A stretch of 64,000 bases of DNA from Verrucomicrobiales bacterium (GTDB taxonomy: Bacteria; Verrucomicrobiota; Verrucomicrobiia; Verrucomicrobiales; V1-33). A program made the translations under genes and the position numbers. The stretch is taken from the NCBI GenBank assembly GCA_038210825.1, contig JBBQWG010000011.1:29877-93876 (forward strand). Direction: 5' to 3'. How positions within the stretch are numbered: position 1 is the stretch's first letter; each line of letters opens with the position of its first letter. This document shows, in pieces, positions 1-64,000 of the stretch. The notes under the pieces were generated by a model that did no database searches, was not told where the DNA came from, and worked only from the letters and a program-made list of their open reading frames with translations.

Positions 1-1271
1 GGATCCGCCGGAGCAAGGGCTGTAGAAAGAGTGAGGGCATCAAATTGAATCCACGGGCTGTTCACGCCCATCGGGTCGACCCGACCGCCCCCTGTCCTGG
101 CAATGGAAAAGACATTGTTGCCCGCATGGAAGACGGGGCCCATGCCCGGCGCGGTCACGCCCTGCCGGGGTATCAGCAGTTCCACCTGCCGGTTGGAGGT
201 CACATGGGGCACCACGCCCACTGGAGTGCCATTGAGATATAACCGCACGTCATGGGTGCTGTTGGCTCCGAGGGAAAAAAGAATCGTTTTGAAGGAAAGA
301 TAGTCCTGCTGGGCCTGGGCCGGGGTCATCTGGAAATAGATGTCCACAGCCGGCCGGCCTGGCACCAAGGCCCTGGGAAATCCTTCAGTCGAAGCGGCCG
401 GGTCCGCCCCGTCATCCTTCCAGATTTCCGGATCCGGCCCGGCATGCACCCCTCCCCTGCCGGCTTTGCCCTGCACACCGGAATAATCTCCCGCCGCCGC
501 AAAATACTGCGGATTGTTATAAATATTCTGCTCCTGCTCAAACTCGGTGGTGGCATTGTTGAAATAACCGATCTGCCAGATCAACTCCGTGGGGGCCGTG
601 ACCTCCGCGGTCAGGCGCAGGGCATCAAACTGGATCCACTGGCTGTTAGGCCCAAGCGGGTCGACGAGGCCCCCGCCGGTGCGGCGCACCGACAGCACGT
701 TTCCTCCACTGTTGAAAAAGATGCCCGGCTGGTTTTTGGCAACATACAGTTTCAGGGGCGTATTGGCCCGGATGCCCAATTGCCGGTAAAAGGGCACATT
801 GTTGAAATAGAAAGTCAGATCGTGGGAGCTGTTGGCCCCAAGGGCAAACAGATCCGCCTCCAGCAGCAGCGCAGCGGAAGCTGCTTCGGTTTCGCCGAGC
901 TGGAAAAAAATGTCCACCACCGGCCGTCCTCCGGTTAGGGCCCGGGGGAAGCCATCCAGCGAGACCGACCAGTTGTGCGCCGAACCCGGATCTCCCGGAT
1001 CCACTGTGCCATTGGGGCCATCCTGCCACAATTCCGCGCCGGGACCGGCAAAGTTTTCCCCGAAACCAAAGTTGCCCTGAATGGCGGTATAGTCTCCCGG
1101 CTCCGCATAATACTGCGGTGTGTTATAAAGGTTGCTCTCCTGCTCGAAGTCGGCATTCTGGCCGTCAAACGAGCCTATCCCGAACACCATGGCCTCCGCC
1201 ACCAGAGGCATCGGGGCCAGGCTCAGGTTCAGGCACAGCAGAGGGAGAAACAAGGTCCGGCAGGAAGTCAT
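1..1271 (-). CDS. Secreted protein with two tandem ~190-aa repeat modules; 3' end runs off the window, so it is not in the ORF track
   Basis: Hand translation of the minus strand from ATG at 1271-1269 gives MTSCRTLFLPLLCLNLSLAPMPLVAEA (signal-peptide-like), then an open frame to position 1. Module 1 reads FGIGSFDGQNADFEQESNLYNTPQYY..GFPRAL..VDIFFQ..GANSSHD..RRTGGGLVDPLGPNSQWIQFDALRL. Module 2 reads WQIGYFNNATTEFEQEQNIYNNPQYF..GFPRAL..VDIYFQ..GANSTHD..ARTGGGRVDPMGVNSPWIQFDALTL. No family assigned. Confidence 0.6.
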   Translation of the reverse strand, partial: MTSCRTLFLPLLCLNLSLAPMPLVAEAMVFGIGSFDGQNADFEQESNLYNTPQYYAEPGDYTAIQGNFGFGENFAGPGAELWQDGPNGTVDPGDPGSAHNWSVSLDGFPRALTGGRPVVDIFFQLGETEAASAALLLEADLFALGANSSHDLTFYFNNVPFYRQLGIRANTPLKLYVAKNQPGIFFNSGGNVLSVRRTGGGLVDPLGPNSQWIQFDALRLTAEVTAPTELIWQIGYFNNATTEFEQEQNIYNNPQYFAAAGDYSGVQGKAGRGGVHAGPDPEIWKDDGADPAASTEGFPRALVPGRPAVDIYFQMTPAQAQQDYLSFKTILFSLGANSTHDVRLYLNGTPVGVVPHVTSNRQVELLIPRQGVTAPGMGPVFHAGNNVFSIARTGGGRVDPMGVNSPWIQFDALTLSTALAPAD

Positions 1272-1300
1272 GGAAGGTCAGGCGATGTATGTTATGCAGG

Positions 1301-2371
1301 TCAGGCGGCAGAGGGGTCCGGCGTGGGGACACCGGGGGTGGGCGTTGCCATGGGAAGACCGCCGGGCCATGGCCAGAGGGGTTCGGTGCGCGGGGCCCGG
1401 ATCCAGCCACGCAGGGGCAGTTTGCCTTCGCCGCCGGGAATGATACAGTAGATCCAGTTGCCGCGGGTTTCGAGGGGAATGACTTCGCTGCCGGCCGGCA
1501 AAGGGATGATGGTGGACGAGGCCTCTGCGGGGGCTGCGTAAGCCTGGGTTTCCTTGCCGGAGATCACGAGGCGTTGGGAGAGCGGGTGGGGATCCGTCCT
1601 TGATTGCCATGTCAGGATGGAGCCAAACGCGAGGACTGGCAGGACCAGCATGAGCAGAGCCACCAGCGGCCAGCGGCGCCCCGGCCGCGGAGGCACCACC
1701 AGCAGCCAGACGACCAGAAGGCCGGCCACCCATGCGGTCAGGATAGTGCCCTGACTGATCCACCGGGGACTGAGATGCGAAAAGGAAAGCAGGAAGGGAT
1801 CGAAGCTGAGGAAAGCCTGCTGGCGGCGCAGGGTGCGGAGATTCTGAAGGGTTTCCGGGCTGAAGGGCTGAAGCACCAGCGCCCGGCGATACCACAGGGC
1901 AGCCTGGCCCGGATTGCCAAGGCGGAATTCGATGTTCCCGAGATTGTGGGCAAGGGCGGCAGAGAGATGGCCCGCCCCGGCGATCGCCAGAAACTCCCGC
2001 CGGGCGTCTTCGATGGCTCCGGCCTTGTAGGCGATCACCGCACGATGGAAGGCCGCCCCGGGCTGCAGGGCCGGGTCGACTGCCTGCGGAACCGTCGGGG
2101 GAGCTGTTTCCTTCAGGGGGCTTTCCGCAGCGGCCGTGCCCTCACTCCCGGGAACCGGGGTGGCCGGAGGAGTGGCCGCCGGTGCCGGAGGAAGGGAGGG
2201 AACCGGGGTGGCTTGAGCAGGTGCGACCTGAGCTTCAGGGAGGACCCGGGCTTGAGGAGCCACCTCCCCAGCCGTGTTCCCCTTGGGGTTGACAGGAGTT
2301 TGGGCACCGGCCATGGGCACGGCAAGGCAGAAGGCAGCCATCAGCCAGAAGTGGGAACGAAGTCGGGACAT
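1301..2371 (-). CDS. batE: BatE-like protein: signal peptide, TPR region, TM helices, C-terminal SH3-like domain
   Basis: 356-aa ORF with signal-like N-terminus MSRLRSHFWLMAAFCLAVPMAGAQ. TPR-like stretch AFHRAVIAYKAGAIEDARREFL..LGNPGQAALWYRRALVLQP. Hydrophobic helices WVAGLLVVWLLVV and LVALLMLVLPVLAF. SH3-like tail GSEVIPLETRGNWIYCIIP..GWI. It is the last gene of a batA-B-D-E string with an 8-nt gap to batD. Confidence 0.55.
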   Translation of the reverse strand: MSRLRSHFWLMAAFCLAVPMAGAQTPVNPKGNTAGEVAPQARVLPEAQVAPAQATPVPSLPPAPAATPPATPVPGSEGTAAAESPLKETAPPTVPQAVDPALQPGAAFHRAVIAYKAGAIEDARREFLAIAGAGHLSAALAHNLGNIEFRLGNPGQAALWYRRALVLQPFSPETLQNLRTLRRQQAFLSFDPFLLSFSHLSPRWISQGTILTAWVAGLLVVWLLVVPPRPGRRWPLVALLMLVLPVLAFGSILTWQSRTDPHPLSQRLVISGKETQAYAAPAEASSTIIPLPAGSEVIPLETRGNWIYCIIPGGEGKLPLRGWIRAPRTEPLWPWPGGLPMATPTPGVPTPDPSAA

Positions 2372-2379
2372 GAAAAGGG

Positions 2380-4116
2380 TTAGAGCTGACTGAGGATTTC
2401 GAGGGAGCGGCGGCGTTCTTCGTCGGAAACGGGTTGGCGGGCTGCGTCATCTTCGGGTCCATAGAGCCAGCGGTCGCGGGCAGTGGCAATTTCCTGCAGG
2501 GCGGGGCCAGGTGCGGGGGGGCGTTTCAGATGCCATGGGGCGGCCTGCAGGTATTCGTTGACGAGGGCATGGAATTCCCGCCGGCCGGGAGTGCCGCGGC
2601 GGAGATCGGCCAGGATCTGCCACAACTCGCGGGGGGTCCCGGGAGCCGGTTGCCGGGCCGCTGCTGCCGCCCGGAGCCGGCGGCGCACCCCCCCCCCTAG
2701 CAGCAGGAGCAGAAACGCTGCAGGGACCCCATGAAGCAACCAGGGATGGGTGGGAGCGGCGGCGGCCGTGACCATCACCCAACGGCCCGCAGGCAGCGGC
2801 TGGTCCAGAATGTCGCCTAACTCCTCGGTGGGAGCCGTCGCATCCACCGGGCCGGAGAAATCGCGGGCGCCCATGGTGGCCTCCCCCGCAGGTTTGAACT
2901 CGCCAGTAACCGTCAGGGCGATGGGCTGGGTGCGCTTGGTGACATAGCTGCCCCGCGCCGGATCAAAATAATGCAGGACAAAGGCGGGAATTTCCGTGTG
3001 GAGCTTTTCCGGAATCAGGATTTGGGTGAAACGGATTTGTCCGGGTTCGGTGCCCCACGAGCGGTTTTCCTGACTGACACGGGCTTCATAGAGCCGCCAG
3101 CCGTCAGGATTTTCCATGGCGGGCGGGGTGATCGCGTCAAAATTACCGGCACCATGGATGGCAATCTCCACCGCGATGGGGTCACCCGCCTTGAGGGTCA
3201 CGGGGGACGCTTCGGTTTCAATTTCAAAATCACCGACGGTCCCGCTGAAGTCAGGGGGCCTGCCCTCGAGGGGGAGTTCCTTGACATTGACGGGGACGGT
3301 ATTGCTGGTGAGGGTGAGGCTGCGGCGGTTCCCCTGCTGACGGCCAAAAGGATCGCCGATACTGGAGGGATCGGGGATGAGGAGTTCCGCTTTGATCTCG
3401 GCGGGACCGACCTCATGGGCTCCGGCCTGAAGCGCGGTGAGGACACTTTCCATCTGCCATGCCCGCCAGATCTGCCCATTGACTTCGCGGGCTTCAAGGC
3501 CGGCGGAGCGGTCGAAGCGGTTCACCGCAAAGTTAGGGGTTTTCACCTGCGGAAAAAACTGGCTGAGGGGCTGGACCGCCGGATGGACGAGGATGGTGAC
3601 GCCAACAGGAATCACTTCGCCCTTCCAGAACTCGGTCTTGCCAAGGGTGAGTTGGACCGTGGGGAGCAGTTCGTCGTTCACCTCCGGGCCCTCGGTGACC
3701 GTGACCCTGACCGCCGCAGCTTCAAGAGCGGTGCCTCCGACCGAAAAAGACTGTGGGGGAATCTCGTAGACGCCGGGCTCGCTGCTTTGCACCGTGTAGC
3801 GGATTCCGATCTCGACACGGCGCACGCCATTGTTGAGGGAAACGCGCTGCGTTTGCCCATTGTAGACGATGGAGAGACCGGCCACTTCAATGGTCTGCGG
3901 AAACTCATCCACCACGCCCTGCGCACCAACAATTTGATAGGACAGCACCACCTGCTGGCCTGGGGAGAAACTGGAGGAGGAAACCGAAGGTGAGACGAGG
4001 GGACCGTCCGCCGGAACCGGAGCACCCGGCTCCTGGACTGGAGCAGGACCCTGGGCCATCGACCATGGGGGCAGCGCGGTGGAAAGAAGGAAACAACAGC
4101 AGAGGGGACGGAACAT
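2380..4116 (-). CDS. batD: BatD-like oxygen-tolerance protein (secreted, C-terminal TM anchor)
   Basis: The ORF track extends to 4545, but that Lys/Arg-rich extension overlaps the upstream gene. The internal ATG at 4116 (cat at 4114-4116) gives MFRPLCCCFLLSTALPPWSMAQ, a signal peptide. The protein has a long beta-rich ectodomain and a C-terminal TM (WLLHGVPAAFLLLLLGGGV) followed by RRRLR. Position is between batB and batE. Confidence 0.65.
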   Translation of the reverse strand: MFRPLCCCFLLSTALPPWSMAQGPAPVQEPGAPVPADGPLVSPSVSSSSFSPGQQVVLSYQIVGAQGVVDEFPQTIEVAGLSIVYNGQTQRVSLNNGVRRVEIGIRYTVQSSEPGVYEIPPQSFSVGGTALEAAAVRVTVTEGPEVNDELLPTVQLTLGKTEFWKGEVIPVGVTILVHPAVQPLSQFFPQVKTPNFAVNRFDRSAGLEAREVNGQIWRAWQMESVLTALQAGAHEVGPAEIKAELLIPDPSSIGDPFGRQQGNRRSLTLTSNTVPVNVKELPLEGRPPDFSGTVGDFEIETEASPVTLKAGDPIAVEIAIHGAGNFDAITPPAMENPDGWRLYEARVSQENRSWGTEPGQIRFTQILIPEKLHTEIPAFVLHYFDPARGSYVTKRTQPIALTVTGEFKPAGEATMGARDFSGPVDATAPTEELGDILDQPLPAGRWVMVTAAAAPTHPWLLHGVPAAFLLLLLGGGVRRRLRAAAAARQPAPGTPRELWQILADLRRGTPGRREFHALVNEYLQAAPWHLKRPPAPGPALQEIATARDRWLYGPEDDAARQPVSDEERRRSLEILSQL

Positions 4117-4141
4117 GGTGGGGGTTAATTTAAGCAGGGAC

Positions 4142-6205
4142 TTACCAATCCCTTGCAGGACGGGTTTCGCGGCCTTCCTCAATTCGTGGGCGGACCCGGA
4201 AATCCTCGTCGGACAAGCGCTCCAATTGGCGTTTGGCTTCGGCCGCACTGAAGCCGGTCTCGGGATTGATCTCGTCTTCGCTATCCGTTTCAGAGTCGCC
4301 CTCTTCGCCGGGTTCATCCCCGGGTTCCTTGCCATCCTTGCCATCCTCGCCCCCGGGATTTTGTTCCCCGATTTTGCCCTCCTTCTCCTGGTTGCTCTTT
4401 TCGCGGGCCGCTTTTTCCTTTTCTCCTTCCCCTCCCTCGCCTTCGCCCTGTTTTTTCCCTTTGCCTTCCCCTTCCTCTTCGCCGTCGGAACCGGTGCCGC
4501 CTTCCTCATCTTCGCCCTCCCCTTTGCCTTTGCCAGGAGATTCACCTTCCGCCTTCCCTTTTTTGGCCTTTTTCTTTGCCTTCCCCTGTTGTTGGGCCAT
4601 GGCCTCGCGGATGTCCCGGAGCTTCTGGATCAGGGCATCGGTGGTGTCGTGATTGGCTTGAAAGTCCTCGTCACCAGGCTTCAGGATGAGGGCCTGCTGG
4701 TAGTTTTCGAGGCCGTTTTCCAACTGGCGGATCAGACCATCGAGGAAGCTGAGCTTGGCGAGGGTTTTGGGTTTGGCCTCCTTGGCCAGGGTGGCTGCTT
4801 TCTGATAGATGCTGTTGCCCAAATTGTAGTGGGCCTGGGCCCGCAAGGCCAAATCATCCGTCAGGACGGCACTGCCAAAGGCATCTGCGGCCAGATCGTA
4901 GTCTTTTTGTTTGAAGGCGGCCGCCCCGCGGCCGAATTCCACCACCGGATCGCCACCACCGACCACCGGGGCGGCGGTCTCAGACGAGGCAGTTCGTTGC
5001 TGAAAGTTGTGCAGGGCTGCTTCGTAATCCCCCGCCGTATAAAATGCCCAGGGATTCCCCTGCGGCAGTTCCCGCTTGGGGGGATCTGCCGCCGCACGGC
5101 TGGTCCCGGGCTGGAAACATAACGCGATCGTCAGTAACGCCACGGCGGCTGGCAGAGGGGGCGGAGAAGTCCGCCGGGGTCCCGCCGGAGCGCCAGCCCC
5201 GCGGGAACCGGTATGGCGCTCGACGATGCCTGCGATCCATGCTCCGAAGAGCAGGAGCAATCCGGCTCCCAATGGCCAGCGGTAACGGTCGAGGGCTTTG
5301 CGGGTAAGTTTACCTTTCATAGCGGTGCGTTCAAGGTTTTCGAGGATCAGATCAATCCGGCGGTCATTCACGCCATCGCCATCGAGGGGAAGATACAGCC
5401 CTCCGGTGGTGTTGGCTATCGAAAGCAATACGTCCCGTTCCAGCCGGGATACCACCGGTTTTCCCTCCCGGTCACGGTAAAATCCCCCCGGAGCTTCCGG
5501 ATCCGGAATCAAGGCTCCGGCTGCGGTGCCGACTCCGATGGTAATGATGGTCATGTTTTTCTCCTTGGCCCGCTGGGCTGCCGCAAGGGTGGTGCCTTCG
5601 AGATTTTCCCCGTCGCTGAACAGGATCAGGACCTGCTGTCCGGTGGCTTCCGCTTTGGCAAACGTCTCAAGGGCGAGGTCGATGGGCCGGGCGAGATTCG
5701 ACCCTCCCCGCGGGATGATTTCGATGTCCAGGGAGTCAATGCTTTCCAGCAGCGCATCAATGTCCGGCGTTACCGGGGCATACATAAAAGCAGTTCCGGC
5801 GAAGGGCATCAGCCCGATGCGGTCGCCGCGGAGGCGCTTCACCAAATCGGTGGCAGCCAACTGGGCGCGCACCAGACGGTTGGGTTTCAGGTCCTCCGTG
5901 AGCATGGAACGGGAGGTGTCGATGGCCACGATCAGACTGCGGCCGCCCCCGCCGGATTCCTCTTCCTGAAAGCCATATTGGGGCCGGGCGAGCGCGATGA
6001 TGAAGCACGCGAGGGCTCCCAGTTCCAATGCCAGGACCAGCCAACCCCGCCCCCGGCCCCGGGCCACCAGCAAGCCCGGCAACAGCCGGGGCGATGCCAC
6101 CCGGGCCGCCGCCTGGCGCGAGCGCAGGTCCCCCCAGGCTTTCAACCCCGCCAGAAAGGGCAGGAGCAAAAGCAGCAGCAGCAGTTCAGGATGGGCAAAG
6201 GACAT
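4142..6205 (-). CDS. batB: BatB-like vWA protein fused to a BatC-like TPR region and a long Lys/Glu/Gly-rich tail
   Basis: N-terminus FAHPELLLLLLLLPFLAG. vWA MIDAS-type core SLIVAIDTSRSM..IGLMPFAGTAF..ILFSDGENLEG. A second TM, then TPR-like AFYTAGDYEAALHNFQQ..HYNLGNSIYQ..NYQQALILKPGDEDFQ. The last ~150 aa are low complexity (KAKKKAKKGKAEGESPGKGKGEGEDEEGG...). Confidence 0.7.
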   Translation of the reverse strand: MSFAHPELLLLLLLLPFLAGLKAWGDLRSRQAAARVASPRLLPGLLVARGRGRGWLVLALELGALACFIIALARPQYGFQEEESGGGGRSLIVAIDTSRSMLTEDLKPNRLVRAQLAATDLVKRLRGDRIGLMPFAGTAFMYAPVTPDIDALLESIDSLDIEIIPRGGSNLARPIDLALETFAKAEATGQQVLILFSDGENLEGTTLAAAQRAKEKNMTIITIGVGTAAGALIPDPEAPGGFYRDREGKPVVSRLERDVLLSIANTTGGLYLPLDGDGVNDRRIDLILENLERTAMKGKLTRKALDRYRWPLGAGLLLLFGAWIAGIVERHTGSRGAGAPAGPRRTSPPPLPAAVALLTIALCFQPGTSRAAADPPKRELPQGNPWAFYTAGDYEAALHNFQQRTASSETAAPVVGGGDPVVEFGRGAAAFKQKDYDLAADAFGSAVLTDDLALRAQAHYNLGNSIYQKAATLAKEAKPKTLAKLSFLDGLIRQLENGLENYQQALILKPGDEDFQANHDTTDALIQKLRDIREAMAQQQGKAKKKAKKGKAEGESPGKGKGEGEDEEGGTGSDGEEEGEGKGKKQGEGEGGEGEKEKAAREKSNQEKEGKIGEQNPGGEDGKDGKEPGDEPGEEGDSETDSEDEINPETGFSAAEAKRQLERLSDEDFRVRPRIEEGRETRPARDW

Positions 6206-6223
6206 GCGGGAAGCTCGGAGATA

Positions 6224-7237
6224 TCAGGGATTTCGACGCAGCAGAGTCTGGCCGAGGAGAATGGCAAGGGCAGCCAGGAGCACAGCCGCAGCCAGGGGCC
6301 ACGGATAAAGTTCATCGACGAGAGTATTGCGGCGGACGTTCAGCTTGGTTTTTTCGAGGCGGTCGATCTCTTCAAAAATATTGGCGAGAGCCTGGGCATC
6401 GCGGGCCGGGAAAAATTTGCCATTGGTGATTTGGGCCACTTCCTTGAGGGTTTCCTCATCAAATTCCTGACGGACCCCGACATACTGGCCATCCGGCGTG
6501 GGGATGGGCACCTGATGATAGCCGGCGGTGCCGATGGCGATGGTGTAAATCTTGATGCCGAGCGTTTTGGCGAGGGTCGCGGCATCCCGTGGGCTGATCT
6601 TGCCGGAATTGTTGGCCCCGTCGGTGACAAGGATGATAATTTTTGATTTCGAATCCCGGTTGGTCAGGCGTTTGGCGGCGGTGGCGAGGGAGGATCCAAT
6701 GGCGGTGCCCATGTCCCGGGTCTGATTGAAGCCGATCCGGTCCAGCGTCATCATGAGCCAGTCCTGGTCCAGGGTCAGGGGAGAGGCCAGATAGGGCCGT
6801 CCCGAAAACACGACAAATCCGATGCGGTCGCTGCGGCGGCCGCGGATAAAATCCCGGGTGACCTTTTTGGCTACCGTGAGCCGGTCCACCTTCTGATTCC
6901 CGATGGACATATCCCGGATCGACATGCTCAGGGAGAGGTCGAGGGAAAGAAAAATTTCGACACCGCTTTCCTCGATCGTTTCCTCGGTGCGGAGATTCTG
7001 CGGGCGGGCCATCGCGAGAATGGCGCAGGCGAGGCTGAGCAAGGTGAGGCCCAGCACAAATCCGCCCATGGCCTGCCGGGTTTTTGAGCCGAGGCCGCGC
7101 AGCAGGGGCACCGGGGAAAACCGAACCGCCGACAAGCGGCCTGCCCGGGCCCTTAGGATGGCCAGCAGCGGAAGCAACAGCAGCAGCCATAGCCAGCCCG
7201 GAGACTCGAATCGGAAATTATCAGGCAACAAGGGCAT
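6224..7237 (-). CDS. batA: BatA-like vWA-domain membrane protein
   Basis: 337 aa. N-terminus FRFESPGWLWLLLLLPLLAIL, second TM, vWA core VEIFLSLDLSLSM..RIGFVVFSGRPY..IIILVTDGANNSG, C-terminal TM. It is the first gene of the Bat string. Confidence 0.75.
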   Translation of the reverse strand: MPLLPDNFRFESPGWLWLLLLLPLLAILRARAGRLSAVRFSPVPLLRGLGSKTRQAMGGFVLGLTLLSLACAILAMARPQNLRTEETIEESGVEIFLSLDLSLSMSIRDMSIGNQKVDRLTVAKKVTRDFIRGRRSDRIGFVVFSGRPYLASPLTLDQDWLMMTLDRIGFNQTRDMGTAIGSSLATAAKRLTNRDSKSKIIILVTDGANNSGKISPRDAATLAKTLGIKIYTIAIGTAGYHQVPIPTPDGQYVGVRQEFDEETLKEVAQITNGKFFPARDAQALANIFEEIDRLEKTKLNVRRNTLVDELYPWPLAAAVLLAALAILLGQTLLRRNP

Positions 7238-7444
7238 TGGCTGGAGGGGGATCCCGCAAAAGGCAGCAGAAGGGAAATTGGTTGAGCACGATAAACGACT
7301 GCGCCCGGGGAATAATACCGGATTAGCGTCCGGTGCGATGGCTTTTTGCTGTCAGAGGCAACGAAATTCCCCGGCCTGCCGCCCAGCGGCGTGCCCCGGG
7401 CCGTGCAAATGATGGATTTCGTCCATTCCCCGGGGCGCTGCGGT

Positions 7445-8434
7445 TTAGGGTTCTGCTTTTATGCCGCCCCTTAGTTTGAGCCCCATTTCCAACCCATTTT
7501 TTTCCAGGGTAGCCTGCTGTTCCTGATGGGTCCGGAAGACCTCGAGTTGCTCCGGTGAGAGAATCGACTCGACCCGTCCAAGGATTTTGGCCCGCAACTC
7601 CACTTGTTGTTCCTGGAAGCGCTGCAAATTGGCTTCGGTAAAGGAATCGAAGTCGACGTTTTTCTGATCAGAAAGATCGGTGTCGTATTTGAAGTTGGTC
7701 CGCTCCTGATACATGGCGTCCATCAGTTGGGATTCCGCCTCTTCAGTGAGGCCGAGTCCTTTGTCCTTCAATTGCCCGTTCAAGGCACTCAACTGCTGCC
7801 GCTCCGGCTGGGATTTTTCGTAGGCCTCAAACTTGGCGTAGTCTGCGGTGCCCAGCAGTTCCTTCAGGGCCTTTGCCGAAGCCTCGGTGGCTGCCTTCAT
7901 GGCTTCAGTCTTCTGTTTTTTCTCTTCAGGAGTTAATTTGTTGCCTCCTATCATGTCCAAACCCAACTCCATGCCCGCTCCGTCGCGATCGGCGAGGAGC
8001 TTCGACAACTGATCCTGTTTGCTTTCATCCAGCCCTAAAAGGTCAAATAGGTCCCGATACATCAAGTCCACCTGCGAGCGCATATTGGACCGCATCACTT
8101 CCTGCATCGCGGGGTCCTTCATCATTTCCACCATGGCCGCCAGGGGATTCTCGTCCTTCACCACCGGACCGGTTGATTTTTCCTGCGCCTTCTTTTCTTC
8201 CTCCAGTGCTTTGGCGTGGTCCGGCCCCAAACCTTCCGGACCGTCCGATTTCACATCGGTTTTGGACTGCAGCGCAACCTTTTTTGTGGCGGAAATCTGA
8301 TAGGCATCCCGTTCCTGGGTCACCATGGCCAGCCTTGCTTCCAGCAGCCTGCGCTGACGCTGTTCATAGGTTGCCCAGCCACCCAGTCCCATCGCTGCCA
8401 GCAGCAGCACCATCGAAAGTCCGTTGAATTTCAT
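7445..8434 (-). CDS. Hypothetical membrane-anchored, highly charged alpha-helical protein
   Basis: 329-aa ORF with a single N-terminal TM (MKFNGLSMVLLLAAMGLGGWA). The rest is rich in E/K/Q/L with coiled-coil character. No recognised family. Confidence 0.5.
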   Translation of the reverse strand: MKFNGLSMVLLLAAMGLGGWATYEQRQRRLLEARLAMVTQERDAYQISATKKVALQSKTDVKSDGPEGLGPDHAKALEEEKKAQEKSTGPVVKDENPLAAMVEMMKDPAMQEVMRSNMRSQVDLMYRDLFDLLGLDESKQDQLSKLLADRDGAGMELGLDMIGGNKLTPEEKKQKTEAMKAATEASAKALKELLGTADYAKFEAYEKSQPERQQLSALNGQLKDKGLGLTEEAESQLMDAMYQERTNFKYDTDLSDQKNVDFDSFTEANLQRFQEQQVELRAKILGRVESILSPEQLEVFRTHQEQQATLEKNGLEMGLKLRGGIKAEP

Positions 8435-8557
8435 GCCGGAAATTTAGCGGTCTGGCGCTGGGATGCAATCCTTTCCACGCGGGTTCCCTCCTTGCAAAGG
8501 TTGCCGGCGGTAAAAGATGGCCCGCGCAGTTTGCCGGGATGATGCTATGGACGCGGC

Positions 8558-9978
8558 ATGGAAACGCGTTTTGAAATTGCCCATATGCTGCGGGGCCTGG
8601 AGTTCAATTCCGGGCGGGCGGTGTTGAAGTTTTTGCTTTGTATCCTGGCGGCCTGGACGGCCGCATTCTGGCCTGAACATGCAGGGCTATCGGAAGCAGG
8701 GCGTTGGTCGCTGGCCATCGTGGTGCTGGGCGCAGGCCTTTGGATGACCGAGGCCATCCCGGCTTTTGCCGTCGCCTTGCTGGTGATTGGGCTCCAGATC
8801 CTGACGCTGGGCCGTCCTGGAGGCGTGTTGCTGGGTGCTGAGGACAGTGCGGGCTGGGAGATGTTTGTCGAACCGTGGGCCAGCCCGCCCATGTGGTTGT
8901 TTTTGGGGGGTTGGTGCTGGCCCGTGCCGCAGAGCGGACCGGGTTGGACCGCCATCTTGCCTCGAGGGTGATGCGCTGGTCGGGCGGGCGGGCCCAAGTG
9001 CTGCTGCCCGCGCTGATGGGGCTGGCCTTTCTCTTCAGTATGTTCATGTCCAACACGGCCACCACGGCACTGATGCTGGTCATGCTGCGCCCGGCATTGG
9101 CCCCCCTGCCCATGGATTCGCCCGTGGCCCGCTCGTTGCTGCTCGGACTCGCGGTGGCCGCCAATCTGGGCGGGATGGCCACCCTGATCGGCTCACCCCC
9201 CAATGCCATCGCGGCGGGATTGCTGGACCGTGAAGCCCCGGTCGATTTTTTGGGCTGGGTGCTGCTGGCGATGCCGCCGTCACTCTTGCTGTTTGGCCTC
9301 GCATGGCTGCTGCTGAGGCGTCCGGTGCGCCGCTGCCCGGCCACCCTTCCGGTGGAACTGCCGGTGGCCATGGTGCTTGGCCTTGCCGTAAAACGCTGGC
9401 AGCGCCTCGCCACGCTGGCTATTTTGTTGCTGACCGTGGGACTGTGGATGTCGGGTTCATGGCATGGCATCCCCACCGCCGTGGTGTCCTTTGTGCCCAT
9501 CGTGGCACTTTCCATGACCGGTGTGATCGGACGCGATGAAATCAAAACGATTGAATGGGATGTGCTGATCCTGCTGGCTGGGGGATTGTCTCTCGGGGTT
9601 GGAATCGGAGTCTCCGGGCTGGCGGACTGGCTGGCCCACCACCTGCAAAGCACCAGCATGCCTCCCTGGCTGGCGGCCCTCGCCCTCGCATGGCTGGCGG
9701 CGCTGGTGTCCAATCTGATGAGCAATACCGCCGCGGCGAACATCCTGCTGCCCGTGACGGTAATCATCGCCCAGGCGATGCACCATGAAGCAGCCCTGTT
9801 TGTGATCCCGGTGGCCCTGGCATGCTCGGTGGCCATGGCGCTGCCTATATCCACTCCGCCCAATGCCCTCATCTATGCCAGCGGGCGGATTCGGGGAGTG
9901 GATTATTTGCCCATCGGAATAGCCATGTTCCTGATTGGTCCTCCCCTGGCCGTGGCATGGGTTTGGCTGATGCGGTGA
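8558..9978 (+). pseudogene. DASS/SLC13-type anion:Na+ symporter interrupted by a 1-nt frameshift (pseudogene or sequencing error)
   Basis: Two overlapping ORFs (8558-8971 in frame 2; 8875-9978 in frame 1) together give ~473 aa. The duplicated SNTA motifs typical of DASS/ArsB-NhaD permeases are present (FMSNTATTALML and LMSNTAAANILLPV). The frames join at the T5G6 run 8900-8910. Confidence 0.7.
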
Positions 9979-10033
9979 GATTCCGCAACGAGGCGGTCCG
10001 CCAGGGGGTGGATGGAAACTGCAGAAGAACAAG

Positions 10034-11623
10034 CTAGAGCAGCAACGCCACCGCCATCGCAGCCACCAAGCCGTAAATCAGCATCGGGATGAGTGTTTTG
10101 CGAAGGATGGCTCCCTCCACATTGGTCAGCCCCAGAACAGAACACACCGCGACGATGTTATGAATCGCGACCATGTTTCCCATGGCACCACCGACGGATT
10201 GCAGCGCCAGGAGCGTGGTGCGGTCAAATCCGCGCTGCGCGGCAATAGCGTCCTGAATCGGGCCGAAGGTGAGATTGGATATGGTGCATGAACCCGCAAA
10301 GAAAGAGCCGAGAGCACCCAGATAGGAAGCAAGATAGGGCCACCAGGGGCCGGTGGCCCCGGCGAGCGAGCTGCCAATCAACATAACGGGTGAACTTTCA
10401 CCCCCGACCATCATCAAGCGCACGAAGACCAGGGCACCGAGCAGCGCCGGGAGCGGATGGCGCATCCGGGCCGCGGATTCGAGCCACACCTTTCCAGCCG
10501 TTCCTGCCGGGGCGGCCAGCAGCCGCCACGTGATGGCTGAAATCAACACGAAGGGAATGAGCGAGGGCACGTAGAGCAGTTGATGGGTCCACTGCTCATC
10601 CGTGCGGAGGATGCCGCGCAGTTCCAGCACGAGGGACGAACTGATCGAAAAACTACCCAAAGGACCGAGTGAGACTGTCCATGCAGGCGTGGTGGCGGTT
10701 AGAAGTTCCCGCAAGCCGAGCTGGGGAATCCGCGTGATCAGCAGCACGAGCACCGTCCCCCAGAGTGGAAAGAGCGCCTTCACGACGGCACGGGGGGAAG
10801 GCGCAGACTGGACGCCGGCGGACCGGTCCTCACGGGTGAGCCCGACCTGATGCCGTGCCAGCCATACGGTGATGATCAATCCGGCCAAGCCGCCTGCCAC
10901 CGCCGGGAACTCATCATCCACCCTGGCCAGCAACAGCATCGGCAGCACGCTGGCCGCGATGGCCAGAGCGATGAATAGCGCGTTTTGCCGGATTTCCTGC
11001 CAACTGAGCAACAGGCGAAACGCCAGCCATGGCACGACGCAGGCCGCAGCGCTGTGAATCAGCGCGCTCTTCCACGCCAGTTCGCCCAATTCCTCCAGAC
11101 TCAGGTCAAGCTGCCCGAAACCGAACCAGGTAGGCGTCCCCACCGCGCCAAAGGAAACCGGCACGCTGTTCAGGATGAGGCAGGCCATGGCCACCCGCAG
11201 GGCCGGGAAACCGAGGCCGACCAGCAACGGCCCGGCCAGGGCCGCAGGTGTGCCGAAACCACTGGCACCTTCGATGAGAAATTGAAACGACCAACCAATG
11301 ATGACCACCTGGGCCACCGGATTGCGGGATATCTGATTGAGCCAGGCGCGGATGGTCTCCAAGGCACCGCTGTGTTCCATGGTGCGGAAAAAAAAGATCG
11401 CGCCCCAAACGATTGTGACCGGAGTCAACGCCACCAGCAATCCTGCAATAACTGACGCATGAACCTGCCTTGCATCCGCGCCAAACCAGGCGAGCTGAAC
11501 CAGCCAGGTCACCGCCGCTGCAAGCGGCAGCGCCCTCGCTGAAGGCATCGGCGCTTTCCTCGTCATCCAGTAGATGAGCAGCAGGATCGGTCCGGCGGCG
11601 AAGAAGAGATGAGCTGCGGGCAT
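10034..11623 (-). CDS. lctP: L-lactate/glycolate permease (LctP family)
   Basis: 529 aa, polytopic. FLIEGASGFGTPAALAGPLLVGLGFPALRVAMACLILNSVPVSFGAVGTP and SFFAGSCTISNLTFGPIQ..SVGGAMGNMVAIHNIVAV align with the equivalent E. coli LldP segments from memory. Confidence 0.85.
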   Translation of the reverse strand: MPAAHLFFAAGPILLLIYWMTRKAPMPSARALPLAAAVTWLVQLAWFGADARQVHASVIAGLLVALTPVTIVWGAIFFFRTMEHSGALETIRAWLNQISRNPVAQVVIIGWSFQFLIEGASGFGTPAALAGPLLVGLGFPALRVAMACLILNSVPVSFGAVGTPTWFGFGQLDLSLEELGELAWKSALIHSAAACVVPWLAFRLLLSWQEIRQNALFIALAIAASVLPMLLLARVDDEFPAVAGGLAGLIITVWLARHQVGLTREDRSAGVQSAPSPRAVVKALFPLWGTVLVLLITRIPQLGLRELLTATTPAWTVSLGPLGSFSISSSLVLELRGILRTDEQWTHQLLYVPSLIPFVLISAITWRLLAAPAGTAGKVWLESAARMRHPLPALLGALVFVRLMMVGGESSPVMLIGSSLAGATGPWWPYLASYLGALGSFFAGSCTISNLTFGPIQDAIAAQRGFDRTTLLALQSVGGAMGNMVAIHNIVAVCSVLGLTNVEGAILRKTLIPMLIYGLVAAMAVALLL

Positions 11624-11762
11624 GAGTCAGAAGCATTGGGAAGCAGCAGCAGCAGCGAATCACGGAAACGGGGCTGGAGGCGTGTCGGATGTCCCGCTCC
11701 GGGCCGGGGCAAAGTTTCAGCACAAGGTGGCTTTTGGGCTGCCGGAAATGAAAGTGGGCGGT

Positions 11763-14174
11763 TCAGCCTTGATTAGCTTCCTGGGCCAAAATGGCCAGGG
11801 TGGTTTTCAGGACAGTGTCAGGATTTAAGGAGATGCTATGGATGCCTTGATCGACGAGGAACTGCGCGAACTCGGGGTAGTCACTCGGGGCCTGGCCGCA
11901 GATGCCTATTTTCCGGCCTTTGGCCCGGCAGGTGGTGATGACCTGGGCGATCATCTGCTTCACGGCGGGGTTACGCTCGTCAAAGATGGGGGCGACGATT
12001 TCACTGTCGCGATCCACCCCGAGAATGAGCTGGGTGAGGTCGTTCGAACCGATGCTGAAGCCGTCGAAGATGCCGGCGAACTCTTCGGCCAGGATGACGT
12101 TGGCCGGAATTTCGCACATGACGTAAATCTCCAGGCCGTCCTGACCCCGTTTGAGCCCGTGCTTCGCCATTTCCTCCTGGACTTTGCGTCCTTCCTCAAG
12201 GGTCCGGCAAAAGGGGATCATCAGCTTCAAATTGGTGAGGCCCATCTCGTCCCGCACCTTTTTCACGGCGCGGCATTCGAGCGCGAACCCGGCTTGGTAG
12301 CGCGGGTGGTAGTAGCGGCTGGCACCGCGGAAGCCGATCATGGGATTTTCCTCGGCGGGCTCATAGGCCCGCCCGCCGATGAGGTTCGCGTATTCGTTCG
12401 TTTTGAAGTCACTCAGCCGCAGGATCACGTCCTTCGGATAAAATGCGGCCGCGATCATGGCGACGCCCTGGGCGAGTTTATCGACGAAATACTGCGGTTT
12501 GTCCGTGTAGCCTGCGGTCAGCCGGCCAATCTCCGCTTTGGCCTGCTGGTCGGCGAGCCCCTCGAAGTCGATCAATGCCAGCGGATGAATCTTGATATAA
12601 GTGCTGATGATGAACTCCATCCGCGCGAGGCCGACGCCGTCATTGGGAATGAAGGACATCGCGAAGGCCTCTTCGGGATTGGCGAGGTTCATCATCACCT
12701 GGGTGCGCGGTTTGCCGAGGGATTTGAGGTCGGTCCGCTCCACCTCGAAAGGCAGTTCGCCATCATAGACAAAGCCGGTGTCGCCCTCGGCACAGCTCAC
12801 GGTGACGATTTGACCATCCTTCAGCAGCGCCGTGCCGTGCTCGGTGCCGACGATGGCTGGCACCCCGAGTTCGCGGCTGACGATGGCCGCATGGCAGGTG
12901 CGGCCGCCGCGGTTGGTGATGATGGCGGCGGCCTTCTTCATGATCGGCTGCCAGTCGGGGTCGGTTTTATCCGTGACGAGGACTTCACCCTGCTGAAACT
13001 GGCCGATGTGCTCCGCGCTCTGGATCACCCGCACCTTCCCGGTGGCAATCCTGGCACCCACGCTGCGGCCGCTGGTCAGTACGGTGCTGCGTTGCCGGAG
13101 CTGAAAGGTTTCCAGCACGTCGAGGTCTCTGCGTGACTGCACCGTCTCCGGCCGCGCCTGCACGATAAACAATTCCCCGGTGATTCCATCCTTGGCCCAT
13201 TCGAGGTCCATTGGCGCAGGTTGGCCGCGTTTGGCGGAATAGTGATCTTCAACGATGCAGGCCCAGCGGGCCAGTTCGAGCACTTCATCATCATTCAGCG
13301 CGAGTCTGGCGCGCTCCGCAGGTGCGACGGGCACGTTCTTCACCATTTTGCCGCCGCCGCTGTCGTAGATGAGCTTGAATTCCTTGCTGCCGACGGTCTT
13401 TTGCAGGATGGGACGATGGCCGGTCCTGAGCGTGGTCTTGAAGACGGTGTATTCATCCGGCGTGACGGAGCCCTGGACCACGTTTTCGCCAAGGCCGTAA
13501 GCCGCGCTGATCATCACCGCGTCACGGAAGCCGCTTTCGGTGTCGATGGTGAACATGACGCCCGAACAGGCCAGGTCCGAGCGCACCATGCGCTGCACCC
13601 CAATGCTGAGGGCGACTTTGAAATGGTCGAAGCCCTTGTCCACGCGATAACTGATAGCACGGTCGGTGAACAGCGAGGCAAAACATCGTTTGCAGGTCTC
13701 CAGCAGCGCGGTGATGCCGTGGACATTCAGATAGGTCTCCTGCTGCCCGGCAAAACTGGCGTCCGGCAAATCTTCCGCCGTGGCCGAGGAGCGCACCGCG
13801 ACATCCAGCGGCGCTTTGGCGCTGCCCTGCAGTTGTTGGTAGGCTTCCCGGATGAGCGCCTGCAAATCGCCCGGCAGGCTGGCGTCCAGAATGGCCTGGC
13901 GCACCGCATGGCCGCGCTCGCTCAGGTTTGCCATGTCATGCGTGTCCAGATCAGCAAGGGTGGCGCGGATGGGCGCGTCGAGCCCGGCCCCGTGGATGAA
14001 GTGACGAAAGGCGTCGGCGGTGATGGCGAAGCCGTCCGGCACTTTCACGCCTTGGCCGGCCAGTTCGCGCACCATCTCCCCCAGCGAAGCGTTTTTGCCC
14101 CCGACCCGCGGCACGTCGTCTATCGTAATGTCGGCAAACCATTGGATGAAAGGAGGCAGGGTGGGAGTGGTCAT
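11763..14174 (-). CDS. ppsA: Phosphoenolpyruvate synthase (pyruvate, water dikinase)
   Basis: The track ORF runs to 14384, but the ATG at 14174 (cat 14172-14174) lies 5 nt after the upstream stop. It gives MTTPTLPPFIQWFADITIDDVPRVGGKNASLGEM, a canonical PpsA N-terminus. The phospho-His motif GGRTCHAAIVSRELGVPAIVG and a C-terminal PEP-utilising TIM domain (GICGQAPSDYPEFAQFLVDQGI) are present. Confidence 0.9.
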   Translation of the reverse strand: MTTPTLPPFIQWFADITIDDVPRVGGKNASLGEMVRELAGQGVKVPDGFAITADAFRHFIHGAGLDAPIRATLADLDTHDMANLSERGHAVRQAILDASLPGDLQALIREAYQQLQGSAKAPLDVAVRSSATAEDLPDASFAGQQETYLNVHGITALLETCKRCFASLFTDRAISYRVDKGFDHFKVALSIGVQRMVRSDLACSGVMFTIDTESGFRDAVMISAAYGLGENVVQGSVTPDEYTVFKTTLRTGHRPILQKTVGSKEFKLIYDSGGGKMVKNVPVAPAERARLALNDDEVLELARWACIVEDHYSAKRGQPAPMDLEWAKDGITGELFIVQARPETVQSRRDLDVLETFQLRQRSTVLTSGRSVGARIATGKVRVIQSAEHIGQFQQGEVLVTDKTDPDWQPIMKKAAAIITNRGGRTCHAAIVSRELGVPAIVGTEHGTALLKDGQIVTVSCAEGDTGFVYDGELPFEVERTDLKSLGKPRTQVMMNLANPEEAFAMSFIPNDGVGLARMEFIISTYIKIHPLALIDFEGLADQQAKAEIGRLTAGYTDKPQYFVDKLAQGVAMIAAAFYPKDVILRLSDFKTNEYANLIGGRAYEPAEENPMIGFRGASRYYHPRYQAGFALECRAVKKVRDEMGLTNLKLMIPFCRTLEEGRKVQEEMAKHGLKRGQDGLEIYVMCEIPANVILAEEFAGIFDGFSIGSNDLTQLILGVDRDSEIVAPIFDERNPAVKQMIAQVITTCRAKGRKIGICGQAPSDYPEFAQFLVDQGIHSISLNPDTVLKTTLAILAQEANQG

Positions 14175-14178
14175 GGCA

Positions 14179-15024
14179 TCAGGAATTTGAGTTAGGGAGA
14201 AGGTTGAAGAGGAAATCCCGCCCGGCGCGGGCACGGGCGAGGGTGTCCACCACGGTCTCGTTTTCCCGTGCTGACATTTCGATGATGAGCCCGCCTTTGA
14301 AATGATAGCGCTGAAGTTCGCTGACGACCCACGGCCAGTCGATGGCTCCATCGCCGGGAATGAGGTGCGCGTCCCGGTCGCCATGATTATCGTTGATGTG
14401 AACCATCCTGAGATGGCCGGAGAGCTTGTGAATCACGTTGCCGAGATCACCGCTGAGATGGGCATGACCGGTGTCAAGGCAGGTGCCCACCGCGCAGGTG
14501 TTGATCCCGCCGAGGAGATACATCATGTCGCTCGTCTGCCCGAAGAGCAGGTGCGGCAGCATGTTCTCCAGCAAAAGCTGCACCCCGGTCTGGCAGCAGT
14601 GCGCGGCCACCTCGTTGAGCGATAGGGCGGCATTGCGCATGCGCTGGAGAAACTCCTCCTGCGGTGGCCGTCCCGACTGTTCCGGGCCGGGATGCAGCAC
14701 GACGTTCTCCGCGCCGATCAGGGCGGCGGCCCGGCAGGCCGTGATGAGTTCGGCCACGGCTTCCGCGCGGATGTGCTCATCCAGCGCGGTGATGTCGATG
14801 CGGTCTGCAAACGGGGCATGGAAGGAGAAAGGGCGCAGCCCCAGCAGGCGCATCAGCTCACCCGCCCGCCCCACCTCATCCTCATGGTGGTAGTCGAGGT
14901 GCTTCGGAAAGGAGCAGACTTCGATGAGTTCGAATCCTCTGGCGCGGATTTCTTCGAGCACATCGCAGATGCGGTGGCGGTAAAAACAGCCTGTGGACAG
15001 GCCGATGGGCCAGGGTGCAGTCAT
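14179..15024 (-). CDS. Xylose-isomerase-like TIM-barrel protein (sugar phosphate isomerase/epimerase / AP-endonuclease-2 superfamily)
   Basis: 281 aa with family-typical metal-ligand pattern: FSFHAP, NVVLHPG, LLLENM, CLDTGHAHLSGD, VHINDNHGDRDAHLIPGDGAIDW, LIIEMS. The start overlaps the upstream gene by 4 nt (ATGA). Confidence 0.75.
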   Translation of the reverse strand: MTAPWPIGLSTGCFYRHRICDVLEEIRARGFELIEVCSFPKHLDYHHEDEVGRAGELMRLLGLRPFSFHAPFADRIDITALDEHIRAEAVAELITACRAAALIGAENVVLHPGPEQSGRPPQEEFLQRMRNAALSLNEVAAHCCQTGVQLLLENMLPHLLFGQTSDMMYLLGGINTCAVGTCLDTGHAHLSGDLGNVIHKLSGHLRMVHINDNHGDRDAHLIPGDGAIDWPWVVSELQRYHFKGGLIIEMSARENETVVDTLARARAGRDFLFNLLPNSNS

Positions 15025-16424
15025 GGGGATGGTGGGGATTGGAGTTTCAGGCGTGTGGGTTCGAGGCTGCAGGCCTCATCCCATGTCGGCGGGAAACAGA
15101 AACCTTTCTCACGCGTGGAGAGGCAATTCAGATCAAGGAGCGGATCCAGCCCGGTGGCGAGCATTCCAGCAAACAGGCGGGTGTAGAAGTCCGCCCGGAC
15201 CGCAGGCACATAGTCGCTCCAGTTCACTCCCCAGTTGAAGGCCGGGTTTTCGAACTTGGAGCGGATGAGACCCGCGATGTGCCGCGGGTGCCACTTTTCC
15301 GCCAGCAGGCAGCGGGTCAGGAGCTGAATGCCTGCGGGCTTTAGCAGGAAGTCATTCGGCCAGACCAGCAGGTGCCGCGCGCAGGGTGGGAGAGATTCCA
15401 GCGGGGTGCGGTCGTAGGTCTCGAACCAGCGTTCTTTGGGGTCATGCTGGGCGGCATAAAAGGACTCATGAAATTGGCGCAGCGGGGAGCGGAGATAGTC
15501 CTCCAGCAGGCGCGCGGTGCCTGCCGACTGCTCAGGAATGCGCACGCAGGCCCGACGCGCGAGATCACACACATCCGCGTCCACTTGCCGCATCTTGATG
15601 GCCTGGCGGATGTCGATCTCATGCAGCGGAATGGAGCGGAAGGTGGGGATCTCTTCTTCAATGCCGAGCGAGCGCGCCAGGCCGCTGACCCAGGGTTTGA
15701 GGTAGTTCGTAAAGGGCATACGCACCATGCGGGTGTGCAAAGGGTCACCATACTCGGAGATGTCGATGGAAATGATCTCGCGGTGCATGGTGGCGCACGG
15801 TCCCACCTGCACCGCGGTGATCGCCACGGGACACTGGGAAAGCGGGCCGGCGGCGGCCTTCACCTGATGCGCCAGATGCTCCATGAGCAGTGAGATAGCG
15901 GCGAACGAACGCTGGGCATTGCGATCAATCACATCCCGGAAAGGTCCGGGCACACGCTCGACGCAACTATCCAGCAGCTCCGGTGCCGGGCTGAGCGCTG
16001 TGATTTGATCTGCAACGCGGGAAGACCGTGCGATGCGCCAGACGAAATGATGCCCTTGGCCGGTGATCAGGTGCAGGGGCCGGATTCCCCACTGAAGCAG
16101 CAAGGTTTCGATCACGCGCACCACCGGTTCCTGCAGGTCAAAGGTGCGCCAGGGATCGAGATAGGCTTCGGCGGGCGAGTCAAAGTTCACATGCTCGATA
16201 TCCAAATGCAGTAGCAGCGACTCCGCGTCAGCCAGGGAGCGGGCGATGTCCAGTTCACTGGCAAGAAGCTCGTCCAGTCCCACAGGCGGGCGGAGCTGGT
16301 TGCGGTCAAACTGACAGCCGTCCGACTGGGTGACATAGGCCGCCGTCGCATGCTCCAGGGTGTCGCCACCGAGGAATTCGATGAGGCGGCAGCGCACCGC
16401 CGGATCTGCATAAATGGAAGGCAT
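15021..16424 (-). CDS. Hypothetical protein with AEP (archaeo-eukaryotic primase / Prim-Pol)-like catalytic motifs and a Cys-rich C-terminal domain
   Basis: The track ORF extends to 16631 and overlaps the ADH gene. The ATG at 16424 (cat 16422-16424) gives MPSIYADPAVRCRLIEF, 467 aa. Motifs: LLLHLDIEHVNFD (res ~71-83), HLITGQGHHFVWRI (~118-131), IISIDISEYGDPLHTRMVRMPFTNYLKP (~217-244). There are five Cys in the last ~120 aa. Confidence 0.45.
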   Translation of the reverse strand: MPSIYADPAVRCRLIEFLGGDTLEHATAAYVTQSDGCQFDRNQLRPPVGLDELLASELDIARSLADAESLLLHLDIEHVNFDSPAEAYLDPWRTFDLQEPVVRVIETLLLQWGIRPLHLITGQGHHFVWRIARSSRVADQITALSPAPELLDSCVERVPGPFRDVIDRNAQRSFAAISLLMEHLAHQVKAAAGPLSQCPVAITAVQVGPCATMHREIISIDISEYGDPLHTRMVRMPFTNYLKPWVSGLARSLGIEEEIPTFRSIPLHEIDIRQAIKMRQVDADVCDLARRACVRIPEQSAGTARLLEDYLRSPLRQFHESFYAAQHDPKERWFETYDRTPLESLPPCARHLLVWPNDFLLKPAGIQLLTRCLLAEKWHPRHIAGLIRSKFENPAFNWGVNWSDYVPAVRADFYTRLFAGMLATGLDPLLDLNCLSTREKGFCFPPTWDEACSLEPTRLKLQSPPSP

Positions 16425-16459
16425 GGAGGGAATGCGCTGGCGCAGGGGCAGAGTCAGAG

Positions 16460-17524
16460 TCAGGGCGTGATCAACACCTTCAGCACGCCTTCGGCCCGGT
16501 TGCCGAAGATTTCGTAACCCTGCTTGATGTCGGCCAGCGGGAAGCGGTGCGTCAGCAGCATTGAGGGATCGAAGCGGCCTGACTTCACCACATTGATGAG
16601 TCGGCGCATGCGCTCCTTGCCGCCGGGGCACAGCGTGGTGACAATTCGATGATCACCCAGCCCTGCGGCATAGGCTTCATAGGGAATCTGGAGCTTGCCT
16701 GAATAGACACCGAGGCTGGACAGCGTGCCTCCTGGGCGCAGGCAGCGCAGGCAGGATTCGAAGGTTTCCTGCGTGCCGAGAGCTTCGATGGCGACATCCA
16801 CGCCACCGCCGGTCAGCTTGATTACTTCCTCCACCACGTTGCACTCGCGGTGATTCAGCGTGACATCCGCCCCCATCTGGCGCGCCATTTTCAAGCGGTT
16901 CTCATCGCCATCCACGGCGATGATCAGCGTGGCACCCATCAGTTTCGCGCCCACCGTGGCGCACAGGCCGATCGGGCCTTGCGCAAAGACGACCACGGTG
17001 TCCCCGATCCTGATGCCGCCACTCTCCGCGCCGCCGAAACCCGTGGAGGCGATGTCCGCGAGCATGACCACCTGTTCGTCGGTTACGTCATCGGGGATCT
17101 TGGCCAGATTCGCCTGCGCATACGGCACCAGCAAATACTCTGCCTGGGCTCCGTTGATGGTGTTGCCAAACCGCCAGCCTCCCATCGCCTGGCAGCCGAA
17201 GCCGTGCCCGCACTGCGAGTGCTGGCCGGAGAGACAGGCGCGACACTGGCCGCAGGGCGTGATGGCTCCGACCAATACGCGGTCGCCAATGTTGTAACCG
17301 GTGACCCCCGCGCCGAGTTCTTCGATCACGCCCACCGGCTCATGGCCGATGATGAGTCCGGGCTTCACCGGATACTCACCCCGCACGATGTGGAGATCCG
17401 TTCCGCAGATGGTCGTGGCCGTGATGCGTAAAACCGCCTCCCCGGGACCGGCGGAAGGCTTGGGCACGGAATCGACGCGGATATCATTGACGCCGTGAAA
17501 CACGGTGGCGAGCATGGTTTGCAT
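16460..17524 (-). CDS. Zn-dependent alcohol dehydrogenase (MDR superfamily)
   Basis: 354 aa. Catalytic Zn site ICGTDLH..GHEPVGVIEELG, structural Zn cysteines CGQCRACLSGQHSQC, Rossmann motif VVVFAQGPIGL. Confidence 0.85.
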   Translation of the reverse strand: MQTMLATVFHGVNDIRVDSVPKPSAGPGEAVLRITATTICGTDLHIVRGEYPVKPGLIIGHEPVGVIEELGAGVTGYNIGDRVLVGAITPCGQCRACLSGQHSQCGHGFGCQAMGGWRFGNTINGAQAEYLLVPYAQANLAKIPDDVTDEQVVMLADIASTGFGGAESGGIRIGDTVVVFAQGPIGLCATVGAKLMGATLIIAVDGDENRLKMARQMGADVTLNHRECNVVEEVIKLTGGGVDVAIEALGTQETFESCLRCLRPGGTLSSLGVYSGKLQIPYEAYAAGLGDHRIVTTLCPGGKERMRRLINVVKSGRFDPSMLLTHRFPLADIKQGYEIFGNRAEGVLKVLITP

Positions 17525-17978
17525 TGGTTAGGTTGGGTGGGTTTTTGCTGTTTGCTTCTGTCACGGCCACGTGCCGTTGGTGGCCTGGCTATTGCCAAAT
17601 GCTAGCCATGCTGTTGCCCCCGCAGTTGCAGCTCCCGGCCACCAGCAGGATGAGCCCGGTTCTCCTTGTTGAAGTGGGCACGGGTGTCAATTTCCATAAG
17701 GGTGGCGGCCTTTGCTTCATGGTCCTGGCGGAGTGAGTGGGCTGGAGAAAGAAAACCCACCCCCTTTCAAACGGAGGAAGTCTGTCAAGTTTTGCCGGTG
17801 ATTGCGTAAATTACTGCGGTGGCTGCGGTCGTGGTTTCTGACAAACTGGGGCATCACGGCGCATCGTGTGGCACAGGCCCTGATCGCATTGGCAGTCATC
17901 ATCCCGGGGCGGGGGCGACTTTGCGGCGGCCCCATTTTTCAAATTCGGCGATGCTGCATGGGCGGGGCCGGGGCTGCT

Positions 17979-18935
17979 TCATTTCATGCGGTTATAGAGA
18001 CGCTCGACATCTTCACCGCGGCACAACTCCGTGCCTGGAGTCATCACCGCAGCGGCACCCGCAGCGACTCCGTAGCGCACGGCATCCCGCAGGCTATGGC
18101 CGCGCGCCAGGGCAAAGCCGATGCCTGCCACCATGGAATCACCGGCGCCGACGCGACTCTGCACCTCAACCTCTGGCGAGGCGAAACGCTCGCAGCCGTC
18201 AGGGGAAGCCAGCAAAACCCCATCCGCGCCCAGCGAAACCACCACGGCCACGCACCGGCCCGTTTCGACCAGATTCATGGCCGCAGCGTTCTGCTCAACC
18301 TCGGTTTTGAGATCCTGACCCGTCAAGGCCCGCATCTCGCGCAAACTTGGCTTGATGAGAAAAACTCCCGCGCGAACCGCCTCCACCAACGGCTGACCCG
18401 AGGTGTCGACGATGACGCGGGCACCCCTTTGCTGCATCGTTTTCGCGAAACGGCCGTAAAAGTCGTCCGGGATCCCCCGGGGGAGGCTCCCGCTGGCAAT
18501 GGCGAAGTCCGGCCCGAGGGAGGCGAGCGTGTCCAGAGCACTCTGCCACTCCATCTCTGAAACATCGGGACCTTGCAGAACGAAGCGGAATTGGTGACCC
18601 GTTTCCTCTTCGGTGGCGGTGAAACTCTCGCGGGTCCAACCTTGAATCGCGAGCCGCCGGGATGTCAGGCTCCCGGCGTCCAGCAATGCTTCCAGCATGT
18701 CTCCGGCCGGTCCGCCCGCGAGATAGCAGGCCAGTGACTCTCCGCCAAGCTGACAGATCGCCCGCGAAACATTCAGGCCACCCCCTCCGGGATCCCGCCG
18801 CGCAGGGCCGCAACGCATCTTGTGATCCGGAAAAATCCGGGGCACTGACGCGGCGACATCAATCGCCGGATTGAGTGTTAGAGTCACGATGCTTTGCAGG
18901 CTTTCCGTTTTCATCGGGCTTGTTTGGTTTTTCAT
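17979..18935 (-). CDS. PfkB-family sugar-phosphate kinase (1-phosphofructokinase / 6-phosphofructokinase-2 / tagatose-6-P kinase type)
   Basis: VTLTLNPAIDV..GGGGLNVSRA..; C-terminal GAGDSMVAG anion-hole/ATP motif. Likely start is ATG 18935 or 18914; the track start 19052 adds an implausible extension. Confidence 0.8.
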   Translation of the reverse strand: MKNQTSPMKTESLQSIVTLTLNPAIDVAASVPRIFPDHKMRCGPARRDPGGGGLNVSRAICQLGGESLACYLAGGPAGDMLEALLDAGSLTSRRLAIQGWTRESFTATEEETGHQFRFVLQGPDVSEMEWQSALDTLASLGPDFAIASGSLPRGIPDDFYGRFAKTMQQRGARVIVDTSGQPLVEAVRAGVFLIKPSLREMRALTGQDLKTEVEQNAAAMNLVETGRCVAVVVSLGADGVLLASPDGCERFASPEVEVQSRVGAGDSMVAGIGFALARGHSLRDAVRYGVAAGAAAVMTPGTELCRGEDVERLYNRMK

Positions 18936-19129
18936 TTGCAGGCAACCGGTCCCGCAGTGCAGGGTTTCGTAGTCTTCGAACCCTTCGCCGGCAAGGGCTC
19001 TGGTGTCGGCTCGGGTTTTTGGAGGCGAGGATCGCCATGAGGTTCCCCGCACTGCGCCGGGATCGGGGGAGCGTCTGTCATCACCTTTTCAGTTGGTCAG
19101 CCGCTATACTGTTGCGATAAATCACCAAG

Positions 19130-20893
19130 ATGGAGATCACCCTCGTCCTCGGCCTGCTCGTTCTGGCCATTGTCCTGTTCGCAATGGAGAAGTTCTCCGT
19201 CGATGTCATCACGTTGCTGCTGATCTCCACGCTGGTGCTGACCCGCGTGCTCACGCCTGCGGAAGCTTTCGCCGGATTCAGCAGCGAGATCATCATCATC
19301 CTCGGCTCGATCTTCGTGATTGGCGGCGCGCTGCGCGAGACCGGAGTGATCGACGTCGCGGGCCGGGTGGTCTTCCATCTCGCCGGGGGAAGCCCACACC
19401 GGCTGCTGGTGCTGCTGATGGGGGCCGCGAGCGCACTTTCGGCGTTCATGAATAACACCACCGTCACCGCCATGTTGCTGCCCGCCGCGAGCGGCGTCGC
19501 CCGCCGGGCGCGGGTCAACCCGTCGAAGCTGCTCATGCCGCTGGCCTTCGCCTCGATGCTGGGCGGCACCTGCACGCTGATCGGCACTTCGACTAACGTG
19601 GCGGTCAGCGGCTACATCTCCCGCTCCGGCCTCGCGCCGCTGGGACTGTTCGAGATCACGCCGATCGGTCTGATTATTTGTGCCATCGGCATCGCCTACA
19701 TGCGCTTCATCGGCCAGCGGCTGCTGCCTGATCACAAAGAAGAAAGCCTCACCACCGACTACGGCATCCGCGAATATCTCTGTGAAGTTACTGTCTTGCC
19801 CAACTCCCCGCTGATCGGCCAGAAAAGCATCGAGTGGGATTTATCGCCGCTCGATTTCCGCATCCTGAAAGTCCTGCGCGGCGAGGCTGAGTATCCGCCC
19901 GCTTCCGACGTGCGCCTCCAGCCCGGCGACACCCTTTTGATAGAGGGCAAAGTGGAAAACCTCACGAAAATCAAAACCATTGAAGGGCTTGAGATCAAGG
20001 CGGACAGTCATCCTGATGACGGCGAACTGCAAAGTGGTGACTTCCGACTGGCTGAGGTGCTGGTCACGCCGCAATCTCATCTTGCCGGCCGGACCCTGCG
20101 CCGGGCTGCTTTTCAACAGCGCTACGGCGCGACGGTCATCGCCATTTTCCACCACGGCGAATCACTGCGCGAAAGGCTCGCCGAGATCCCGCTCCGCGTG
20201 GGCGACCTGCTGCTCGTGCGTGGCCCCGGGGAGCGTGTGCAAGCGCTGCGCAACGACCCTGACCTGGCCGTGATCGGAGAGCACCGCCCTCCCGTGGAGC
20301 AGGGACGGCAAGGCCTCTACACCGTCGGGTTCTTCGCCGCCGCGCTCATCGGGGGCGGCCTGGGCTGGCTGCCTCTTTCCATCGCCTTCCTGCTCGCCGC
20401 GCTCGCCACCGTCCTCCTGCGCTGCATCAGCATCGAGCGCGCCTATGAGTTTATCGACTGGCGGCTGCTCATCCTCATCGCCGGCATGACGGCTTTCGGC
20501 ACTGCCATGGAAAAGACGGGTGCCGCCACGCTGCTGGGCCACTGGGTCGTCACCGGCCTCGCGCCGCTGGGCACGATGGCGGTCGTCACGGGCTTTTTCG
20601 TGCTGACCATCCTGCTTACCCAGCCGATGTCGAATGCCGCCGCCGCGCTCGTCGTGCTCCCGGTCGCCCTGAGCGCGGCGCGCGAGTTGGGCGTGAATGA
20701 GCGAACCTTCGCCATCTCCATCATGCTTGCCGCATCGATTTCCTTTATCGCGCCTTTTGAGCCCGCCTGCGTTCTCGTCTATGGTCCGGGCAAATACCGC
20801 TTCCTTGACTATGTAAAAACCGGCCTCGGCCTCACCCTGATCCTCTCGGTGGTCGTGCTCATGCTGCTGCCGCTCTTCTGGCCGCTTCGATAA
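19130..20893 (+). CDS. SLC13/DASS-family permease with two central TrkA-C (RCK_C) domains
   Basis: 587 aa. Two transmembrane halves carry SAFMNNTTVTAMLLP and TQPMSNAAAALVVLPV. The cytoplasmic insert has two RCK_C-like repeats (EVTVLPNSPLIGQKSIEWDL..LLIEG and EVLVTPQSHLAGRTLRR..LLVRG). Confidence 0.8.
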   Translation: MEITLVLGLLVLAIVLFAMEKFSVDVITLLLISTLVLTRVLTPAEAFAGFSSEIIIILGSIFVIGGALRETGVIDVAGRVVFHLAGGSPHRLLVLLMGAASALSAFMNNTTVTAMLLPAASGVARRARVNPSKLLMPLAFASMLGGTCTLIGTSTNVAVSGYISRSGLAPLGLFEITPIGLIICAIGIAYMRFIGQRLLPDHKEESLTTDYGIREYLCEVTVLPNSPLIGQKSIEWDLSPLDFRILKVLRGEAEYPPASDVRLQPGDTLLIEGKVENLTKIKTIEGLEIKADSHPDDGELQSGDFRLAEVLVTPQSHLAGRTLRRAAFQQRYGATVIAIFHHGESLRERLAEIPLRVGDLLLVRGPGERVQALRNDPDLAVIGEHRPPVEQGRQGLYTVGFFAAALIGGGLGWLPLSIAFLLAALATVLLRCISIERAYEFIDWRLLILIAGMTAFGTAMEKTGAATLLGHWVVTGLAPLGTMAVVTGFFVLTILLTQPMSNAAAALVVLPVALSAARELGVNERTFAISIMLAASISFIAPFEPACVLVYGPGKYRFLDYVKTGLGLTLILSVVVLMLLPLFWPLR

Positions 20894-20941
20894 GGGCGCA
20901 CTCCCATAACGGCACTTCCGGGTGGGGGCTTGATCGCAAAC

Positions 20942-21658
20942 CTATCCCCTCGGGACACCCACGGCGGTCACGACGCGGTCCCCGACTACGTCAGCCGGAC
21001 CCTCGGCGGCGACCTCGGTCAGGATTCCGCTGGAGCGGTAAAAATCCACAATAGGACCCGTCATCTCATGAAACAGGGTGATCCTGTTCCGGATGGTGTC
21101 CGGCTCGTCGTCCGTTCGGCGAAAAAGCGCTCCGCCGCAGGCGTCGCAAACGCCGGGGACGGCGGGAGGTTTGAGGGATTCATGGGAGGTGGCACCACAG
21201 GCACGGCAGGTTAGGCGCCCGGAAAGCCTGCGCACCAGCTCGTCTGCGGAAACCTGGAGCAACACGGTCCTGGTGATGATGATCCCCAACCCGGGGGCCA
21301 GATCTTGCAACGCTTCGGCCTGTGCCAGCGATCTCGGATAGCCGTCCAACACAAAACCACGCGCCTCCGGACTGGAACTGAACATTTCCCGCACCAGCTC
21401 CACTGCTATCTCATCCGGTACCAACTGACCGGCTTCGATACTGTCCCGTGAGCGCAGGCCGAGCGTGGTGGCACGGCGAATGTGATCCCGAAAATGCCCG
21501 CCCGACGACAAATGCTGGAAGCGCAGCGTCCGCGCCAACGTCTGGCCGTGCGTTCCCTTGCCCGAGCCAGGGCCACCCAGCAGCACGATGACTGGACGTG
21601 CCTCAGACTCAGAGTCTGGTGAGGTTTCATTCATGCGGGCAGATGCTTCGGTTTTCAT
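20942..21658 (-). CDS. adk: Adenylate kinase with a Zn-finger lid and an N-terminal extension
   Basis: P-loop VLLGGPGSGKGTHG, LDGYPRS, lid CRACG...CDACGG, RTDDEPDTIRNR. ATG 21658 overlaps the ATPase stop (ATGA). An alternative ATG is at 21634. Confidence 0.85.
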   Translation of the reverse strand: MKTEASARMNETSPDSESEARPVIVLLGGPGSGKGTHGQTLARTLRFQHLSSGGHFRDHIRRATTLGLRSRDSIEAGQLVPDEIAVELVREMFSSSPEARGFVLDGYPRSLAQAEALQDLAPGLGIIITRTVLLQVSADELVRRLSGRLTCRACGATSHESLKPPAVPGVCDACGGALFRRTDDEPDTIRNRITLFHEMTGPIVDFYRSSGILTEVAAEGPADVVGDRVVTAVGVPRG

Positions 21659-24390
21659 TCGACTGGCACAATCTTGCCTTTATGGCGACCGAAGCGGATC
21701 CATTTTTCCAGTTCGACGGCCCCAAATGACAGCAATGCTACGCCGCCGATCCGCAGCCAGGAGCCTGCATCAAGCAGTGCGGTGTGGAAAAGGTGCTGCA
21801 TGAAGGGTGCGTAGGTGAAGAGCAACTGCGCGCCAATCATGCCCGCCGCACCGAGGAGGGCGAGCGGATTGCTGAAAAAGCCAACGTAAAAGACGGAGTG
21901 GTTCAGCGAGCGGCAGCACATGAGGTAGGCAACTTCCACCATGACAATGACATTGACTACGGCGGTGCGGGCCTCGGCGATGGTCTCGCCACCGACATTG
22001 ATTTCGTAAAAATACAGCCAGTAGCCGCCGATGACCATGATGAGCGAGATTAGCCCGGTGCGCATGATGAGTGGAAAGGTTAGCAGCGGCAGCTTCGGAT
22101 CACGCGGCGGGCGGTCCATCAGATCCTTCTCCTTTGGTTCGAAAACCAGCATGAGGCCGAGTAGGATGGAGGTGGCCATGTTCACCCAGAGCAACTGCAC
22201 GGGCACCACGGGGAGCGCTACTCCGAGGATGATCGCAACCAGGATGATGGACCCTTCTCCGACATTGGTCGGCAGCGTCCAGACGATGAACTTGCGCAGG
22301 TTGTCAAAGACCCCGCGGCCTTCCTCGACAGCCGCCTGGATGGTCGCGAAGTTGTCGTCGGTAAGGATCATGTCCGCCGCGCCTTTTGCCACATCGGTTC
22401 CGGCGATGCCCATGGCAATGCCGATATCGGAGCGTTTCAAGGCGGGCGCGTCGTTCACGCCGTCGCCGGTCATGGCCACGACATGTCCGTGGGCCTGCAG
22501 CGCGGTGACGAGGCGCAGCTTTTGCTCCGGAGCCACCCGCGCAAAGACCTCCACGCCATGAGCGACGGCAGGCAAATCCGCATCGCTCACTTTTTCCAGA
22601 TCGCGGCCGGTCATGACCTGCACCCCGTCGTGGCCGGCGATGCCGAGTTTTTCCGCAATGGCGCGCGCGGTGATGGCGTGGTCGCCGGTGATCATTTTCA
22701 CGTTGATGCCGGCGCGGCGGCAGTTGGCGACGGCGTCGATGGCCTCCTTTCGTGGCGGGTCGATCATGCCTTGCAGGCCGAGAAAGGTGAGGCCCTCCTT
22801 CACATGCTCGTGCATGAGGTCATCGCCCGCGTGCGACGCATGAAGCCGCGCAAAACCGAGCACGCGCATGCCCTGGGCGGCGAGTTTATCGACGGTTTCG
22901 CGGATGGCGTTCTTGTCGAGAAGCGTTAGGGAGCCGTCGGCCGCGAGTGTGTCGGTGCAACGGTCCAGCAGGCGCTCCACCGCGCCCACTTTGTAAATCG
23001 TGCGCTGTCCATCGAGCGCGTGCAGCGTGGCGCGGAACATGTGTTCCGATTCAAAAGGAATCATGCCAAGGCGCGGCGACTGGTCGATCATCTCCTCGTG
23101 AATGAGGCCCGCCTTGGCCCCGGCCACGAGCATCGCGGCTTCAGTAGGATCTCCCTGCACGGCGAGGCGGCCCTCGTCGTCCTTCACGACCTGCGAATCA
23201 TTGCACAGCACACCGGCGCGCAGGCACTCCAGCAAGGCAGGATGCTGCCCGGGATCGATTTTCTGTCCGTCGAGCCGCAGCTCGCCCTGCGGATCGTAAC
23301 CACCGCCGGTGATTTCAAAGTCGCGGCCTCCGGCGAGCACATGCTGCACCGTCATCTGGTTTTCGGTCAGGGTGCCTGTTTTATCCGAGCAGATGACGGT
23401 GGTGCTGCCAAGGGTTTCGACAGCGGGAAGCTTGCGGATGATCGCACGGCGCTTCGCCATGCGGCTCACCCCGATGGCTAGCACGATGGTCACGGCGGCG
23501 GGCAGGCCCTCGGGGATTGCTCCGACGGCCAAGGCCACGGCCGCCATGAACATGTCCACCGGCGGTTCGCCACGCAGCACACCGGTGAGGAAGGCCGCAC
23601 CCGAGAGTCCGAGGATGATCCACAGCAGCAGCTTGCTGAAGGCAGTAATCTTTTGCGTCAGCGGCGTGGACAGTTCCACCGCGTCGGCAATCATCCAGGC
23701 GATGCGTCCCGTCTCGGTCTTGTCGCCCGTGGCCCAGACGAGGCCTTCCGCCATTCCGTAGGTGACTGAGGTGCCCGCGAAGGCCTGGTTCTTGCGGTCC
23801 GCCAGCACCACATCATGCGCCAGCGGATCGGCGTGTTTGTTCACGGGCACGCTCTCGCCGGTGAGGGGCGATTCATCCACTTGCAGGCTATTCACCTTGA
23901 AAAGCCGCAGGTCCGCAGGCACGCGGTCGCCGCTTTGCAGCAGCACCACATCCCCCGGCACCAACTGCGCGGAGGGCACCCGCTGGCGGCGTCCATTGCG
24001 CCGCACCGTAGCCTCGGTGACGACCATTTTGCTTAACGCCTCGACCGATTTTTCGGCCTTCGATTCCTGGATGAAGCCGATGATGGCATTCACGAGGACC
24101 ACGCCAAAGATCACGCCCGAATCCACCCACTCGTTTAAAAGCGCCGTGATGATCGACGCACCCACCAGCAGATAGACGAGTGGCTGATTGAACTGCTGGA
24201 GGAAACGCTTCCAAGCCGGGGTGCCGCCGCGCGCGCTGACAACATTGAGGCCGTATTCTTTTTGCCTTCCCGTTACTTCTGCGTTGTCGAGACCACGCTG
24301 GAGGTCGGACTGGAGAAGCTGCACCACTTCGGCTGTTTCTAGATTGTGCCAACTCGCGGCGGCGGTTGAGGATAGGGGAGATTTCATCAA
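21655..24390 (-). CDS. Cation-translocating P-type ATPase (type II, Ca2+/cation-like)
   Basis: 911 aa. TGES, IPEGLP in TM4, phosphorylation site ICSDKTGTLTENQMTV, MITGDHAITA, MTGDGVNDAPALKRSDIGIAMG. The PEGLP motif points to type II rather than MgtA-type (inference). Confidence 0.9.
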   Translation of the reverse strand: MMKSPLSSTAAASWHNLETAEVVQLLQSDLQRGLDNAEVTGRQKEYGLNVVSARGGTPAWKRFLQQFNQPLVYLLVGASIITALLNEWVDSGVIFGVVLVNAIIGFIQESKAEKSVEALSKMVVTEATVRRNGRRQRVPSAQLVPGDVVLLQSGDRVPADLRLFKVNSLQVDESPLTGESVPVNKHADPLAHDVVLADRKNQAFAGTSVTYGMAEGLVWATGDKTETGRIAWMIADAVELSTPLTQKITAFSKLLLWIILGLSGAAFLTGVLRGEPPVDMFMAAVALAVGAIPEGLPAAVTIVLAIGVSRMAKRRAIIRKLPAVETLGSTTVICSDKTGTLTENQMTVQHVLAGGRDFEITGGGYDPQGELRLDGQKIDPGQHPALLECLRAGVLCNDSQVVKDDEGRLAVQGDPTEAAMLVAGAKAGLIHEEMIDQSPRLGMIPFESEHMFRATLHALDGQRTIYKVGAVERLLDRCTDTLAADGSLTLLDKNAIRETVDKLAAQGMRVLGFARLHASHAGDDLMHEHVKEGLTFLGLQGMIDPPRKEAIDAVANCRRAGINVKMITGDHAITARAIAEKLGIAGHDGVQVMTGRDLEKVSDADLPAVAHGVEVFARVAPEQKLRLVTALQAHGHVVAMTGDGVNDAPALKRSDIGIAMGIAGTDVAKGAADMILTDDNFATIQAAVEEGRGVFDNLRKFIVWTLPTNVGEGSIILVAIILGVALPVVPVQLLWVNMATSILLGLMLVFEPKEKDLMDRPPRDPKLPLLTFPLIMRTGLISLIMVIGGYWLYFYEINVGGETIAEARTAVVNVIVMVEVAYLMCCRSLNHSVFYVGFFSNPLALLGAAGMIGAQLLFTYAPFMQHLFHTALLDAGSWLRIGGVALLSFGAVELEKWIRFGRHKGKIVPVE

Positions 24391-24543
24391 GGGGCGCGTT
24401 GGTTTGAACCATCAGGTAGGGCGGGACGGACTGCACCGCAACCTATGATGCTCCCCGGAAACCACCCCACTTTGTTTGCTTCAGAGGCGGGCGGCAGCAC
24501 TACGAATGGATTTAAGCCCTCAGGTGCCCTGGCGCGGCTTTTT

Positions 24544-26520
24544 TCACAACAGCCACCAGGCGAGTCCGAAGTAAAAGAGCAGTGTGAAAATGTCGGTCAG
24601 CGCGAGAGTAATCGGCCCGGCCGCGATTTTCGGGTCAAGACGCAAGGCATGCAGCAGCGCCGGCACGCTGAGCCCGGTGATGCAGGCTGTCACCAGCGCC
24701 AAGGCGATGCTTGTGCCGATGCTGGCCGCCACCATGGCCTCGCCACGCCACAACCACACGATGAGCGCCACGATCAGCCCGCAGCCCACACCCAGCAGCA
24801 TGGCCGTGAGGGTCTCCCGCCGCAACGCGCTGAGATACCAGGGCATCGTGGGCTTGGTGCTGCGTAACGCCTGGATAGCCACCGTCATGGACTGGATGCT
24901 CACACTTTCTCCCAAACCGAGGATCAAGGTCATGAAGAATGCCAGCACAATGCTCTTCGCCAGCGTCAATTCAAAAGTGCTGGTCAGCACCGCACACAGC
25001 GTGCCGCTGGTGATTGTAGCCAGCAGCCAGGGGAAGCGGAAGCGAAACGCGCGCACCGGCGACGCCTCCTTCACCTGGGCCACGTTGAATCCTATCGTCT
25101 CAAAAATATCTTCCAGCTGCTCACGCTCGGCGAGGTCGAAGATCTTATCGGAAAGCAGTCCCACATCCACCACGCCGATGAGACGCCCATTAGGGTCGAC
25201 GACCGGTAGAGCGAGGAATTTCCGCTTCGCAAATACCTCTGACGCCTCCAGCAGCGACTCCTCCGGGTGCAGCACCGTCAGGTTTTGGATCATGTGTGCA
25301 TCCACCAAATCTGCCAATGGAGCCGTGAGCAGCCGCCGCGTCGGGATGACACCCACCAGTCTGCCCTCCGGCCCCGTAACGTAAAAGTAAATCAGCCTCT
25401 CACCCGCGCCCACCTGTCGAATATGCTCCAGCGCATTGCCAATCGTCGCATGATGCGCCACTGCGGGGAAGTCGGTGCGCATGAGGCTGGAAACCGGCGC
25501 ACTCAGATCGATACCCGCCTTTTGCTCCTGGGCTGACTGCCTTGGCGCGGGTGTGAGGGTCTCTGCCTCGACTTCTGCCTCGTCCTCCGGCTCTTCAATG
25601 AAATGGGGTGGCGGCACCATCAGCACGGAGCACGGCACCTCGCGCAGCACGCCCTCCGCAGTGCCACCCAGCCAGGCCCTGCGCCCGCCTTGCGCGCCGT
25701 GGGTGGACATCACAATCAAGTCCACCTGCTCCCGCCGGGCCAGACGGCAAAGCGCACGGTCCGGTGTTCCTATCACAACATAAGTCTCCACGGACAAATC
25801 GACCGGCAGGCTATCCTGACGGAATGCGGCAAGCCGGTTGTCCGCCTCTTCGCGCCATATGGCTTCTGCTTGATCGCCGAAGCGGCGGTTTTCCGCCGTG
25901 CCGGGAAAGCCCCTTGGTTCCTGCACGTTCGCCAGGAGCAGTTTTGCCTCATACTGCCGTGCGATCAGCACTGCCCATGCAAACGCCGCACGTGATGCTT
26001 TTGAAAAATCCGTCGGCAGGATGATTCGGCGCGGCTCCTGTGGTCCGGAATCCTGTTCCGCGCCGACAATAAAAACCGGACAACGCGCATGACGCGCCAC
26101 CTTTTCCACCGTGCTGCCGAGAGCCTCGTGGATATAGCCACCTTCCCCGCCCGTCCGGCCCATGACCACCAAATCACAGCCCTGTTCCTGCGTGTATCGC
26201 ACGATCTCTTCAAAAGCCCGCCCTTCCACCAGGACGACCTCCGCCGTTTCTGTGCCCGTGGCATGCGCCACCGCCTCCAACTGCTGACGGACATGTTCCC
26301 GACGTTCGTTAGAGGCCTTTCCCCGGCGCAGCATGATATGGGGATCATCGGAGACGGGCTCCAGCACATGCAACAAGGTCAGCCTGGAACCGGCCAGCGC
26401 TGCCAGCGCCGCTGCGGTGCGCAATACCGTCCCTGGTGCCCGGGTCAAATCCAAAGTCACCAGCACATGCCCTGGCGCGGCGGCGGTCATGGGGGCAGGA
26501 GAAGCTTGAGGGGTGGTCAT
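24544..26520 (-). CDS. Fusion protein: two universal-stress-protein (USP) domains + CBS pair + MgtE-type divalent-cation channel domain
   Basis: 658 aa. USP 1: HVLVTLDL..LTLLHVLEP..DLVVMGRTG. USP 2: RIILPTDFS..LLLANVQEP..DLIVMSTHGAQGG..VPCSVLMV. CBS region: LIYFYVTGPEGRLVGVIPTRRLL..LALPVVDPNGRLIGVVD. MgtE TM domain: PWLLATITSG..GESVSIQSMTV..PITLALTDIFTLLFYFGLA. The start codon abuts the upstream stop (TGA then ATG at 26523-26518). Confidence 0.75.
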   Translation of the reverse strand: MTTPQASPAPMTAAAPGHVLVTLDLTRAPGTVLRTAAALAALAGSRLTLLHVLEPVSDDPHIMLRRGKASNERREHVRQQLEAVAHATGTETAEVVLVEGRAFEEIVRYTQEQGCDLVVMGRTGGEGGYIHEALGSTVEKVARHARCPVFIVGAEQDSGPQEPRRIILPTDFSKASRAAFAWAVLIARQYEAKLLLANVQEPRGFPGTAENRRFGDQAEAIWREEADNRLAAFRQDSLPVDLSVETYVVIGTPDRALCRLARREQVDLIVMSTHGAQGGRRAWLGGTAEGVLREVPCSVLMVPPPHFIEEPEDEAEVEAETLTPAPRQSAQEQKAGIDLSAPVSSLMRTDFPAVAHHATIGNALEHIRQVGAGERLIYFYVTGPEGRLVGVIPTRRLLTAPLADLVDAHMIQNLTVLHPEESLLEASEVFAKRKFLALPVVDPNGRLIGVVDVGLLSDKIFDLAEREQLEDIFETIGFNVAQVKEASPVRAFRFRFPWLLATITSGTLCAVLTSTFELTLAKSIVLAFFMTLILGLGESVSIQSMTVAIQALRSTKPTMPWYLSALRRETLTAMLLGVGCGLIVALIVWLWRGEAMVAASIGTSIALALVTACITGLSVPALLHALRLDPKIAAGPITLALTDIFTLLFYFGLAWWLL

Positions 26521-27819
26521 TCAGCAGGGTTGGCGTGTCAGAAAAACGGGAATGGTGCTGTTTGCCAGCACTTCCTGCGCGGTGGAACCAAGGAGCTTGG
26601 CAACCAACCCGGAAGACCCGTGGGTCCCAATACAGATGACGTCGGAACGGAATCGGGCGGCCAGAGTCAGGATCCCTTGCGCCGGAAGATCGTCCCGCCA
26701 GACGACGGTTTCGAAATGCACGCCACGCCCGGCGGATTCCGGCGGAATCAAAGAAACCAGACGCTCCAGGAATTCCTCCGCCGGGCCCCCGAACCGGTGC
26801 AGGACGTGAACCAGATGCACCGTGCCTCCCTCAGGGCTGATCGCGCAGGCATAACGGATAGCCACATTCGCGGCACCGGAAAAATCCGTGGGCACCAGAA
26901 TGCGGTGGGGAACCGGCAAGGGGACATCGACCACCGTGCTGAGTAGAGGAATGACCGCCACTCCCATGGGGGCGTGGCGCAGAATTTCCGTGGAGACGGA
27001 CTCACCGAAGATCCGTGAAAATCCGCTGCGCAGACGGGTGCCGACGACAAATAAATCAGCCTCCGCCATTTCAGCCATGTCGATGAGAGGGAGACCGGCA
27101 CGCCCCCAGCGGGATCGAACCAGGATCTTCAATGGCAGATCACCAAGGATCCCGGCCGCACGTTCACGCAACTCATGCTCAAGCATCACCCCGAGTTGAG
27201 GCGATTCCTCAAAAAGCGGGGCCTCGGAAAGTCCGAGCCGGAGCACCTCGTCGGAGATCCAATGCAGGTATCCGACGGTGATTTCGCAGGGTGCGATTTC
27301 CGCCAGACCTTTTACCCAGAAGAGAGGGATTTCAGTCAGGGACCCCAGACTGATGGCCACAAAGATCCGAAGGGGTTCTTTTCCCGAGAGCCAATTTTCG
27401 ATCATGCCGGCATCACGGACTACAAGGGTGGGGACTTGGGCACTTCCTGTCAGTTGTTCGATCAGGCCACCAAAAAACCACCGGGCGGGCACTTCCCGTT
27501 TCCTCTGTGAGGCCACCACGATCAGACGGACAGGCAAACGATCACAGAGGGCAAGAATGGCTTCTTCTGCTGAACCTTCGAGCAGTTGCTCCTCCACGGT
27601 CACTCCCGTTTGGCGAAGGCGCTCCGCTTCCTCACGCAGCCGGCTCCCGGCGGCCATGCGAAGGGACTCCGGAACCGCGCCGCCGCCGGCAAAGGAGACG
27701 CCGCATACGTGAGTCAGGACTAGCGTTTCTCCGGTTTTTTTGGCAATCGCCGCCGCAGCATCGCCCATCCGGAGGGAGGCATCCGAAAAATCGGTCGCAC
27801 AAAGAATTGATTTGCTCAT
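26521..27819 (-). CDS. Triple universal-stress-protein (USP) domain protein
   Basis: 432 aa with three USP-like units: ILCATDFSDAS..LVLTHV..LIVVASQ; RIFVAISL..DLFVVGTRLRSG..APMGVAVIP; RILVPTDFSGAA..VHLVHVLH..DVICIGTHGSSG..STIPVFL. Confidence 0.75.
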   Translation of the reverse strand: MSKSILCATDFSDASLRMGDAAAAIAKKTGETLVLTHVCGVSFAGGGAVPESLRMAAGSRLREEAERLRQTGVTVEEQLLEGSAEEAILALCDRLPVRLIVVASQRKREVPARWFFGGLIEQLTGSAQVPTLVVRDAGMIENWLSGKEPLRIFVAISLGSLTEIPLFWVKGLAEIAPCEITVGYLHWISDEVLRLGLSEAPLFEESPQLGVMLEHELRERAAGILGDLPLKILVRSRWGRAGLPLIDMAEMAEADLFVVGTRLRSGFSRIFGESVSTEILRHAPMGVAVIPLLSTVVDVPLPVPHRILVPTDFSGAANVAIRYACAISPEGGTVHLVHVLHRFGGPAEEFLERLVSLIPPESAGRGVHFETVVWRDDLPAQGILTLAARFRSDVICIGTHGSSGLVAKLLGSTAQEVLANSTIPVFLTRQPC

Positions 27820-28044
27820 AACTGAGGTGGAATGGCCAAGGGACGACGGGGCGCACCGGAAGCTATTCCTGCCCTACCCACAAAAGGTTGCTCTGGAAAC
27901 CGCAAAGGTCCATCCCATCCCATCCCAGCTGCGGGCATCGCCCAGGAAATGCGCTCCCACACGCCTTGGCGCAGTTGAAATTTTTGGTCCAAAACGCATC
28001 AGTAACCAATTTAATTTTTGTTTAACCCCGGAATCCCACATGAT

Positions 28045-31000
28045 CTATTTTTCCTCCAGCAGCGCCTCCAGCCTCTTGGCGCTGACCGGCTGCGCGGTGC
28101 CCAATTCCTGGGCGAAAACGGAAACACGGAATTCCTCCAGCAGCCAGCGGAAGGCTTCGTAGTTTGCCTCCGGCACCTGTGATTTCCAATCACGGAACGG
28201 TGCCAGCAGCCTGGCCCGCTCCACATCTTTGGCGGGCGTTTCGTAGGCCCGCTCGCCGCGGCGGAGCATGGCTTTGAGATAACGGGGCAAATACGGCAGC
28301 CGGTCGTGCGGGGTATGTTTCAGATAATCCGGCGGCACCAACCGCGCCAGATCCTCCTCCAGGGCAGGATACCGTTTGGGCGTGGTGCGGAGTTGTTGAA
28401 TCAGGGTGTGGATCTGCGCGGCGAAATCCCGCACCGTGCCCGCCATTTGCGGCAGGCCGCGCCGGGCGGCTTCCACCATTTCCTTGAAACGCGCTTCCGC
28501 CAGGGGCCGCAGGGGATCCAGACTCAGGGCATGCCGCAACAGATGCTCCATGGCCAGAGCTGGGATATCCGATTTTTGATAGTCGTCCCTGGAAAGCTGC
28601 GTCCCCACCCGCGCCAGGGCATCCTGGAATCCGATCACCTGCTTCGGCTTCACTGGCGGAGCGGAGGCCAATGACTTCAATTCCCTGGCCAACCAGGCGA
28701 TATCTTTCGTCAAAGCCAATTCCGCCAGGTGCCGCACCGCCGCCGGCGAGCCGCGTTCCGCTTCCTCCCGCGTCTTGAAAAGCCTGACTGAAACCTGCCC
28801 GTCCTTCGCCAGCAGCAATCCCGGCCAGCCATGAACCGGCATCCCGCCTACCGTTTCCACCAGCACGGATTCCGGCAAATCACCGAACGACCATGCATTC
28901 ACTTCGCGGCCCCATTGTTGCACGGCGGTTTGCCATGCCACGGAATCGCCCGCCTGCTCCTTGCCTTCCCGCCGCACCGTGGCCAGATCCCGGCTGGAGG
29001 CGACCACCTGCTGTTGGCGGTCCATCACCTGCACGCGAGGCCGGAGATAATCCGGCAGGCTGTCCGGCGGCCAGTCGGCGGCCATCACCGGCACGTCATA
29101 ACGGTTTGAAATGAACTTCGACAAGCCTATCAAAAACTCCCCTTTGCCAGGATCAAACTGCTCTGCAATCTCCTTCATCTTGTGTTCGAAGGGCATCAGG
29201 CGCTTCCGGAGGGCCTTGGGCAGGGCCCGCAGCAGGGTGCCTGCGATCTCCTGACGCAATCCCGGCACCATCCACTGCATCTGGCCGCTGGTGAGGTGCG
29301 GAGCCACCTCTGCCGGGACCTGCACCGTGACCCCATCCGATTCACCGCCCGGGCGGTAGGCATAACTGATCGGCAGGACACTGTTGCCCAGTTGGAGCGC
29401 ATCGGGAAATTGCAGGGGATCGCACAAATCCTCCTCCCGCCCGCCATTGAGATCGGTTTCCGTGGCCATCAGAAAGGCAGGATCCTCTTTGGTGCGGGCT
29501 TGCACAATGCGGTTCAGATCATGCACCGACGACACTCCTTGGATCCGGGCTTTGTAGAAATCGAAGAGCGCTTCCATCACCATGAAGGTGCGCTGGCTGC
29601 GGGCGCGGGCGAAGACGGTTTCCAGTTTGTCCCGCAGCTTGCGGTTGGCGGCATGGAAGCGGTGGGTCACCGCCCCGCTGTCCTCCAGCAGGGCATAACG
29701 GATAAAGACTTCTGTGGCAGCCTCCGGGTTGATTTTGCCGTAATCCACCCGGCTGCGTTTCAGTTCGAGACCATGCAGCAGCACCCGCTCCAAGGCCAGC
29801 ACCCGGCCGGTCTTTTCATCCCACTCCGGCTCACTGTATCGGAACTCGCAAAGATGCCCGCCCACCTCCACCACCCATTCCGGCTGGATTCCGGCTAAGG
29901 TCCTGACGAACAACTGGGACGTCTCCACAATCTCTGCGGCCATGATGAAGGCCGGCTGGCGGCTCTTTTCCGGCGTGGCTCCCTTGGCTGCTTTTTTGCT
30001 TCGCTCGAACACGTGCGATCCAGGAAACACCTGCACCTGCCGGTTGCCGGCTCCCTTGTAAACATTGCGTTCCTCCCGCCGGGCCACATGGCCTAACAGA
30101 GCCGAAAGCACCGCCCGGTGCACCGCATCGGCCTGCGGACCGTCGCTGATCCGGAGTTCATGGGCATCGGGGCCGCGCACTCCCATGGTATCGGCCAGTT
30201 GGCTGTGCACATCCCGCCACTCGCGCATCCTGACAAAGGACAAATACGATCCCCGGCACAGTTTGCGCAGGGCATTGCTGCTCTTCCAGGCATTGGCCGC
30301 CGTAGCCGCCTGCCAGATTTTCAGCAGCGACAGGAAATCCGACGAGGGATGGGCAAAGACCTGTTGGGCCTGCCGGGCGGCGTCCTTGGCCTCTTCCGGG
30401 CGTTCCCGCGGATCCGGAATGCTCAGGCCGGCCGCGATCACCAGAATTTCCGGCAGGACTTTTTCCTGGCGTGCCTGGATCAGCATCCGGCCCAGCGAAG
30501 GATCCAGCGGCAGGCGGGCCAGTTCATGCCCCAGCGGAGTCATTTCGTTTTCCTCGGTCAGCGCTCCGAGTTCATGCAGCAGCACATATCCGGACCTGAT
30601 CGAAGCCGGCAGCGGCGGATTCAGAAACGGAAAGGTCTCGATCTCGCCAAGGCCGAACGCCTTCATGCGCAGAATGACTTCCGCGAGATTGGACCGCTGG
30701 ATTTCCGGCTGGGTGAAACGCGGGCGCTTGTCAAAATCCTCCTGACTGAACAGCCGCACGCAGATCCCGTCGCTCAACCGCCCGGCCCGGCCCGCGCGCT
30801 GGTTGGCGCTGCTCTGCGAGACCGCTTCGATGGGGAGCCGTTTGGTCCGGGTGCGAGGCGCATACCGGCTCATGCGTGCCAGACCGGTGTCCACTACATA
30901 ACGGATCCGGGGAATGGTCAGGGAAGTCTCCGCAATATTGGTCGCCACCAGCACCCGGCGTTTCCGGCCCGGTGAAAAAATCCGCTGCTGTTCCTCCCCG

Positions 31001-31785
31001 GCCATCCTGCCATACAGGCCCAACACCTCCACTCCGCTGCCAAGGCTTCCCTCCAACAAATCGCGGGTCTCCCGGATATCCCGCTCGGTGGGCATGAAGA
31101 CGAGGACATCGCCGTCCTGTGATTCCAGAAACACATCCTCGGTGGCCCGGGCCGCCGCTTCGATAAAGTCCCCTTCCCCGCCCTCTTCCATCGGCCAATA
31201 ACGGATTTCCACCGGATACGTCCGTCCACTGACTTCGATCACCGGGGCTCCTCCAAACGCTTCGGAAAAGGTCGCGGTGTCGATGGTCGCCGAAGTGATG
31301 ATGAGTTTCAGTTCCGGCCGCCGTTTCAGCAGTCCTATCAAATAACCCAGCAGAAAATCCACATTCAGGGATCGCTCGTGGGCTTCATCGATGATGATCG
31401 CCGAATAAGCCCGCAGCAGGGGATCGCTCTGGATTTCCGCGAGGAGAATCCCGTCCGTCATGAACTTCAGCACAGTGTCGGGACCGGTGTCGTCATTGAA
31501 GCGCATCTTGCAGCCCACCACCCCGCCCCACGGCACGTTCATTTCCTCGGCGACCCGTTTGGAGATGCTCATGGCCGCTACCCGCCTCGGCTGGGTGCAG
31601 CCAATCCGCCCGCGTGCGCCCAACCCGGCTTCCAGACACATCTTCGGAAGCTGGGTGGTCTTGCCGGATCCGGTCTCCCCTGCCACAATAATCACCTGAT
31701 GCTCCCGCAACGCCGCGATAATACGGTCGCGCTGCCCGGAAACAGGCAGGTCGGCGGGATATCGGATAAATGGAGCGGCGGGCAT
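28045..31785 (-). CDS. hrpA: ATP-dependent RNA helicase HrpA (DEAH box)
   Basis: GETGSGKTTQLPK, DEAHERSLNVDFLLGYL, TSATID, TNIAETSLTIPRIRYVVD, QRAGRAGR, followed by the long HrpA-specific C-terminal region. The ATG at 31785 (cat 31783-31785) is preferred over the track start 31899. Confidence 0.9.
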   Translation of the reverse strand: MPAAPFIRYPADLPVSGQRDRIIAALREHQVIIVAGETGSGKTTQLPKMCLEAGLGARGRIGCTQPRRVAAMSISKRVAEEMNVPWGGVVGCKMRFNDDTGPDTVLKFMTDGILLAEIQSDPLLRAYSAIIIDEAHERSLNVDFLLGYLIGLLKRRPELKLIITSATIDTATFSEAFGGAPVIEVSGRTYPVEIRYWPMEEGGEGDFIEAAARATEDVFLESQDGDVLVFMPTERDIRETRDLLEGSLGSGVEVLGLYGRMAGEEQQRIFSPGRKRRVLVATNIAETSLTIPRIRYVVDTGLARMSRYAPRTRTKRLPIEAVSQSSANQRAGRAGRLSDGICVRLFSQEDFDKRPRFTQPEIQRSNLAEVILRMKAFGLGEIETFPFLNPPLPASIRSGYVLLHELGALTEENEMTPLGHELARLPLDPSLGRMLIQARQEKVLPEILVIAAGLSIPDPRERPEEAKDAARQAQQVFAHPSSDFLSLLKIWQAATAANAWKSSNALRKLCRGSYLSFVRMREWRDVHSQLADTMGVRGPDAHELRISDGPQADAVHRAVLSALLGHVARREERNVYKGAGNRQVQVFPGSHVFERSKKAAKGATPEKSRQPAFIMAAEIVETSQLFVRTLAGIQPEWVVEVGGHLCEFRYSEPEWDEKTGRVLALERVLLHGLELKRSRVDYGKINPEAATEVFIRYALLEDSGAVTHRFHAANRKLRDKLETVFARARSQRTFMVMEALFDFYKARIQGVSSVHDLNRIVQARTKEDPAFLMATETDLNGGREEDLCDPLQFPDALQLGNSVLPISYAYRPGGESDGVTVQVPAEVAPHLTSGQMQWMVPGLRQEIAGTLLRALPKALRKRLMPFEHKMKEIAEQFDPGKGEFLIGLSKFISNRYDVPVMAADWPPDSLPDYLRPRVQVMDRQQQVVASSRDLATVRREGKEQAGDSVAWQTAVQQWGREVNAWSFGDLPESVLVETVGGMPVHGWPGLLLAKDGQVSVRLFKTREEAERGSPAAVRHLAELALTKDIAWLARELKSLASAPPVKPKQVIGFQDALARVGTQLSRDDYQKSDIPALAMEHLLRHALSLDPLRPLAEARFKEMVEAARRGLPQMAGTVRDFAAQIHTLIQQLRTTPKRYPALEEDLARLVPPDYLKHTPHDRLPYLPRYLKAMLRRGERAYETPAKDVERARLLAPFRDWKSQVPEANYEAFRWLLEEFRVSVFAQELGTAQPVSAKRLEALLEEK

Positions 31786-31923
31786 GACAGAGTGGAATCC
31801 GCTCCATGCTGCAGGTCGATGCCGCTGGCAAGGCCATCGCACTTGAGGAGGGTCGACATTCTGTCGACTATTCCATTGCGGTATTGTGCAGGCAGGCAAA
31901 GGCGGACAGAATGTCCGCCCTCC

Positions 31924-33120
31924 TCACTTGAAGCTCTTCGCGAAGTCGTCGGTTACGGCGTGCTTGGGGGTGTGCGGTTTTTTGACAAAAGTGCTGGTAT
32001 TGATGCGGTGATCCAGCTCGGCTTGGTATTCGGCGCTGTCCATGGGCAGGTCGATGGTGCGGTTTTTCCAGGTGGAAAGCAGAATGGCATTGGCCAATTC
32101 AATGGAGCGGATCCCATCAGCAGCCGGGGCAATCAGCGGGGTGCCGTGGCGGATGGCGTTGGAGAAGTTCTGCAGGACTTCGATGTGACTGGAGGAACCT
32201 TCGGGCACCGGGACTTCGATGGTCCAGTTCTCGGGCTTGGAGAACCCGCCGCCGGATTCATAGCTGAACTGGGACATCGGCTGGCGGTTGCGCTGGAAAG
32301 TCAGGGTTCGCCCATTGACCGACAGCAGGCCGTTTTCGCCCGTGATCTGAAGCAGATTTTTACCAGGGGCCTCGCCGGTGCTGGTAATGAAACTGGCATG
32401 GGTGCCGTTATTATAACGGAAATACGCGGTGACATCGTCCTCCACTTCGATGTCGTGGTAACGCCCAAACTGGCAGAAACCAGTGACCTGGTCGGGCACG
32501 CCGAAGAGCCATTGATAGAGATCAAGGTTGTGCGGGCATTGGTTCAGCAGCACCCCCCCGCCCTCCCCTTTCCAACTGGCCCGCCATCCCCCGCTCGCGT
32601 AATAGGTGTGGGTGCGGAACCAGTCCGTGCAGTCCCACAGAATGCGGCGGATGTCGCCCAGTTCGCCCTCAGTGATCAGGCTCTTCAATTGCTTGTAGAG
32701 CGGGTCGGTGCGGAGCTGGAACATGGCACCGAAGATTTGCGTGCCGCCCTTGTGAGCGGCGATCAGGCGCTCGCAGTCCGCCTTGGACACCGACAGCGGT
32801 TTTTCCACCATGACATGCAATCCGGCTTCCAATGCCGCAATGCCCATGGTGGTGTGGAAAAAGTGGGGCGTGGCGATGAGCACGGCATCAATGGTGCCGC
32901 TGGTGACCATTGCCTGAAAATCGGTGAATTGGTGTTCCCCTTCCTCTTTGGCAGGCATTCCTGCGGGCTGTTCGCAGATGGCCGTAAGCTCCAAGCCCTG
33001 CACTTTTCCCGCCCGTAAATTCGCGCGGTGCGTCTTGCCCATGTTTCCAAGTCCGACGAGACCAATTCTGACGTTTTCCATAAGTGCGCAATCATGTCGG
33101 GCATCCACCGGTTTTGTCAA
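31924..33120 (-). CDS. Gfo/Idh/MocA-family NAD(P)-dependent oxidoreductase
   Basis: N-terminal Rossmann motif RIGLVGLGNMGKTH, IDAVLIATPHFFH, VMVEKPL. The start may be the internal ATG at 33081. Confidence 0.8.
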   Translation of the reverse strand: MTKPVDARHDCALMENVRIGLVGLGNMGKTHRANLRAGKVQGLELTAICEQPAGMPAKEEGEHQFTDFQAMVTSGTIDAVLIATPHFFHTTMGIAALEAGLHVMVEKPLSVSKADCERLIAAHKGGTQIFGAMFQLRTDPLYKQLKSLITEGELGDIRRILWDCTDWFRTHTYYASGGWRASWKGEGGGVLLNQCPHNLDLYQWLFGVPDQVTGFCQFGRYHDIEVEDDVTAYFRYNNGTHASFITSTGEAPGKNLLQITGENGLLSVNGRTLTFQRNRQPMSQFSYESGGGFSKPENWTIEVPVPEGSSSHIEVLQNFSNAIRHGTPLIAPAADGIRSIELANAILLSTWKNRTIDLPMDSAEYQAELDHRINTSTFVKKPHTPKHAVTDDFAKSFK

Positions 33121-33249
33121 TTCCCCGGATGGGGGACAGCTTCACCAGCCCGGCATGCGGAGAACCCCCTCCGCTTCGTTTCCATGTAGCCGGTCCATCC
33201 CTGGGTAAGTCACCGTCCACGTGCCCTCGGCCGAGATTTCTTCCGGCAA

Positions 33250-35160
33250 GTGGGAAATCGCCGGGCGAAACCTGCTTCCTCCCCTTGCCTCCGGGCTCCG
33301 TCCGGCTTCCCTTGGCGGGTGAATTATCAGGTCTTCGCCCGCAAATACCGCCCCCAAACTTTCGATGACGTCCTGGGTCAGGACCACGTGGTCCGCACCC
33401 TGCGCAATGCCATCACCCAGAACCGGCTCGCCCATGCCTACCTGTTTGTAGGACCGCGCGGCACGGGCAAAACCTCTACCGCGCGCATTTTTGCGAAGGC
33501 TCTCAACTGCCCCGGCGGCCCGAAAGCGGACTTTGATCCCAACGAATCCATCTGCGTGGAAATCGCGGAAGGCCGCAGCCTGGATGTGACCGAAATCGAC
33601 GGCGCTTCCAATAACAGTGTGGATGACATCCGGGCGCTGCGGGAGACCGTCAACTATGCCCCTGCGGTCGGCAACTACCGGATTTATTACATTGATGAGG
33701 TGCACATGCTCTCGACCTCGGCCTTCAATGCGTTGTTGAAGACTTTGGAGGAACCGCCTCCGCATGTGAAATTCATTTTTGCCACCACCGAGGCGCACAA
33801 AATTCTACCGACCATCCTGAGCCGCTGCCAGCGTTTCGATCTCCGCCGGATTCCCACACCGCTTATTGCCAAACACCTGCTGCACATTGCCAAGCTGGAG
33901 GGCATCAACCTTGATCCGCTCGCGGCCCATGCGGTGGCCACCGGCGCAGATGGCGGGATGCGGGATGCCCAGTCCATGCTGGATCAACTCGTCGCCTTCT
34001 GCGGGAATCACATCCAGGAGCAGGATGTGCTGGATATCTTCGGCTTCACCAGCCACCGCACCGTATCCGATCTGGGAGGAGCCATTCTGCGGGGTGAAAC
34101 AGCCAGTGCCCTCGGGCAGCTCTATCAACATGCCGAATCCGGCAAGGATCTCTCCCGGCTGATGGCGGATCTGATTTTCCATTTCCGCAATCTTCTGGTC
34201 CACCGGGTGGATCCGGAGATCGCGGCCCGCGATCTTCCTCCGGAAATCGCGGCCAGCCTTGGTGACCAGGCCGAACTGCAAAGCACTGATAAACTGATGT
34301 TGTTGATTGACCAGTTTGCCGATGCCGAAGCCAGCATGAAGTGGGCTCCCAACAAACGGCTCTATTTTGAAATAGGCCTGATCAAGGCGGCCCAAACCCT
34401 GGGAGAAGTCAGCCTGAGCGATGTGGTGACGGCCCTGCGCCGTGCACTTGGCGGTGAAGCTGTGCCCCTTCCCGCCGCATCCCCCGGCCACAGCAGCAGG
34501 GAGCTGCGTCCCGCACCGGTGCCGGCATCCCCGGCGGTGGCCAGCAGCCCATCTCCAGCGTTAGGATCCATGAAGGATCAGATCCGGGCCAACCTCGCGC
34601 CGGCGGTCTCCGCCCCCCCGGCGCATCAAGATCCTGCTCCGGCTGCCGCCAAGGAGCCGGCACCACTAGCGGAAACCCCCAGTGCGGTGCCCCCCCCGCC
34701 ACCGGGGGGGGACACCGGTCTTTCGGGAGAATCCCTCTGGCAGGCCACCAACGAAGAGTTCAGCAAGAAATTTCCCCTGCAGGCAGGTTATGCGGCCGAG
34801 ATGCATTTCCTCTCGGCCGATGACCGCTCGGTGCTGCTGGGGGCCCCGGCTGACCAGCGCATGGCCATGCAAAGCCTCGAGCGGCCCAGCATCCGCGCGG
34901 CCCTTGAGGAAATCCTGACAAAATTTGCGGGCCACCGGGTTCTCGTGCAATTCGAACTGCGCGACGACTTGAAATCACACGACCTGGTGCAGACTCCGGA
35001 TGCGATGGACCATGGGATCGCAGCCATGCCCCTGTCCGTGGAAAGCGCGCCGCCGGCTTCGGCCCGGGTGCCAGTCATTGATGAGGCGGAATTCCAGAAT
35101 GATCTCCTCATCAAGGAAGCCCTGCGGATCTTTGAAGCCAAAATCACCAAAAAAAACTAA
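33250..35160 (+). CDS. dnaX: DNA polymerase III subunit gamma/tau
   Basis: FARKYRPQTFDDVLGQDHVVRTLRNAI..AYLFVGPRGTGKTSTARIFAKALNC, DEVHMLS, SRCQRF, Pro/Ala-rich linker, tau-type C-terminus. The true start may be GTG 33319 (VNYQVFARKYRP), since the first 23 codons look non-conserved. Confidence 0.9.
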   Translation: MGNRRAKPASSPCLRAPSGFPWRVNYQVFARKYRPQTFDDVLGQDHVVRTLRNAITQNRLAHAYLFVGPRGTGKTSTARIFAKALNCPGGPKADFDPNESICVEIAEGRSLDVTEIDGASNNSVDDIRALRETVNYAPAVGNYRIYYIDEVHMLSTSAFNALLKTLEEPPPHVKFIFATTEAHKILPTILSRCQRFDLRRIPTPLIAKHLLHIAKLEGINLDPLAAHAVATGADGGMRDAQSMLDQLVAFCGNHIQEQDVLDIFGFTSHRTVSDLGGAILRGETASALGQLYQHAESGKDLSRLMADLIFHFRNLLVHRVDPEIAARDLPPEIAASLGDQAELQSTDKLMLLIDQFADAEASMKWAPNKRLYFEIGLIKAAQTLGEVSLSDVVTALRRALGGEAVPLPAASPGHSSRELRPAPVPASPAVASSPSPALGSMKDQIRANLAPAVSAPPAHQDPAPAAAKEPAPLAETPSAVPPPPPGGDTGLSGESLWQATNEEFSKKFPLQAGYAAEMHFLSADDRSVLLGAPADQRMAMQSLERPSIRAALEEILTKFAGHRVLVQFELRDDLKSHDLVQTPDAMDHGIAAMPLSVESAPPASARVPVIDEAEFQNDLLIKEALRIFEAKITKKN

Positions 35161-37163
35161 GGACCGGCGGCCTGCTTCGCCACCCAGTCACGCATCTCTG
35201 CCAGCTCGGCGGTGAAGCCGCTGTTGAGGATGGGGAAACGGCACCACGTTTTGGGATCAAGGCTTTCGTCGTCGAGGTGGAAGCCGGGGGCATACCGCTC
35301 GCGCTTCCACTGGTTGCGGCACCACAGGACAAAAAACCGCTCCACCCAGACCGTGAGTTGCGCCAGGGGATACTCGGGAAACCGGAGCTGCATTTGGCGC
35401 AGGACATCCAGCGGCATGAATTTGTCGCGGATAGCGGCCCGTTCAATGGCGTCCAATAACGGATAGGGCATCAGATCCGATTCATCAGTCTGCCGGCTGC
35501 CGGGTGGCCGCAGTTCTGCGGTGGGAGCCTGGGCATTCACCAGCCGGAGCACCGGAAGCGGATGCCGTTCCGCGGGGCCAAAATGCTCCATCCAGCGCAG
35601 CCATTCGCGCAGCCATGCCTTGTCAATACCCGCGAGGGGGCTCAGGCCGCCGCTGGTGTCACCGTCCATGGTGGCATATCCCACGGCGGCTTCGCTCCGG
35701 TTGCTGGTGGCAAGCAGCAGTGCCCCCTGCAGGTTGGCCACCATCCAGATCCCAGGGCTGCGGACCCGTGCCTGAATGTTCTGCAGGCTGACATCGTCAC
35801 GTTCCCACGTCAGGGGACGGCCGATCCCGCCTTCGACCATGGCAGTGTAGCCCGTCACCAGAGCACTGATATCAAACTCCAGATGCCGGGCACCGGTGGC
35901 TTCGGCGACCGCAAGGGCGGCCTCGCGGGTGACACTGCCACTGTTGCTGCTGGCCTGATAGGCGGTGGTCAGGAGGGCGCGGACCAGACCGGCCAAATCC
36001 GTGGCTTCCTGGACTTCGGGGTGCCATGCCAGCTTATTTTTGAATCCATCGATACCCAGTTCTTCGGTGCCCAGTTCGACCATGAGCCGGATCAGGACCA
36101 CCAGAGAGGTGCTGTCGGCACCACCGCTGAGGGAAACAACAAAGCCCCGCGAGCGGCTTTTCCGCAGGTAATCAAACAGCGCCAGAGGCACGGCCCGGGA
36201 AAATTCCTCCAACTTCAGATCCGGGGCTGCTTCCCATGGCTCCGCTTCGCGTCCTCCCGGTTCAGGGGCCAACTCCGGCCAGGAAAACGGCACGGAAACA
36301 CAGCCTGCTTCATGGGCCGGAAGATCAGGCAGGGAGCTGAAGGAACGCAGCTGGGCCACCCGCCCGGCATCGATATCCACCTGGGCGCTGATCACGCCGA
36401 AGTCCTGGTAGGAAAAGCGCTCGGCGGTGGCCACGAGGCGGCCCCCGGAAGCGATCATGGCCTCGCCGTCGAAAATGGCACGTCCGGATTCATTGCCCAG
36501 CAGGTTGGCGTAGACATAAGCCGCATGGAACGCGCGGCTGCCTTCGAGGATAAAGCGCTGGCGCACGGCATTTTTGCCAAAGGCAAAATGGCTGGCACTG
36601 GGATTGAGGATCACATCCACCCCGCGGCGGCACAGACTGATGCCGGGACGGTCCGGGGCCCAGGCATCCTCACAAATTTCAAATCCGAAGCGGATGCCGC
36701 CTGCTTCCATGACGAGGTCACCGGCCATATAGGCACGGCCCTCATCATCCGTGAGGAGGGCCCGGACGCCCTCCGGCCATGGTTTGAACCAGCGGGGTTC
36801 GTAGTGGATGCCGTCCCCCGCGAGATGGCGCTTGGCGGCAAAACCCGCGATGCGCCCGTCAACCACCAGGGCGGCCATGTTGTAGACGGATTTGATATGC
36901 AGCACCGGCAGACCCAGGCTGACCACCAGTCCGGAAGTGTCAGGAAGCAGATCATGCAGGAGTTTCCATGCGGTGCATGCCACCCCCGGCGCGTGGAACG
37001 CATCCTCGCAGCCGTATCCTGTGAGGCACAATTCCGGCAGACAGACCACGGCAGCTCCCTGGGACCGGGCTTCGGCAAGGGCCGCCCGGATGCGGGCCTG
37101 ATTGCCCGCCCAATCGAGCGGGGTCTGGTTGAGCACAGCGGCAGCGACTTTGATCAGCTTCAT
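35157..37163 (-). CDS. nadE: Glutamine-dependent NAD+ synthetase (CN-hydrolase + NAD synthetase domains)
   Basis: N-terminal nitrilase-type domain (LPELCLTGYGCED, EICEDAW). PP-loop VVSLSGGADSTS in the C-terminal half. Converges on dnaX with a 4-nt overlap. Confidence 0.85.
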   Translation of the reverse strand: MKLIKVAAAVLNQTPLDWAGNQARIRAALAEARSQGAAVVCLPELCLTGYGCEDAFHAPGVACTAWKLLHDLLPDTSGLVVSLGLPVLHIKSVYNMAALVVDGRIAGFAAKRHLAGDGIHYEPRWFKPWPEGVRALLTDDEGRAYMAGDLVMEAGGIRFGFEICEDAWAPDRPGISLCRRGVDVILNPSASHFAFGKNAVRQRFILEGSRAFHAAYVYANLLGNESGRAIFDGEAMIASGGRLVATAERFSYQDFGVISAQVDIDAGRVAQLRSFSSLPDLPAHEAGCVSVPFSWPELAPEPGGREAEPWEAAPDLKLEEFSRAVPLALFDYLRKSRSRGFVVSLSGGADSTSLVVLIRLMVELGTEELGIDGFKNKLAWHPEVQEATDLAGLVRALLTTAYQASSNSGSVTREAALAVAEATGARHLEFDISALVTGYTAMVEGGIGRPLTWERDDVSLQNIQARVRSPGIWMVANLQGALLLATSNRSEAAVGYATMDGDTSGGLSPLAGIDKAWLREWLRWMEHFGPAERHPLPVLRLVNAQAPTAELRPPGSRQTDESDLMPYPLLDAIERAAIRDKFMPLDVLRQMQLRFPEYPLAQLTVWVERFFVLWCRNQWKRERYAPGFHLDDESLDPKTWCRFPILNSGFTAELAEMRDWVAKQAAGP

Positions 37164-37217
37164 AATTCAGCAGCAGTTACGCCTGCCGCAGCCAGCTTGT
37201 CGAACGCAGAACCGGGC

Positions 37218-39155
37218 TCAGGGTATGGCCTTGAGGAGTGGGCCGCTGAGTTCCCTGACGGCATCCGCTCCTATCAAAAAGACTCCCGGCACCAGACTGT
37301 GGCGGCCATACCAGAGCGGGGCCCGCTCATCGGTGGACATGGGGGCCAACTCCACCCGGACCTGCTGGCTGCGCGCCGGTTTGCCCGCGGCATCTGCGGG
37401 AATATCATAAGCTGCTTCCAGCACCACCGGAGCCTGGGCGAGCACCTGCAGGCTGGTGTCGGACTCGCTTTGCCATGAAACGGCCTGAAGGCTGCCGAGC
37501 CGGGCCGCGAGGGCTTCCGCCGCAGCGGGATCCAGCAAAGGCGTCACTTCTTCCCCGGTCCGGGTGGCTGTCCACACAAAGGAATTGGGAGCAGCCGTCA
37601 GCTCCACGGCCGGAGATCCTCCAAGCCTCTGACGCACCGCGCGGAGCTGTATGCGCTCGAACCCGGGAAGCTGAAGGGTGCGCCAACGGATCAACTGCCG
37701 GGGCACCAGTCCGGCAACCTCCGGACCAACCTGATAGACAAAGGGCTCCCCGGCAAAATTGGCGTAAACCTTGCCCGTCGGCAGAATGCCCAGGCGGAGA
37801 ATCCGGCTGTTGTCCGTGGTGAGGGGAGCAAGGGCTTTCAGGCCGGCGTGTTTGCCGGTGGCAAATGTCAGGGTGACCGCCGGCTGGTCGAGCCCGAACG
37901 GGGCCTTGTCAGTCAGCATATCACTCGAAAATTCGAGGATATCGGCCTCGTTGAGCGACTTGATCAGCTTTTCCACCGCTTCGCCTGCCGCCGCCTGGAA
38001 TTCGTCAGTGCCCTTTTTCCGGACCACCCAGCGTTCGCCAATGCGGTAGAGAGTGACATTGTCACCGGTGGTCAGGTCCACTTCCATGGTGGTGACTTTG
38101 GCAGGATCGATATCGCCGAGGCGGTGATCGCGGAAGGTGTTGGGACTTTCTGCAAGGGCAATGGAATCGACCAGCTCCCGGTCGACTTTAAACTCGACTT
38201 TGCGTTCGCGGTCCCGGCAGATCACTTCGCGGGACGCCGGATCGGCATCCGGGAAAAACGTCAGGGTCACGCCCTTGCGGTCGTAGGCCCCGTCCGGCCA
38301 GAGGGTTACTTCCCCCAGCATTTGACTGGCCGCCACCGCCGCCCCGCTGCCGGTGGTGGCCGTAAAGCCCGTGAGTTTCGCACCGGTGATCATGCCGAGA
38401 AAATCGGCCACCACCGCCTGGTCGGCCCGGGCATTGGGGAGCGGCCGGGAAATCACCCACGGCGTGCCGTCGGCCTCATGGGTGGATTCCCGGCTGATCT
38501 CGATTTCACCTTCGCCCAGATTGATGGAAAACTTGCGGATGCGTTCGGCGGGATACTTGGCAATTGACCGGTCGCGGAATTCGTCAGGCGGCTGGGTGAC
38601 AAACTGGCGGAGGTCCGGACTGACAATATAAATATCACGGCGCGTCTTCACGTCGTTAAACAGGACATACATCGCCTTGCCGAGGGGGGCGGTGCGGCCG
38701 AGTTTCAACTGGATGAGGCGTGCTCCGCCCGGTTTGCGGTAGGTGATTTCGACCGCCCCGCTTTCATCCAGTCCCAGAGCTGAGTCCTTCACCTTGCCGC
38801 TGCGCATTTCCTCCACATCAAGGGTATCAAGGATGCGGGCTTTACTAACAAAATCGAGCAGGGTCCGGATGGTTTCGCGGCTGGCGCGGTCCTTGACCCC
38901 GCGCGCCATCTCCCAGCTCCCATCCTCACTGCGGCGGAAAGCGATGTTGCCCGAGGCGCTCTTCAAATCGATGCCTCCAACCTCATCCGGGGAAATTTCC
39001 AGCGAGACGGATTCATCGCGCAGGATATCCCCCTCCAGATCGAACAGGAAAAAACCGGCGAGGTCGCGCGGGGGCTGGCGGCGTTCATGCAGCAGCACAT
39101 AGGCCGCAAGCCCGGCCGTAAGGAGCAGCAGGAGGATGGTGGTGCTGAGTTTCAC
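37218..39155 (-). CDS. DUF4340-like periplasmic protein, accessory to the ABC-2/GldG system
   Basis: 645 aa with an N-terminal anchor MKLSTTILLLLLTAGLAAYVL and a long beta-rich body. It is the fourth gene of the ATPase-permease-GldG string, the usual position of DUF4340 proteins. Family assignment rests on context and architecture. Confidence 0.55.
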   Translation of the reverse strand: MKLSTTILLLLLTAGLAAYVLLHERRQPPRDLAGFFLFDLEGDILRDESVSLEISPDEVGGIDLKSASGNIAFRRSEDGSWEMARGVKDRASRETIRTLLDFVSKARILDTLDVEEMRSGKVKDSALGLDESGAVEITYRKPGGARLIQLKLGRTAPLGKAMYVLFNDVKTRRDIYIVSPDLRQFVTQPPDEFRDRSIAKYPAERIRKFSINLGEGEIEISRESTHEADGTPWVISRPLPNARADQAVVADFLGMITGAKLTGFTATTGSGAAVAASQMLGEVTLWPDGAYDRKGVTLTFFPDADPASREVICRDRERKVEFKVDRELVDSIALAESPNTFRDHRLGDIDPAKVTTMEVDLTTGDNVTLYRIGERWVVRKKGTDEFQAAAGEAVEKLIKSLNEADILEFSSDMLTDKAPFGLDQPAVTLTFATGKHAGLKALAPLTTDNSRILRLGILPTGKVYANFAGEPFVYQVGPEVAGLVPRQLIRWRTLQLPGFERIQLRAVRQRLGGSPAVELTAAPNSFVWTATRTGEEVTPLLDPAAAEALAARLGSLQAVSWQSESDTSLQVLAQAPVVLEAAYDIPADAAGKPARSQQVRVELAPMSTDERAPLWYGRHSLVPGVFLIGADAVRELSGPLLKAIP

Positions 39156-39168
39156 AAGGGCTGGGAAG

Positions 39169-40713
39169 CTAGTTGCGGCGGCTGCTCCAGACCATCAGGC
39201 CGGTCATCAGGGCAGCCAATGGCAGAATGATGGTGGTGGTCCAGAAGACGCGCTGCCACTGTTCGGGTTTGATCATGATGCGGAAGCGGTGCTTGGTTTT
39301 GTCTGTGGCACTGTCGTTGGGAGCCACCACATCACGGTGCAGCATCCAGTTGAGGCTGTTGGTCAGGAAATCGTAATTCTGGGCATTGATGCTGTCCGGA
39401 TCCGCAAAGGCACTGTTGCCCGTAACGATCAGGCGGGAACTCTTGACCTGCACCCTTGGATCTTTGGCAGCTCCGCGCTCGGCGGAGACAGCGAGGTAGA
39501 TCGGCGGTCCATTGTCGGTGCCCTCATCAAACCTGGGCAGGGCCTCCTCAAAATCCATTTCCCCCCAGAAAGTATCCGCCGGCGGCGAGAGCAGCGGCTT
39601 GACATCGATATTTTCAGCGCGCTGTTTTTCCGTGCCGGTTTCCACTTTCAAAGACCTGCTTTGGTCAAGAAACAGGGTGTTCTGGCTAACCATGCCGGCG
39701 GTGATCGGCGAGCCGTCGAGAAACCGGGCATCTACATCAAAACGCTTCACCGGTCCGGAGGCAGTGCTCCGGGCCGTCAGCACCCGGTCGTTCTGGGGCA
39801 CAATGCCATAGGTGGCAAGGAACTTGTCCAAGCCCGGGGTGACGTTGGCGGGATTCAACATAAACATGATGGAATGCCCTGGAGTTTCAAGAAACTGCTT
39901 CAAGATTTGTTCCTCCCGTGCGGTGATATCCACCGGCGCAATCCAGAGCAACGCCGCCAGATGCGAGGAGTCCGCCTCATCGTCGCGGATCTGAAATGGC
40001 TCAATGTCGATATTTTGCAGACTGGCGATCTCCCGGAGGATGTCATAAACCGAAGTCCGGTCAGGCAAAATGCGCCATTTGCCCAGGCCGGCCACAATCC
40101 CCAACACCGGCCGGTCAACACTGGTGACCCCGCGGATAGCCGCATTGAGCAGGCTCTCTCCTTTGAAAGCAGTGGCCGTTTTTTTGACAGGATCGATCTC
40201 ATAGAGCGCGTCCTCGGAAATGAACTTGAACGAATTCTGACCTGTCTTGTTTTTGGCGGGCCCATCCGCCTGAACCAGCAGTCCGTTGGTTTCCACGGTC
40301 AGACGGGACTTGAACATCTGGGCTTTAAAAGATTCATAAGCCTGCACATCCCGGCGGGTGTCGATCACCTTGATCTCGACCCGGCCTTTCATGGTCTCCT
40401 TGTATTTGCCGAGGAGCGCACTGAGGTCCTTCTCGGCATCGGACCCCCGGATGGTCAGGGCGGTAATCCGGATCGGCACCGTGACTTTCTTGAGGAAATC
40501 CGTGGTGCTGTCCGCCAGGGTGAACTTGCGGTCGAAGGTGTAGTCCCACTGCTTGAAATGCCGGGAGGCAAGGTAATTGGCCAGACCGAAAAGGATCAGC
40601 ATGAGGAGCACCTGCACGGCGACATTAAATGTAATGCGCAGCCGCTGGATACGGGGCACCCTGACATCGGCGTCTGACACTTCAGCACGATCGGGAGGAG
40701 AATCCGGGGGCAT
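39169..40713 (-). CDS. GldG-family ABC-transport auxiliary protein
   Basis: 514 aa with N-terminal and C-terminal TM anchors (VQVLLMLILFGLANYL; FWTTTIILPLAALMTGLMVW) flanking a large periplasmic domain. Immediately downstream of the ABC-2 permease. Confidence 0.6.
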   Translation of the reverse strand: MPPDSPPDRAEVSDADVRVPRIQRLRITFNVAVQVLLMLILFGLANYLASRHFKQWDYTFDRKFTLADSTTDFLKKVTVPIRITALTIRGSDAEKDLSALLGKYKETMKGRVEIKVIDTRRDVQAYESFKAQMFKSRLTVETNGLLVQADGPAKNKTGQNSFKFISEDALYEIDPVKKTATAFKGESLLNAAIRGVTSVDRPVLGIVAGLGKWRILPDRTSVYDILREIASLQNIDIEPFQIRDDEADSSHLAALLWIAPVDITAREEQILKQFLETPGHSIMFMLNPANVTPGLDKFLATYGIVPQNDRVLTARSTASGPVKRFDVDARFLDGSPITAGMVSQNTLFLDQSRSLKVETGTEKQRAENIDVKPLLSPPADTFWGEMDFEEALPRFDEGTDNGPPIYLAVSAERGAAKDPRVQVKSSRLIVTGNSAFADPDSINAQNYDFLTNSLNWMLHRDVVAPNDSATDKTKHRFRIMIKPEQWQRVFWTTTIILPLAALMTGLMVWSSRRN

Positions 40714-40768
40714 GGGATGAGAGAAAATTTATATATGTCAGGACGAAGATCAACGGCAACTGGGCCGC

Positions 40769-41527
40769 TCAGGCTTTCCACCGGCGGTATTCCAGCACCT
40801 GATGAGTGATCATCAACACAAGGACGGTGCCGCTGAGGTAGTAGGCTAAGGGGCGGGAATCGATCAGTCCAAGCGTGAAATAATCCATGTGCCGCAGGGT
40901 GACCGCCTGGTCCAGCACCGGCCGCATGCGGTCCGGATTTTCCTGGGAAAGATACATCAGGAAGGTGCCGGCGAGAAAGTGCAGCAGAATGAGGGCATAA
41001 CCCAGAATGGCGGCAATGATCTGATTGCGGGTGAGCGACGAGGCGAGGCAGCCAATCGCAATGTGAAACAGGCCGGTGACAAACAGAATCAGATAGCTGC
41101 CTCCGAGCGCCCCCATGGGAATTTCCACTTCACCGCGCATAATCCAATGGAGCAGGCCAAAATACAGCAGAGCCGGGAGCCAGAGGATGCAGTAGAAGAT
41201 CATGGCCGAACTGTATTTCGCCATCAGCACCTGCCAGGTCCGAACCGGAGCGGTCAGGAGGCTTTCAAGGGTGCCCGCCCGTTGTTCCTCGGCAAACAAC
41301 CGCATCGTGATCAGCGGAAAAAGGAAGAAATAATAATACCAGAACCACTGCGGAAAGAAGGTCCAGCGCACGATGCTGTAATCGGAGGGTTTCTCGCGCA
41401 GCAGGCCAATTGATAGGCTGAAGGATTGGCCGGTGATGACCATGAACAGAGCCAGCACTACCCAGGCCACGGGAGACAAAAAGAAGGCCCGGAGTTCCTT
41501 GCCGAGCAGAATGAGAAAGGTGCGCAT
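40769..41527 (-). CDS. ABC-2 type transporter permease
   Basis: 252 aa with ~6 TM helices. N-terminus MRTFLILLGKELRAFFLSPVAWVVLALFM is typical of ABC-2 permeases. Adjacent to the ABC ATPase. Confidence 0.7.
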   Translation of the reverse strand: MRTFLILLGKELRAFFLSPVAWVVLALFMVITGQSFSLSIGLLREKPSDYSIVRWTFFPQWFWYYYFFLFPLITMRLFAEEQRAGTLESLLTAPVRTWQVLMAKYSSAMIFYCILWLPALLYFGLLHWIMRGEVEIPMGALGGSYLILFVTGLFHIAIGCLASSLTRNQIIAAILGYALILLHFLAGTFLMYLSQENPDRMRPVLDQAVTLRHMDYFTLGLIDSRPLAYYLSGTVLVLMITHQVLEYRRWKA

Positions 41528-41559
41528 GTTTTGTCAGTAAAAAAGAAAATGGGCCGGGA

Positions 41560-42495
41560 TCAGTCGCGCTGGGTCAGCTCCACAAAGACATCTTCGAGGG
41601 TGGCGGTGTGCTGGGTCAGTTCGCGCAGGGGCCAGTGGCGGTCGCGGGCAAGCTCGGAGATGGCAACGCGCACTTCATGCCCGGGTTCCACGCGCAGTTC
41701 AAACCGGTGCCAGCCGCCGCCGGCGTCGGTGGCCACCAGCCGGCGCACGTGCTCAAGGGCCGTCAGCTTTTCCTGGGCTTCCTCCGGCACGGCCTTGAGT
41801 TCCACGCTGACGGTGCCACTGGACTGGAGGTTGTTGGCGAGGGCGTCCGGAGTGTCATCGGCCCGGATCGTTCCTTTGTTGATGATGATCACCCGGCGGC
41901 AGCTCATCTGCACTTCGCTGAGGATGTGGGTGGACAGCAACACGGTATGCTCCCCTGCCAATTGCGTGATCAGACTGCGCACCTGACGGATTTGGTTGGG
42001 GTCGAGGCCATTGGTAGGCTCATCCAGAATCAGGAGCCGGGGGCGGTGCACCAGGGCATCGGCCAGACCGACCCGCTGACGGAATCCTTTGGACAGGGTG
42101 CCAATCATCTTTTTCTTCACCTCGGTCAGGCCGCAATACTCCATGGCCCGCTCCACACTGCTGCGCACTTCCCTGATTTTGACTCCTTTCAGCGCGGCCC
42201 GGAAGGTCAGGTATTCAGCAACCCGCATGTCTTCATAGAGTGGAACATTTTCGGGCATAAACCCGATCTCGCGCCGGACTTTCAGGGAATCATTGAACAC
42301 ATCATGCCCGCTGATGGCAGCCCGGCCGCTGGTGGGAGGGAGGTAACCTGTCAGCATTCGCATCGTAGTGGACTTGCCAGCCCCGTTGGGCCCAAGAAAT
42401 CCCACAATCTCCCCTGGCTGCACCTGAAACGAAATTCCGTCCACTGCGGTCCGCCCGGAAAAGCGTTTCGTCAGGTTTTGCACATCAATCATCAT
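41560..42495 (-). CDS. ABC transporter ATP-binding protein
   Basis: Walker A GPNGAGKST, signature LSKGFRQR, Walker B LLILDEPTNGLD. ATG 42495/42492 (MMIDVQNLTKRF) is preferred over the track start 42597. Confidence 0.9.
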   Translation of the reverse strand: MMIDVQNLTKRFSGRTAVDGISFQVQPGEIVGFLGPNGAGKSTTMRMLTGYLPPTSGRAAISGHDVFNDSLKVRREIGFMPENVPLYEDMRVAEYLTFRAALKGVKIREVRSSVERAMEYCGLTEVKKKMIGTLSKGFRQRVGLADALVHRPRLLILDEPTNGLDPNQIRQVRSLITQLAGEHTVLLSTHILSEVQMSCRRVIIINKGTIRADDTPDALANNLQSSGTVSVELKAVPEEAQEKLTALEHVRRLVATDAGGGWHRFELRVEPGHEVRVAISELARDRHWPLRELTQHTATLEDVFVELTQRD

Positions 42496-42761
42496 AGGAC
42501 ACAAAAGGAGTAAGGCCCTCAGGGCACCGGAGCGGGACGCAGGAGGGGCCGCCTTCATACCCTGCGGGGGCGGAGTTGGCAACAACCACTTCATCAAGGG
42601 GCGGACCGGCCCGCCGGGGAATCTTTAATTTTCCGGCGGCGGGCCGACAGTTCGTGTGCGGTGGAGGGTAGTTCTGCGGTGAAACTTCGCCTTGCGGGGG
42701 GGGGCTTTCAGCGTTTCCACAAGTGTTCCGGCCCATCCTGCCCGGTCCACCGCGCTTCTGC

Positions 42762-43784
42762 ATGAGTCATTCCACGCCCGACCCTACTCCCTGCGTCACC
42801 ACCATCATCGGCACCGGCAGTTACCTGCCGGAACAGGTGCTCAGCAACGCGGATCTGGCGAAAATCGTGGACACTTCGGATGAATGGATTGTTTCCCGCA
42901 CCGGGATCCACGAACGCCGCATCGCGGCCGCCGGGGAAACCACCAGTGATATGTGCACCATGGCCGCGCGGCGCGCCATGGAAAGTGCCGGCATCACGGC
43001 CGACGAAATTGATCTCATCATCGTGGGCACAGTCACTCCCGACAGCCTGTTTCCCTCCACGGCCTGTTATGTGCAGAAGAATCTCGGAGCTTCCCGGGCG
43101 GTGGCTTTTGATGTCAGTGCCGCTTGCGCCGGATTCCTCTACGCCATGCAAATTGCCCGCCATTTCATCAACGGGGGCAACCGCGCAACCGCCCTCATCA
43201 TCGGAGCGGACAAACTGTCAGCCCTCATCGATTGGACGGACCGGAATACCTGCGTCCTTTTTGGCGACGGGGCCGGAGCCGCCATCCTGCGGCGCCGAGA
43301 TCCCAATGACAGCTCCAACACTTCCGGCCTCCTGTCCTCGGTGCTCGCCACCGACGGCACCCTGACTGGAATCCTGCATGCGCCTGGCATCGGCAGCGCC
43401 CAGACCACGCCTCCGAAGGCAGCCGTAGTCCCCGCGCCGATCATCCACATGATGGGCAAGGAAGTTTTCAAGGCGGCAGTCAAGAACACCTGCGAGGCCT
43501 GCGAAGCGGCGATCTCCCGCGCGGGCCTGACGGCGGCAGATATTGATCTGATCATTCCCCACCAGGCCAATGTGCGCATCGTCGATGCCATCCGCGAGCG
43601 GCTGGGCCTGCCTCCGGAAAAAGCCTTTCTCAACCTCCAGAAATACGGCAACACCAGCGGCGCGGCTATTGCCATTGCCCTTGATGAGGCCTCCCGTGCT
43701 GGCATCATCAGGAAAGGAGACAACGTGCTGCTGGTGGCCTTTGGTGCCGGATTCGCATGGGCCGCTAGTGTGATCCGCTGGTAA
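42762..43784 (+). CDS. fabH: 3-oxoacyl-ACP synthase III
   Basis: IIGTGSYLPEQVLSNADL..DEWIVSRTGI; active-site AACAGF; PHQANVRI; YGNTSGAAI. The ATG at 42762 was verified in the sequence. Confidence 0.9.
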   Translation: MSHSTPDPTPCVTTIIGTGSYLPEQVLSNADLAKIVDTSDEWIVSRTGIHERRIAAAGETTSDMCTMAARRAMESAGITADEIDLIIVGTVTPDSLFPSTACYVQKNLGASRAVAFDVSAACAGFLYAMQIARHFINGGNRATALIIGADKLSALIDWTDRNTCVLFGDGAGAAILRRRDPNDSSNTSGLLSSVLATDGTLTGILHAPGIGSAQTTPPKAAVVPAPIIHMMGKEVFKAAVKNTCEACEAAISRAGLTAADIDLIIPHQANVRIVDAIRERLGLPPEKAFLNLQKYGNTSGAAIAIALDEASRAGIIRKGDNVLLVAFGAGFAWAASVIRW

Positions 43785-43787
43785 TGA

Positions 43788-45335
43788 TCAATCCACCCGG
43801 TCCTGGCCCCGGTCCCCGGCCCCGAACAATTGCGCCCACACTCCAGTCCGCTGCTGCCAGAGCCGCCACTGTTCCTCACTGAAGATTCCTGCCATTTTTT
43901 CATTCAGGTCCTCATTCGCTGCTTCCACCGGAAACGGGATATGCGCACGCCGGGTGAGGGCAGGATCCGTAGCAAAAAGGGCGAACAGCTGGTCCTTCTG
44001 AGAATCTGTCAGATGCAGGGTAGTCTGGACTTCACCCAGCAGGCGGTTGGCCAAAATTTCCCGGTTCCCACGCTCCTCATCGGCCAGAAAAGCTTCGTAT
44101 TCCTGATACTGCTCCGCGTCCAGCACGGCAGCAATCGTTTGATCCCTCTGCGCGAGGATCGCGCCGGGATCCCGTCCGGTCCCGTCTGCCTCGTTGTTGC
44201 CATGCATCGCTTTCAGGTCCTGTTCCGCAGCGTCGGTCGCCTCTGCGATGGCCGCCACCTGATAGTGCTCCAAAACAAGCTGTTCCTGCAGGGCCGCCAG
44301 CCGTGCGTCGCGTTGTTGTTGCCGCTGCAGGCCGCGCCAGTGCTCCATTTTGGCCCGGCGGTCACCCCGGCCTTCCCGTCTCTCTGCAGGCCGGGCCAGG
44401 GCTGGGGGCCCGCCCGCAGAATCGGTGCCGGCAGCCTCATCACTCCGGGCGGTCACCCGCTGGTCCGGATGCCGGGATGGCGACGCCGGGGAGCTGACCA
44501 CGAGAAGGGAGGCCAGCGTGGCGTTCTCGGATTTCAACTGTCCAATCCGGTGGGCCTGCCATGAAACCGGCACCATGGCCACCGCCGCGCAAACCGCCAG
44601 CAACTGCGGTTTGGTCAGGGCCACCGCCTTGAGAAGCAGCACTCCACCGGGACCGGTGGCCGGAACCTGTGCCGCCACCGCCGAAAGACTAGCCGATAGT
44701 CCGGCGGGTGCCGCCTTGACCGCTTCCGGCAGGACCGTCACCGCAAGGACCGCTGCCGATGCCGGCAGCCCCCGGCGGCGGAAAAGCGCTGACAATTTTT
44801 CCAAAGCCCGGGCCACCCGCTTGCGTGCCGCTTCCTCCGTAGTGCCGAGGGCGGCCCCGGTCTCACGAAGACTCAAACCCCGCATGAACCGCAGCACGAG
44901 GGCCTCCCGGTCCGGCTCTGCCAGGTCTGACATGGCGTCATCCAGCACGGGCATCAATTCCCGGCGGTGCCGGGCTTCCTCTGCTTCATTCATGGCGTGG
45001 GGGTCTGTGGTGGAAATATGTGATTCTTCCGCGTAACGCCGTTCCCGTTGGGCCCGCCGGATTTCATCGCGCTGACGGCGGGCGGCTTCCAGCAGGGTGC
45101 TTTTATACAGCCAGCCGCCCACGCTGGCCCGGCTGCTCAGGACGGCCGCCTTGGTGGCGAGAGCAAGGAATACATTCTGGGCTACATCCGCAGCCAGTTC
45201 CGGTTGCCCGGTGCGGCGCAGCGCAGTGCTGAATACCATGTCCTGATGCCGCTGCACCAGATCCTGAAACGACCGTTCATTGCGGCTCAAGGCAAACTCC
45301 CGGAGCAATTGCCCGTCTGTTAGGGTAGCGGTCAT
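43788..45335 (-). CDS. ECF-type sigma-70 factor fused to a TM segment and a ~270-aa C-terminal extension
   Basis: Region 2: FQDLVQRHQDMVFSTALRRTG..AADVAQNVFLAL. Region 4: EPDREALVLRFMRGLSLRETGAALGTTEEAARKRVARALEKL. Hydrophobic segment LLAVCAAVAMVPVSW, then a charged helical C-terminus. ATG 45335 was verified. Confidence 0.75.
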   Translation of the reverse strand: MTATLTDGQLLREFALSRNERSFQDLVQRHQDMVFSTALRRTGQPELAADVAQNVFLALATKAAVLSSRASVGGWLYKSTLLEAARRQRDEIRRAQRERRYAEESHISTTDPHAMNEAEEARHRRELMPVLDDAMSDLAEPDREALVLRFMRGLSLRETGAALGTTEEAARKRVARALEKLSALFRRRGLPASAAVLAVTVLPEAVKAAPAGLSASLSAVAAQVPATGPGGVLLLKAVALTKPQLLAVCAAVAMVPVSWQAHRIGQLKSENATLASLLVVSSPASPSRHPDQRVTARSDEAAGTDSAGGPPALARPAERREGRGDRRAKMEHWRGLQRQQQRDARLAALQEQLVLEHYQVAAIAEATDAAEQDLKAMHGNNEADGTGRDPGAILAQRDQTIAAVLDAEQYQEYEAFLADEERGNREILANRLLGEVQTTLHLTDSQKDQLFALFATDPALTRRAHIPFPVEAANEDLNEKMAGIFSEEQWRLWQQRTGVWAQLFGAGDRGQDRVD

Positions 45336-45503
45336 GCGGGAAGCAGCGTCATGGGGATTCTCTCTCAATACTGCCCCGTTCCGCCGAACCGGACAGAATA
45401 ATTGGCCTCCCGCTGAAATTTTCCGTCCGGTCGGGCGTCGGGCGGAAGAAGTCTGGTGCGGAGTTTCTTCCGCACTGCACCCCATTACCTCAATCCAGTT
45501 CTC

Positions 45504-46379
45504 ATGAAAACATCAATCCTCCTCACCTTTGCCCTCCTTTCGACCTCGGCATTCGCTGAATCCGGCGCCGTGGATGAAGTCAAAGCCGCCGCCAAAAAGC
45601 TCTCCGAAGCCGCCAACTACAGCTGGACCACCACCACTCAGGTCCCGGAAGAAAGCCGCTTCCGCCCCGGTCCCATCAATGGCAAGGCCGGTCAGGATGG
45701 TTTTGCCAGGGTCACAACCACCATGGGCGATCGCACTAACGAAACGATTTTCAAAGCCGGCAAATCCGTCGTCAAAACCAACGATGGCTGGCAAACCCCG
45801 GAAGAGAGGCGCAATGCCCGCGGCGAGGGCGGCGGCAACCGTCCGGAAGGAGCCCGCCGCGAAGGAGCCGGTGGCGGCAATCGCGGCGAAGGGGGCCGCG
45901 GGCCGGGCGGCGGCGGCGGATGGGGTGGCGGCCGCGGAGCCCTCGCCTTCAAAACGCCTGCCGACCAGGCGGGCGATCTCGCAGGCAAGGTCAAAGCCCT
46001 CGCCAAAGACGGCGACGTTCTCAGCGGCGACCTGACTGATGAAGCCCTCAAGGAAATGCTGACGATGGGTGGACGACGCCGCGATGGCAGCGAAGCTCCC
46101 ACTCCAACCGGTGCCAAAGGCTCGGTGAAATTCTGGATCAAGGACGGGGTGCTGGCCAAATACGAAACTTCGGTCGCCGGCACCATCAGCTTCAATAGCA
46201 ACGAAATGAAACTGGACCGCACCGCCACCACCGAAATCAAGGATGTGGGCACCACCACGGTGGATATTCCTGATGAGGCGAAAAAGAAGATCGAAAGCGC
46301 CCCTGCGGCTCCCGCCCCCGCCGCCCCCGCCGCCCCGGCTGCTCCGGCTGCTCCTGCTCCTCCTGCCGGGGATCAATAA
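45504..46379 (+). CDS. Secreted hypothetical protein with a Gly/Arg-rich core and a (PA)n tail
   Basis: ATG 45504 gives MKTSILLTFALLSTSAFA, a signal peptide. Central GEGGGNRPEGARREGAGGGNRGEGGRGPGGGGGWGGGRG. C-terminal APAAPAPAAPAAPAAPAAPAPPAG. Transcribed divergently from the ECF sigma gene. Confidence 0.55.
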   Translation: MKTSILLTFALLSTSAFAESGAVDEVKAAAKKLSEAANYSWTTTTQVPEESRFRPGPINGKAGQDGFARVTTTMGDRTNETIFKAGKSVVKTNDGWQTPEERRNARGEGGGNRPEGARREGAGGGNRGEGGRGPGGGGGWGGGRGALAFKTPADQAGDLAGKVKALAKDGDVLSGDLTDEALKEMLTMGGRRRDGSEAPTPTGAKGSVKFWIKDGVLAKYETSVAGTISFNSNEMKLDRTATTEIKDVGTTTVDIPDEAKKKIESAPAAPAPAAPAAPAAPAAPAPPAGDQ

Positions 46380-46424
46380 GGCCCACCCAGCCGCGCTGGA
46401 CTTCCACTCCCCACCCACAAACTC

Positions 46425-47837
46425 ATGAAAAAATCCATTCTATCCCTGAATCTGCTCTGGGCGGCGATCGCCTCCGGAACCTTTTTTGCGGGCAGTTTGT
46501 GGCGTGGGGAGCACCCCGGCGGCACGGCCAGCAACAACCGGGCAACCGTCGCCCAACCCGGCACCTCCGGCCCGCTGGGCAACCGCTCTGCCAAACCTGC
46601 CACCGCCGAAGAAGCCGAAATCAACGCCTTCCTGGATCGGTTCGGCCTGAATGGCGGACCCCCTCTATCTGCTGACATGATGGGCCGCGCCATCAGTGAG
46701 GCCATCCGCGAGACGGATCCTATCAAAAGTCAGTTGCTGTTTGGCCGTCTCATGGCAGCTCTGACCCCGGAAAACGCGGCCGCTGCCATGGCCATGATCC
46801 GGGAAAATGCCGTGGGCTTTGAATCCATGCGCTACATGAGCATGTTCGCCTATGCATGGGGCGGCGTGGATCCCGCCGCCGCCATGGAGGCCTTGGCCGG
46901 CAGCGGGGAGCGGGGCGACCGGGGCGGACGCATGGGTCAGGGCACCGCCCTGACCGGCTGGGCGGCCAAAGATCCCACTGCCGCCATGGCATGGATGGAA
47001 AGTTTTGAAGGCGGAAACAAGGAAGACCTCACACAGTCCCTCATCAGTGGTCTGGCCAAATCCGATCTGGCGGCCGCCCAGAAGTATGCCGGTGCCCTCG
47101 AGGACAAGGACGAACGCTCCCGCGCTTCCCAAACCCTGGCCCGCGAAATGATCCGCTCCGGCGGGGTCGATAAGGCCGCCGCATGGCTGGCTACCCTGAC
47201 CGATCCATCCATGAAAGCCGGGGCCTTCGACAGTGTCGCCCAACAAATGATGCGTTCCGATCCGGAGCAGGCCGCCGACTTCATCCGGAAGAATGCCGCC
47301 GAAGATTTTGCCCGCGGTGCCGCCGCCTCCATGGCCGAGAACCTCAGCCGCCGGGATGTCCAGCAGGGCCTTGCCTTTGCCGCTTCCCTGCCCGATCAGG
47401 CCCAGGCCCGGGCTTATGGCGAAGTGATCAACCAATGGATGGAACGCAATGACGGGGCGGAAACGGTGCAGGCCAGTGAGTATGTCAATAACATGCCCCC
47501 CGGTCCTGCCCGCGATGCCGGAGCCTCCATCATCGCCCGCGAAGTGGCCCGCGAGGACCCCGCAGCCAGCATCGCCTGGGCTGCCACCATCAGTGATGCG
47601 GCCCACCGCGAAGAAGCCCTTGTCCAGGCCGGCCGCCGTTACCTCCGCACCGATCCCCAGGCCGGCGCGGCATGGCTCGCCCAAAGTGGCCTCTCCGCGG
47701 AAGCCCAACAACAAATCACCGCTCCCCGCGAGGAACGCCGCGGCCCGCCCGACGGCGCAGGAGGCCCCCCATTCCAGCGCGGGGGTGGCTTCCCCGGCGG
47801 CGGACGGCGTGAGGGGGGCGGCGGGCGCGGACGGTAA
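46425..47837 (+). CDS. Membrane-anchored helical-repeat protein (W-x-x-x-DP-x-AA-x-x-W repeat family)
   Basis: 470 aa with an N-terminal anchor LNLLWAAIASGTFFAG. Repeated motif GWAAKDPTAAMAWM, VAREDPAASIAWA, LRTDPQAGAAWLA, and others. Gly/Arg-rich tail. Paralogous in motif to 56886-58313 and 58310-59989. Confidence 0.55.
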   Translation: MKKSILSLNLLWAAIASGTFFAGSLWRGEHPGGTASNNRATVAQPGTSGPLGNRSAKPATAEEAEINAFLDRFGLNGGPPLSADMMGRAISEAIRETDPIKSQLLFGRLMAALTPENAAAAMAMIRENAVGFESMRYMSMFAYAWGGVDPAAAMEALAGSGERGDRGGRMGQGTALTGWAAKDPTAAMAWMESFEGGNKEDLTQSLISGLAKSDLAAAQKYAGALEDKDERSRASQTLAREMIRSGGVDKAAAWLATLTDPSMKAGAFDSVAQQMMRSDPEQAADFIRKNAAEDFARGAAASMAENLSRRDVQQGLAFAASLPDQAQARAYGEVINQWMERNDGAETVQASEYVNNMPPGPARDAGASIIAREVAREDPAASIAWAATISDAAHREEALVQAGRRYLRTDPQAGAAWLAQSGLSAEAQQQITAPREERRGPPDGAGGPPFQRGGGFPGGGRREGGGGRGR

Positions 47838-47891
47838 TCGCCGGTGGCCTGACTTTGCCCCACGGCAGATCCCTGAACTACCCCAAATGCC

Positions 47892-48425
47892 TCAGTTAGC
47901 CTCCCCGTGGTGGCCAACCGGGCCGGTTTCCTCAAACCGGTTCGCCTCTACGTTTTTGCGCGACTGCTCCGGATCAAAAATCCGTCCATTCATGGCGACA
48001 TAAACGCCCGGTGGCAGAATCTGCGCGGCGATCACCGCCGTGCCAATATTAAACTCCGCGTCACTCACCCGGAACCGCGCCGGTTGCATGGACCCGGTCA
48101 GAACAATCGTCCGCCCCTCCAGTCCCCGCAGCGCCAGGGCCGTCTCGATCATGGTGTCCGTCCCATGGGTGACCACCACCCGCCGGCACTCCTGCCCCGC
48201 GATCACCCCGCGCACCGCTTCCCGGTCTTCCGCCGTCATTTCGAGGCTGTCCTTCCGGATCACCGGCACAATCTCATATCCAAACCCCACGTTCGCCTCC
48301 TCCAGCAACCCCGCCACCTGCGGCGGTCCCACCGCATACTCCCCCTTGGCATCAAAATAGACCTTATCAATTGTCCCCCCGCAGGTCACGAAGAGGAGGT
48401 CGGGGCTCATGGTTAGGGATGTCAT
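47892..48425 (-). CDS. Stand-alone asparaginase N-terminal-domain protein
   Basis: 177 aa. LFVTCGGTIDK (asparaginase TGGTI threonine motif), VVTHGTDTM, VLTGSMQP. Confidence 0.7.
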   Translation of the reverse strand: MTSLTMSPDLLFVTCGGTIDKVYFDAKGEYAVGPPQVAGLLEEANVGFGYEIVPVIRKDSLEMTAEDREAVRGVIAGQECRRVVVTHGTDTMIETALALRGLEGRTIVLTGSMQPARFRVSDAEFNIGTAVIAAQILPPGVYVAMNGRIFDPEQSRKNVEANRFEETGPVGHHGEAN

Positions 48426-48560
48426 CCCATAAGGATTAACCAGGGTGAGTCAAGCTGCAAACCCTATCCGGAGATCCCGGCCAGCGGCATTCCTGACATC
48501 GGCTGGCTGTCACGGTAGCCATGCCGGCTGATGGCATGCATTTGGTGAGGCGGTGGAGGC

Positions 48561-49034
48561 TCATGGGGGCTCGGCGGTGATAAGTTCCACTTTCAAGCCG
48601 ACGGCTTTTGCCAAAGCAGACTGGCGGCGGTCGCAAGTAAGAAATAATCCGGCTTTGAGGGAAATGGCCGCAGCAACATGAAGCACGTCCAGCGACCGGG
48701 CTCCAATCTTGCCACTATGGCGGGCCGAGAACACCGCCGCCTGCACACTGGCTTCCTCCCAATCAAGCGGTGACCGCAGCAGCATCGCGGTCTGCATCAT
48801 GTGTTGAAGCCGTCTGGCGGCGAGGGCAGTTTCGGAGCGTGAGCGCGAGCGTTCCGCAGCGCTTCCTGCAGCAAAAACCCTTAATTCCAGCAGATTCGTC
48901 AGTTCCAGTTCATGCAGTCCAGTATAGAGCAGCGGCGGACGGCGCAGCCGCTGAAAGGCGGCGCGTGCCGCCGCCGTGGCAAAATCCGGCACAAGGAACT
49001 GCCCGATAAAACTCGTGTCCGCATAACATTTCAT
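48561..49034 (-). CDS. vapC: PIN-domain toxin (VapC-like)
   Basis: ATG 49034 gives MKCYADTSFIGQF. PIN acidic residues are in the expected context (YADTS, HELELTN, SLDVLHVAAA, LTCDRRQ). 4-nt ATGA overlap with the upstream antitoxin gene. Confidence 0.75.
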   Translation of the reverse strand: MKCYADTSFIGQFLVPDFATAAARAAFQRLRRPPLLYTGLHELELTNLLELRVFAAGSAAERSRSRSETALAARRLQHMMQTAMLLRSPLDWEEASVQAAVFSARHSGKIGARSLDVLHVAAAISLKAGLFLTCDRRQSALAKAVGLKVELITAEPP

Positions 49035-49360
49035 CGCCGTGACTCCGACAGGACACCCAACAAGGAAGGCGAAGCCGGCGGCACCTTGAGAACTTCGTCC
49101 CAAAATTCATCATCCGAACCGTATAACCCGGAAGCCGTCGGCTGCGGTGCCGCTCCTCCGTCGTCGCTGATGCGCCACAGCGGCTTTCCATGGTCCGTGA
49201 TGCGCACCTCATGTCCGGCGGCGATGAGTTGCTTCACCTTGAGCGGATGACGCAGGAGTTCACGCAGCGGCAGGGTTTTGGGGGGCAGAACATCTGTGGG
49301 GACCGCGGCTTCCTTAACCTTGCGTCGGGCGGGGCGGGGAGAGGTGACGGGACGTGGCAT
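49031..49360 (-). CDS. Type II antitoxin (Phd/YefM-like)
   Basis: ~109 aa from ATG 49360; the track start 49399 is a GTG. LRELLRHPLKVKQLIAAGHEVRITDHGKPLWRI resembles the Phd/YefM N-terminal fold. Overlaps vapC. Confidence 0.6.
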   Translation of the reverse strand: MPRPVTSPRPARRKVKEAAVPTDVLPPKTLPLRELLRHPLKVKQLIAAGHEVRITDHGKPLWRISDDGGAAPQPTASGLYGSDDEFWDEVLKVPPASPSLLGVLSESRR

Positions 49361-49483
49361 GGTGGCGCTTGATTTGTGTCTGACACTACTGTCTGACACT
49401 GTTATGTCAAATGCCGGCCATTGCGGATACCGAAAGCAGGAGATATCTGGTGCCTCCCCGGTCTTGCTGCGGCAGAGAAATAC

Positions 49484-49882
49484 CTATGGCCACAGTCCCG
49501 TGCTCCGCCAGATCCTGCGGGCCTCCTGCCGTCCCGGGGAATTCAAATCCAGCAAAGCCACGGTGGCCCGCCCCACTGAGGTCCTGCCCACAATCTTGCT
49601 ACCTTTGAGGGAAAAGTGGCTATTCCATTGCTGCGCCACAGGATGGAAAACAGGCTGCATTGCTCCCGAAACCGGATCCTTCGCATGGGTGTGGCTCGAT
49701 TTTCTGAGATTGCAGGAAGCACACGAGAGCGCCAAATTCGATTCCCGGGACTTTCCACCCGCAGCTTTCGGAATACAGTGTTCCAAATGAAAGGTGTAGG
49801 CGCAGATGAAGGCCGGAGCCAGACAATATTCACAACGCCCACCGGCACGTTGTTCAATGTTTTGTCTCAATCCGGCCTTCAT
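49484..49882 (-). CDS. HNH endonuclease
   Basis: 132 aa. RCEYC..FHLEHCIPKAAGG..NLALSCASCNLRKS, an HNH/His-Me finger with a CxxC pair. Confidence 0.8.
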   Translation of the reverse strand: MKAGLRQNIEQRAGGRCEYCLAPAFICAYTFHLEHCIPKAAGGKSRESNLALSCASCNLRKSSHTHAKDPVSGAMQPVFHPVAQQWNSHFSLKGSKIVGRTSVGRATVALLDLNSPGRQEARRIWRSTGLWP

Positions 49883-50340
49883 CCCGGTTGCTTGGAGCGG
49901 GCTGGACGCGGCTGCACCGCCGGTTTGGATTTTTTCCCATGCCCTGCCAGCAGCCTGGCGTTCTCAAGGGATAGCCGTTCAGCCTCCTCCACCAAGCGCT
50001 CCAGTTCCCGGCGCTCCTTGACCGTCAACTTCCCCTCCGTATTCCGTCCCATCAGTTCATCCAAACGGTCCTGCGTCTCTGCGTCCATCCGTGCCATTTT
50101 CGGTGGCGGCGGAGCCAATGAAATCAAATGCTGCAGATCCACCTGCAACTCCTCGCACACGGCACCAACCAAAGGCATATTGAGCGTTTGCAGGGGCGCA
50201 TCGCTGGCCAGCCGGTACACCGACTTCCGGTCAAAATGCTGCCCGCCCGATTCGAGCCGCTTGTAAAGCTCCGCCACACTCATGCGTTTGCGGAGCAGCA
50301 GCGAAGGCAGTGCCGAGTAAGCGTATTTCGTCCCGTTCAT
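49879..50340 (-). CDS. Helix-turn-helix protein with a charged coiled C-terminal tail, paired with the HNH gene
   Basis: 153 aa. HTH-like MSVAELYKRLESGGQHFDRKSVYRL. C-terminal QDRLDELMGRNTEGKLTVKERRELERLVEEAERLSLENARLL. 4-nt overlap with the HNH gene. Confidence 0.6.
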   Translation of the reverse strand: MNGTKYAYSALPSLLLRKRMSVAELYKRLESGGQHFDRKSVYRLASDAPLQTLNMPLVGAVCEELQVDLQHLISLAPPPPKMARMDAETQDRLDELMGRNTEGKLTVKERRELERLVEEAERLSLENARLLAGHGKKSKPAVQPRPARSKQPG

Positions 50341-50366
50341 ACGGTATAGCTACCATCTGATCCGCA

Positions 50367-51629
50367 TCATGTCAAATTCCCCATAAAATCAAGCCCGTGC
50401 GGGAACTCATCCGCGTGCTCAAGCACATAAATTAAATTCAGGAGCCGGACATTCTCCGGCAAGTCTGTGGCATTCCCTTCAAATACCTCGAATACTTCGG
50501 AGGCCGAAGGATGCATTACTTCGATTTGTTTCTCCCTTTCCTCTGGGCTCTTGCCTGGACCACCCTCCCCAAAGAGTTTCCCCGCTTGCGTCAGCCAAAC
50601 GGAATGATTCGAGGCACCGATCTCAAGCAGGGCAGCGATAACGGCATGAAAGCGATCAGCATATTCCTCCTCAAAAAATACAATGAGCGGATTGCAACTG
50701 AGAGGATAAATGTAGCAATGATCGACCAGCCAAACCGTCTGTTCTGCCCCTCCCACCTGATCGTATCCGAGGCGGCTCACCCGGGCGTCGATGGCAAATC
50801 TGGGATGCGGCAAATCTTCCAGTCCCAGCAGCGTTTCGGCAGCTTCAACCGCCTTGTCCCCACCGGCATGAATGATCTTCCACAATTCCGCTTTGGCCTC
50901 TGCGGGATCATGAGCTGCCCAGGCTTCCAGAACCTCCAAGGCTGGCGAAGTGGTGCCATCAGGGAAAGCTTCTCCAACTCCGCTCGTGAGCAGAGACTGG
51001 ATCAGCGGACGAGGGATCACATTTTCCGTTGAATTGATGGCCCGAAGCAATCCCATCAAATCCGGCTGATCCGGCTTCATCCGTGCGGGGTTGCAGAAAA
51101 GCTCCATGGCCCGGGCTCCATCCAATGCCAGCAGCACCTCATAATAGTGATCGAAATAGCTGTTTCTTCCGGGCCATTCCGGTTCATCCACATGAACTGC
51201 CAATGCTTCAAAAAGGGTGTTCCTCCATTTTGTGGAGACAATTGCATTTTGGCAGGCCGACTGAAGCCCGCGAAGCAGGGGCTTTGCGGAAATGTCCGGC
51301 GCATCACGCAGGAGGTTGGTAATGAGGGGCAGTGACTCCTCCGTGCCCAGGGCGCCTATTTCTTCGACAATGCTATCACCTTTTCCCAAAGGCTCCCTGA
51401 AGTGTTTGAAGGCAAGTTTCGTGAGAGGCTGCAATCGATTTTCAGGAGGAAGAGATTTGGCTAAGGCCAGATACCGCTCAATTTTGTCCCAGCGCAAATT
51501 GTGCCTCCAGCGGTGCCATTCGTGGAGCCGGATGGTTCTTCCATACAATTTTCCCACTGGAAGAAAGCGCCATAGCACCCATCCAATCACAAGGAGGCCA
51601 AAAACCACCAAGACCAGCCACGGACTCAT
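50367..51629 (-). CDS. Hypothetical membrane-anchored protein with a possible DMP19/DUF4375-like C-terminus
   Basis: 420 aa with an N-terminal TM SPWLVLVVFGLLVIGWVLW. The C-terminal part (QTVWLVDHCYIY..YADRFHAVIAALLEIGASNHSVWLTQAGKLF..PEEREKQIE) resembles DUF4375, but this is from memory only. GC is ~45-52% versus ~62% in the flanks. Confidence 0.45.
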   Translation of the reverse strand: MSPWLVLVVFGLLVIGWVLWRFLPVGKLYGRTIRLHEWHRWRHNLRWDKIERYLALAKSLPPENRLQPLTKLAFKHFREPLGKGDSIVEEIGALGTEESLPLITNLLRDAPDISAKPLLRGLQSACQNAIVSTKWRNTLFEALAVHVDEPEWPGRNSYFDHYYEVLLALDGARAMELFCNPARMKPDQPDLMGLLRAINSTENVIPRPLIQSLLTSGVGEAFPDGTTSPALEVLEAWAAHDPAEAKAELWKIIHAGGDKAVEAAETLLGLEDLPHPRFAIDARVSRLGYDQVGGAEQTVWLVDHCYIYPLSCNPLIVFFEEEYADRFHAVIAALLEIGASNHSVWLTQAGKLFGEGGPGKSPEEREKQIEVMHPSASEVFEVFEGNATDLPENVRLLNLIYVLEHADEFPHGLDFMGNLT

Positions 51630-51682
51630 TCTGAGGTTGCGGGGAAGACGGACTGTTGGTTGTCCTGTGGGGGCACCTATCT

Positions 51683-53638
51683 TTACAAACTCCGCTCGGC
51701 TACCTCGCGGGAAACTTCCGGAAGGAAGTCGGCGAGGAGTTTGACGCCAAGGTCGCCCTTCTTCGCGTGGCGGACGCTGACGCTTTGGATGGCGGCTTCT
51801 TTTTCACCGATGACGAGCATGTAGGGGATGCGCTGGAGCTGGGCGTTGCGGATTTTGGCACCGACTTTTTCGGGGCTGTTGTCGAGGGTGACGCGCAGGC
51901 CGGCGGCTTTAAGCTGGGCGAGGGCATCGGTGGCGAAGGTTTCGCTTTTTTCGCTGATGGTCAGGATGCGGACCTGTTCGGGGGCGAGCCAGACGGGGAA
52001 GTGGCCGGCGAAGTGTTCGATGAGGACGCCGGTGAAACGCTCCATGCTGCCGAAGGGTGCCCGGTGGATCATGACGGGGCGGTGCTTGGTGTTGTCGGCT
52101 CCGATGTAGCTGAGGTCAAAGCGGACGGGCAGGACATAGTCCACCTGCACGGTGCCGAGCTGCCATTCGCGGCCGATGACGTCTTTGACCACGAAGTCGA
52201 TCTTCGGGCCGTAAAAAGCGGCTTCGCCGGGTTCCTCGGAGAAGGGAACGCCGAGGGTGGCGGCTGCGGCGCGGCAGGCGGCTTCGGCTTTGTCCCACTG
52301 GGCGGGATCGCCAGTGAATTTGCTGCTGTCAGGATCACGCAGGCCGACCCGGACGCGGTAGTTGTCCATGCCCAGCGTCGTCAGCACGGTCTTCACCAGG
52401 CTGAGGCAGTTGAGGACTTCTTCGGCGACCTGGTCCTCGGTGCAGAAGAGGTGGGCATCGTCCTGGGTGAAACTGCGGACGCGGGTGAGGCCGTTCAGTT
52501 CGCCGCTCTTTTCCCAGCGGTAGACGGTGCCGAATTCTGCGAGCCTGACAGGGAGATCGCGGTAGCTGCGCGGCTGGCTGTCGTAGATTTTGATATGGTG
52601 CGGGCAATTCATCGGCTTCAGCATGAAGCCGTCGAGGAGCTGATCATCGGCGAGAATGCGGTCAGGCGGGATGACTTCCTTTCCGGCGCGTTCGTTGATG
52701 CCTTCGGCCAGTTTTCTGGAGACGCCGTCGAGCCGCTGCATGACTTCGGCACAGGTGCAGCCGGCATCGGCACATTCCTGCATCTGCTCATTCTCCATGA
52801 TGGCCCCGAACTGGCTTTCCTTGTAATAGGGGAAATGGCCGCTGGTTTTATAGAGTGTCAGTTTGCCGATATGCGGAGTGAAGACCTGGCTGTAGCCCTG
52901 CTTGCGGAGTTCGGTGCTGATGAAATTCTGCAATTCCTGACGCAGGATGGCTCCATTGGGAGTCCATAACACCAGCCCCTGCCCGACCTCGTCATCGAAA
53001 TGGAAGAGCTGAAGTTCCTTGCCCAGTTTGCGGTGGTCGCGCTTTTTGGCTTCCTCCAGGGCAACGAAGTGCTGTTCCAGTTCCTCACTGGTCGGGAAGG
53101 CGGTGCCGTAAAGCCGCTGGAGCTGGCCTTTGGATTCGTCCCCCATGTAAAAACTGGCGGAGATGCTGGTGAGCCGGACGTTCTTGCACTTGCTGGTGTA
53201 GTTGACGTGCGGGCCGGCACAGAGGTCGATGAAGTCTCCGTTTTGATAGCAGGAAATGTCCTCGCCTTCCGGGATCTTGTCGATCAGGTCCAGCTTGAAG
53301 CGGCTGGGGTTGCCAGGGCGTTCCGTCAGGCCGCCGAGGCGTCCGCTTTCGGCCATGGCCTTGGCTTCCTCCCGGCTGATGACCTTCTTTTCAAACTTGG
53401 TGTTTTCCTTGGCCAGTTTTTTCATCTCGGCTTCGATGGCCGGGAAGTCGTCCGGAGTGATCCGGTGTTTCATGTCGAAGTCGTAGTAGAAACCGTATTC
53501 CCCAGGAGGGCCATAGGCAAACTGCGCGTCCGGCCAGAGCTTCAGGATGGCGGTGGCCATGAGGTGGGCACAGGAGTGGCGCAGACGGTCCAGATCGGAC
53601 ATCTGTTCGCGTTCTTCGAGGGTCTTGCGGTCGGTCAT
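51683..53638 (-). CDS. thrS: Threonine--tRNA ligase (no TGS domain; catalytic-core insertion)
   Basis: RHSCAHLMA editing-domain motif at residue ~20, KPMNCPHH, FTQDDAHLFC, RAPFGSMERF, and a C-terminal anticodon-binding domain. Confidence 0.9.
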   Translation of the reverse strand: MTDRKTLEEREQMSDLDRLRHSCAHLMATAILKLWPDAQFAYGPPGEYGFYYDFDMKHRITPDDFPAIEAEMKKLAKENTKFEKKVISREEAKAMAESGRLGGLTERPGNPSRFKLDLIDKIPEGEDISCYQNGDFIDLCAGPHVNYTSKCKNVRLTSISASFYMGDESKGQLQRLYGTAFPTSEELEQHFVALEEAKKRDHRKLGKELQLFHFDDEVGQGLVLWTPNGAILRQELQNFISTELRKQGYSQVFTPHIGKLTLYKTSGHFPYYKESQFGAIMENEQMQECADAGCTCAEVMQRLDGVSRKLAEGINERAGKEVIPPDRILADDQLLDGFMLKPMNCPHHIKIYDSQPRSYRDLPVRLAEFGTVYRWEKSGELNGLTRVRSFTQDDAHLFCTEDQVAEEVLNCLSLVKTVLTTLGMDNYRVRVGLRDPDSSKFTGDPAQWDKAEAACRAAAATLGVPFSEEPGEAAFYGPKIDFVVKDVIGREWQLGTVQVDYVLPVRFDLSYIGADNTKHRPVMIHRAPFGSMERFTGVLIEHFAGHFPVWLAPEQVRILTISEKSETFATDALAQLKAAGLRVTLDNSPEKVGAKIRNAQLQRIPYMLVIGEKEAAIQSVSVRHAKKGDLGVKLLADFLPEVSREVAERSL

Positions 53639-53648
53639 AGGGGAAAGA

Positions 53649-53697
<49 letters not shown>

Positions 53698-53790
53698 GGG
53701 CAGAAAGTCGGAGGGAAGGGGCAACGGATGGGAACAGAAGATCACGAAGGGCAGGAAGTGGGAAAAGGAAAGCGGGGAGGTGGCGGGAAT
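53698..53790. other. Polypurine (plus strand) / polypyrimidine (thrS-sense strand) tract
   Basis: gggcagaaagtcggagggaaggggcaacggatgggaacagaagatcacgaagggcaggaagtgggaaaaggaaagcggggaggtggcggg is ~83% purine by hand count (15 pyrimidines in 90 nt). It directly abuts the heptamer array. Confidence 0.8.
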
Positions 53791-53903
53791 CCATCGGGCG
53801 GATGGACCGTCCCGTTCTCCCGGAATACCGGAATTCTGTCCCTTCCACGACGGGTGGTGACGGGCTCTCCCGGAGGGGCTAGCTGGACGACCAGAGATCC
53901 TCT

Positions 53904-55463
53904 TCAATCAAGGCCGATGGCCCCAAGGTCTTTGATGTAAGGGCTTTGCAGGATGAACATCACGGCGGGGAGGCGCTCCACCGGGCTGAGTTTGCCATCT
54001 TTGTCGAGGTCGAGGGCGATGAGGGGAGCCCGGGCCCTATCAAAATTCTGTTGGGCCCGGATTTGGGAAGCCGAGCCTGCCCGGCTGCGGCCCAGGCCAA
54101 AGACGGTAACATCGTTCTCGAGGAGGCGGTCGATCACCTGATGGGCCAGGAAAACCCGGAGGGCCTGATGGGTGGCTTCCTTCTGCTCCGGAGTATCGAA
54201 CATCACCGCGAGAGTGATGACCCCCATTTCATCGGTGGTGGCAGGCCCCCAAATCACGCGCTGCGGCGGCTGGGTGGGGTTGGCCGGATTCTCTGCGGAG
54301 TTGTCATAAGACATCAGCACATCCAGCCGGGTTCCCACAGGAAGTTTGACAGGCTTTTCAAAGTAATAATCCTCCTGCCATTTGAAATCCCAGTGCGAGG
54401 TCTTCAGGAGCCAGCGCGTGCTGCCATCCGGAAAGGTGGCGGTCATTTCCATGCGTTTGCCCAGATAGTGGGCATGGGCATTCACGGAGAAGGCCTCACA
54501 GTCCGCCGGAATCACAAAGGAGGCTTTTTCCTCATGGTTCTTGGCACCGGCTGGGATGTCGATGCCCTGCATCGCACCAAAGTGAGGCGGCACGGGAATG
54601 ATGGACCAAGGACGGGCAGTAGGCTCGTCCGCGAAATAAAACCCGACGGAAGATTGGTCGGTGGTTTCCCGTCCCATGGGATGATAGTGGATCTGCACCA
54701 CCAGATCGGTCCCTTTGGGGATGAAATACCGCAGGCCATGGGGCAGTTCGGCAGGCTGGGTGCCGACATCCCATCCGCCCATATAACGGAATTCACCATT
54801 GGACTGGCTCATCCCCCGGAAACCAGGGCCGGGGTCTTTGGCATCGTATTCCCGGGCCTTGCCGGTGGAATCGAGGTAATAAAGAATGTGATGGACCACT
54901 TTGGGATCCCCCGGATGAAATTCCAAGCCTTTCACCCAGATGTCCTTCTCCAAATTCAGGGGGATGACAAATTTGCGGTAAATGTCCCGGCCTTCGGCGG
55001 GCACGGTAAAGGCCTCCGGCATGGTCGCGATGAGGTCCGGCGGGCCGAGTTGCCAGCCGTCCGTCTGGGGCGGCAGAACCGGAGTTTTGGCGGGATCCCC
55101 CTGGGGCATGCCTGCTTTTACCCAGGCGGCGAGAAGAGCAATTTGGTCCTCCGTGAGGGACCGGTCGTTGGCATACTTCACCACTCCCGGATCAGCGTGC
55201 CACGGGGGCATGGTGCGGTCGGCCGTCACTTCCACGATTTGCCGGCCGCGGCGTTTGACGGCCTCATAATCCGTCAGGGCAAAGGGCCCGATCTGCCCGG
55301 CCCGGTGGCACGCTGCACAATGATGAAAAATGAGGGGAGCGATATCCTCACTGAAAGTGACCGGCCGCGCCTCCTCCTCTGCTGCGGACACCGGCCCAGG
55401 AGCCATGAGGGAAAACAAAGCTGCGGGAAGGAACAGGCTGGGAAGGCGCATGGTATCTGACAT
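53904..55463 (-). CDS. Secreted fusion: c-type heme (CxxCH) domain + PHM/DBH-like type II copper monooxygenase + C-terminal EF-hand
   Basis: Signal peptide MRLPSLFLPAALFSLMAPGPVSA. Heme motif FHHCAACHRAGQIGPF. Copper-site pattern VVHHILYY (CuH HH), VVQIHYHP, NAHAHYLGKRM (CuM HxH), TTDEMGV (Met). EF-hand loop DLDKDGKLSPVE. Confidence 0.7.
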   Translation of the reverse strand: MSDTMRLPSLFLPAALFSLMAPGPVSAAEEEARPVTFSEDIAPLIFHHCAACHRAGQIGPFALTDYEAVKRRGRQIVEVTADRTMPPWHADPGVVKYANDRSLTEDQIALLAAWVKAGMPQGDPAKTPVLPPQTDGWQLGPPDLIATMPEAFTVPAEGRDIYRKFVIPLNLEKDIWVKGLEFHPGDPKVVHHILYYLDSTGKAREYDAKDPGPGFRGMSQSNGEFRYMGGWDVGTQPAELPHGLRYFIPKGTDLVVQIHYHPMGRETTDQSSVGFYFADEPTARPWSIIPVPPHFGAMQGIDIPAGAKNHEEKASFVIPADCEAFSVNAHAHYLGKRMEMTATFPDGSTRWLLKTSHWDFKWQEDYYFEKPVKLPVGTRLDVLMSYDNSAENPANPTQPPQRVIWGPATTDEMGVITLAVMFDTPEQKEATHQALRVFLAHQVIDRLLENDVTVFGLGRSRAGSASQIRAQQNFDRARAPLIALDLDKDGKLSPVERLPAVMFILQSPYIKDLGAIGLD

Positions 55464-55492
55464 GGGAACGGATATCCGTCGTGGCGGGAGGA

Positions 55493-56092
55493 CTATTTCC
55501 CGGGGGCATCCGGAAAGTCAATGTAACAGCCGATTGCTTTGGTGTGTTTGACCGGCACCGGTTTGTCTTGGAGCACGGCGTCGAGGGCGAGGCGCAGGTC
55601 GCGCACCCGGGGTTCACTGCGGACAGAGCCGATCCGGACGGCCCGGTCATCGATGCGCCCCCGGTAGAGCACCTCCCCGGCGGGATCGAGCAGGCAGGCC
55701 TCCGGAGTGACCGTGGCTCCGGTGCGACGGGCCAGGGCCAGTCCGGGATCCAGCAGACCGGTCAGGGGCAGCTTGAATTCCCTTGTATGGCGGGCCACGG
55801 CTTCGGCAGTTTCGTGGGCGTAGATTCCATAACAAATCACTCCGGACTTTTGATATTCCTCAACAATCCGTGCGATTTCCGGGGCATAACCATTGCCGAT
55901 GGAACACTCTGTGGTCAGGAAAATCAACAGGGTGGCTTTCTGCCCGCGGGCGGCAAGGGGGGTGACTGCCTGCCCTGAGGTATTCTTCAGGACCACCGGC
56001 ACATGCGATGGTGGAGCTGTTTTTCCCGCCGCAGGCCCGGCTGGAGCGGAGCTTGTCACAAGCAATAGGCAGGAAAAAATCAAAATGCGCAT
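55493..56092 (-). CDS. Thioredoxin-fold redoxin-like protein lacking a CxxC motif
   Basis: ATG 56092 (verified) gives MRILIFSCLLLVTSSAPA, a signal peptide. ATLLIFLTTECSIGNGYAPEI occupies the position where redoxins carry CxxC. 29-nt gap to the monooxygenase gene. Confidence 0.6.
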   Translation of the reverse strand: MRILIFSCLLLVTSSAPAGPAAGKTAPPSHVPVVLKNTSGQAVTPLAARGQKATLLIFLTTECSIGNGYAPEIARIVEEYQKSGVICYGIYAHETAEAVARHTREFKLPLTGLLDPGLALARRTGATVTPEACLLDPAGEVLYRGRIDDRAVRIGSVRSEPRVRDLRLALDAVLQDKPVPVKHTKAIGCYIDFPDAPGK

Positions 56093-56129
56093 AGCTGGGG
56101 GGAAAGTTGATTTTTGAGTCCAGGCCGCT

Positions 56130-56711
56130 TTATACCAGACGGGTGCGTTCATAGGCATCGGCCAGGGGAATGCGGCACTGAATGCAATCAAGCTCAAGGA
56201 CATCACCGGCTGAGAGCATTTCAAAACTCCAGCCGTCTGCTTCGCGGCGATGGACTGTCATGACGACTTGGAATTGATCCACCAGCACATAAGCCTGCAG
56301 TGAGGGGATTTTTTGATAGTGGGAAAATTTCCCGTGCCGGTCAACCCTCTCTGTTTCCGGGGACATCACTTCAAAAATGACGGTGGGCTTTTCCGGATAG
56401 AGCGCGGAGTCGGCAGTGCCCGGGCAGTCCACCACCACATCAGGGTAATAATAGAATTCGGCAGTTCCCGAACGGATCCGCACCCGCATGTCCGAGGTGA
56501 AGGCTTCGCAGGGTTTTCCGCGGAGTTGTAGGCGCAGCTCCGCACCGAGGTTTGCGGTGATGCGGTTATGGCCCGCACTGGCCCCAGCCATGGCATACAC
56601 CACCCCGTTCAGATATTCGTGCCGCCGGGTGGCCATGCGTTCCCCCGCCAGATAGGCCTCCGGAGAAATGAGCAGATCTTTTACCTGGGGATGTCCCATA
56701 ATCCAAACCAT
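56130..56711 (-). CDS. Uma2-family (DUF820) putative endonuclease
   Basis: ISPEAYLAGERMATRRHEYLNGVVYAMAG..HNRITANL..YYPDVVVDC..PTVIFEVMSPETERVDR..KFSHYQKIPSLQAYVLVD is the restriction-endonuclease-like D..E.K pattern typical of Uma2. The start is ATG 56711 or 56699. Confidence 0.75.
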   Translation of the reverse strand: MVWIMGHPQVKDLLISPEAYLAGERMATRRHEYLNGVVYAMAGASAGHNRITANLGAELRLQLRGKPCEAFTSDMRVRIRSGTAEFYYYPDVVVDCPGTADSALYPEKPTVIFEVMSPETERVDRHGKFSHYQKIPSLQAYVLVDQFQVVMTVHRREADGWSFEMLSAGDVLELDCIQCRIPLADAYERTRLV

Positions 56712-56885
56712 GCCACCGGAAACGGGGGGCGGCAAGTTTTTCGCAAGTTGAGGACGTGCGCCGTCCTTCGCCGGGTATCCGTGGGGGACAACAGTTTCCG
56801 CTGGGCGATTTCCCGGGACGCTGGCAAGCTTGCCGTTCCGCATCTCTCGGAGAGGTATCGCCCGGAGTTCTTCCTTCGGGTCAGG

Positions 56886-58313
56886 TCAGAAGTCCAGATA
56901 CTCCTCTTCCGTAAGGCCGAAGTCATATCCTCCCGCTTCATTGACGGGGGGAAGGGAGGCCGCGGTTTCCGGATCGCCAGAAATGATTTTTTCCACGGCG
57001 GTGGCGGTTCCGCCGAGTTGGGACACGATGCGTTCCTGGATTTGGCGGCGGGGTTTTTCGTCAGCGATCCGGGCGCTGAGACGCAGAGCGAGGGCGGGAT
57101 CGGAAGTCAGGACGTGGCGCGCAACATTCACCTGACCGATGGCCCGGAGGGAGGGATCTTCGATTTTGGAAACCCATGCCATGCAGGCATCCACGTCCTG
57201 TTTCATCCAGCCATTGGTCAGGCCGATTATAGCGGTGGGCATGTCCTGTTCCGGCAGGTCCTGAACTAGCCGGAAGGCATCCTGAGGCGAAAGTTGACTG
57301 ACAACTCCGGCGATTTGTCCGGCGAGAAACGGCTTGATGGCATCATCCGGCTGGGCCGCCAGCCATGCTAGGGCTGCCGGTTGATCCATGGCGGCCCACT
57401 GGGCGAGGGCACGGCTGAATTGCCCGAGATGCAGCTCACGGTAATATTCACCACGGCTGGACTGAAGGGCCTTGGGGATTTCCTCAGTAGGCACCCAGGA
57501 ACCGCGCACGTATCTGGCCAATAATTCGGACTGCAGGGCGGGATGGCTTCGTCCGAACATCGGGATCGTGGAAAACCCAGGAGCCCGTGGCTTCGACAAC
57601 ATCCAGCGGCAGACGGCATCAGGATCCTCCTGCACCCAACTGGCCATCACTTTCTCGGTATCATAGGGGTCGGGGGTAGCGGCTGAGGCTTCGAGGGCCA
57701 TGATCCAGCCTTCGGGCGAATCGGGCCGCGGGCCGGGCCGCAGCAATTCCTCCAGTTTCCAGTCCAGCGGATCCGACGGGTGGTTGGAACCCATGAATTT
57801 GTGCTTTTTCAGCTCCTTGGCATATCCACGTGCGGCGGCGGGATCCTGACTGAACCATGCCTGCAGCATGGCGGCCGCGATGGTCGGGCGGACGCTCTGG
57901 GTACTGGCAGGCCAGGGTTCCTTTCCTCCGAATGCGGAGTAGGGAGGCAGCGGCATCTCGTGAAACACTTTCCATGCGGCGGATGGATCCAGGCGCACCC
58001 ACCGGGTGAGGAGAATCTTCAGCGCGGGGAAGTCCGCCTGCGGATTGAGGCGGGCAACTGCGGCGGGCAAATCTGCATCTGGCACAGCAAAGGCCCACTT
58101 CAGCCATGCCTCCCGCGAGCGTGATGCAGGGGCTTGGTAAACCTGACGGAGTTGTTCCATCCAGGCTGCTGACTCGGGCAGCGGCCGGCTTCCGGTCTGC
58201 GGCGTGGGCAGCGGCGCACGGGTGGTCGACCTGTTCTGGTCAGGCCTTCCGAGCCCATAACCGAGCAACCCGCAGCAAAGAGCGGTCAGGCCGTAGAGGA
58301 TGAGGCTTTTCAT
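56886..58313 (-). CDS. Helical-repeat protein (W..DP.AA repeat family), N-terminal anchor
   Basis: 475 aa. MKSLILYGLTALCCGLLGYGL. Repeats WVRLDPSAAWKVF, WFSQDPAAARGYA, WVQEDPDAVCRWM, WAAMDQPAALAWLA. 4-nt overlap with the upstream paralogue. Confidence 0.55.
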   Translation of the reverse strand: MKSLILYGLTALCCGLLGYGLGRPDQNRSTTRAPLPTPQTGSRPLPESAAWMEQLRQVYQAPASRSREAWLKWAFAVPDADLPAAVARLNPQADFPALKILLTRWVRLDPSAAWKVFHEMPLPPYSAFGGKEPWPASTQSVRPTIAAAMLQAWFSQDPAAARGYAKELKKHKFMGSNHPSDPLDWKLEELLRPGPRPDSPEGWIMALEASAATPDPYDTEKVMASWVQEDPDAVCRWMLSKPRAPGFSTIPMFGRSHPALQSELLARYVRGSWVPTEEIPKALQSSRGEYYRELHLGQFSRALAQWAAMDQPAALAWLAAQPDDAIKPFLAGQIAGVVSQLSPQDAFRLVQDLPEQDMPTAIIGLTNGWMKQDVDACMAWVSKIEDPSLRAIGQVNVARHVLTSDPALALRLSARIADEKPRRQIQERIVSQLGGTATAVEKIISGDPETAASLPPVNEAGGYDFGLTEEEYLDF

Positions 58314-59989
58314 GGTGCCGGCGTCTCCGTTGGAACTTTGAGCCGCTGTTTGAGAAGGATGTTGGTGAAATAATACCGTTGGCCATCAATGAGCACGGCT
58401 TCGGGCAGCAGGCGGTTCATGGCCGGTAGATCGATCCGGGGAAGGAGGCGCTCAAATTCGGTCAGGGCGGAGGCAGGATCCCGTTCAGCCCAGTGGGCCA
58501 GAGCTACCGTGAGGGCATCGGTCCGCAATTCCGGATCCGGCTGCTGGAGGGCAAGGGCGACGGCTTCCTGCGGTTTTTGCCATGAGAGACCTGCCATCAA
58601 TCCGCGCAGGCTTTTGGCTTGGGTTTCCGGCGGGCTGCTTTCCCAGATTTTCCGGGCTTCTTCAGGAGCCTGCTGGCCAAGTTTTTGAATAAACCGGTGC
58701 ATGGAATCCTGCTGCCCGGCGGGATCCAACTGTTCCCAAACTATTGCCGCAAAGCCTGGATTCTCCTGGGGGATGACGGAAAGCAGACGGGAAATGAGCG
58801 GTTCGCGCGATCCCGGGGAGAGACAGGACAGCACGGACATTACACCCGACTGGGCACGGCTCGATCCTGCCAAATGTTGGCCCAGCGCGACGGACCCCCA
58901 GTTAGATGAACTGGTCTCTCCCAGGGCAGCCGCGAGGAGATCCTGACGGAAAGCGGGATCCTTGAATCCTCCAAGATGTTCCAGCACATCCCCAGCTCCG
59001 TGCCTGGCCAGCGCCCGCAGCAGGGCTTTCTCCGGTATTCCAGGGGCCGGATTGGTGAGGAGGGCTTGCCGGGCCTCCGGGTGGGGGATCAGATAGTCCC
59101 GGGCAATGAACGGGGCCGCCTCCACGGTGTCCTCAATGGAAAACCGGCTGATCAGGTCCGCAATCTCCTGCGGGGGACGCCGCGCCGCTCCTGCCAGCAG
59201 GGCTCCCAGCCAATCTGCCCGCCGGGGACCTGACGAAGCGGCAGATCCGGCAGACAGGGTTGCCATCGCCGCAAAAGCCGCAGCGGGATCCTGACTGGCC
59301 CAGTTGCGCAGGAGAGCGGTGATGCCTGGCCGGTTGGTTTCCGTCCAGCCCTGAACCTTGGCCAGTTTCAAGGCAGATGCGGGAGCGGTTTCGGAAAGGG
59401 TTTCCAACAAAGTCGTCTGCAGTTCCGGGGTATGGCTTGCAACCGGCTGCGCCAGCAGCCATGCGGTGGCGGCCGCAGGATCCTGACGGGCCCAACCGGT
59501 CAGCACGGCCCCATGCAGCGTGGCATCCATCGCGGGTTTTTTCCTTGCCCAGGCAAGGGCCTCCCCGGGCTGCCGCACGGCCCAGGCAGTCAGCACGTTA
59601 GGGAGAACATCCGGAAGACAGGCCAGAGATTCCAGCAGAACCGGAACTTCAGGGAGGCGGTCATCCGGCAGCGATTCTATCAACTGCAGAAGGCGGATGC
59701 CGGTGCCGTTATCATCCCGCCCGGAGGCCAAAATGCCGCGCACTGCGGCAATGAGATCCGGATTGTCCAATGCCGCCATAACCAAAGGGTCGTGAACTCC
59801 GGGGAAAGGGGCGGCGGCAGTTTTGGCCCGGAACTCCGTATCGTTAGGTTCCGGCAAGGACGGACCGCCCGAAGCAACCACTGCGTGAATTGTTCCGGAT
59901 GGGCCTGCGGGCATCAGGCGGGCGGTTCCCCAGCCGGCGGCCAATGCCATCCCGCCAAGCAACAGGCAGGGCCGGAGGGAAAAACGCAT
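58310..59989 (-). CDS. Helical-repeat protein (W..DP.AA repeat family), N-terminal anchor
   Basis: 559 aa. MRFSLRPCLLLGGMALAAGWG. Repeats WAVRQPGEALAWA, WARQDPAAATAWL, WASQDPAAAFAAM, WAERDPASALTEF. Confidence 0.55.
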   Translation of the reverse strand: MRFSLRPCLLLGGMALAAGWGTARLMPAGPSGTIHAVVASGGPSLPEPNDTEFRAKTAAAPFPGVHDPLVMAALDNPDLIAAVRGILASGRDDNGTGIRLLQLIESLPDDRLPEVPVLLESLACLPDVLPNVLTAWAVRQPGEALAWARKKPAMDATLHGAVLTGWARQDPAAATAWLLAQPVASHTPELQTTLLETLSETAPASALKLAKVQGWTETNRPGITALLRNWASQDPAAAFAAMATLSAGSAASSGPRRADWLGALLAGAARRPPQEIADLISRFSIEDTVEAAPFIARDYLIPHPEARQALLTNPAPGIPEKALLRALARHGAGDVLEHLGGFKDPAFRQDLLAAALGETSSSNWGSVALGQHLAGSSRAQSGVMSVLSCLSPGSREPLISRLLSVIPQENPGFAAIVWEQLDPAGQQDSMHRFIQKLGQQAPEEARKIWESSPPETQAKSLRGLMAGLSWQKPQEAVALALQQPDPELRTDALTVALAHWAERDPASALTEFERLLPRIDLPAMNRLLPEAVLIDGQRYYFTNILLKQRLKVPTETPAP

Positions 59990-60080
59990 GCGGCAGGTTA
60001 CGGGGACCGGCTGCGAAGTCCATCAAAAATCGGATAGGCCGGAAACGCGCCGCTTCAGCCGGCCGGGAATCGGGCCCACG

Positions 60081-60110
60081 AAAAAGCGGAGCCCCTTCCG
60101 GGACTCCGCT
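60081..60110 (-). terminator. Rho-independent terminator downstream of the YlbF-like gene
   Basis: Minus-strand RNA reads AGCGGAG-U-CCC-GGAA-GGG-G-CUCCGCU followed by UUUUU. That is a 10-bp GC-rich stem with one mismatch, a GGAA loop and a U5 tail, 53 nt after the stop at 60163. Confidence 0.7.
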
Positions 60111-60162
60111 GCAGGATTTTCTGATAAAGTGCACCCGCAGGCGGTGCGGGCATCATTTTTAG

Positions 60163-60603
60163 TTAGTGGCAACCGCAACCTTCACCGCAGCTTCCGCTTT
60201 CCTTGGCTACCAATTCGTTTTCGCGGGGGATGCGGCCGAGTTCGAGAGTGCGGCTGACATAGGCCATGATGAAGCTTTCGATTTCCTGGAGCATGCCCCG
60301 GGCTTCCATGAAGGCCTGAACGGGAGGTTCGCTGAGGGTGGCCTTGCGCAGGTCCTCAAAGGCCTGGCCTTCTTCCTCGGTGATGGTCTCACCGGTCATT
60401 TCCTTGCGCTGCAATTGCTCGCTGAGTTCAGCCAGTTTGGCGTAACCGGCAGTGGCGGCAGGATTGTTCATGAAACCAGCCACCCGTTCCCGGGCGGTCA
60501 TGACATTTTCATCTTCGAGCAGGGCCTCACAAAGTTCACGGATTTTATCCCCGAGATCTGCCTTCTGCGCACGGTCGTCTTCAACTCCAATAATTAAGCT
60601 CAT
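60163..60603 (-). CDS. YlbF/YmcA-family-like helical protein with a C-terminal Cys cluster
   Basis: 146 aa, acidic and helical (KIRELCEALLEDENVMTARERVAGFMNN..YAKLAELSEQLQRKEM..FEDLRKA..VQAFMEARGMLQEI). Ends in GSCGEGCGCH. Family call rests on composition and motif memory. Confidence 0.5.
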   Translation of the reverse strand: MSLIIGVEDDRAQKADLGDKIRELCEALLEDENVMTARERVAGFMNNPAATAGYAKLAELSEQLQRKEMTGETITEEEGQAFEDLRKATLSEPPVQAFMEARGMLQEIESFIMAYVSRTLELGRIPRENELVAKESGSCGEGCGCH

Positions 60604-60710
60604 AGTGGATACCGCTACCCCCGTCCGGAGGGGGCTGCCAGGCCGGAATTGAGAAAAATCGCGCCGCGCGCCGCCGGGGGGAGGCCCCCGTCCGTCTGCT
60701 TACGCGGGGA

Positions 60711-61781
60711 TCAGGGGGCACTGCGCTGGGGCACCGCACTGCGCGACATGATGGCCCGGCGGTAGTTGTGGATGCCTCCGGCGATGGCGTCGGCGAGGGT
60801 TTGCCGGAAGTCGGGACGGTGGATGCGGGCCCCTTCGCCGGGATTGCTGACAAATCCGCCCTCAACCAGAATGCCGGGTTTTTCGATCCCGGAGATCACA
60901 CTGTAGCGGGCCCGTTTGACCCCCCGGTCCACACTGCGCAGTTTGTAAAGGGAGTTGGCATGAACAGCGGTGGCGAGGGCGATGTTCTCGGAGTCCCTTT
61001 GGTTGCCGCGGCGGTCCTTCATGTCGGTGGACTTGAGTTCGTCGTAGGTGGTCGCGGTGCCCTGGGGGGCTAGGGCAAAGGTTTCAAACCCGATGGCGGT
61101 GCTGCTGCGGTAGGAATTATAATGAATGCTGACAAAAATGCACCGCGGAGTGCGGTTGGCGATGGCGACCCGTTCGCCGAGTGTCAGGAAGGTGTCGGAG
61201 CGCCGGGTCAGCAGGGTTTTATAACCCAATTGCTTGAGCCTTCGTTCAAGGCGCATGGAAGTGTCGAGGGTATAAACTTTCTCTGCCCCGTAGGAGCCCA
61301 CCGCGCCACTGTCGTGCCCGCCATGGCCGGGATCCACCACCACCGTATCAAAGGGAATTACGTTCTCGATGTAGGTAGGCCGGATGATGGGATCCAGGAG
61401 CTTGGCGAGGTCCACCCGGGAGACAATGATCGAGCCATTGTGCTCGCTGGTGGGAAAGCTGAGGCAGAATTTGACGTTATTGATGTAGATGTCTTCCCCG
61501 CGGTTGGAGAACTTGATCATCATCGTGTTGGAGCGCAGCCAGGCATGGCGGCCCTCGCGCTGGAGCCGGGGAAATTTGTAGAAGGTCTTGATGTCCTCGA
61601 GCCGGACGTAGTCCCGCCCGCCCTCCTGGATGATTTTCCATTCAAACGCGTGGCCGGCGGGAACCGTGGCGAACGTCAGGAGCGGCACGGCAAACCGGCA
61701 TAACCAATCCCGCCGGGTCAACGGCAAGGGAGAGTCTGAAGTGTGGTCCGGATGAAACATGGAGCGGGAGCAGCGGGGCAT
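60711..61781 (-). CDS. N-acetylmuramoyl-L-alanine amidase (Amidase_3) with an N-terminal AMIN-like domain and a Tat-like signal
   Basis: VVVDPGHGGHDSGAVG, FVSIHYNS, ILVEGGFVSNPGE. N-terminal TRRDWLCRFAVPLLTFATVPAGHA resembles a twin-arginine signal. An alternative start is ATG 61760. Confidence 0.8.
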   Translation of the reverse strand: MPRCSRSMFHPDHTSDSPLPLTRRDWLCRFAVPLLTFATVPAGHAFEWKIIQEGGRDYVRLEDIKTFYKFPRLQREGRHAWLRSNTMMIKFSNRGEDIYINNVKFCLSFPTSEHNGSIIVSRVDLAKLLDPIIRPTYIENVIPFDTVVVDPGHGGHDSGAVGSYGAEKVYTLDTSMRLERRLKQLGYKTLLTRRSDTFLTLGERVAIANRTPRCIFVSIHYNSYRSSTAIGFETFALAPQGTATTYDELKSTDMKDRRGNQRDSENIALATAVHANSLYKLRSVDRGVKRARYSVISGIEKPGILVEGGFVSNPGEGARIHRPDFRQTLADAIAGGIHNYRRAIMSRSAVPQRSAP

Positions 61782-61850
61782 CGGTCGTTCCGGCAGGAAC
61801 GATAGCGGCCCTCATCATAGAAGCGCTCCATCATTTCGCAACTCCCGGGA

Positions 61851-62726
61851 TTATTCCGTGGAAAAAGCCCCGGCGAGGCCGCGAACGGCTTCCCCCACCG
61901 CCTGGACAGCGGCCGCGGCATACCGGCCCCAACTCCTCAAAAAATCCTCCGCGCTCAGATCAGGGGATGCTGCCGTGAGGAGAAAGGCCAGCAGCAGGGC
62001 ATTGACGAGGAAGATCAGACAGGCGGAAAAAAAGAATCCATTGATCCGCAGATCCGGCTGGTCCTTGCCGATCATCCACAGGGTGAACGTCAGGTGAAAC
62101 CCCCACGTCAAACCGATCAGCAAAAACACCCCCCACAGCGGACGGAAGCCAAATCCCCCGGGCAGCACCATCAGGGTGGTCAAATCCACCACCGTGCCCA
62201 CCAGCAGACACAGCGGCACCACCGTGAGGGTATACAGCGGGGTAAAATAGGGCGAGAGGGCGATCAGAACGTTGTTTTTGTCTGTCAGGACATGCCCGCC
62301 TTTGGCGGTCACGTGAAAACCCCGCACGCTGCCACCACAGATGATCGTGAAAATGGCGTGTGTCATCTCATGCGCCCAGACATACAGCCAGACCGGACGG
62401 GGCAAAAACAAAAAGGCGATGGTCCACAGGATCATGCCGAGGGCGAAGAACCAAAACGCCGGCGTTTGCCAAAAGGATTGCCCCATCGTGTCCAAAAATC
62501 CCGACCCCAAGGCCCGCGTGGTGATCAGACAGGCGGGCAGGAGGAACACCCAGGCAATCCAAGCGTAAATCAGTTGCACGGAAATCGTGCGCGGTGGACG
62601 CAACACCGCCTTCGTCGTGCGGCTCGCCAAAACCTTGGCCCGCTTGGCCTGCGGCAAACGCCGGTTCGAGGGGGCCCGGCGGGCCACCAACTCGTCCGTG
62701 TCCTGGGATCGGCGGGCGCGCGGCAT
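61851..62726 (-). CDS. Polytopic membrane protein with an HExxH motif (M50-like metalloprotease candidate)
   Basis: ATG 62726 (verified) gives MPRARRSQDTDELV. About 6 TM helices, with VWAHEMTHAIFTIICGG inside a TM segment. The track start 62879 reaches the edge of the repeat spacer and is rejected. Confidence 0.5.
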   Translation of the reverse strand: MPRARRSQDTDELVARRAPSNRRLPQAKRAKVLASRTTKAVLRPPRTISVQLIYAWIAWVFLLPACLITTRALGSGFLDTMGQSFWQTPAFWFFALGMILWTIAFLFLPRPVWLYVWAHEMTHAIFTIICGGSVRGFHVTAKGGHVLTDKNNVLIALSPYFTPLYTLTVVPLCLLVGTVVDLTTLMVLPGGFGFRPLWGVFLLIGLTWGFHLTFTLWMIGKDQPDLRINGFFFSACLIFLVNALLLAFLLTAASPDLSAEDFLRSWGRYAAAAVQAVGEAVRGLAGAFSTE

Positions 62727-62926
62727 GGGAAATTCAATAAAATTAAAACGCAGGCGGAGTGAAATATAAACCGTTCTTAAGCATCTGCCAACACCCGAAA
62801 CGGAAATTTCACGCCCCCTGCTTTCGCCCGATGAGCTACACTCTGTGCAGCGACAATTATATTTGACCCCTGACGACAATTAAAACTGACCCATGGCCGG
62901 GTGGTTTCCCTGGTGCTTAGACGGTG

Positions 62927-63269
<343 letters not shown>

Positions 63270-63325
63270 CCCCCCCCCGCCACCTCCCGGTTGCCAAGGC
63301 ATAAAAACTGCGGCGGCTTGCGCGC

Positions 63326-64000
63326 ATGTCTGACTCTTTGTCCCAGAAGCCCGAACCGGGTGCCTTGTTGATTCACCATGCCGGGGACGTGGTGCGGTTT
63401 TCCCTGCTGGCGGCAGAGGCCGGGTCCGGCCGGGCGTTTTTGCGGACCAACCTGCGGCAGGCGGTCCGGCACCGGGAGGAACTCATTGCGGCGGTAGAAC
63501 ATGGCTGTCCGCCGCCGGGTTTGGACTGGGAAGATCTGCCCATGCAGCCCGAAGGCCCTGGCGAGTGGTCTCTCACCCTGCCCCTCCTGGAGGTGGGTAG
63601 TTTTGAGGCCAAGGCCTATTTGCTCAAGGAGGATCTCAAACCCCCAGTCTGGCCGGGAGCTGGCGGCAACGTCCGGATCAAGGTCGAACCGGCCTGGACC
63701 GCCGCGCAGAATTCGATTTATGCTGCCTTCCCCCGGCTCTTCCGCGGCGCCGGCCCGGCCATTCCTGAAGAATCCCTGAAGGTGCTTGATGAAGCCGGCT
63801 ACACCGTAATTCCTCCCAGCGGGACCTTCCGGTCGGTCCTGACACGGCTGGACCACATCCTGGGCGGGATGGGGTTCCGCATCGTTCTGCTTTTGCCCCC
63901 CTTCCCGGTGCCGGCGACACATGCGCGGATGGGACGGTATGGCAGTCCTTTTGCGGCCCTCGATTTTTACAATGTGGACCCGGCTCTTGCAGAATTCGAC
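63326..64000 (+). CDS. GH13 alpha-amylase-family protein (GlgE-like), 5' part; runs off the window, so it is not in the ORF track
   Basis: Hand translation from ATG 63326 is open for 225 codons: MSDSLSQKPEPGALLIHHAGDVVRFSL...IYAAFPRLF..GTFRSVLTRLDHILGGMGFRIVLLLPPFPVPATHARMGRYGSPFAALDFYNVDPALAEFD. The FPR..GTF..MGF..LPP..P..GSPFA..D pattern matches the N-terminus/start of the catalytic barrel of GlgE-type GH13 enzymes (from memory). Confidence 0.5.
   Translation, partial: MSDSLSQKPEPGALLIHHAGDVVRFSLLAAEAGSGRAFLRTNLRQAVRHREELIAAVEHGCPPPGLDWEDLPMQPEGPGEWSLTLPLLEVGSFEAKAYLLKEDLKPPVWPGAGGNVRIKVEPAWTAAQNSIYAAFPRLFRGAGPAIPEESLKVLDEAGYTVIPPSGTFRSVLTRLDHILGGMGFRIVLLLPPFPVPATHARMGRYGSPFAALDFYNVDPALAEFD

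Follow-up and report, generated by a model that had tools for sequence, protein, structure and literature searches.

What role could a bacterial protein have that carries the copper ligands of PHM and DBH behind a c-type heme motif, and what does the redoxin encoded next to it contribute? In animals, PHM and DBH are the copper enzymes that make amidated neuropeptides and noradrenaline; to our knowledge, the biochemistry of PHM, DBH and TBH comes entirely from eukaryotic, ascorbate-dependent enzymes. We argue here that the locus probably encodes an exported (periplasmic) two-gene module, in which a heme-wired copper monooxygenase of the PHM/DBH type is paired with a 2-Cys redoxin partner.

Results

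Gene layout

Both genes lie on the minus strand of the 64-kb window, that is, the whole stretch of DNA that was analysed.

53904..55463, minus strand: monooxygenase gene, 519 aa (ORF list; more than 5,400 full-length homologs; AF2 model)
nt 55451, minus strand: possible alternative monooxygenase start, Met5
55464..55492, minus strand: spacer of 29 nt from the redoxin stop to the monooxygenase start (sequence)
55493..56092, minus strand: redoxin gene, 199 aa, encoding an exported thioredoxin-fold protein (Pfam; PDB relatives; Cys conservation; adjacency and fusion counts)

The upstream redoxin frame runs from an ATG at 56092 to 55493 and the monooxygenase ATG is at 55463, coordinates that agree with the 29-nt distance given in the initial annotation. 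A scan of this spacer for promoters and terminators returned chance-level scores and no significant signal, which is consistent with co-transcription of the two genes. The 199-aa redoxin sequence is already recorded at NCBI in identical form. The 519-aa form of the monooxygenase is absent from a collection of 15 billion proteins, in which its closest relative has 515 aa, and the true start may therefore be Met5. Because more than 5,400 homologs of the monooxygenase share the single-ORF layout, we rule out a frameshift or the mis-joining of two genes, and the modules described below belong to one gene, as had been supposed. No paralog was found within the window.

Signal peptide and putative heme domain

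55383..55463, minus strand: Sec-type signal peptide, residues 1-27, MSDTMRLPSLFLPAALFSLMAPGPVSA before AEEE (read from sequence)
55074..55376, minus strand: mono-heme cytochrome c-like domain, residues 30-130 (conservation; sub-threshold Pfam match; three-helix model)
55305-55319, minus strand: CxxCH motif with C49, C52 and H53, in HHCAACH
55200-55211, minus strand: M85 in MPPW, candidate distal heme ligand

The proposed secretion of the monooxygenase is borne out by a Sec-type signal peptide readable at residues 1-27, with a predicted basic n-region, a hydrophobic core and a V-S-A cleavage-like site; in the AF2 model, residues 1-26 have low pLDDT and are without secondary structure. Conservation was followed in the query and 150 distant representatives, down to approximately 38% identity (151 sequences in total). 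C49, C52 and H53 are kept in 150 of these and M85 in all 151, the latter being a candidate for the distal axial ligand of the heme.

Pfam places Cytochrome_CBB3 at residues 46-90 of the 519-aa protein below threshold (17.2 bits, cut-off 27), finds it in 36 of the 48 close relatives and scores it above threshold in the relatives P0121 (34.1 bits) and P0127 (37.1 bits). When modelled alone, the domain is predicted to be three-helical, and its best match among PDB folds, cytochrome SorU, is not significant (E = 2). Features in common with class I c-type cytochromes (Cytochrome_CBB3 / Cytochrom_C) are CxxCH at the end of an N-terminal helix and the need for export, along with a candidate distal Met within an M-P motif and a core modelled as three helices; the domain differs from them in falling below the Pfam thresholds, in lacking a significant fold match and in existing only within a larger enzyme. 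We had presumed a resemblance to the planctomycete PSCyt1 family, but that assignment was dropped, as no PSCyt family appeared among the Pfam matches at E<=1. The c-type heme site of the initial annotation is upheld by the invariant CxxCH and candidate distal Met behind a signal peptide; heme attachment would then be covalent, and the heme may serve as an electron entry point.

The PHM/DBH-like core

54609..55046, minus strand: CuH domain, the PHM/DBH N-terminal jelly-roll, residues 140-285 (hhalign; Foldseek; conservation)
54888-54893, minus strand: CuH ligands H191/H192, in VVHHILYY
within 54687-54695, minus strand: CuH ligand H259, in IHYHP
54198..54608, minus strand: CuM domain, the PHM/DBH C-terminal jelly-roll, residues 286-422 (Pfam; hhalign; conservation)
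54468-54476, minus strand: CuM ligands H330/H332, in NAHAHYLG
within 54225-54233, minus strand: CuM ligand M413, in TTDEMG

All of the motifs first read from the sequence are present in the 519-aa protein, and they are invariant or nearly so: the listed monooxygenase residues do not vary in 48 homologs of 47-77% identity, and in the distant set H259, H330 and H332 are found in 151 of 151 sequences and H191/H192 and M413 in 150. The conserved His of IHYHP is H259, H261 being kept in just 71 of the 151.

Alignment of the family by hhalign with rat PHM, whose sequence was verified against 4e4z_A, gave a probability of 95.5% (E 1.6e-8, 228 columns), and each of the six copper ligands falls on its PHM counterpart. 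H191/H192 correspond to PHM H107/H108, H259 to H172, H330/H332 to H242/H244 and M413 to M314; moreover, Q257 and Y162 correspond to Q170 and Y79. The carboxylate anchors of PHM are replaced in the same alignment (R240 by N328, N316 by V415 and Y318 by T417), and the only cysteines of the 519-aa protein, at 49, 52 and 322, do not coincide with any of the PHM disulfide cysteines. With the AF2 model of the whole protein (pLDDT 83.4, pTM 0.81), the top 31 PDB matches retrieved by Foldseek were all human DBH or rat PHM, including 4zel and 1phm, at E 1e-12 to 1e-9; these matches extend over both jelly-roll domains (target TM 0.56-0.64, approximately 310 aligned columns).

Among sequence profiles, Cu2_monoox_C (PF03712) passes narrowly in the 519-aa protein (24.1 bits against a cut-off of 23) and is found in 41 of the 48 close relatives; Cu2_monooxygen (PF01082) has no match in the protein and is sub-threshold in 6 of the 48, as in relative P0164 (19.5 against a cut-off of 30). 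A search of PDB sequences with the 519-aa protein found no match, and the family profile did not reach PHM among PDB sequences, returning only weak matches to calmodulin EF-hands (E 0.04-0.15). Fold search and residue-level ligand homology agree on the PHM/DBH assignment. Homology and model together point to a copper-type PHM/DBH core, for which copper occupancy, use of O2 and hydroxylation may be expected.

The C-terminal tail

53907..54191, minus strand: helical C-terminal tail, residues 425-519 (AF2 helices; loop conservation)
53976-54011, minus strand: EF-hand loop D485-E496, DLDKDGKLSPVE (485-496)

The 12-residue loop was assessed with the pattern D-x-[DN]-x-[DN]-G-x-[LI]-x-x-x-E. Positions 1, 3, 5, 8 and 12 are canonical in 48 of 48 relatives and G occupies position 6 in 35 of them; in the AF2 model the loop is flanked by predicted helices at 464-484 and 494-505. 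Taken singly, the 519-aa protein has no Pfam EF-hand match, fails PROSITE PS00018 at position 13 (Arg) and contains no second, paired EF-hand loop. Pfam EF-hand matches at E<=0.01 occur in 4 of the 48 close relatives, with EF-hand_5 reaching 48.9 bits in P0121. Hence, the canonical EF-hand described initially is retained as a conserved loop between predicted helices, at the level of the family and not of the single sequence, and calcium binding is putative.

The tail is specific to this clade, and about half of the distant members sampled have TPR repeats instead. This bears on the earlier view that a three-cofactor architecture (heme, two Cu and Ca) is unusual. Proteins with a heme-c domain and a PHM-like core make up a bacterial superfamily of 3,447 50%-identity clusters at E<=1e-30. 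Heme plus two Cu would be the norm of this very large superfamily, and what sets the present protein apart is the putative calcium site, a clade-specific addition.

The redoxin

55904-55906, minus strand: C63, in FLTTECSIGNGYAP
55526-55531, minus strand: C189, in the C-terminal G-C motif

Pfam recognises the 199-aa protein as AhpC-TSA (32.3 against a cut-off of 26) and Redoxin (30.7 against 26.6). In the family, C63 lies in a [DE]-C-P-[IV]-[AGS]-N motif, with Ser for Pro at this locus; the protein also carries the cis-Pro motif TVTPE and YRGRIDD, the Arg of which is conserved. C63 and C189 are both invariant across the redoxin family, and the G-C motif of C189 is found in 57 of 58 adjacent copies and in 38 of 41 fused domains. 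The second Cys of the CxxC dithiol (TlpA/ResA/DsbE type) is absent from the motif in all 58 adjacent copies. The initial annotation of a CxxC-less, single-Cys protein was consequently right about CxxC, in the whole family, but not about the single Cys, C189 being a second invariant one.

Neither a CxxxC motif nor a conserved His/Met copper ligand was found in the redoxin. The peroxiredoxin motif PxxxTxxC does not fit either: of the 58 adjacent copies, 30 have Met and 22 have Thr at position -3 relative to C63, and position -2 is Thr/His. The best NCBIfam similarities, to ResA, StoA, DsbE and MauD, are all far under their cut-offs. Because the defining motifs are missing, we rejected a classical peroxiredoxin or a CxxC disulfide reductase as the identity of the partner.

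The PDB relatives of the redoxin are 2YWI from Geobacillus, 3U5R from Sinorhizobium and 2CVB/2YWO from Thermus, probably the 'PRX-like 1' group of CDD, and they match over nearly its full length at E 1.4e-12 to 3.3e-8. They have C-P at the active-site position, as does the redoxin family, and share with it Y-[RH]-G-[RQ]-x-D-D and a C-terminal I-G-C motif; 3U5R likewise lacks the first Cys of CxxC. These four structures are of uncharacterised proteins with no recorded link to a monooxygenase, whereas members of the present redoxin subfamily nearly always have the heme-Cu protein as neighbour or fusion partner.

Pairing of the two proteins

The pairing noticed at this locus holds in both seed directions and also as gene fusions. 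When loci were seeded with the monooxygenase, 58 of 86 had the redoxin gene next to it in the same orientation, and which of the two genes comes first differs between clades. When they were seeded with the redoxin, 65 of 68 informative loci had the monooxygenase as neighbour or fusion partner. Fusions account for 39 of the 150 distant representatives, with the redoxin at either the N-terminal or the C-terminal end; where it is N-terminal, gaps of only 3-12 nt separate the HMM matches of the redoxin and the heme domain. Distant variants with TPR repeats and a beta-propeller keep the upstream redoxin, which overlaps by 4 nt in the TPR variants L087-L089. The redoxin is not a universal partner, since 13 monooxygenase loci with complete flanks have no adjacent redoxin. 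It is nonetheless a dedicated, near-obligate partner of the monooxygenase. When approximately 340 neighbouring ORFs of at least 100 aa were clustered, no other recurrent neighbour emerged, there being only local synteny in at most 5 loci; no neighbour or fusion points to a substrate.

Discussion

In the reading that we favour, protein 1 would be a non-coupled binuclear Cu monooxygenase flanked by a covalent heme-c domain on the N-terminal side and by a helical tail with one EF-hand on the C-terminal side. The heme, with His53 and Met85 as ligands, would be reduced by one-electron periplasmic donors and would take the place of ascorbate in reducing CuH (H191, H192 and H259), from which electrons would pass across the inter-domain cleft to CuM (H330, H332 and M413). 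Activation of O2 at CuM would then lead to hydrogen-atom abstraction and hydroxylation of a substrate C-H bond. Because the carboxylate-anchoring residues of PHM are missing, this substrate would be other than a glycine-extended peptide. The variable C-terminal modules, namely TPR arrays in about half of the members, a beta-propeller or the EF-hand tail, probably serve to bring in or orient a macromolecule, either a substrate or a partner.

Protein 2 would be a 2-Cys thioredoxin-fold partner, whose C63 and C189 most likely alternate between the dithiol and the disulfide state to support catalysis. Such a redoxin would carry two electrons, as many as one turnover requires, and may therefore serve as an electron source or act on a substrate or product that bears a thiol. 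Against this reading, direct reduction of Cu(II) by a thiol is conceivable, and it is then hard to see why both a heme and a redoxin would be needed.

The redoxin might instead be a maturation factor: a chaperone or reductase for Cu(I) of the Sco/TlpA kind that supplies both copper sites, or a CcmG/ResA-like reductase by which the apocytochrome CxxCH stays reduced until heme is attached. Its thioredoxin fold and its similarities to ResA, StoA, DsbE and MauD, albeit far below cut-offs, are in keeping with this, Cu(I) binding or disulfide reduction would be within reach of its two invariant Cys, and in fusions with an N-terminal redoxin only a few residues lie between it and the start of the heme domain. 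We regard this as unlikely, however: permanent fusion in 39 of 150 distant members, at either end, would be unusual for a transient assembly factor, CxxC, CxxxC and a conserved His/Met copper ligand are lacking, and other c-type cytochromes manage without a reductase of their own.

It is improbable that the protein is a copper/heme thiol oxidase, in which the Cu sites and O2 would oxidise C63/C189, or thiols or sulfur species carried on the redoxin, with no hydroxylation of carbon. The near-obligate coupling with a 2-Cys redoxin and the position of the G-C motif close to the redoxin C-terminus would suit such an oxidase, as would the fusion of one relative to an FGE-sulfatase/PvdO-like domain, some members of whose family are oxidases dependent on copper and thiols; as a single case among 150 representatives, that fusion is weak evidence. 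Against it, the full CuH/CuM ligand set is retained, including the CuM Met and the equivalents of Q170 and Y79, and the characterised members of the fold known to us (PHM, DBH and TBH) are all C-H hydroxylases. A thiol oxidase of this kind would yield an oxidising redoxin or take part in the processing of sulfur compounds.

Still harder to sustain is the view that the PHM-like core is no oxygenase and serves as a copper-binding or electron-transfer protein, for example in copper buffering or sensing. Jelly-roll folds often serve as binding modules (PMC8812541), and no substrate or pathway context was found in the neighbourhoods. Two mononuclear sites with the exact PHM ligands and inter-site residues are, however, preserved across thousands of lineages, and a hard-wired heme and redoxin favour turnover over storage, so that we consider this very improbable. 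Finally, the possibility that this is a PAM/PHM orthologue in the strict sense, which would alpha-hydroxylate peptidylglycine and so amidate peptides in a bacterium, can be dismissed almost entirely: the fold and copper ligands agree, but the peptide-carboxylate-binding residues are absent (N328, V415 and T417 for R240, N316 and Y318); in addition, all PHM disulfide cysteines are missing and neither a PAL/NHL lyase gene nor a precursor peptide recurs among the neighbouring ORFs of at least 100 aa.

NCBIfam has no model for the heme-c/PHM-like core, no solved structure of the superfamily was found, and our search of the literature for PHM/DBH-like proteins, bacterial homologs and heme fusions yielded nothing but animal studies and unrelated papers. 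In a 2022 survey, PHM is said to be widespread among eukaryotes and is set against PNGase F from bacteria (PMC8812541); homologs in bacteria go unmentioned in a 2025 PHM review (PMC12164859). The bacterial family accordingly appears unstudied, and its 3,447 clusters are presently unnamed in genome annotation.

More tentatively, and with somewhat less than even confidence, we propose that these proteins form a large unstudied bacterial branch of PHM/DBH, periplasmic and wired through heme c and a 2-Cys redoxin, that carries out novel extracytoplasmic hydroxylation. Such a branch would draw respiratory electrons through heme c, and its targets are possibly proteins or peptides recruited by the TPR, propeller or EF-hand tails. 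If this is true, the branch bears on the origin of the animal enzymes and could be the evolutionary source of the eukaryotic enzymes that form neuropeptides and catecholamines; it would also offer a tractable system for the long-debated electron route to and between the two Cu sites. It would further imply a new class of oxidative reactions in the periplasm of Verrucomicrobiota, Planctomycetota and Acidobacteriota, all of them abundant soil and water bacteria.

Several known systems resemble the module in part. PHM, the PAM catalytic core (PDB 1PHM, 1SDW, 4E4Z), is likewise extracytoplasmic and shares the two-jelly-roll core, with homologous CuH His3 and CuM His2Met sites and conserved Q170/Y79 equivalents. 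In contrast to PHM, the 519-aa protein is bacterial, has only 15-19% identity to it, lacks its disulfides, the R240/N316/Y318 anchors and a PAL partner, and carries a putative heme-c domain at the N-terminus and an EF-hand tail, with a redoxin of its own as partner. Human DBH (PDB 4ZEL; MOXD1/TBH relatives) is the best structural match (E 1.1e-12) and, like the present protein, has its catalytic core within a larger multidomain chain, preceded by an additional domain. DBH contains DOMON and dimerisation domains, and its reductant is ascorbate (PMC12164859), whereas the extra N-terminal domain here is a predicted covalent c-type cytochrome and the tail a single EF-hand. A parallel in concept comes from another fold: the cytochrome domain of cellobiose dehydrogenase (CDH) reduces LPMO copper; in both cases a heme domain would act as a built-in or dedicated one-electron donor to an extracytoplasmic mononuclear Cu oxygenase. 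The folds are unrelated, with a DOMON-like heme b domain and a histidine brace in the CDH/LPMO relay as against heme c and a PHM core here, and donor and oxygenase are separate proteins there but parts of a single chain at this locus.

Results

The gene pair and its neighbourhood

The redoxin gene lies upstream of the monooxygenase gene, with a spacer of 29 nt between its end and the monooxygenase. These genes and the neighbouring frames considered here are as follows:

53904..55463, minus strand: monooxygenase ORF, 519 aa
55493..56092, minus strand: redoxin ORF, 199 aa from the ATG at 56092
56130-56843, minus strand: Uma2-family putative restriction endonuclease (PF05685, 91.7 bits), ending 37 nt before the redoxin ATG
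56886-58313, minus strand: secreted-looking ORF, 475 aa
58310-59989, minus strand: secreted-looking ORF, 559 aa, in tandem with the preceding one (4-nt overlap)
35460-37475, plus strand: 672 codons between stops, CxxCH at frame codon 504

All motifs that the initial annotation quoted for the monooxygenase were found where it had placed them. The 519-aa form is absent from sequence records and the nearest relative has 515 aa, so the real start may, from this comparison, be Met5; the signal peptide is retained with either start, and signal-peptide-like N-termini were read by eye from the sequence on both proteins. The 199-aa redoxin is the exact product on the NCBI record, and a longer TTG-initiated frame, to 56224, would run into the preceding Uma2 gene. 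The Uma2 gene is not conserved beside the pair in other genomes. Neither tandem ORF has a Pfam match; the two are weakly akin (BLASTP E 1e-6) through a recurring helical repeat of ~35 aa, 'L..W(A/V)..DP.AA..W'. Besides the monooxygenase, only the plus-strand frame combines a long open reading frame with CxxCH in the window; by tblastn the two are unrelated.

The copper monooxygenase core

In the window protein, Pfam Cu2_monoox_C narrowly passed its threshold of 23 bits, with a score of 24.1, and the N-terminal copper domain had no Pfam match; among family members, Cu2_monoox_C was found in 41/48 and Cu2_monooxygen in 6/48. The 48-sequence alignment served as input for AlphaFold2, and the resulting model (mean pLDDT 83.4, pTM 0.81) was compared by Foldseek with PDB entries to April 2026, and the top 31 matches were human dopamine beta-hydroxylase (DBH; 4zel) and 30 entries of rat peptidylglycine alpha-hydroxylating monooxygenase (PHM), with E 1e-12 to 1e-9, target TM 0.56-0.64 and ~310 aligned columns; beyond these came unrelated jelly-rolls at E>=3e-6. 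A rat PHM sequence was verified against PDB chain 4e4z_A, its residue numbering was checked, and the deposited sequence was then aligned to the family profile by hhalign (95.5% probability, E 1.6e-8, 228 columns).

Table. Residue correspondence between the monooxygenase and rat PHM (hhalign)
Monooxygenase; rat PHM; role in PHM
H191/H192; H107/H108; CuH ligands
H259; H172; CuH ligand
H330/H332; H242/H244; CuM ligands
M413; M314; CuM ligand
Q257; Q170; electron transfer
Y162; Y79; electron transfer
N328 (PHM residue not kept); R240; substrate carboxylate anchor
V415 (PHM residue not kept); N316; substrate anchor
T417 (PHM residue not kept); Y318; substrate anchor

None of the PHM disulfide cysteines is present in the window protein, whose sole Cys residues are 49, 52 and 322. 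Since fold and ligands are homologous, the protein belongs, as judged from alignment and model, to the PHM/DBH family in structure and, presumably, in mechanism; a PHM orthologue is ruled out because the R240, N316 and Y318 anchors are replaced and the disulfide cysteines are missing.

Family size and residue conservation

A word-indexed search showed the single-ORF layout to be shared by >5,400 homologs, mostly unnamed or called "mono/diheme cytochrome c family protein", so that the layout is no artefact. An exhaustive HMMER scan over 1.84 billion cluster representatives gave 3,447 clusters at E<=1e-30, 10,038 at E<=1e-10 and 16,149 at E<=1e-3, the last of which may count partial matches. No variation was seen at C49, C52, H53, M85, H191, H192, H259, H330, H332, M413, D485 or E496 among 48 close homologs of 47-77% identity. 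When the query was aligned with the 150 top-ranking distant representatives, at about 38-48% identity, 150-151/151 sequences retained the heme and copper residues. Within "IHYHP", the second His (H261) is present in just 71/151, which makes H259 the ligand candidate.

Some genomes carry two copies of the monooxygenase, as in the paralogous pairs L019/L021, L025/L055 and L028/L040, each within one MAG. Two distant homologs are tandem duplications: P0121 (1064 aa) of the whole heme-c/PHM-like/EF-hand module, and P0127 (1251 aa) of a redoxin/heme/PHM-like unit in one polypeptide. MAGs titled 'uncultured Bifidobacterium/Bifidobacteriaceae' or 'Akkermansia muciniphila' bear the environmental verrucomicrobial-type gene pair (loci L048, L061, L067, L069, L070, L072 and L008, L010, L011, L022, L060), and their taxonomic labels look unreliable.

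The heme domain

Residues about 30-130 contain the invariant CxxCH and the invariant M85 in "MPPW". With the Pfam models for cytochrome c, the window sequence stays below threshold (17.2 bits), 36/48 relatives give a match at E<=0.01, and two distant relatives score above threshold. Modelled alone, the domain is three-helical, with cytochrome SorU as best PDB match at a non-significant E = 2, an outcome that should cause little surprise given that the model of this small heme protein lacks the heme. Because CxxCH is found in 149/150 distant representatives, we regard the heme domain as part of the ancestral core and no quirk of the window gene.

The redoxin and its pairing with the monooxygenase

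The redoxin scores above the Pfam thresholds for AhpC-TSA and Redoxin, and its PDB relatives 2ywi, 3u5r and 2cvb (E 1.4e-12 to 3.3e-8) are uncharacterised structural-genomics proteins that share its I-G-C motif. In a census of 58 redoxins encoded next to a monooxygenase and 41 fused ones, the family motif is F-L-x-T-[DE]-C-P-[IV]-[AGS]-N-x-Y-x-P; C63 is retained in 58/58 and 37/41, respectively, and the window redoxin has Ser at a position that is Pro in 56/58 adjacent copies. The initial annotation had described a CxxC-less protein with a single Cys: CxxC is indeed lacking, but the protein has two cysteines, the second, C189, lying in a C-terminal G-C motif conserved in 57/58 adjacent and 38/41 fused copies.

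Pairing was counted from both sides, in 86 monooxygenase-seeded loci (mainly Verrucomicrobiota MAGs, with a few Acidobacteriota, Planctomycetota, Brocadiaceae and Methylomirabilota) and in 80 redoxin-seeded metagenomic loci.

Table. Redoxin-monooxygenase pairing in the two seeded sets
Monooxygenase-seeded: redoxin directly adjacent, same strand, upstream; 33/86
Monooxygenase-seeded: redoxin directly adjacent, same strand, downstream; 25/86
Monooxygenase-seeded: redoxin within 2 kb; 2/86
Monooxygenase-seeded: no redoxin, flank truncated; 13/86
Monooxygenase-seeded: no redoxin, flanks complete; 13/86
Redoxin-seeded: monooxygenase adjacent, same strand; 61/80 (including L152, where just the EF-hand region matched, and weakly)
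Redoxin-seeded: fused to monooxygenase, one ORF; 4/80
Redoxin-seeded: monooxygenase on opposite strand; 1/80
Redoxin-seeded: flank under 600 nt, uninformative; 12/80
Redoxin-seeded: no monooxygenase, flanks adequate; 2/80

The redoxin is also fused, N- or C-terminally, in 39/150 distant representatives, and the proposed pairing is borne out by these fusions and by adjacency in both directions. An upstream redoxin gene likewise accompanies TPR and propeller variants (cores ~45% identical to the window protein), overlapping the monooxygenase by 4 nt in the TPR-variant loci L087-L089. Comparison of neighbourhoods found no other recurring gene family near monooxygenase loci. Gene order that varies, combined with fusions to either terminus, is a classic sign of a physical and functional partnership.

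The C-terminal tail

The loop at 485-496, annotated initially as a canonical EF-hand, lies in the AlphaFold2 model between predicted helices 464-484 and 494-505. Across the 48 relatives, its positions 1 (D), 3 and 5 (D/N), 8 (L/I) and 12 (E) are each conserved in 48/48, and position 6 (G) in 35/48. These columns and helices support the assignment at family level, but the window protein has no Pfam EF-hand match, the PROSITE pattern fails at position 13, and there is only a single loop. The family profile matches calmodulins weakly (E 0.04-0.15), and the tandem-duplicated P0121 reaches 48.9 bits with Pfam EF-hand_5. Since an EF-hand-type loop occurs in only ~30/150 distant representatives, with C-terminal TPR arrays instead in 34/70 of those scanned with Pfam and a PD40/Tricorn-type propeller in one, the tail is, on this distribution, best read as a variable accessory module. 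In L087 and L088, a 776-aa FG-GAP/UnbV_ASPIC + TPR gene (7643-9973, plus strand) overlaps the stop of the TPR-type monooxygenase by 1 nt, and in that lineage its product may act as a third component.

Discussion

Non-coupled binuclear copper monooxygenases are a well-known enzyme kind; what is new here is a bacterial branch with a hard-wired heme c and an obligate redoxin, and what goes beyond the identity of the domains and their association we infer. PDB sequence and fold searches found no solved structure of any family member, no NCBIfam model was found, a literature search found no paper on any member, and databases pick up the C-terminal copper domain only marginally.

PHM and DBH hold two mononuclear coppers ~11 Å apart, of which CuH takes electrons and CuM binds O2 and abstracts the substrate hydrogen, and each turnover consumes two electrons from ascorbate. 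Because ascorbate is, to our knowledge, absent from the bacterial periplasm, the covalent heme c would be the natural site for single electrons to enter, with periplasmic cytochromes as donors. Conservation of the Q170 and Y79 equivalents suggests that the route between the coppers is still that of PHM.

Four roles can be considered for the redoxin. We lean towards either delivery of the two electrons per turnover or binding or processing of a thiol-containing substrate or product, since many lineages have the redoxin permanently fused. It could instead serve copper or heme maturation, or itself be the protein that gets oxidised.

As for the substrate, the protein has lost the carboxylate anchors, which excludes PHM-type peptidylglycine recognition. 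That TPR or propeller tails are frequent may point to a partner of protein or peptide nature. One distant relative in the 150 representatives, P0214 (964 aa), joins redoxin, heme-c and PHM-like domains to a C-terminal FGE-sulfatase (PvdO/EgtB-like) domain (Pfam 198 bits); the FGE-sulfatase family includes copper- and thiol-dependent oxidases, and this single fusion may hint at the chemistry involved.
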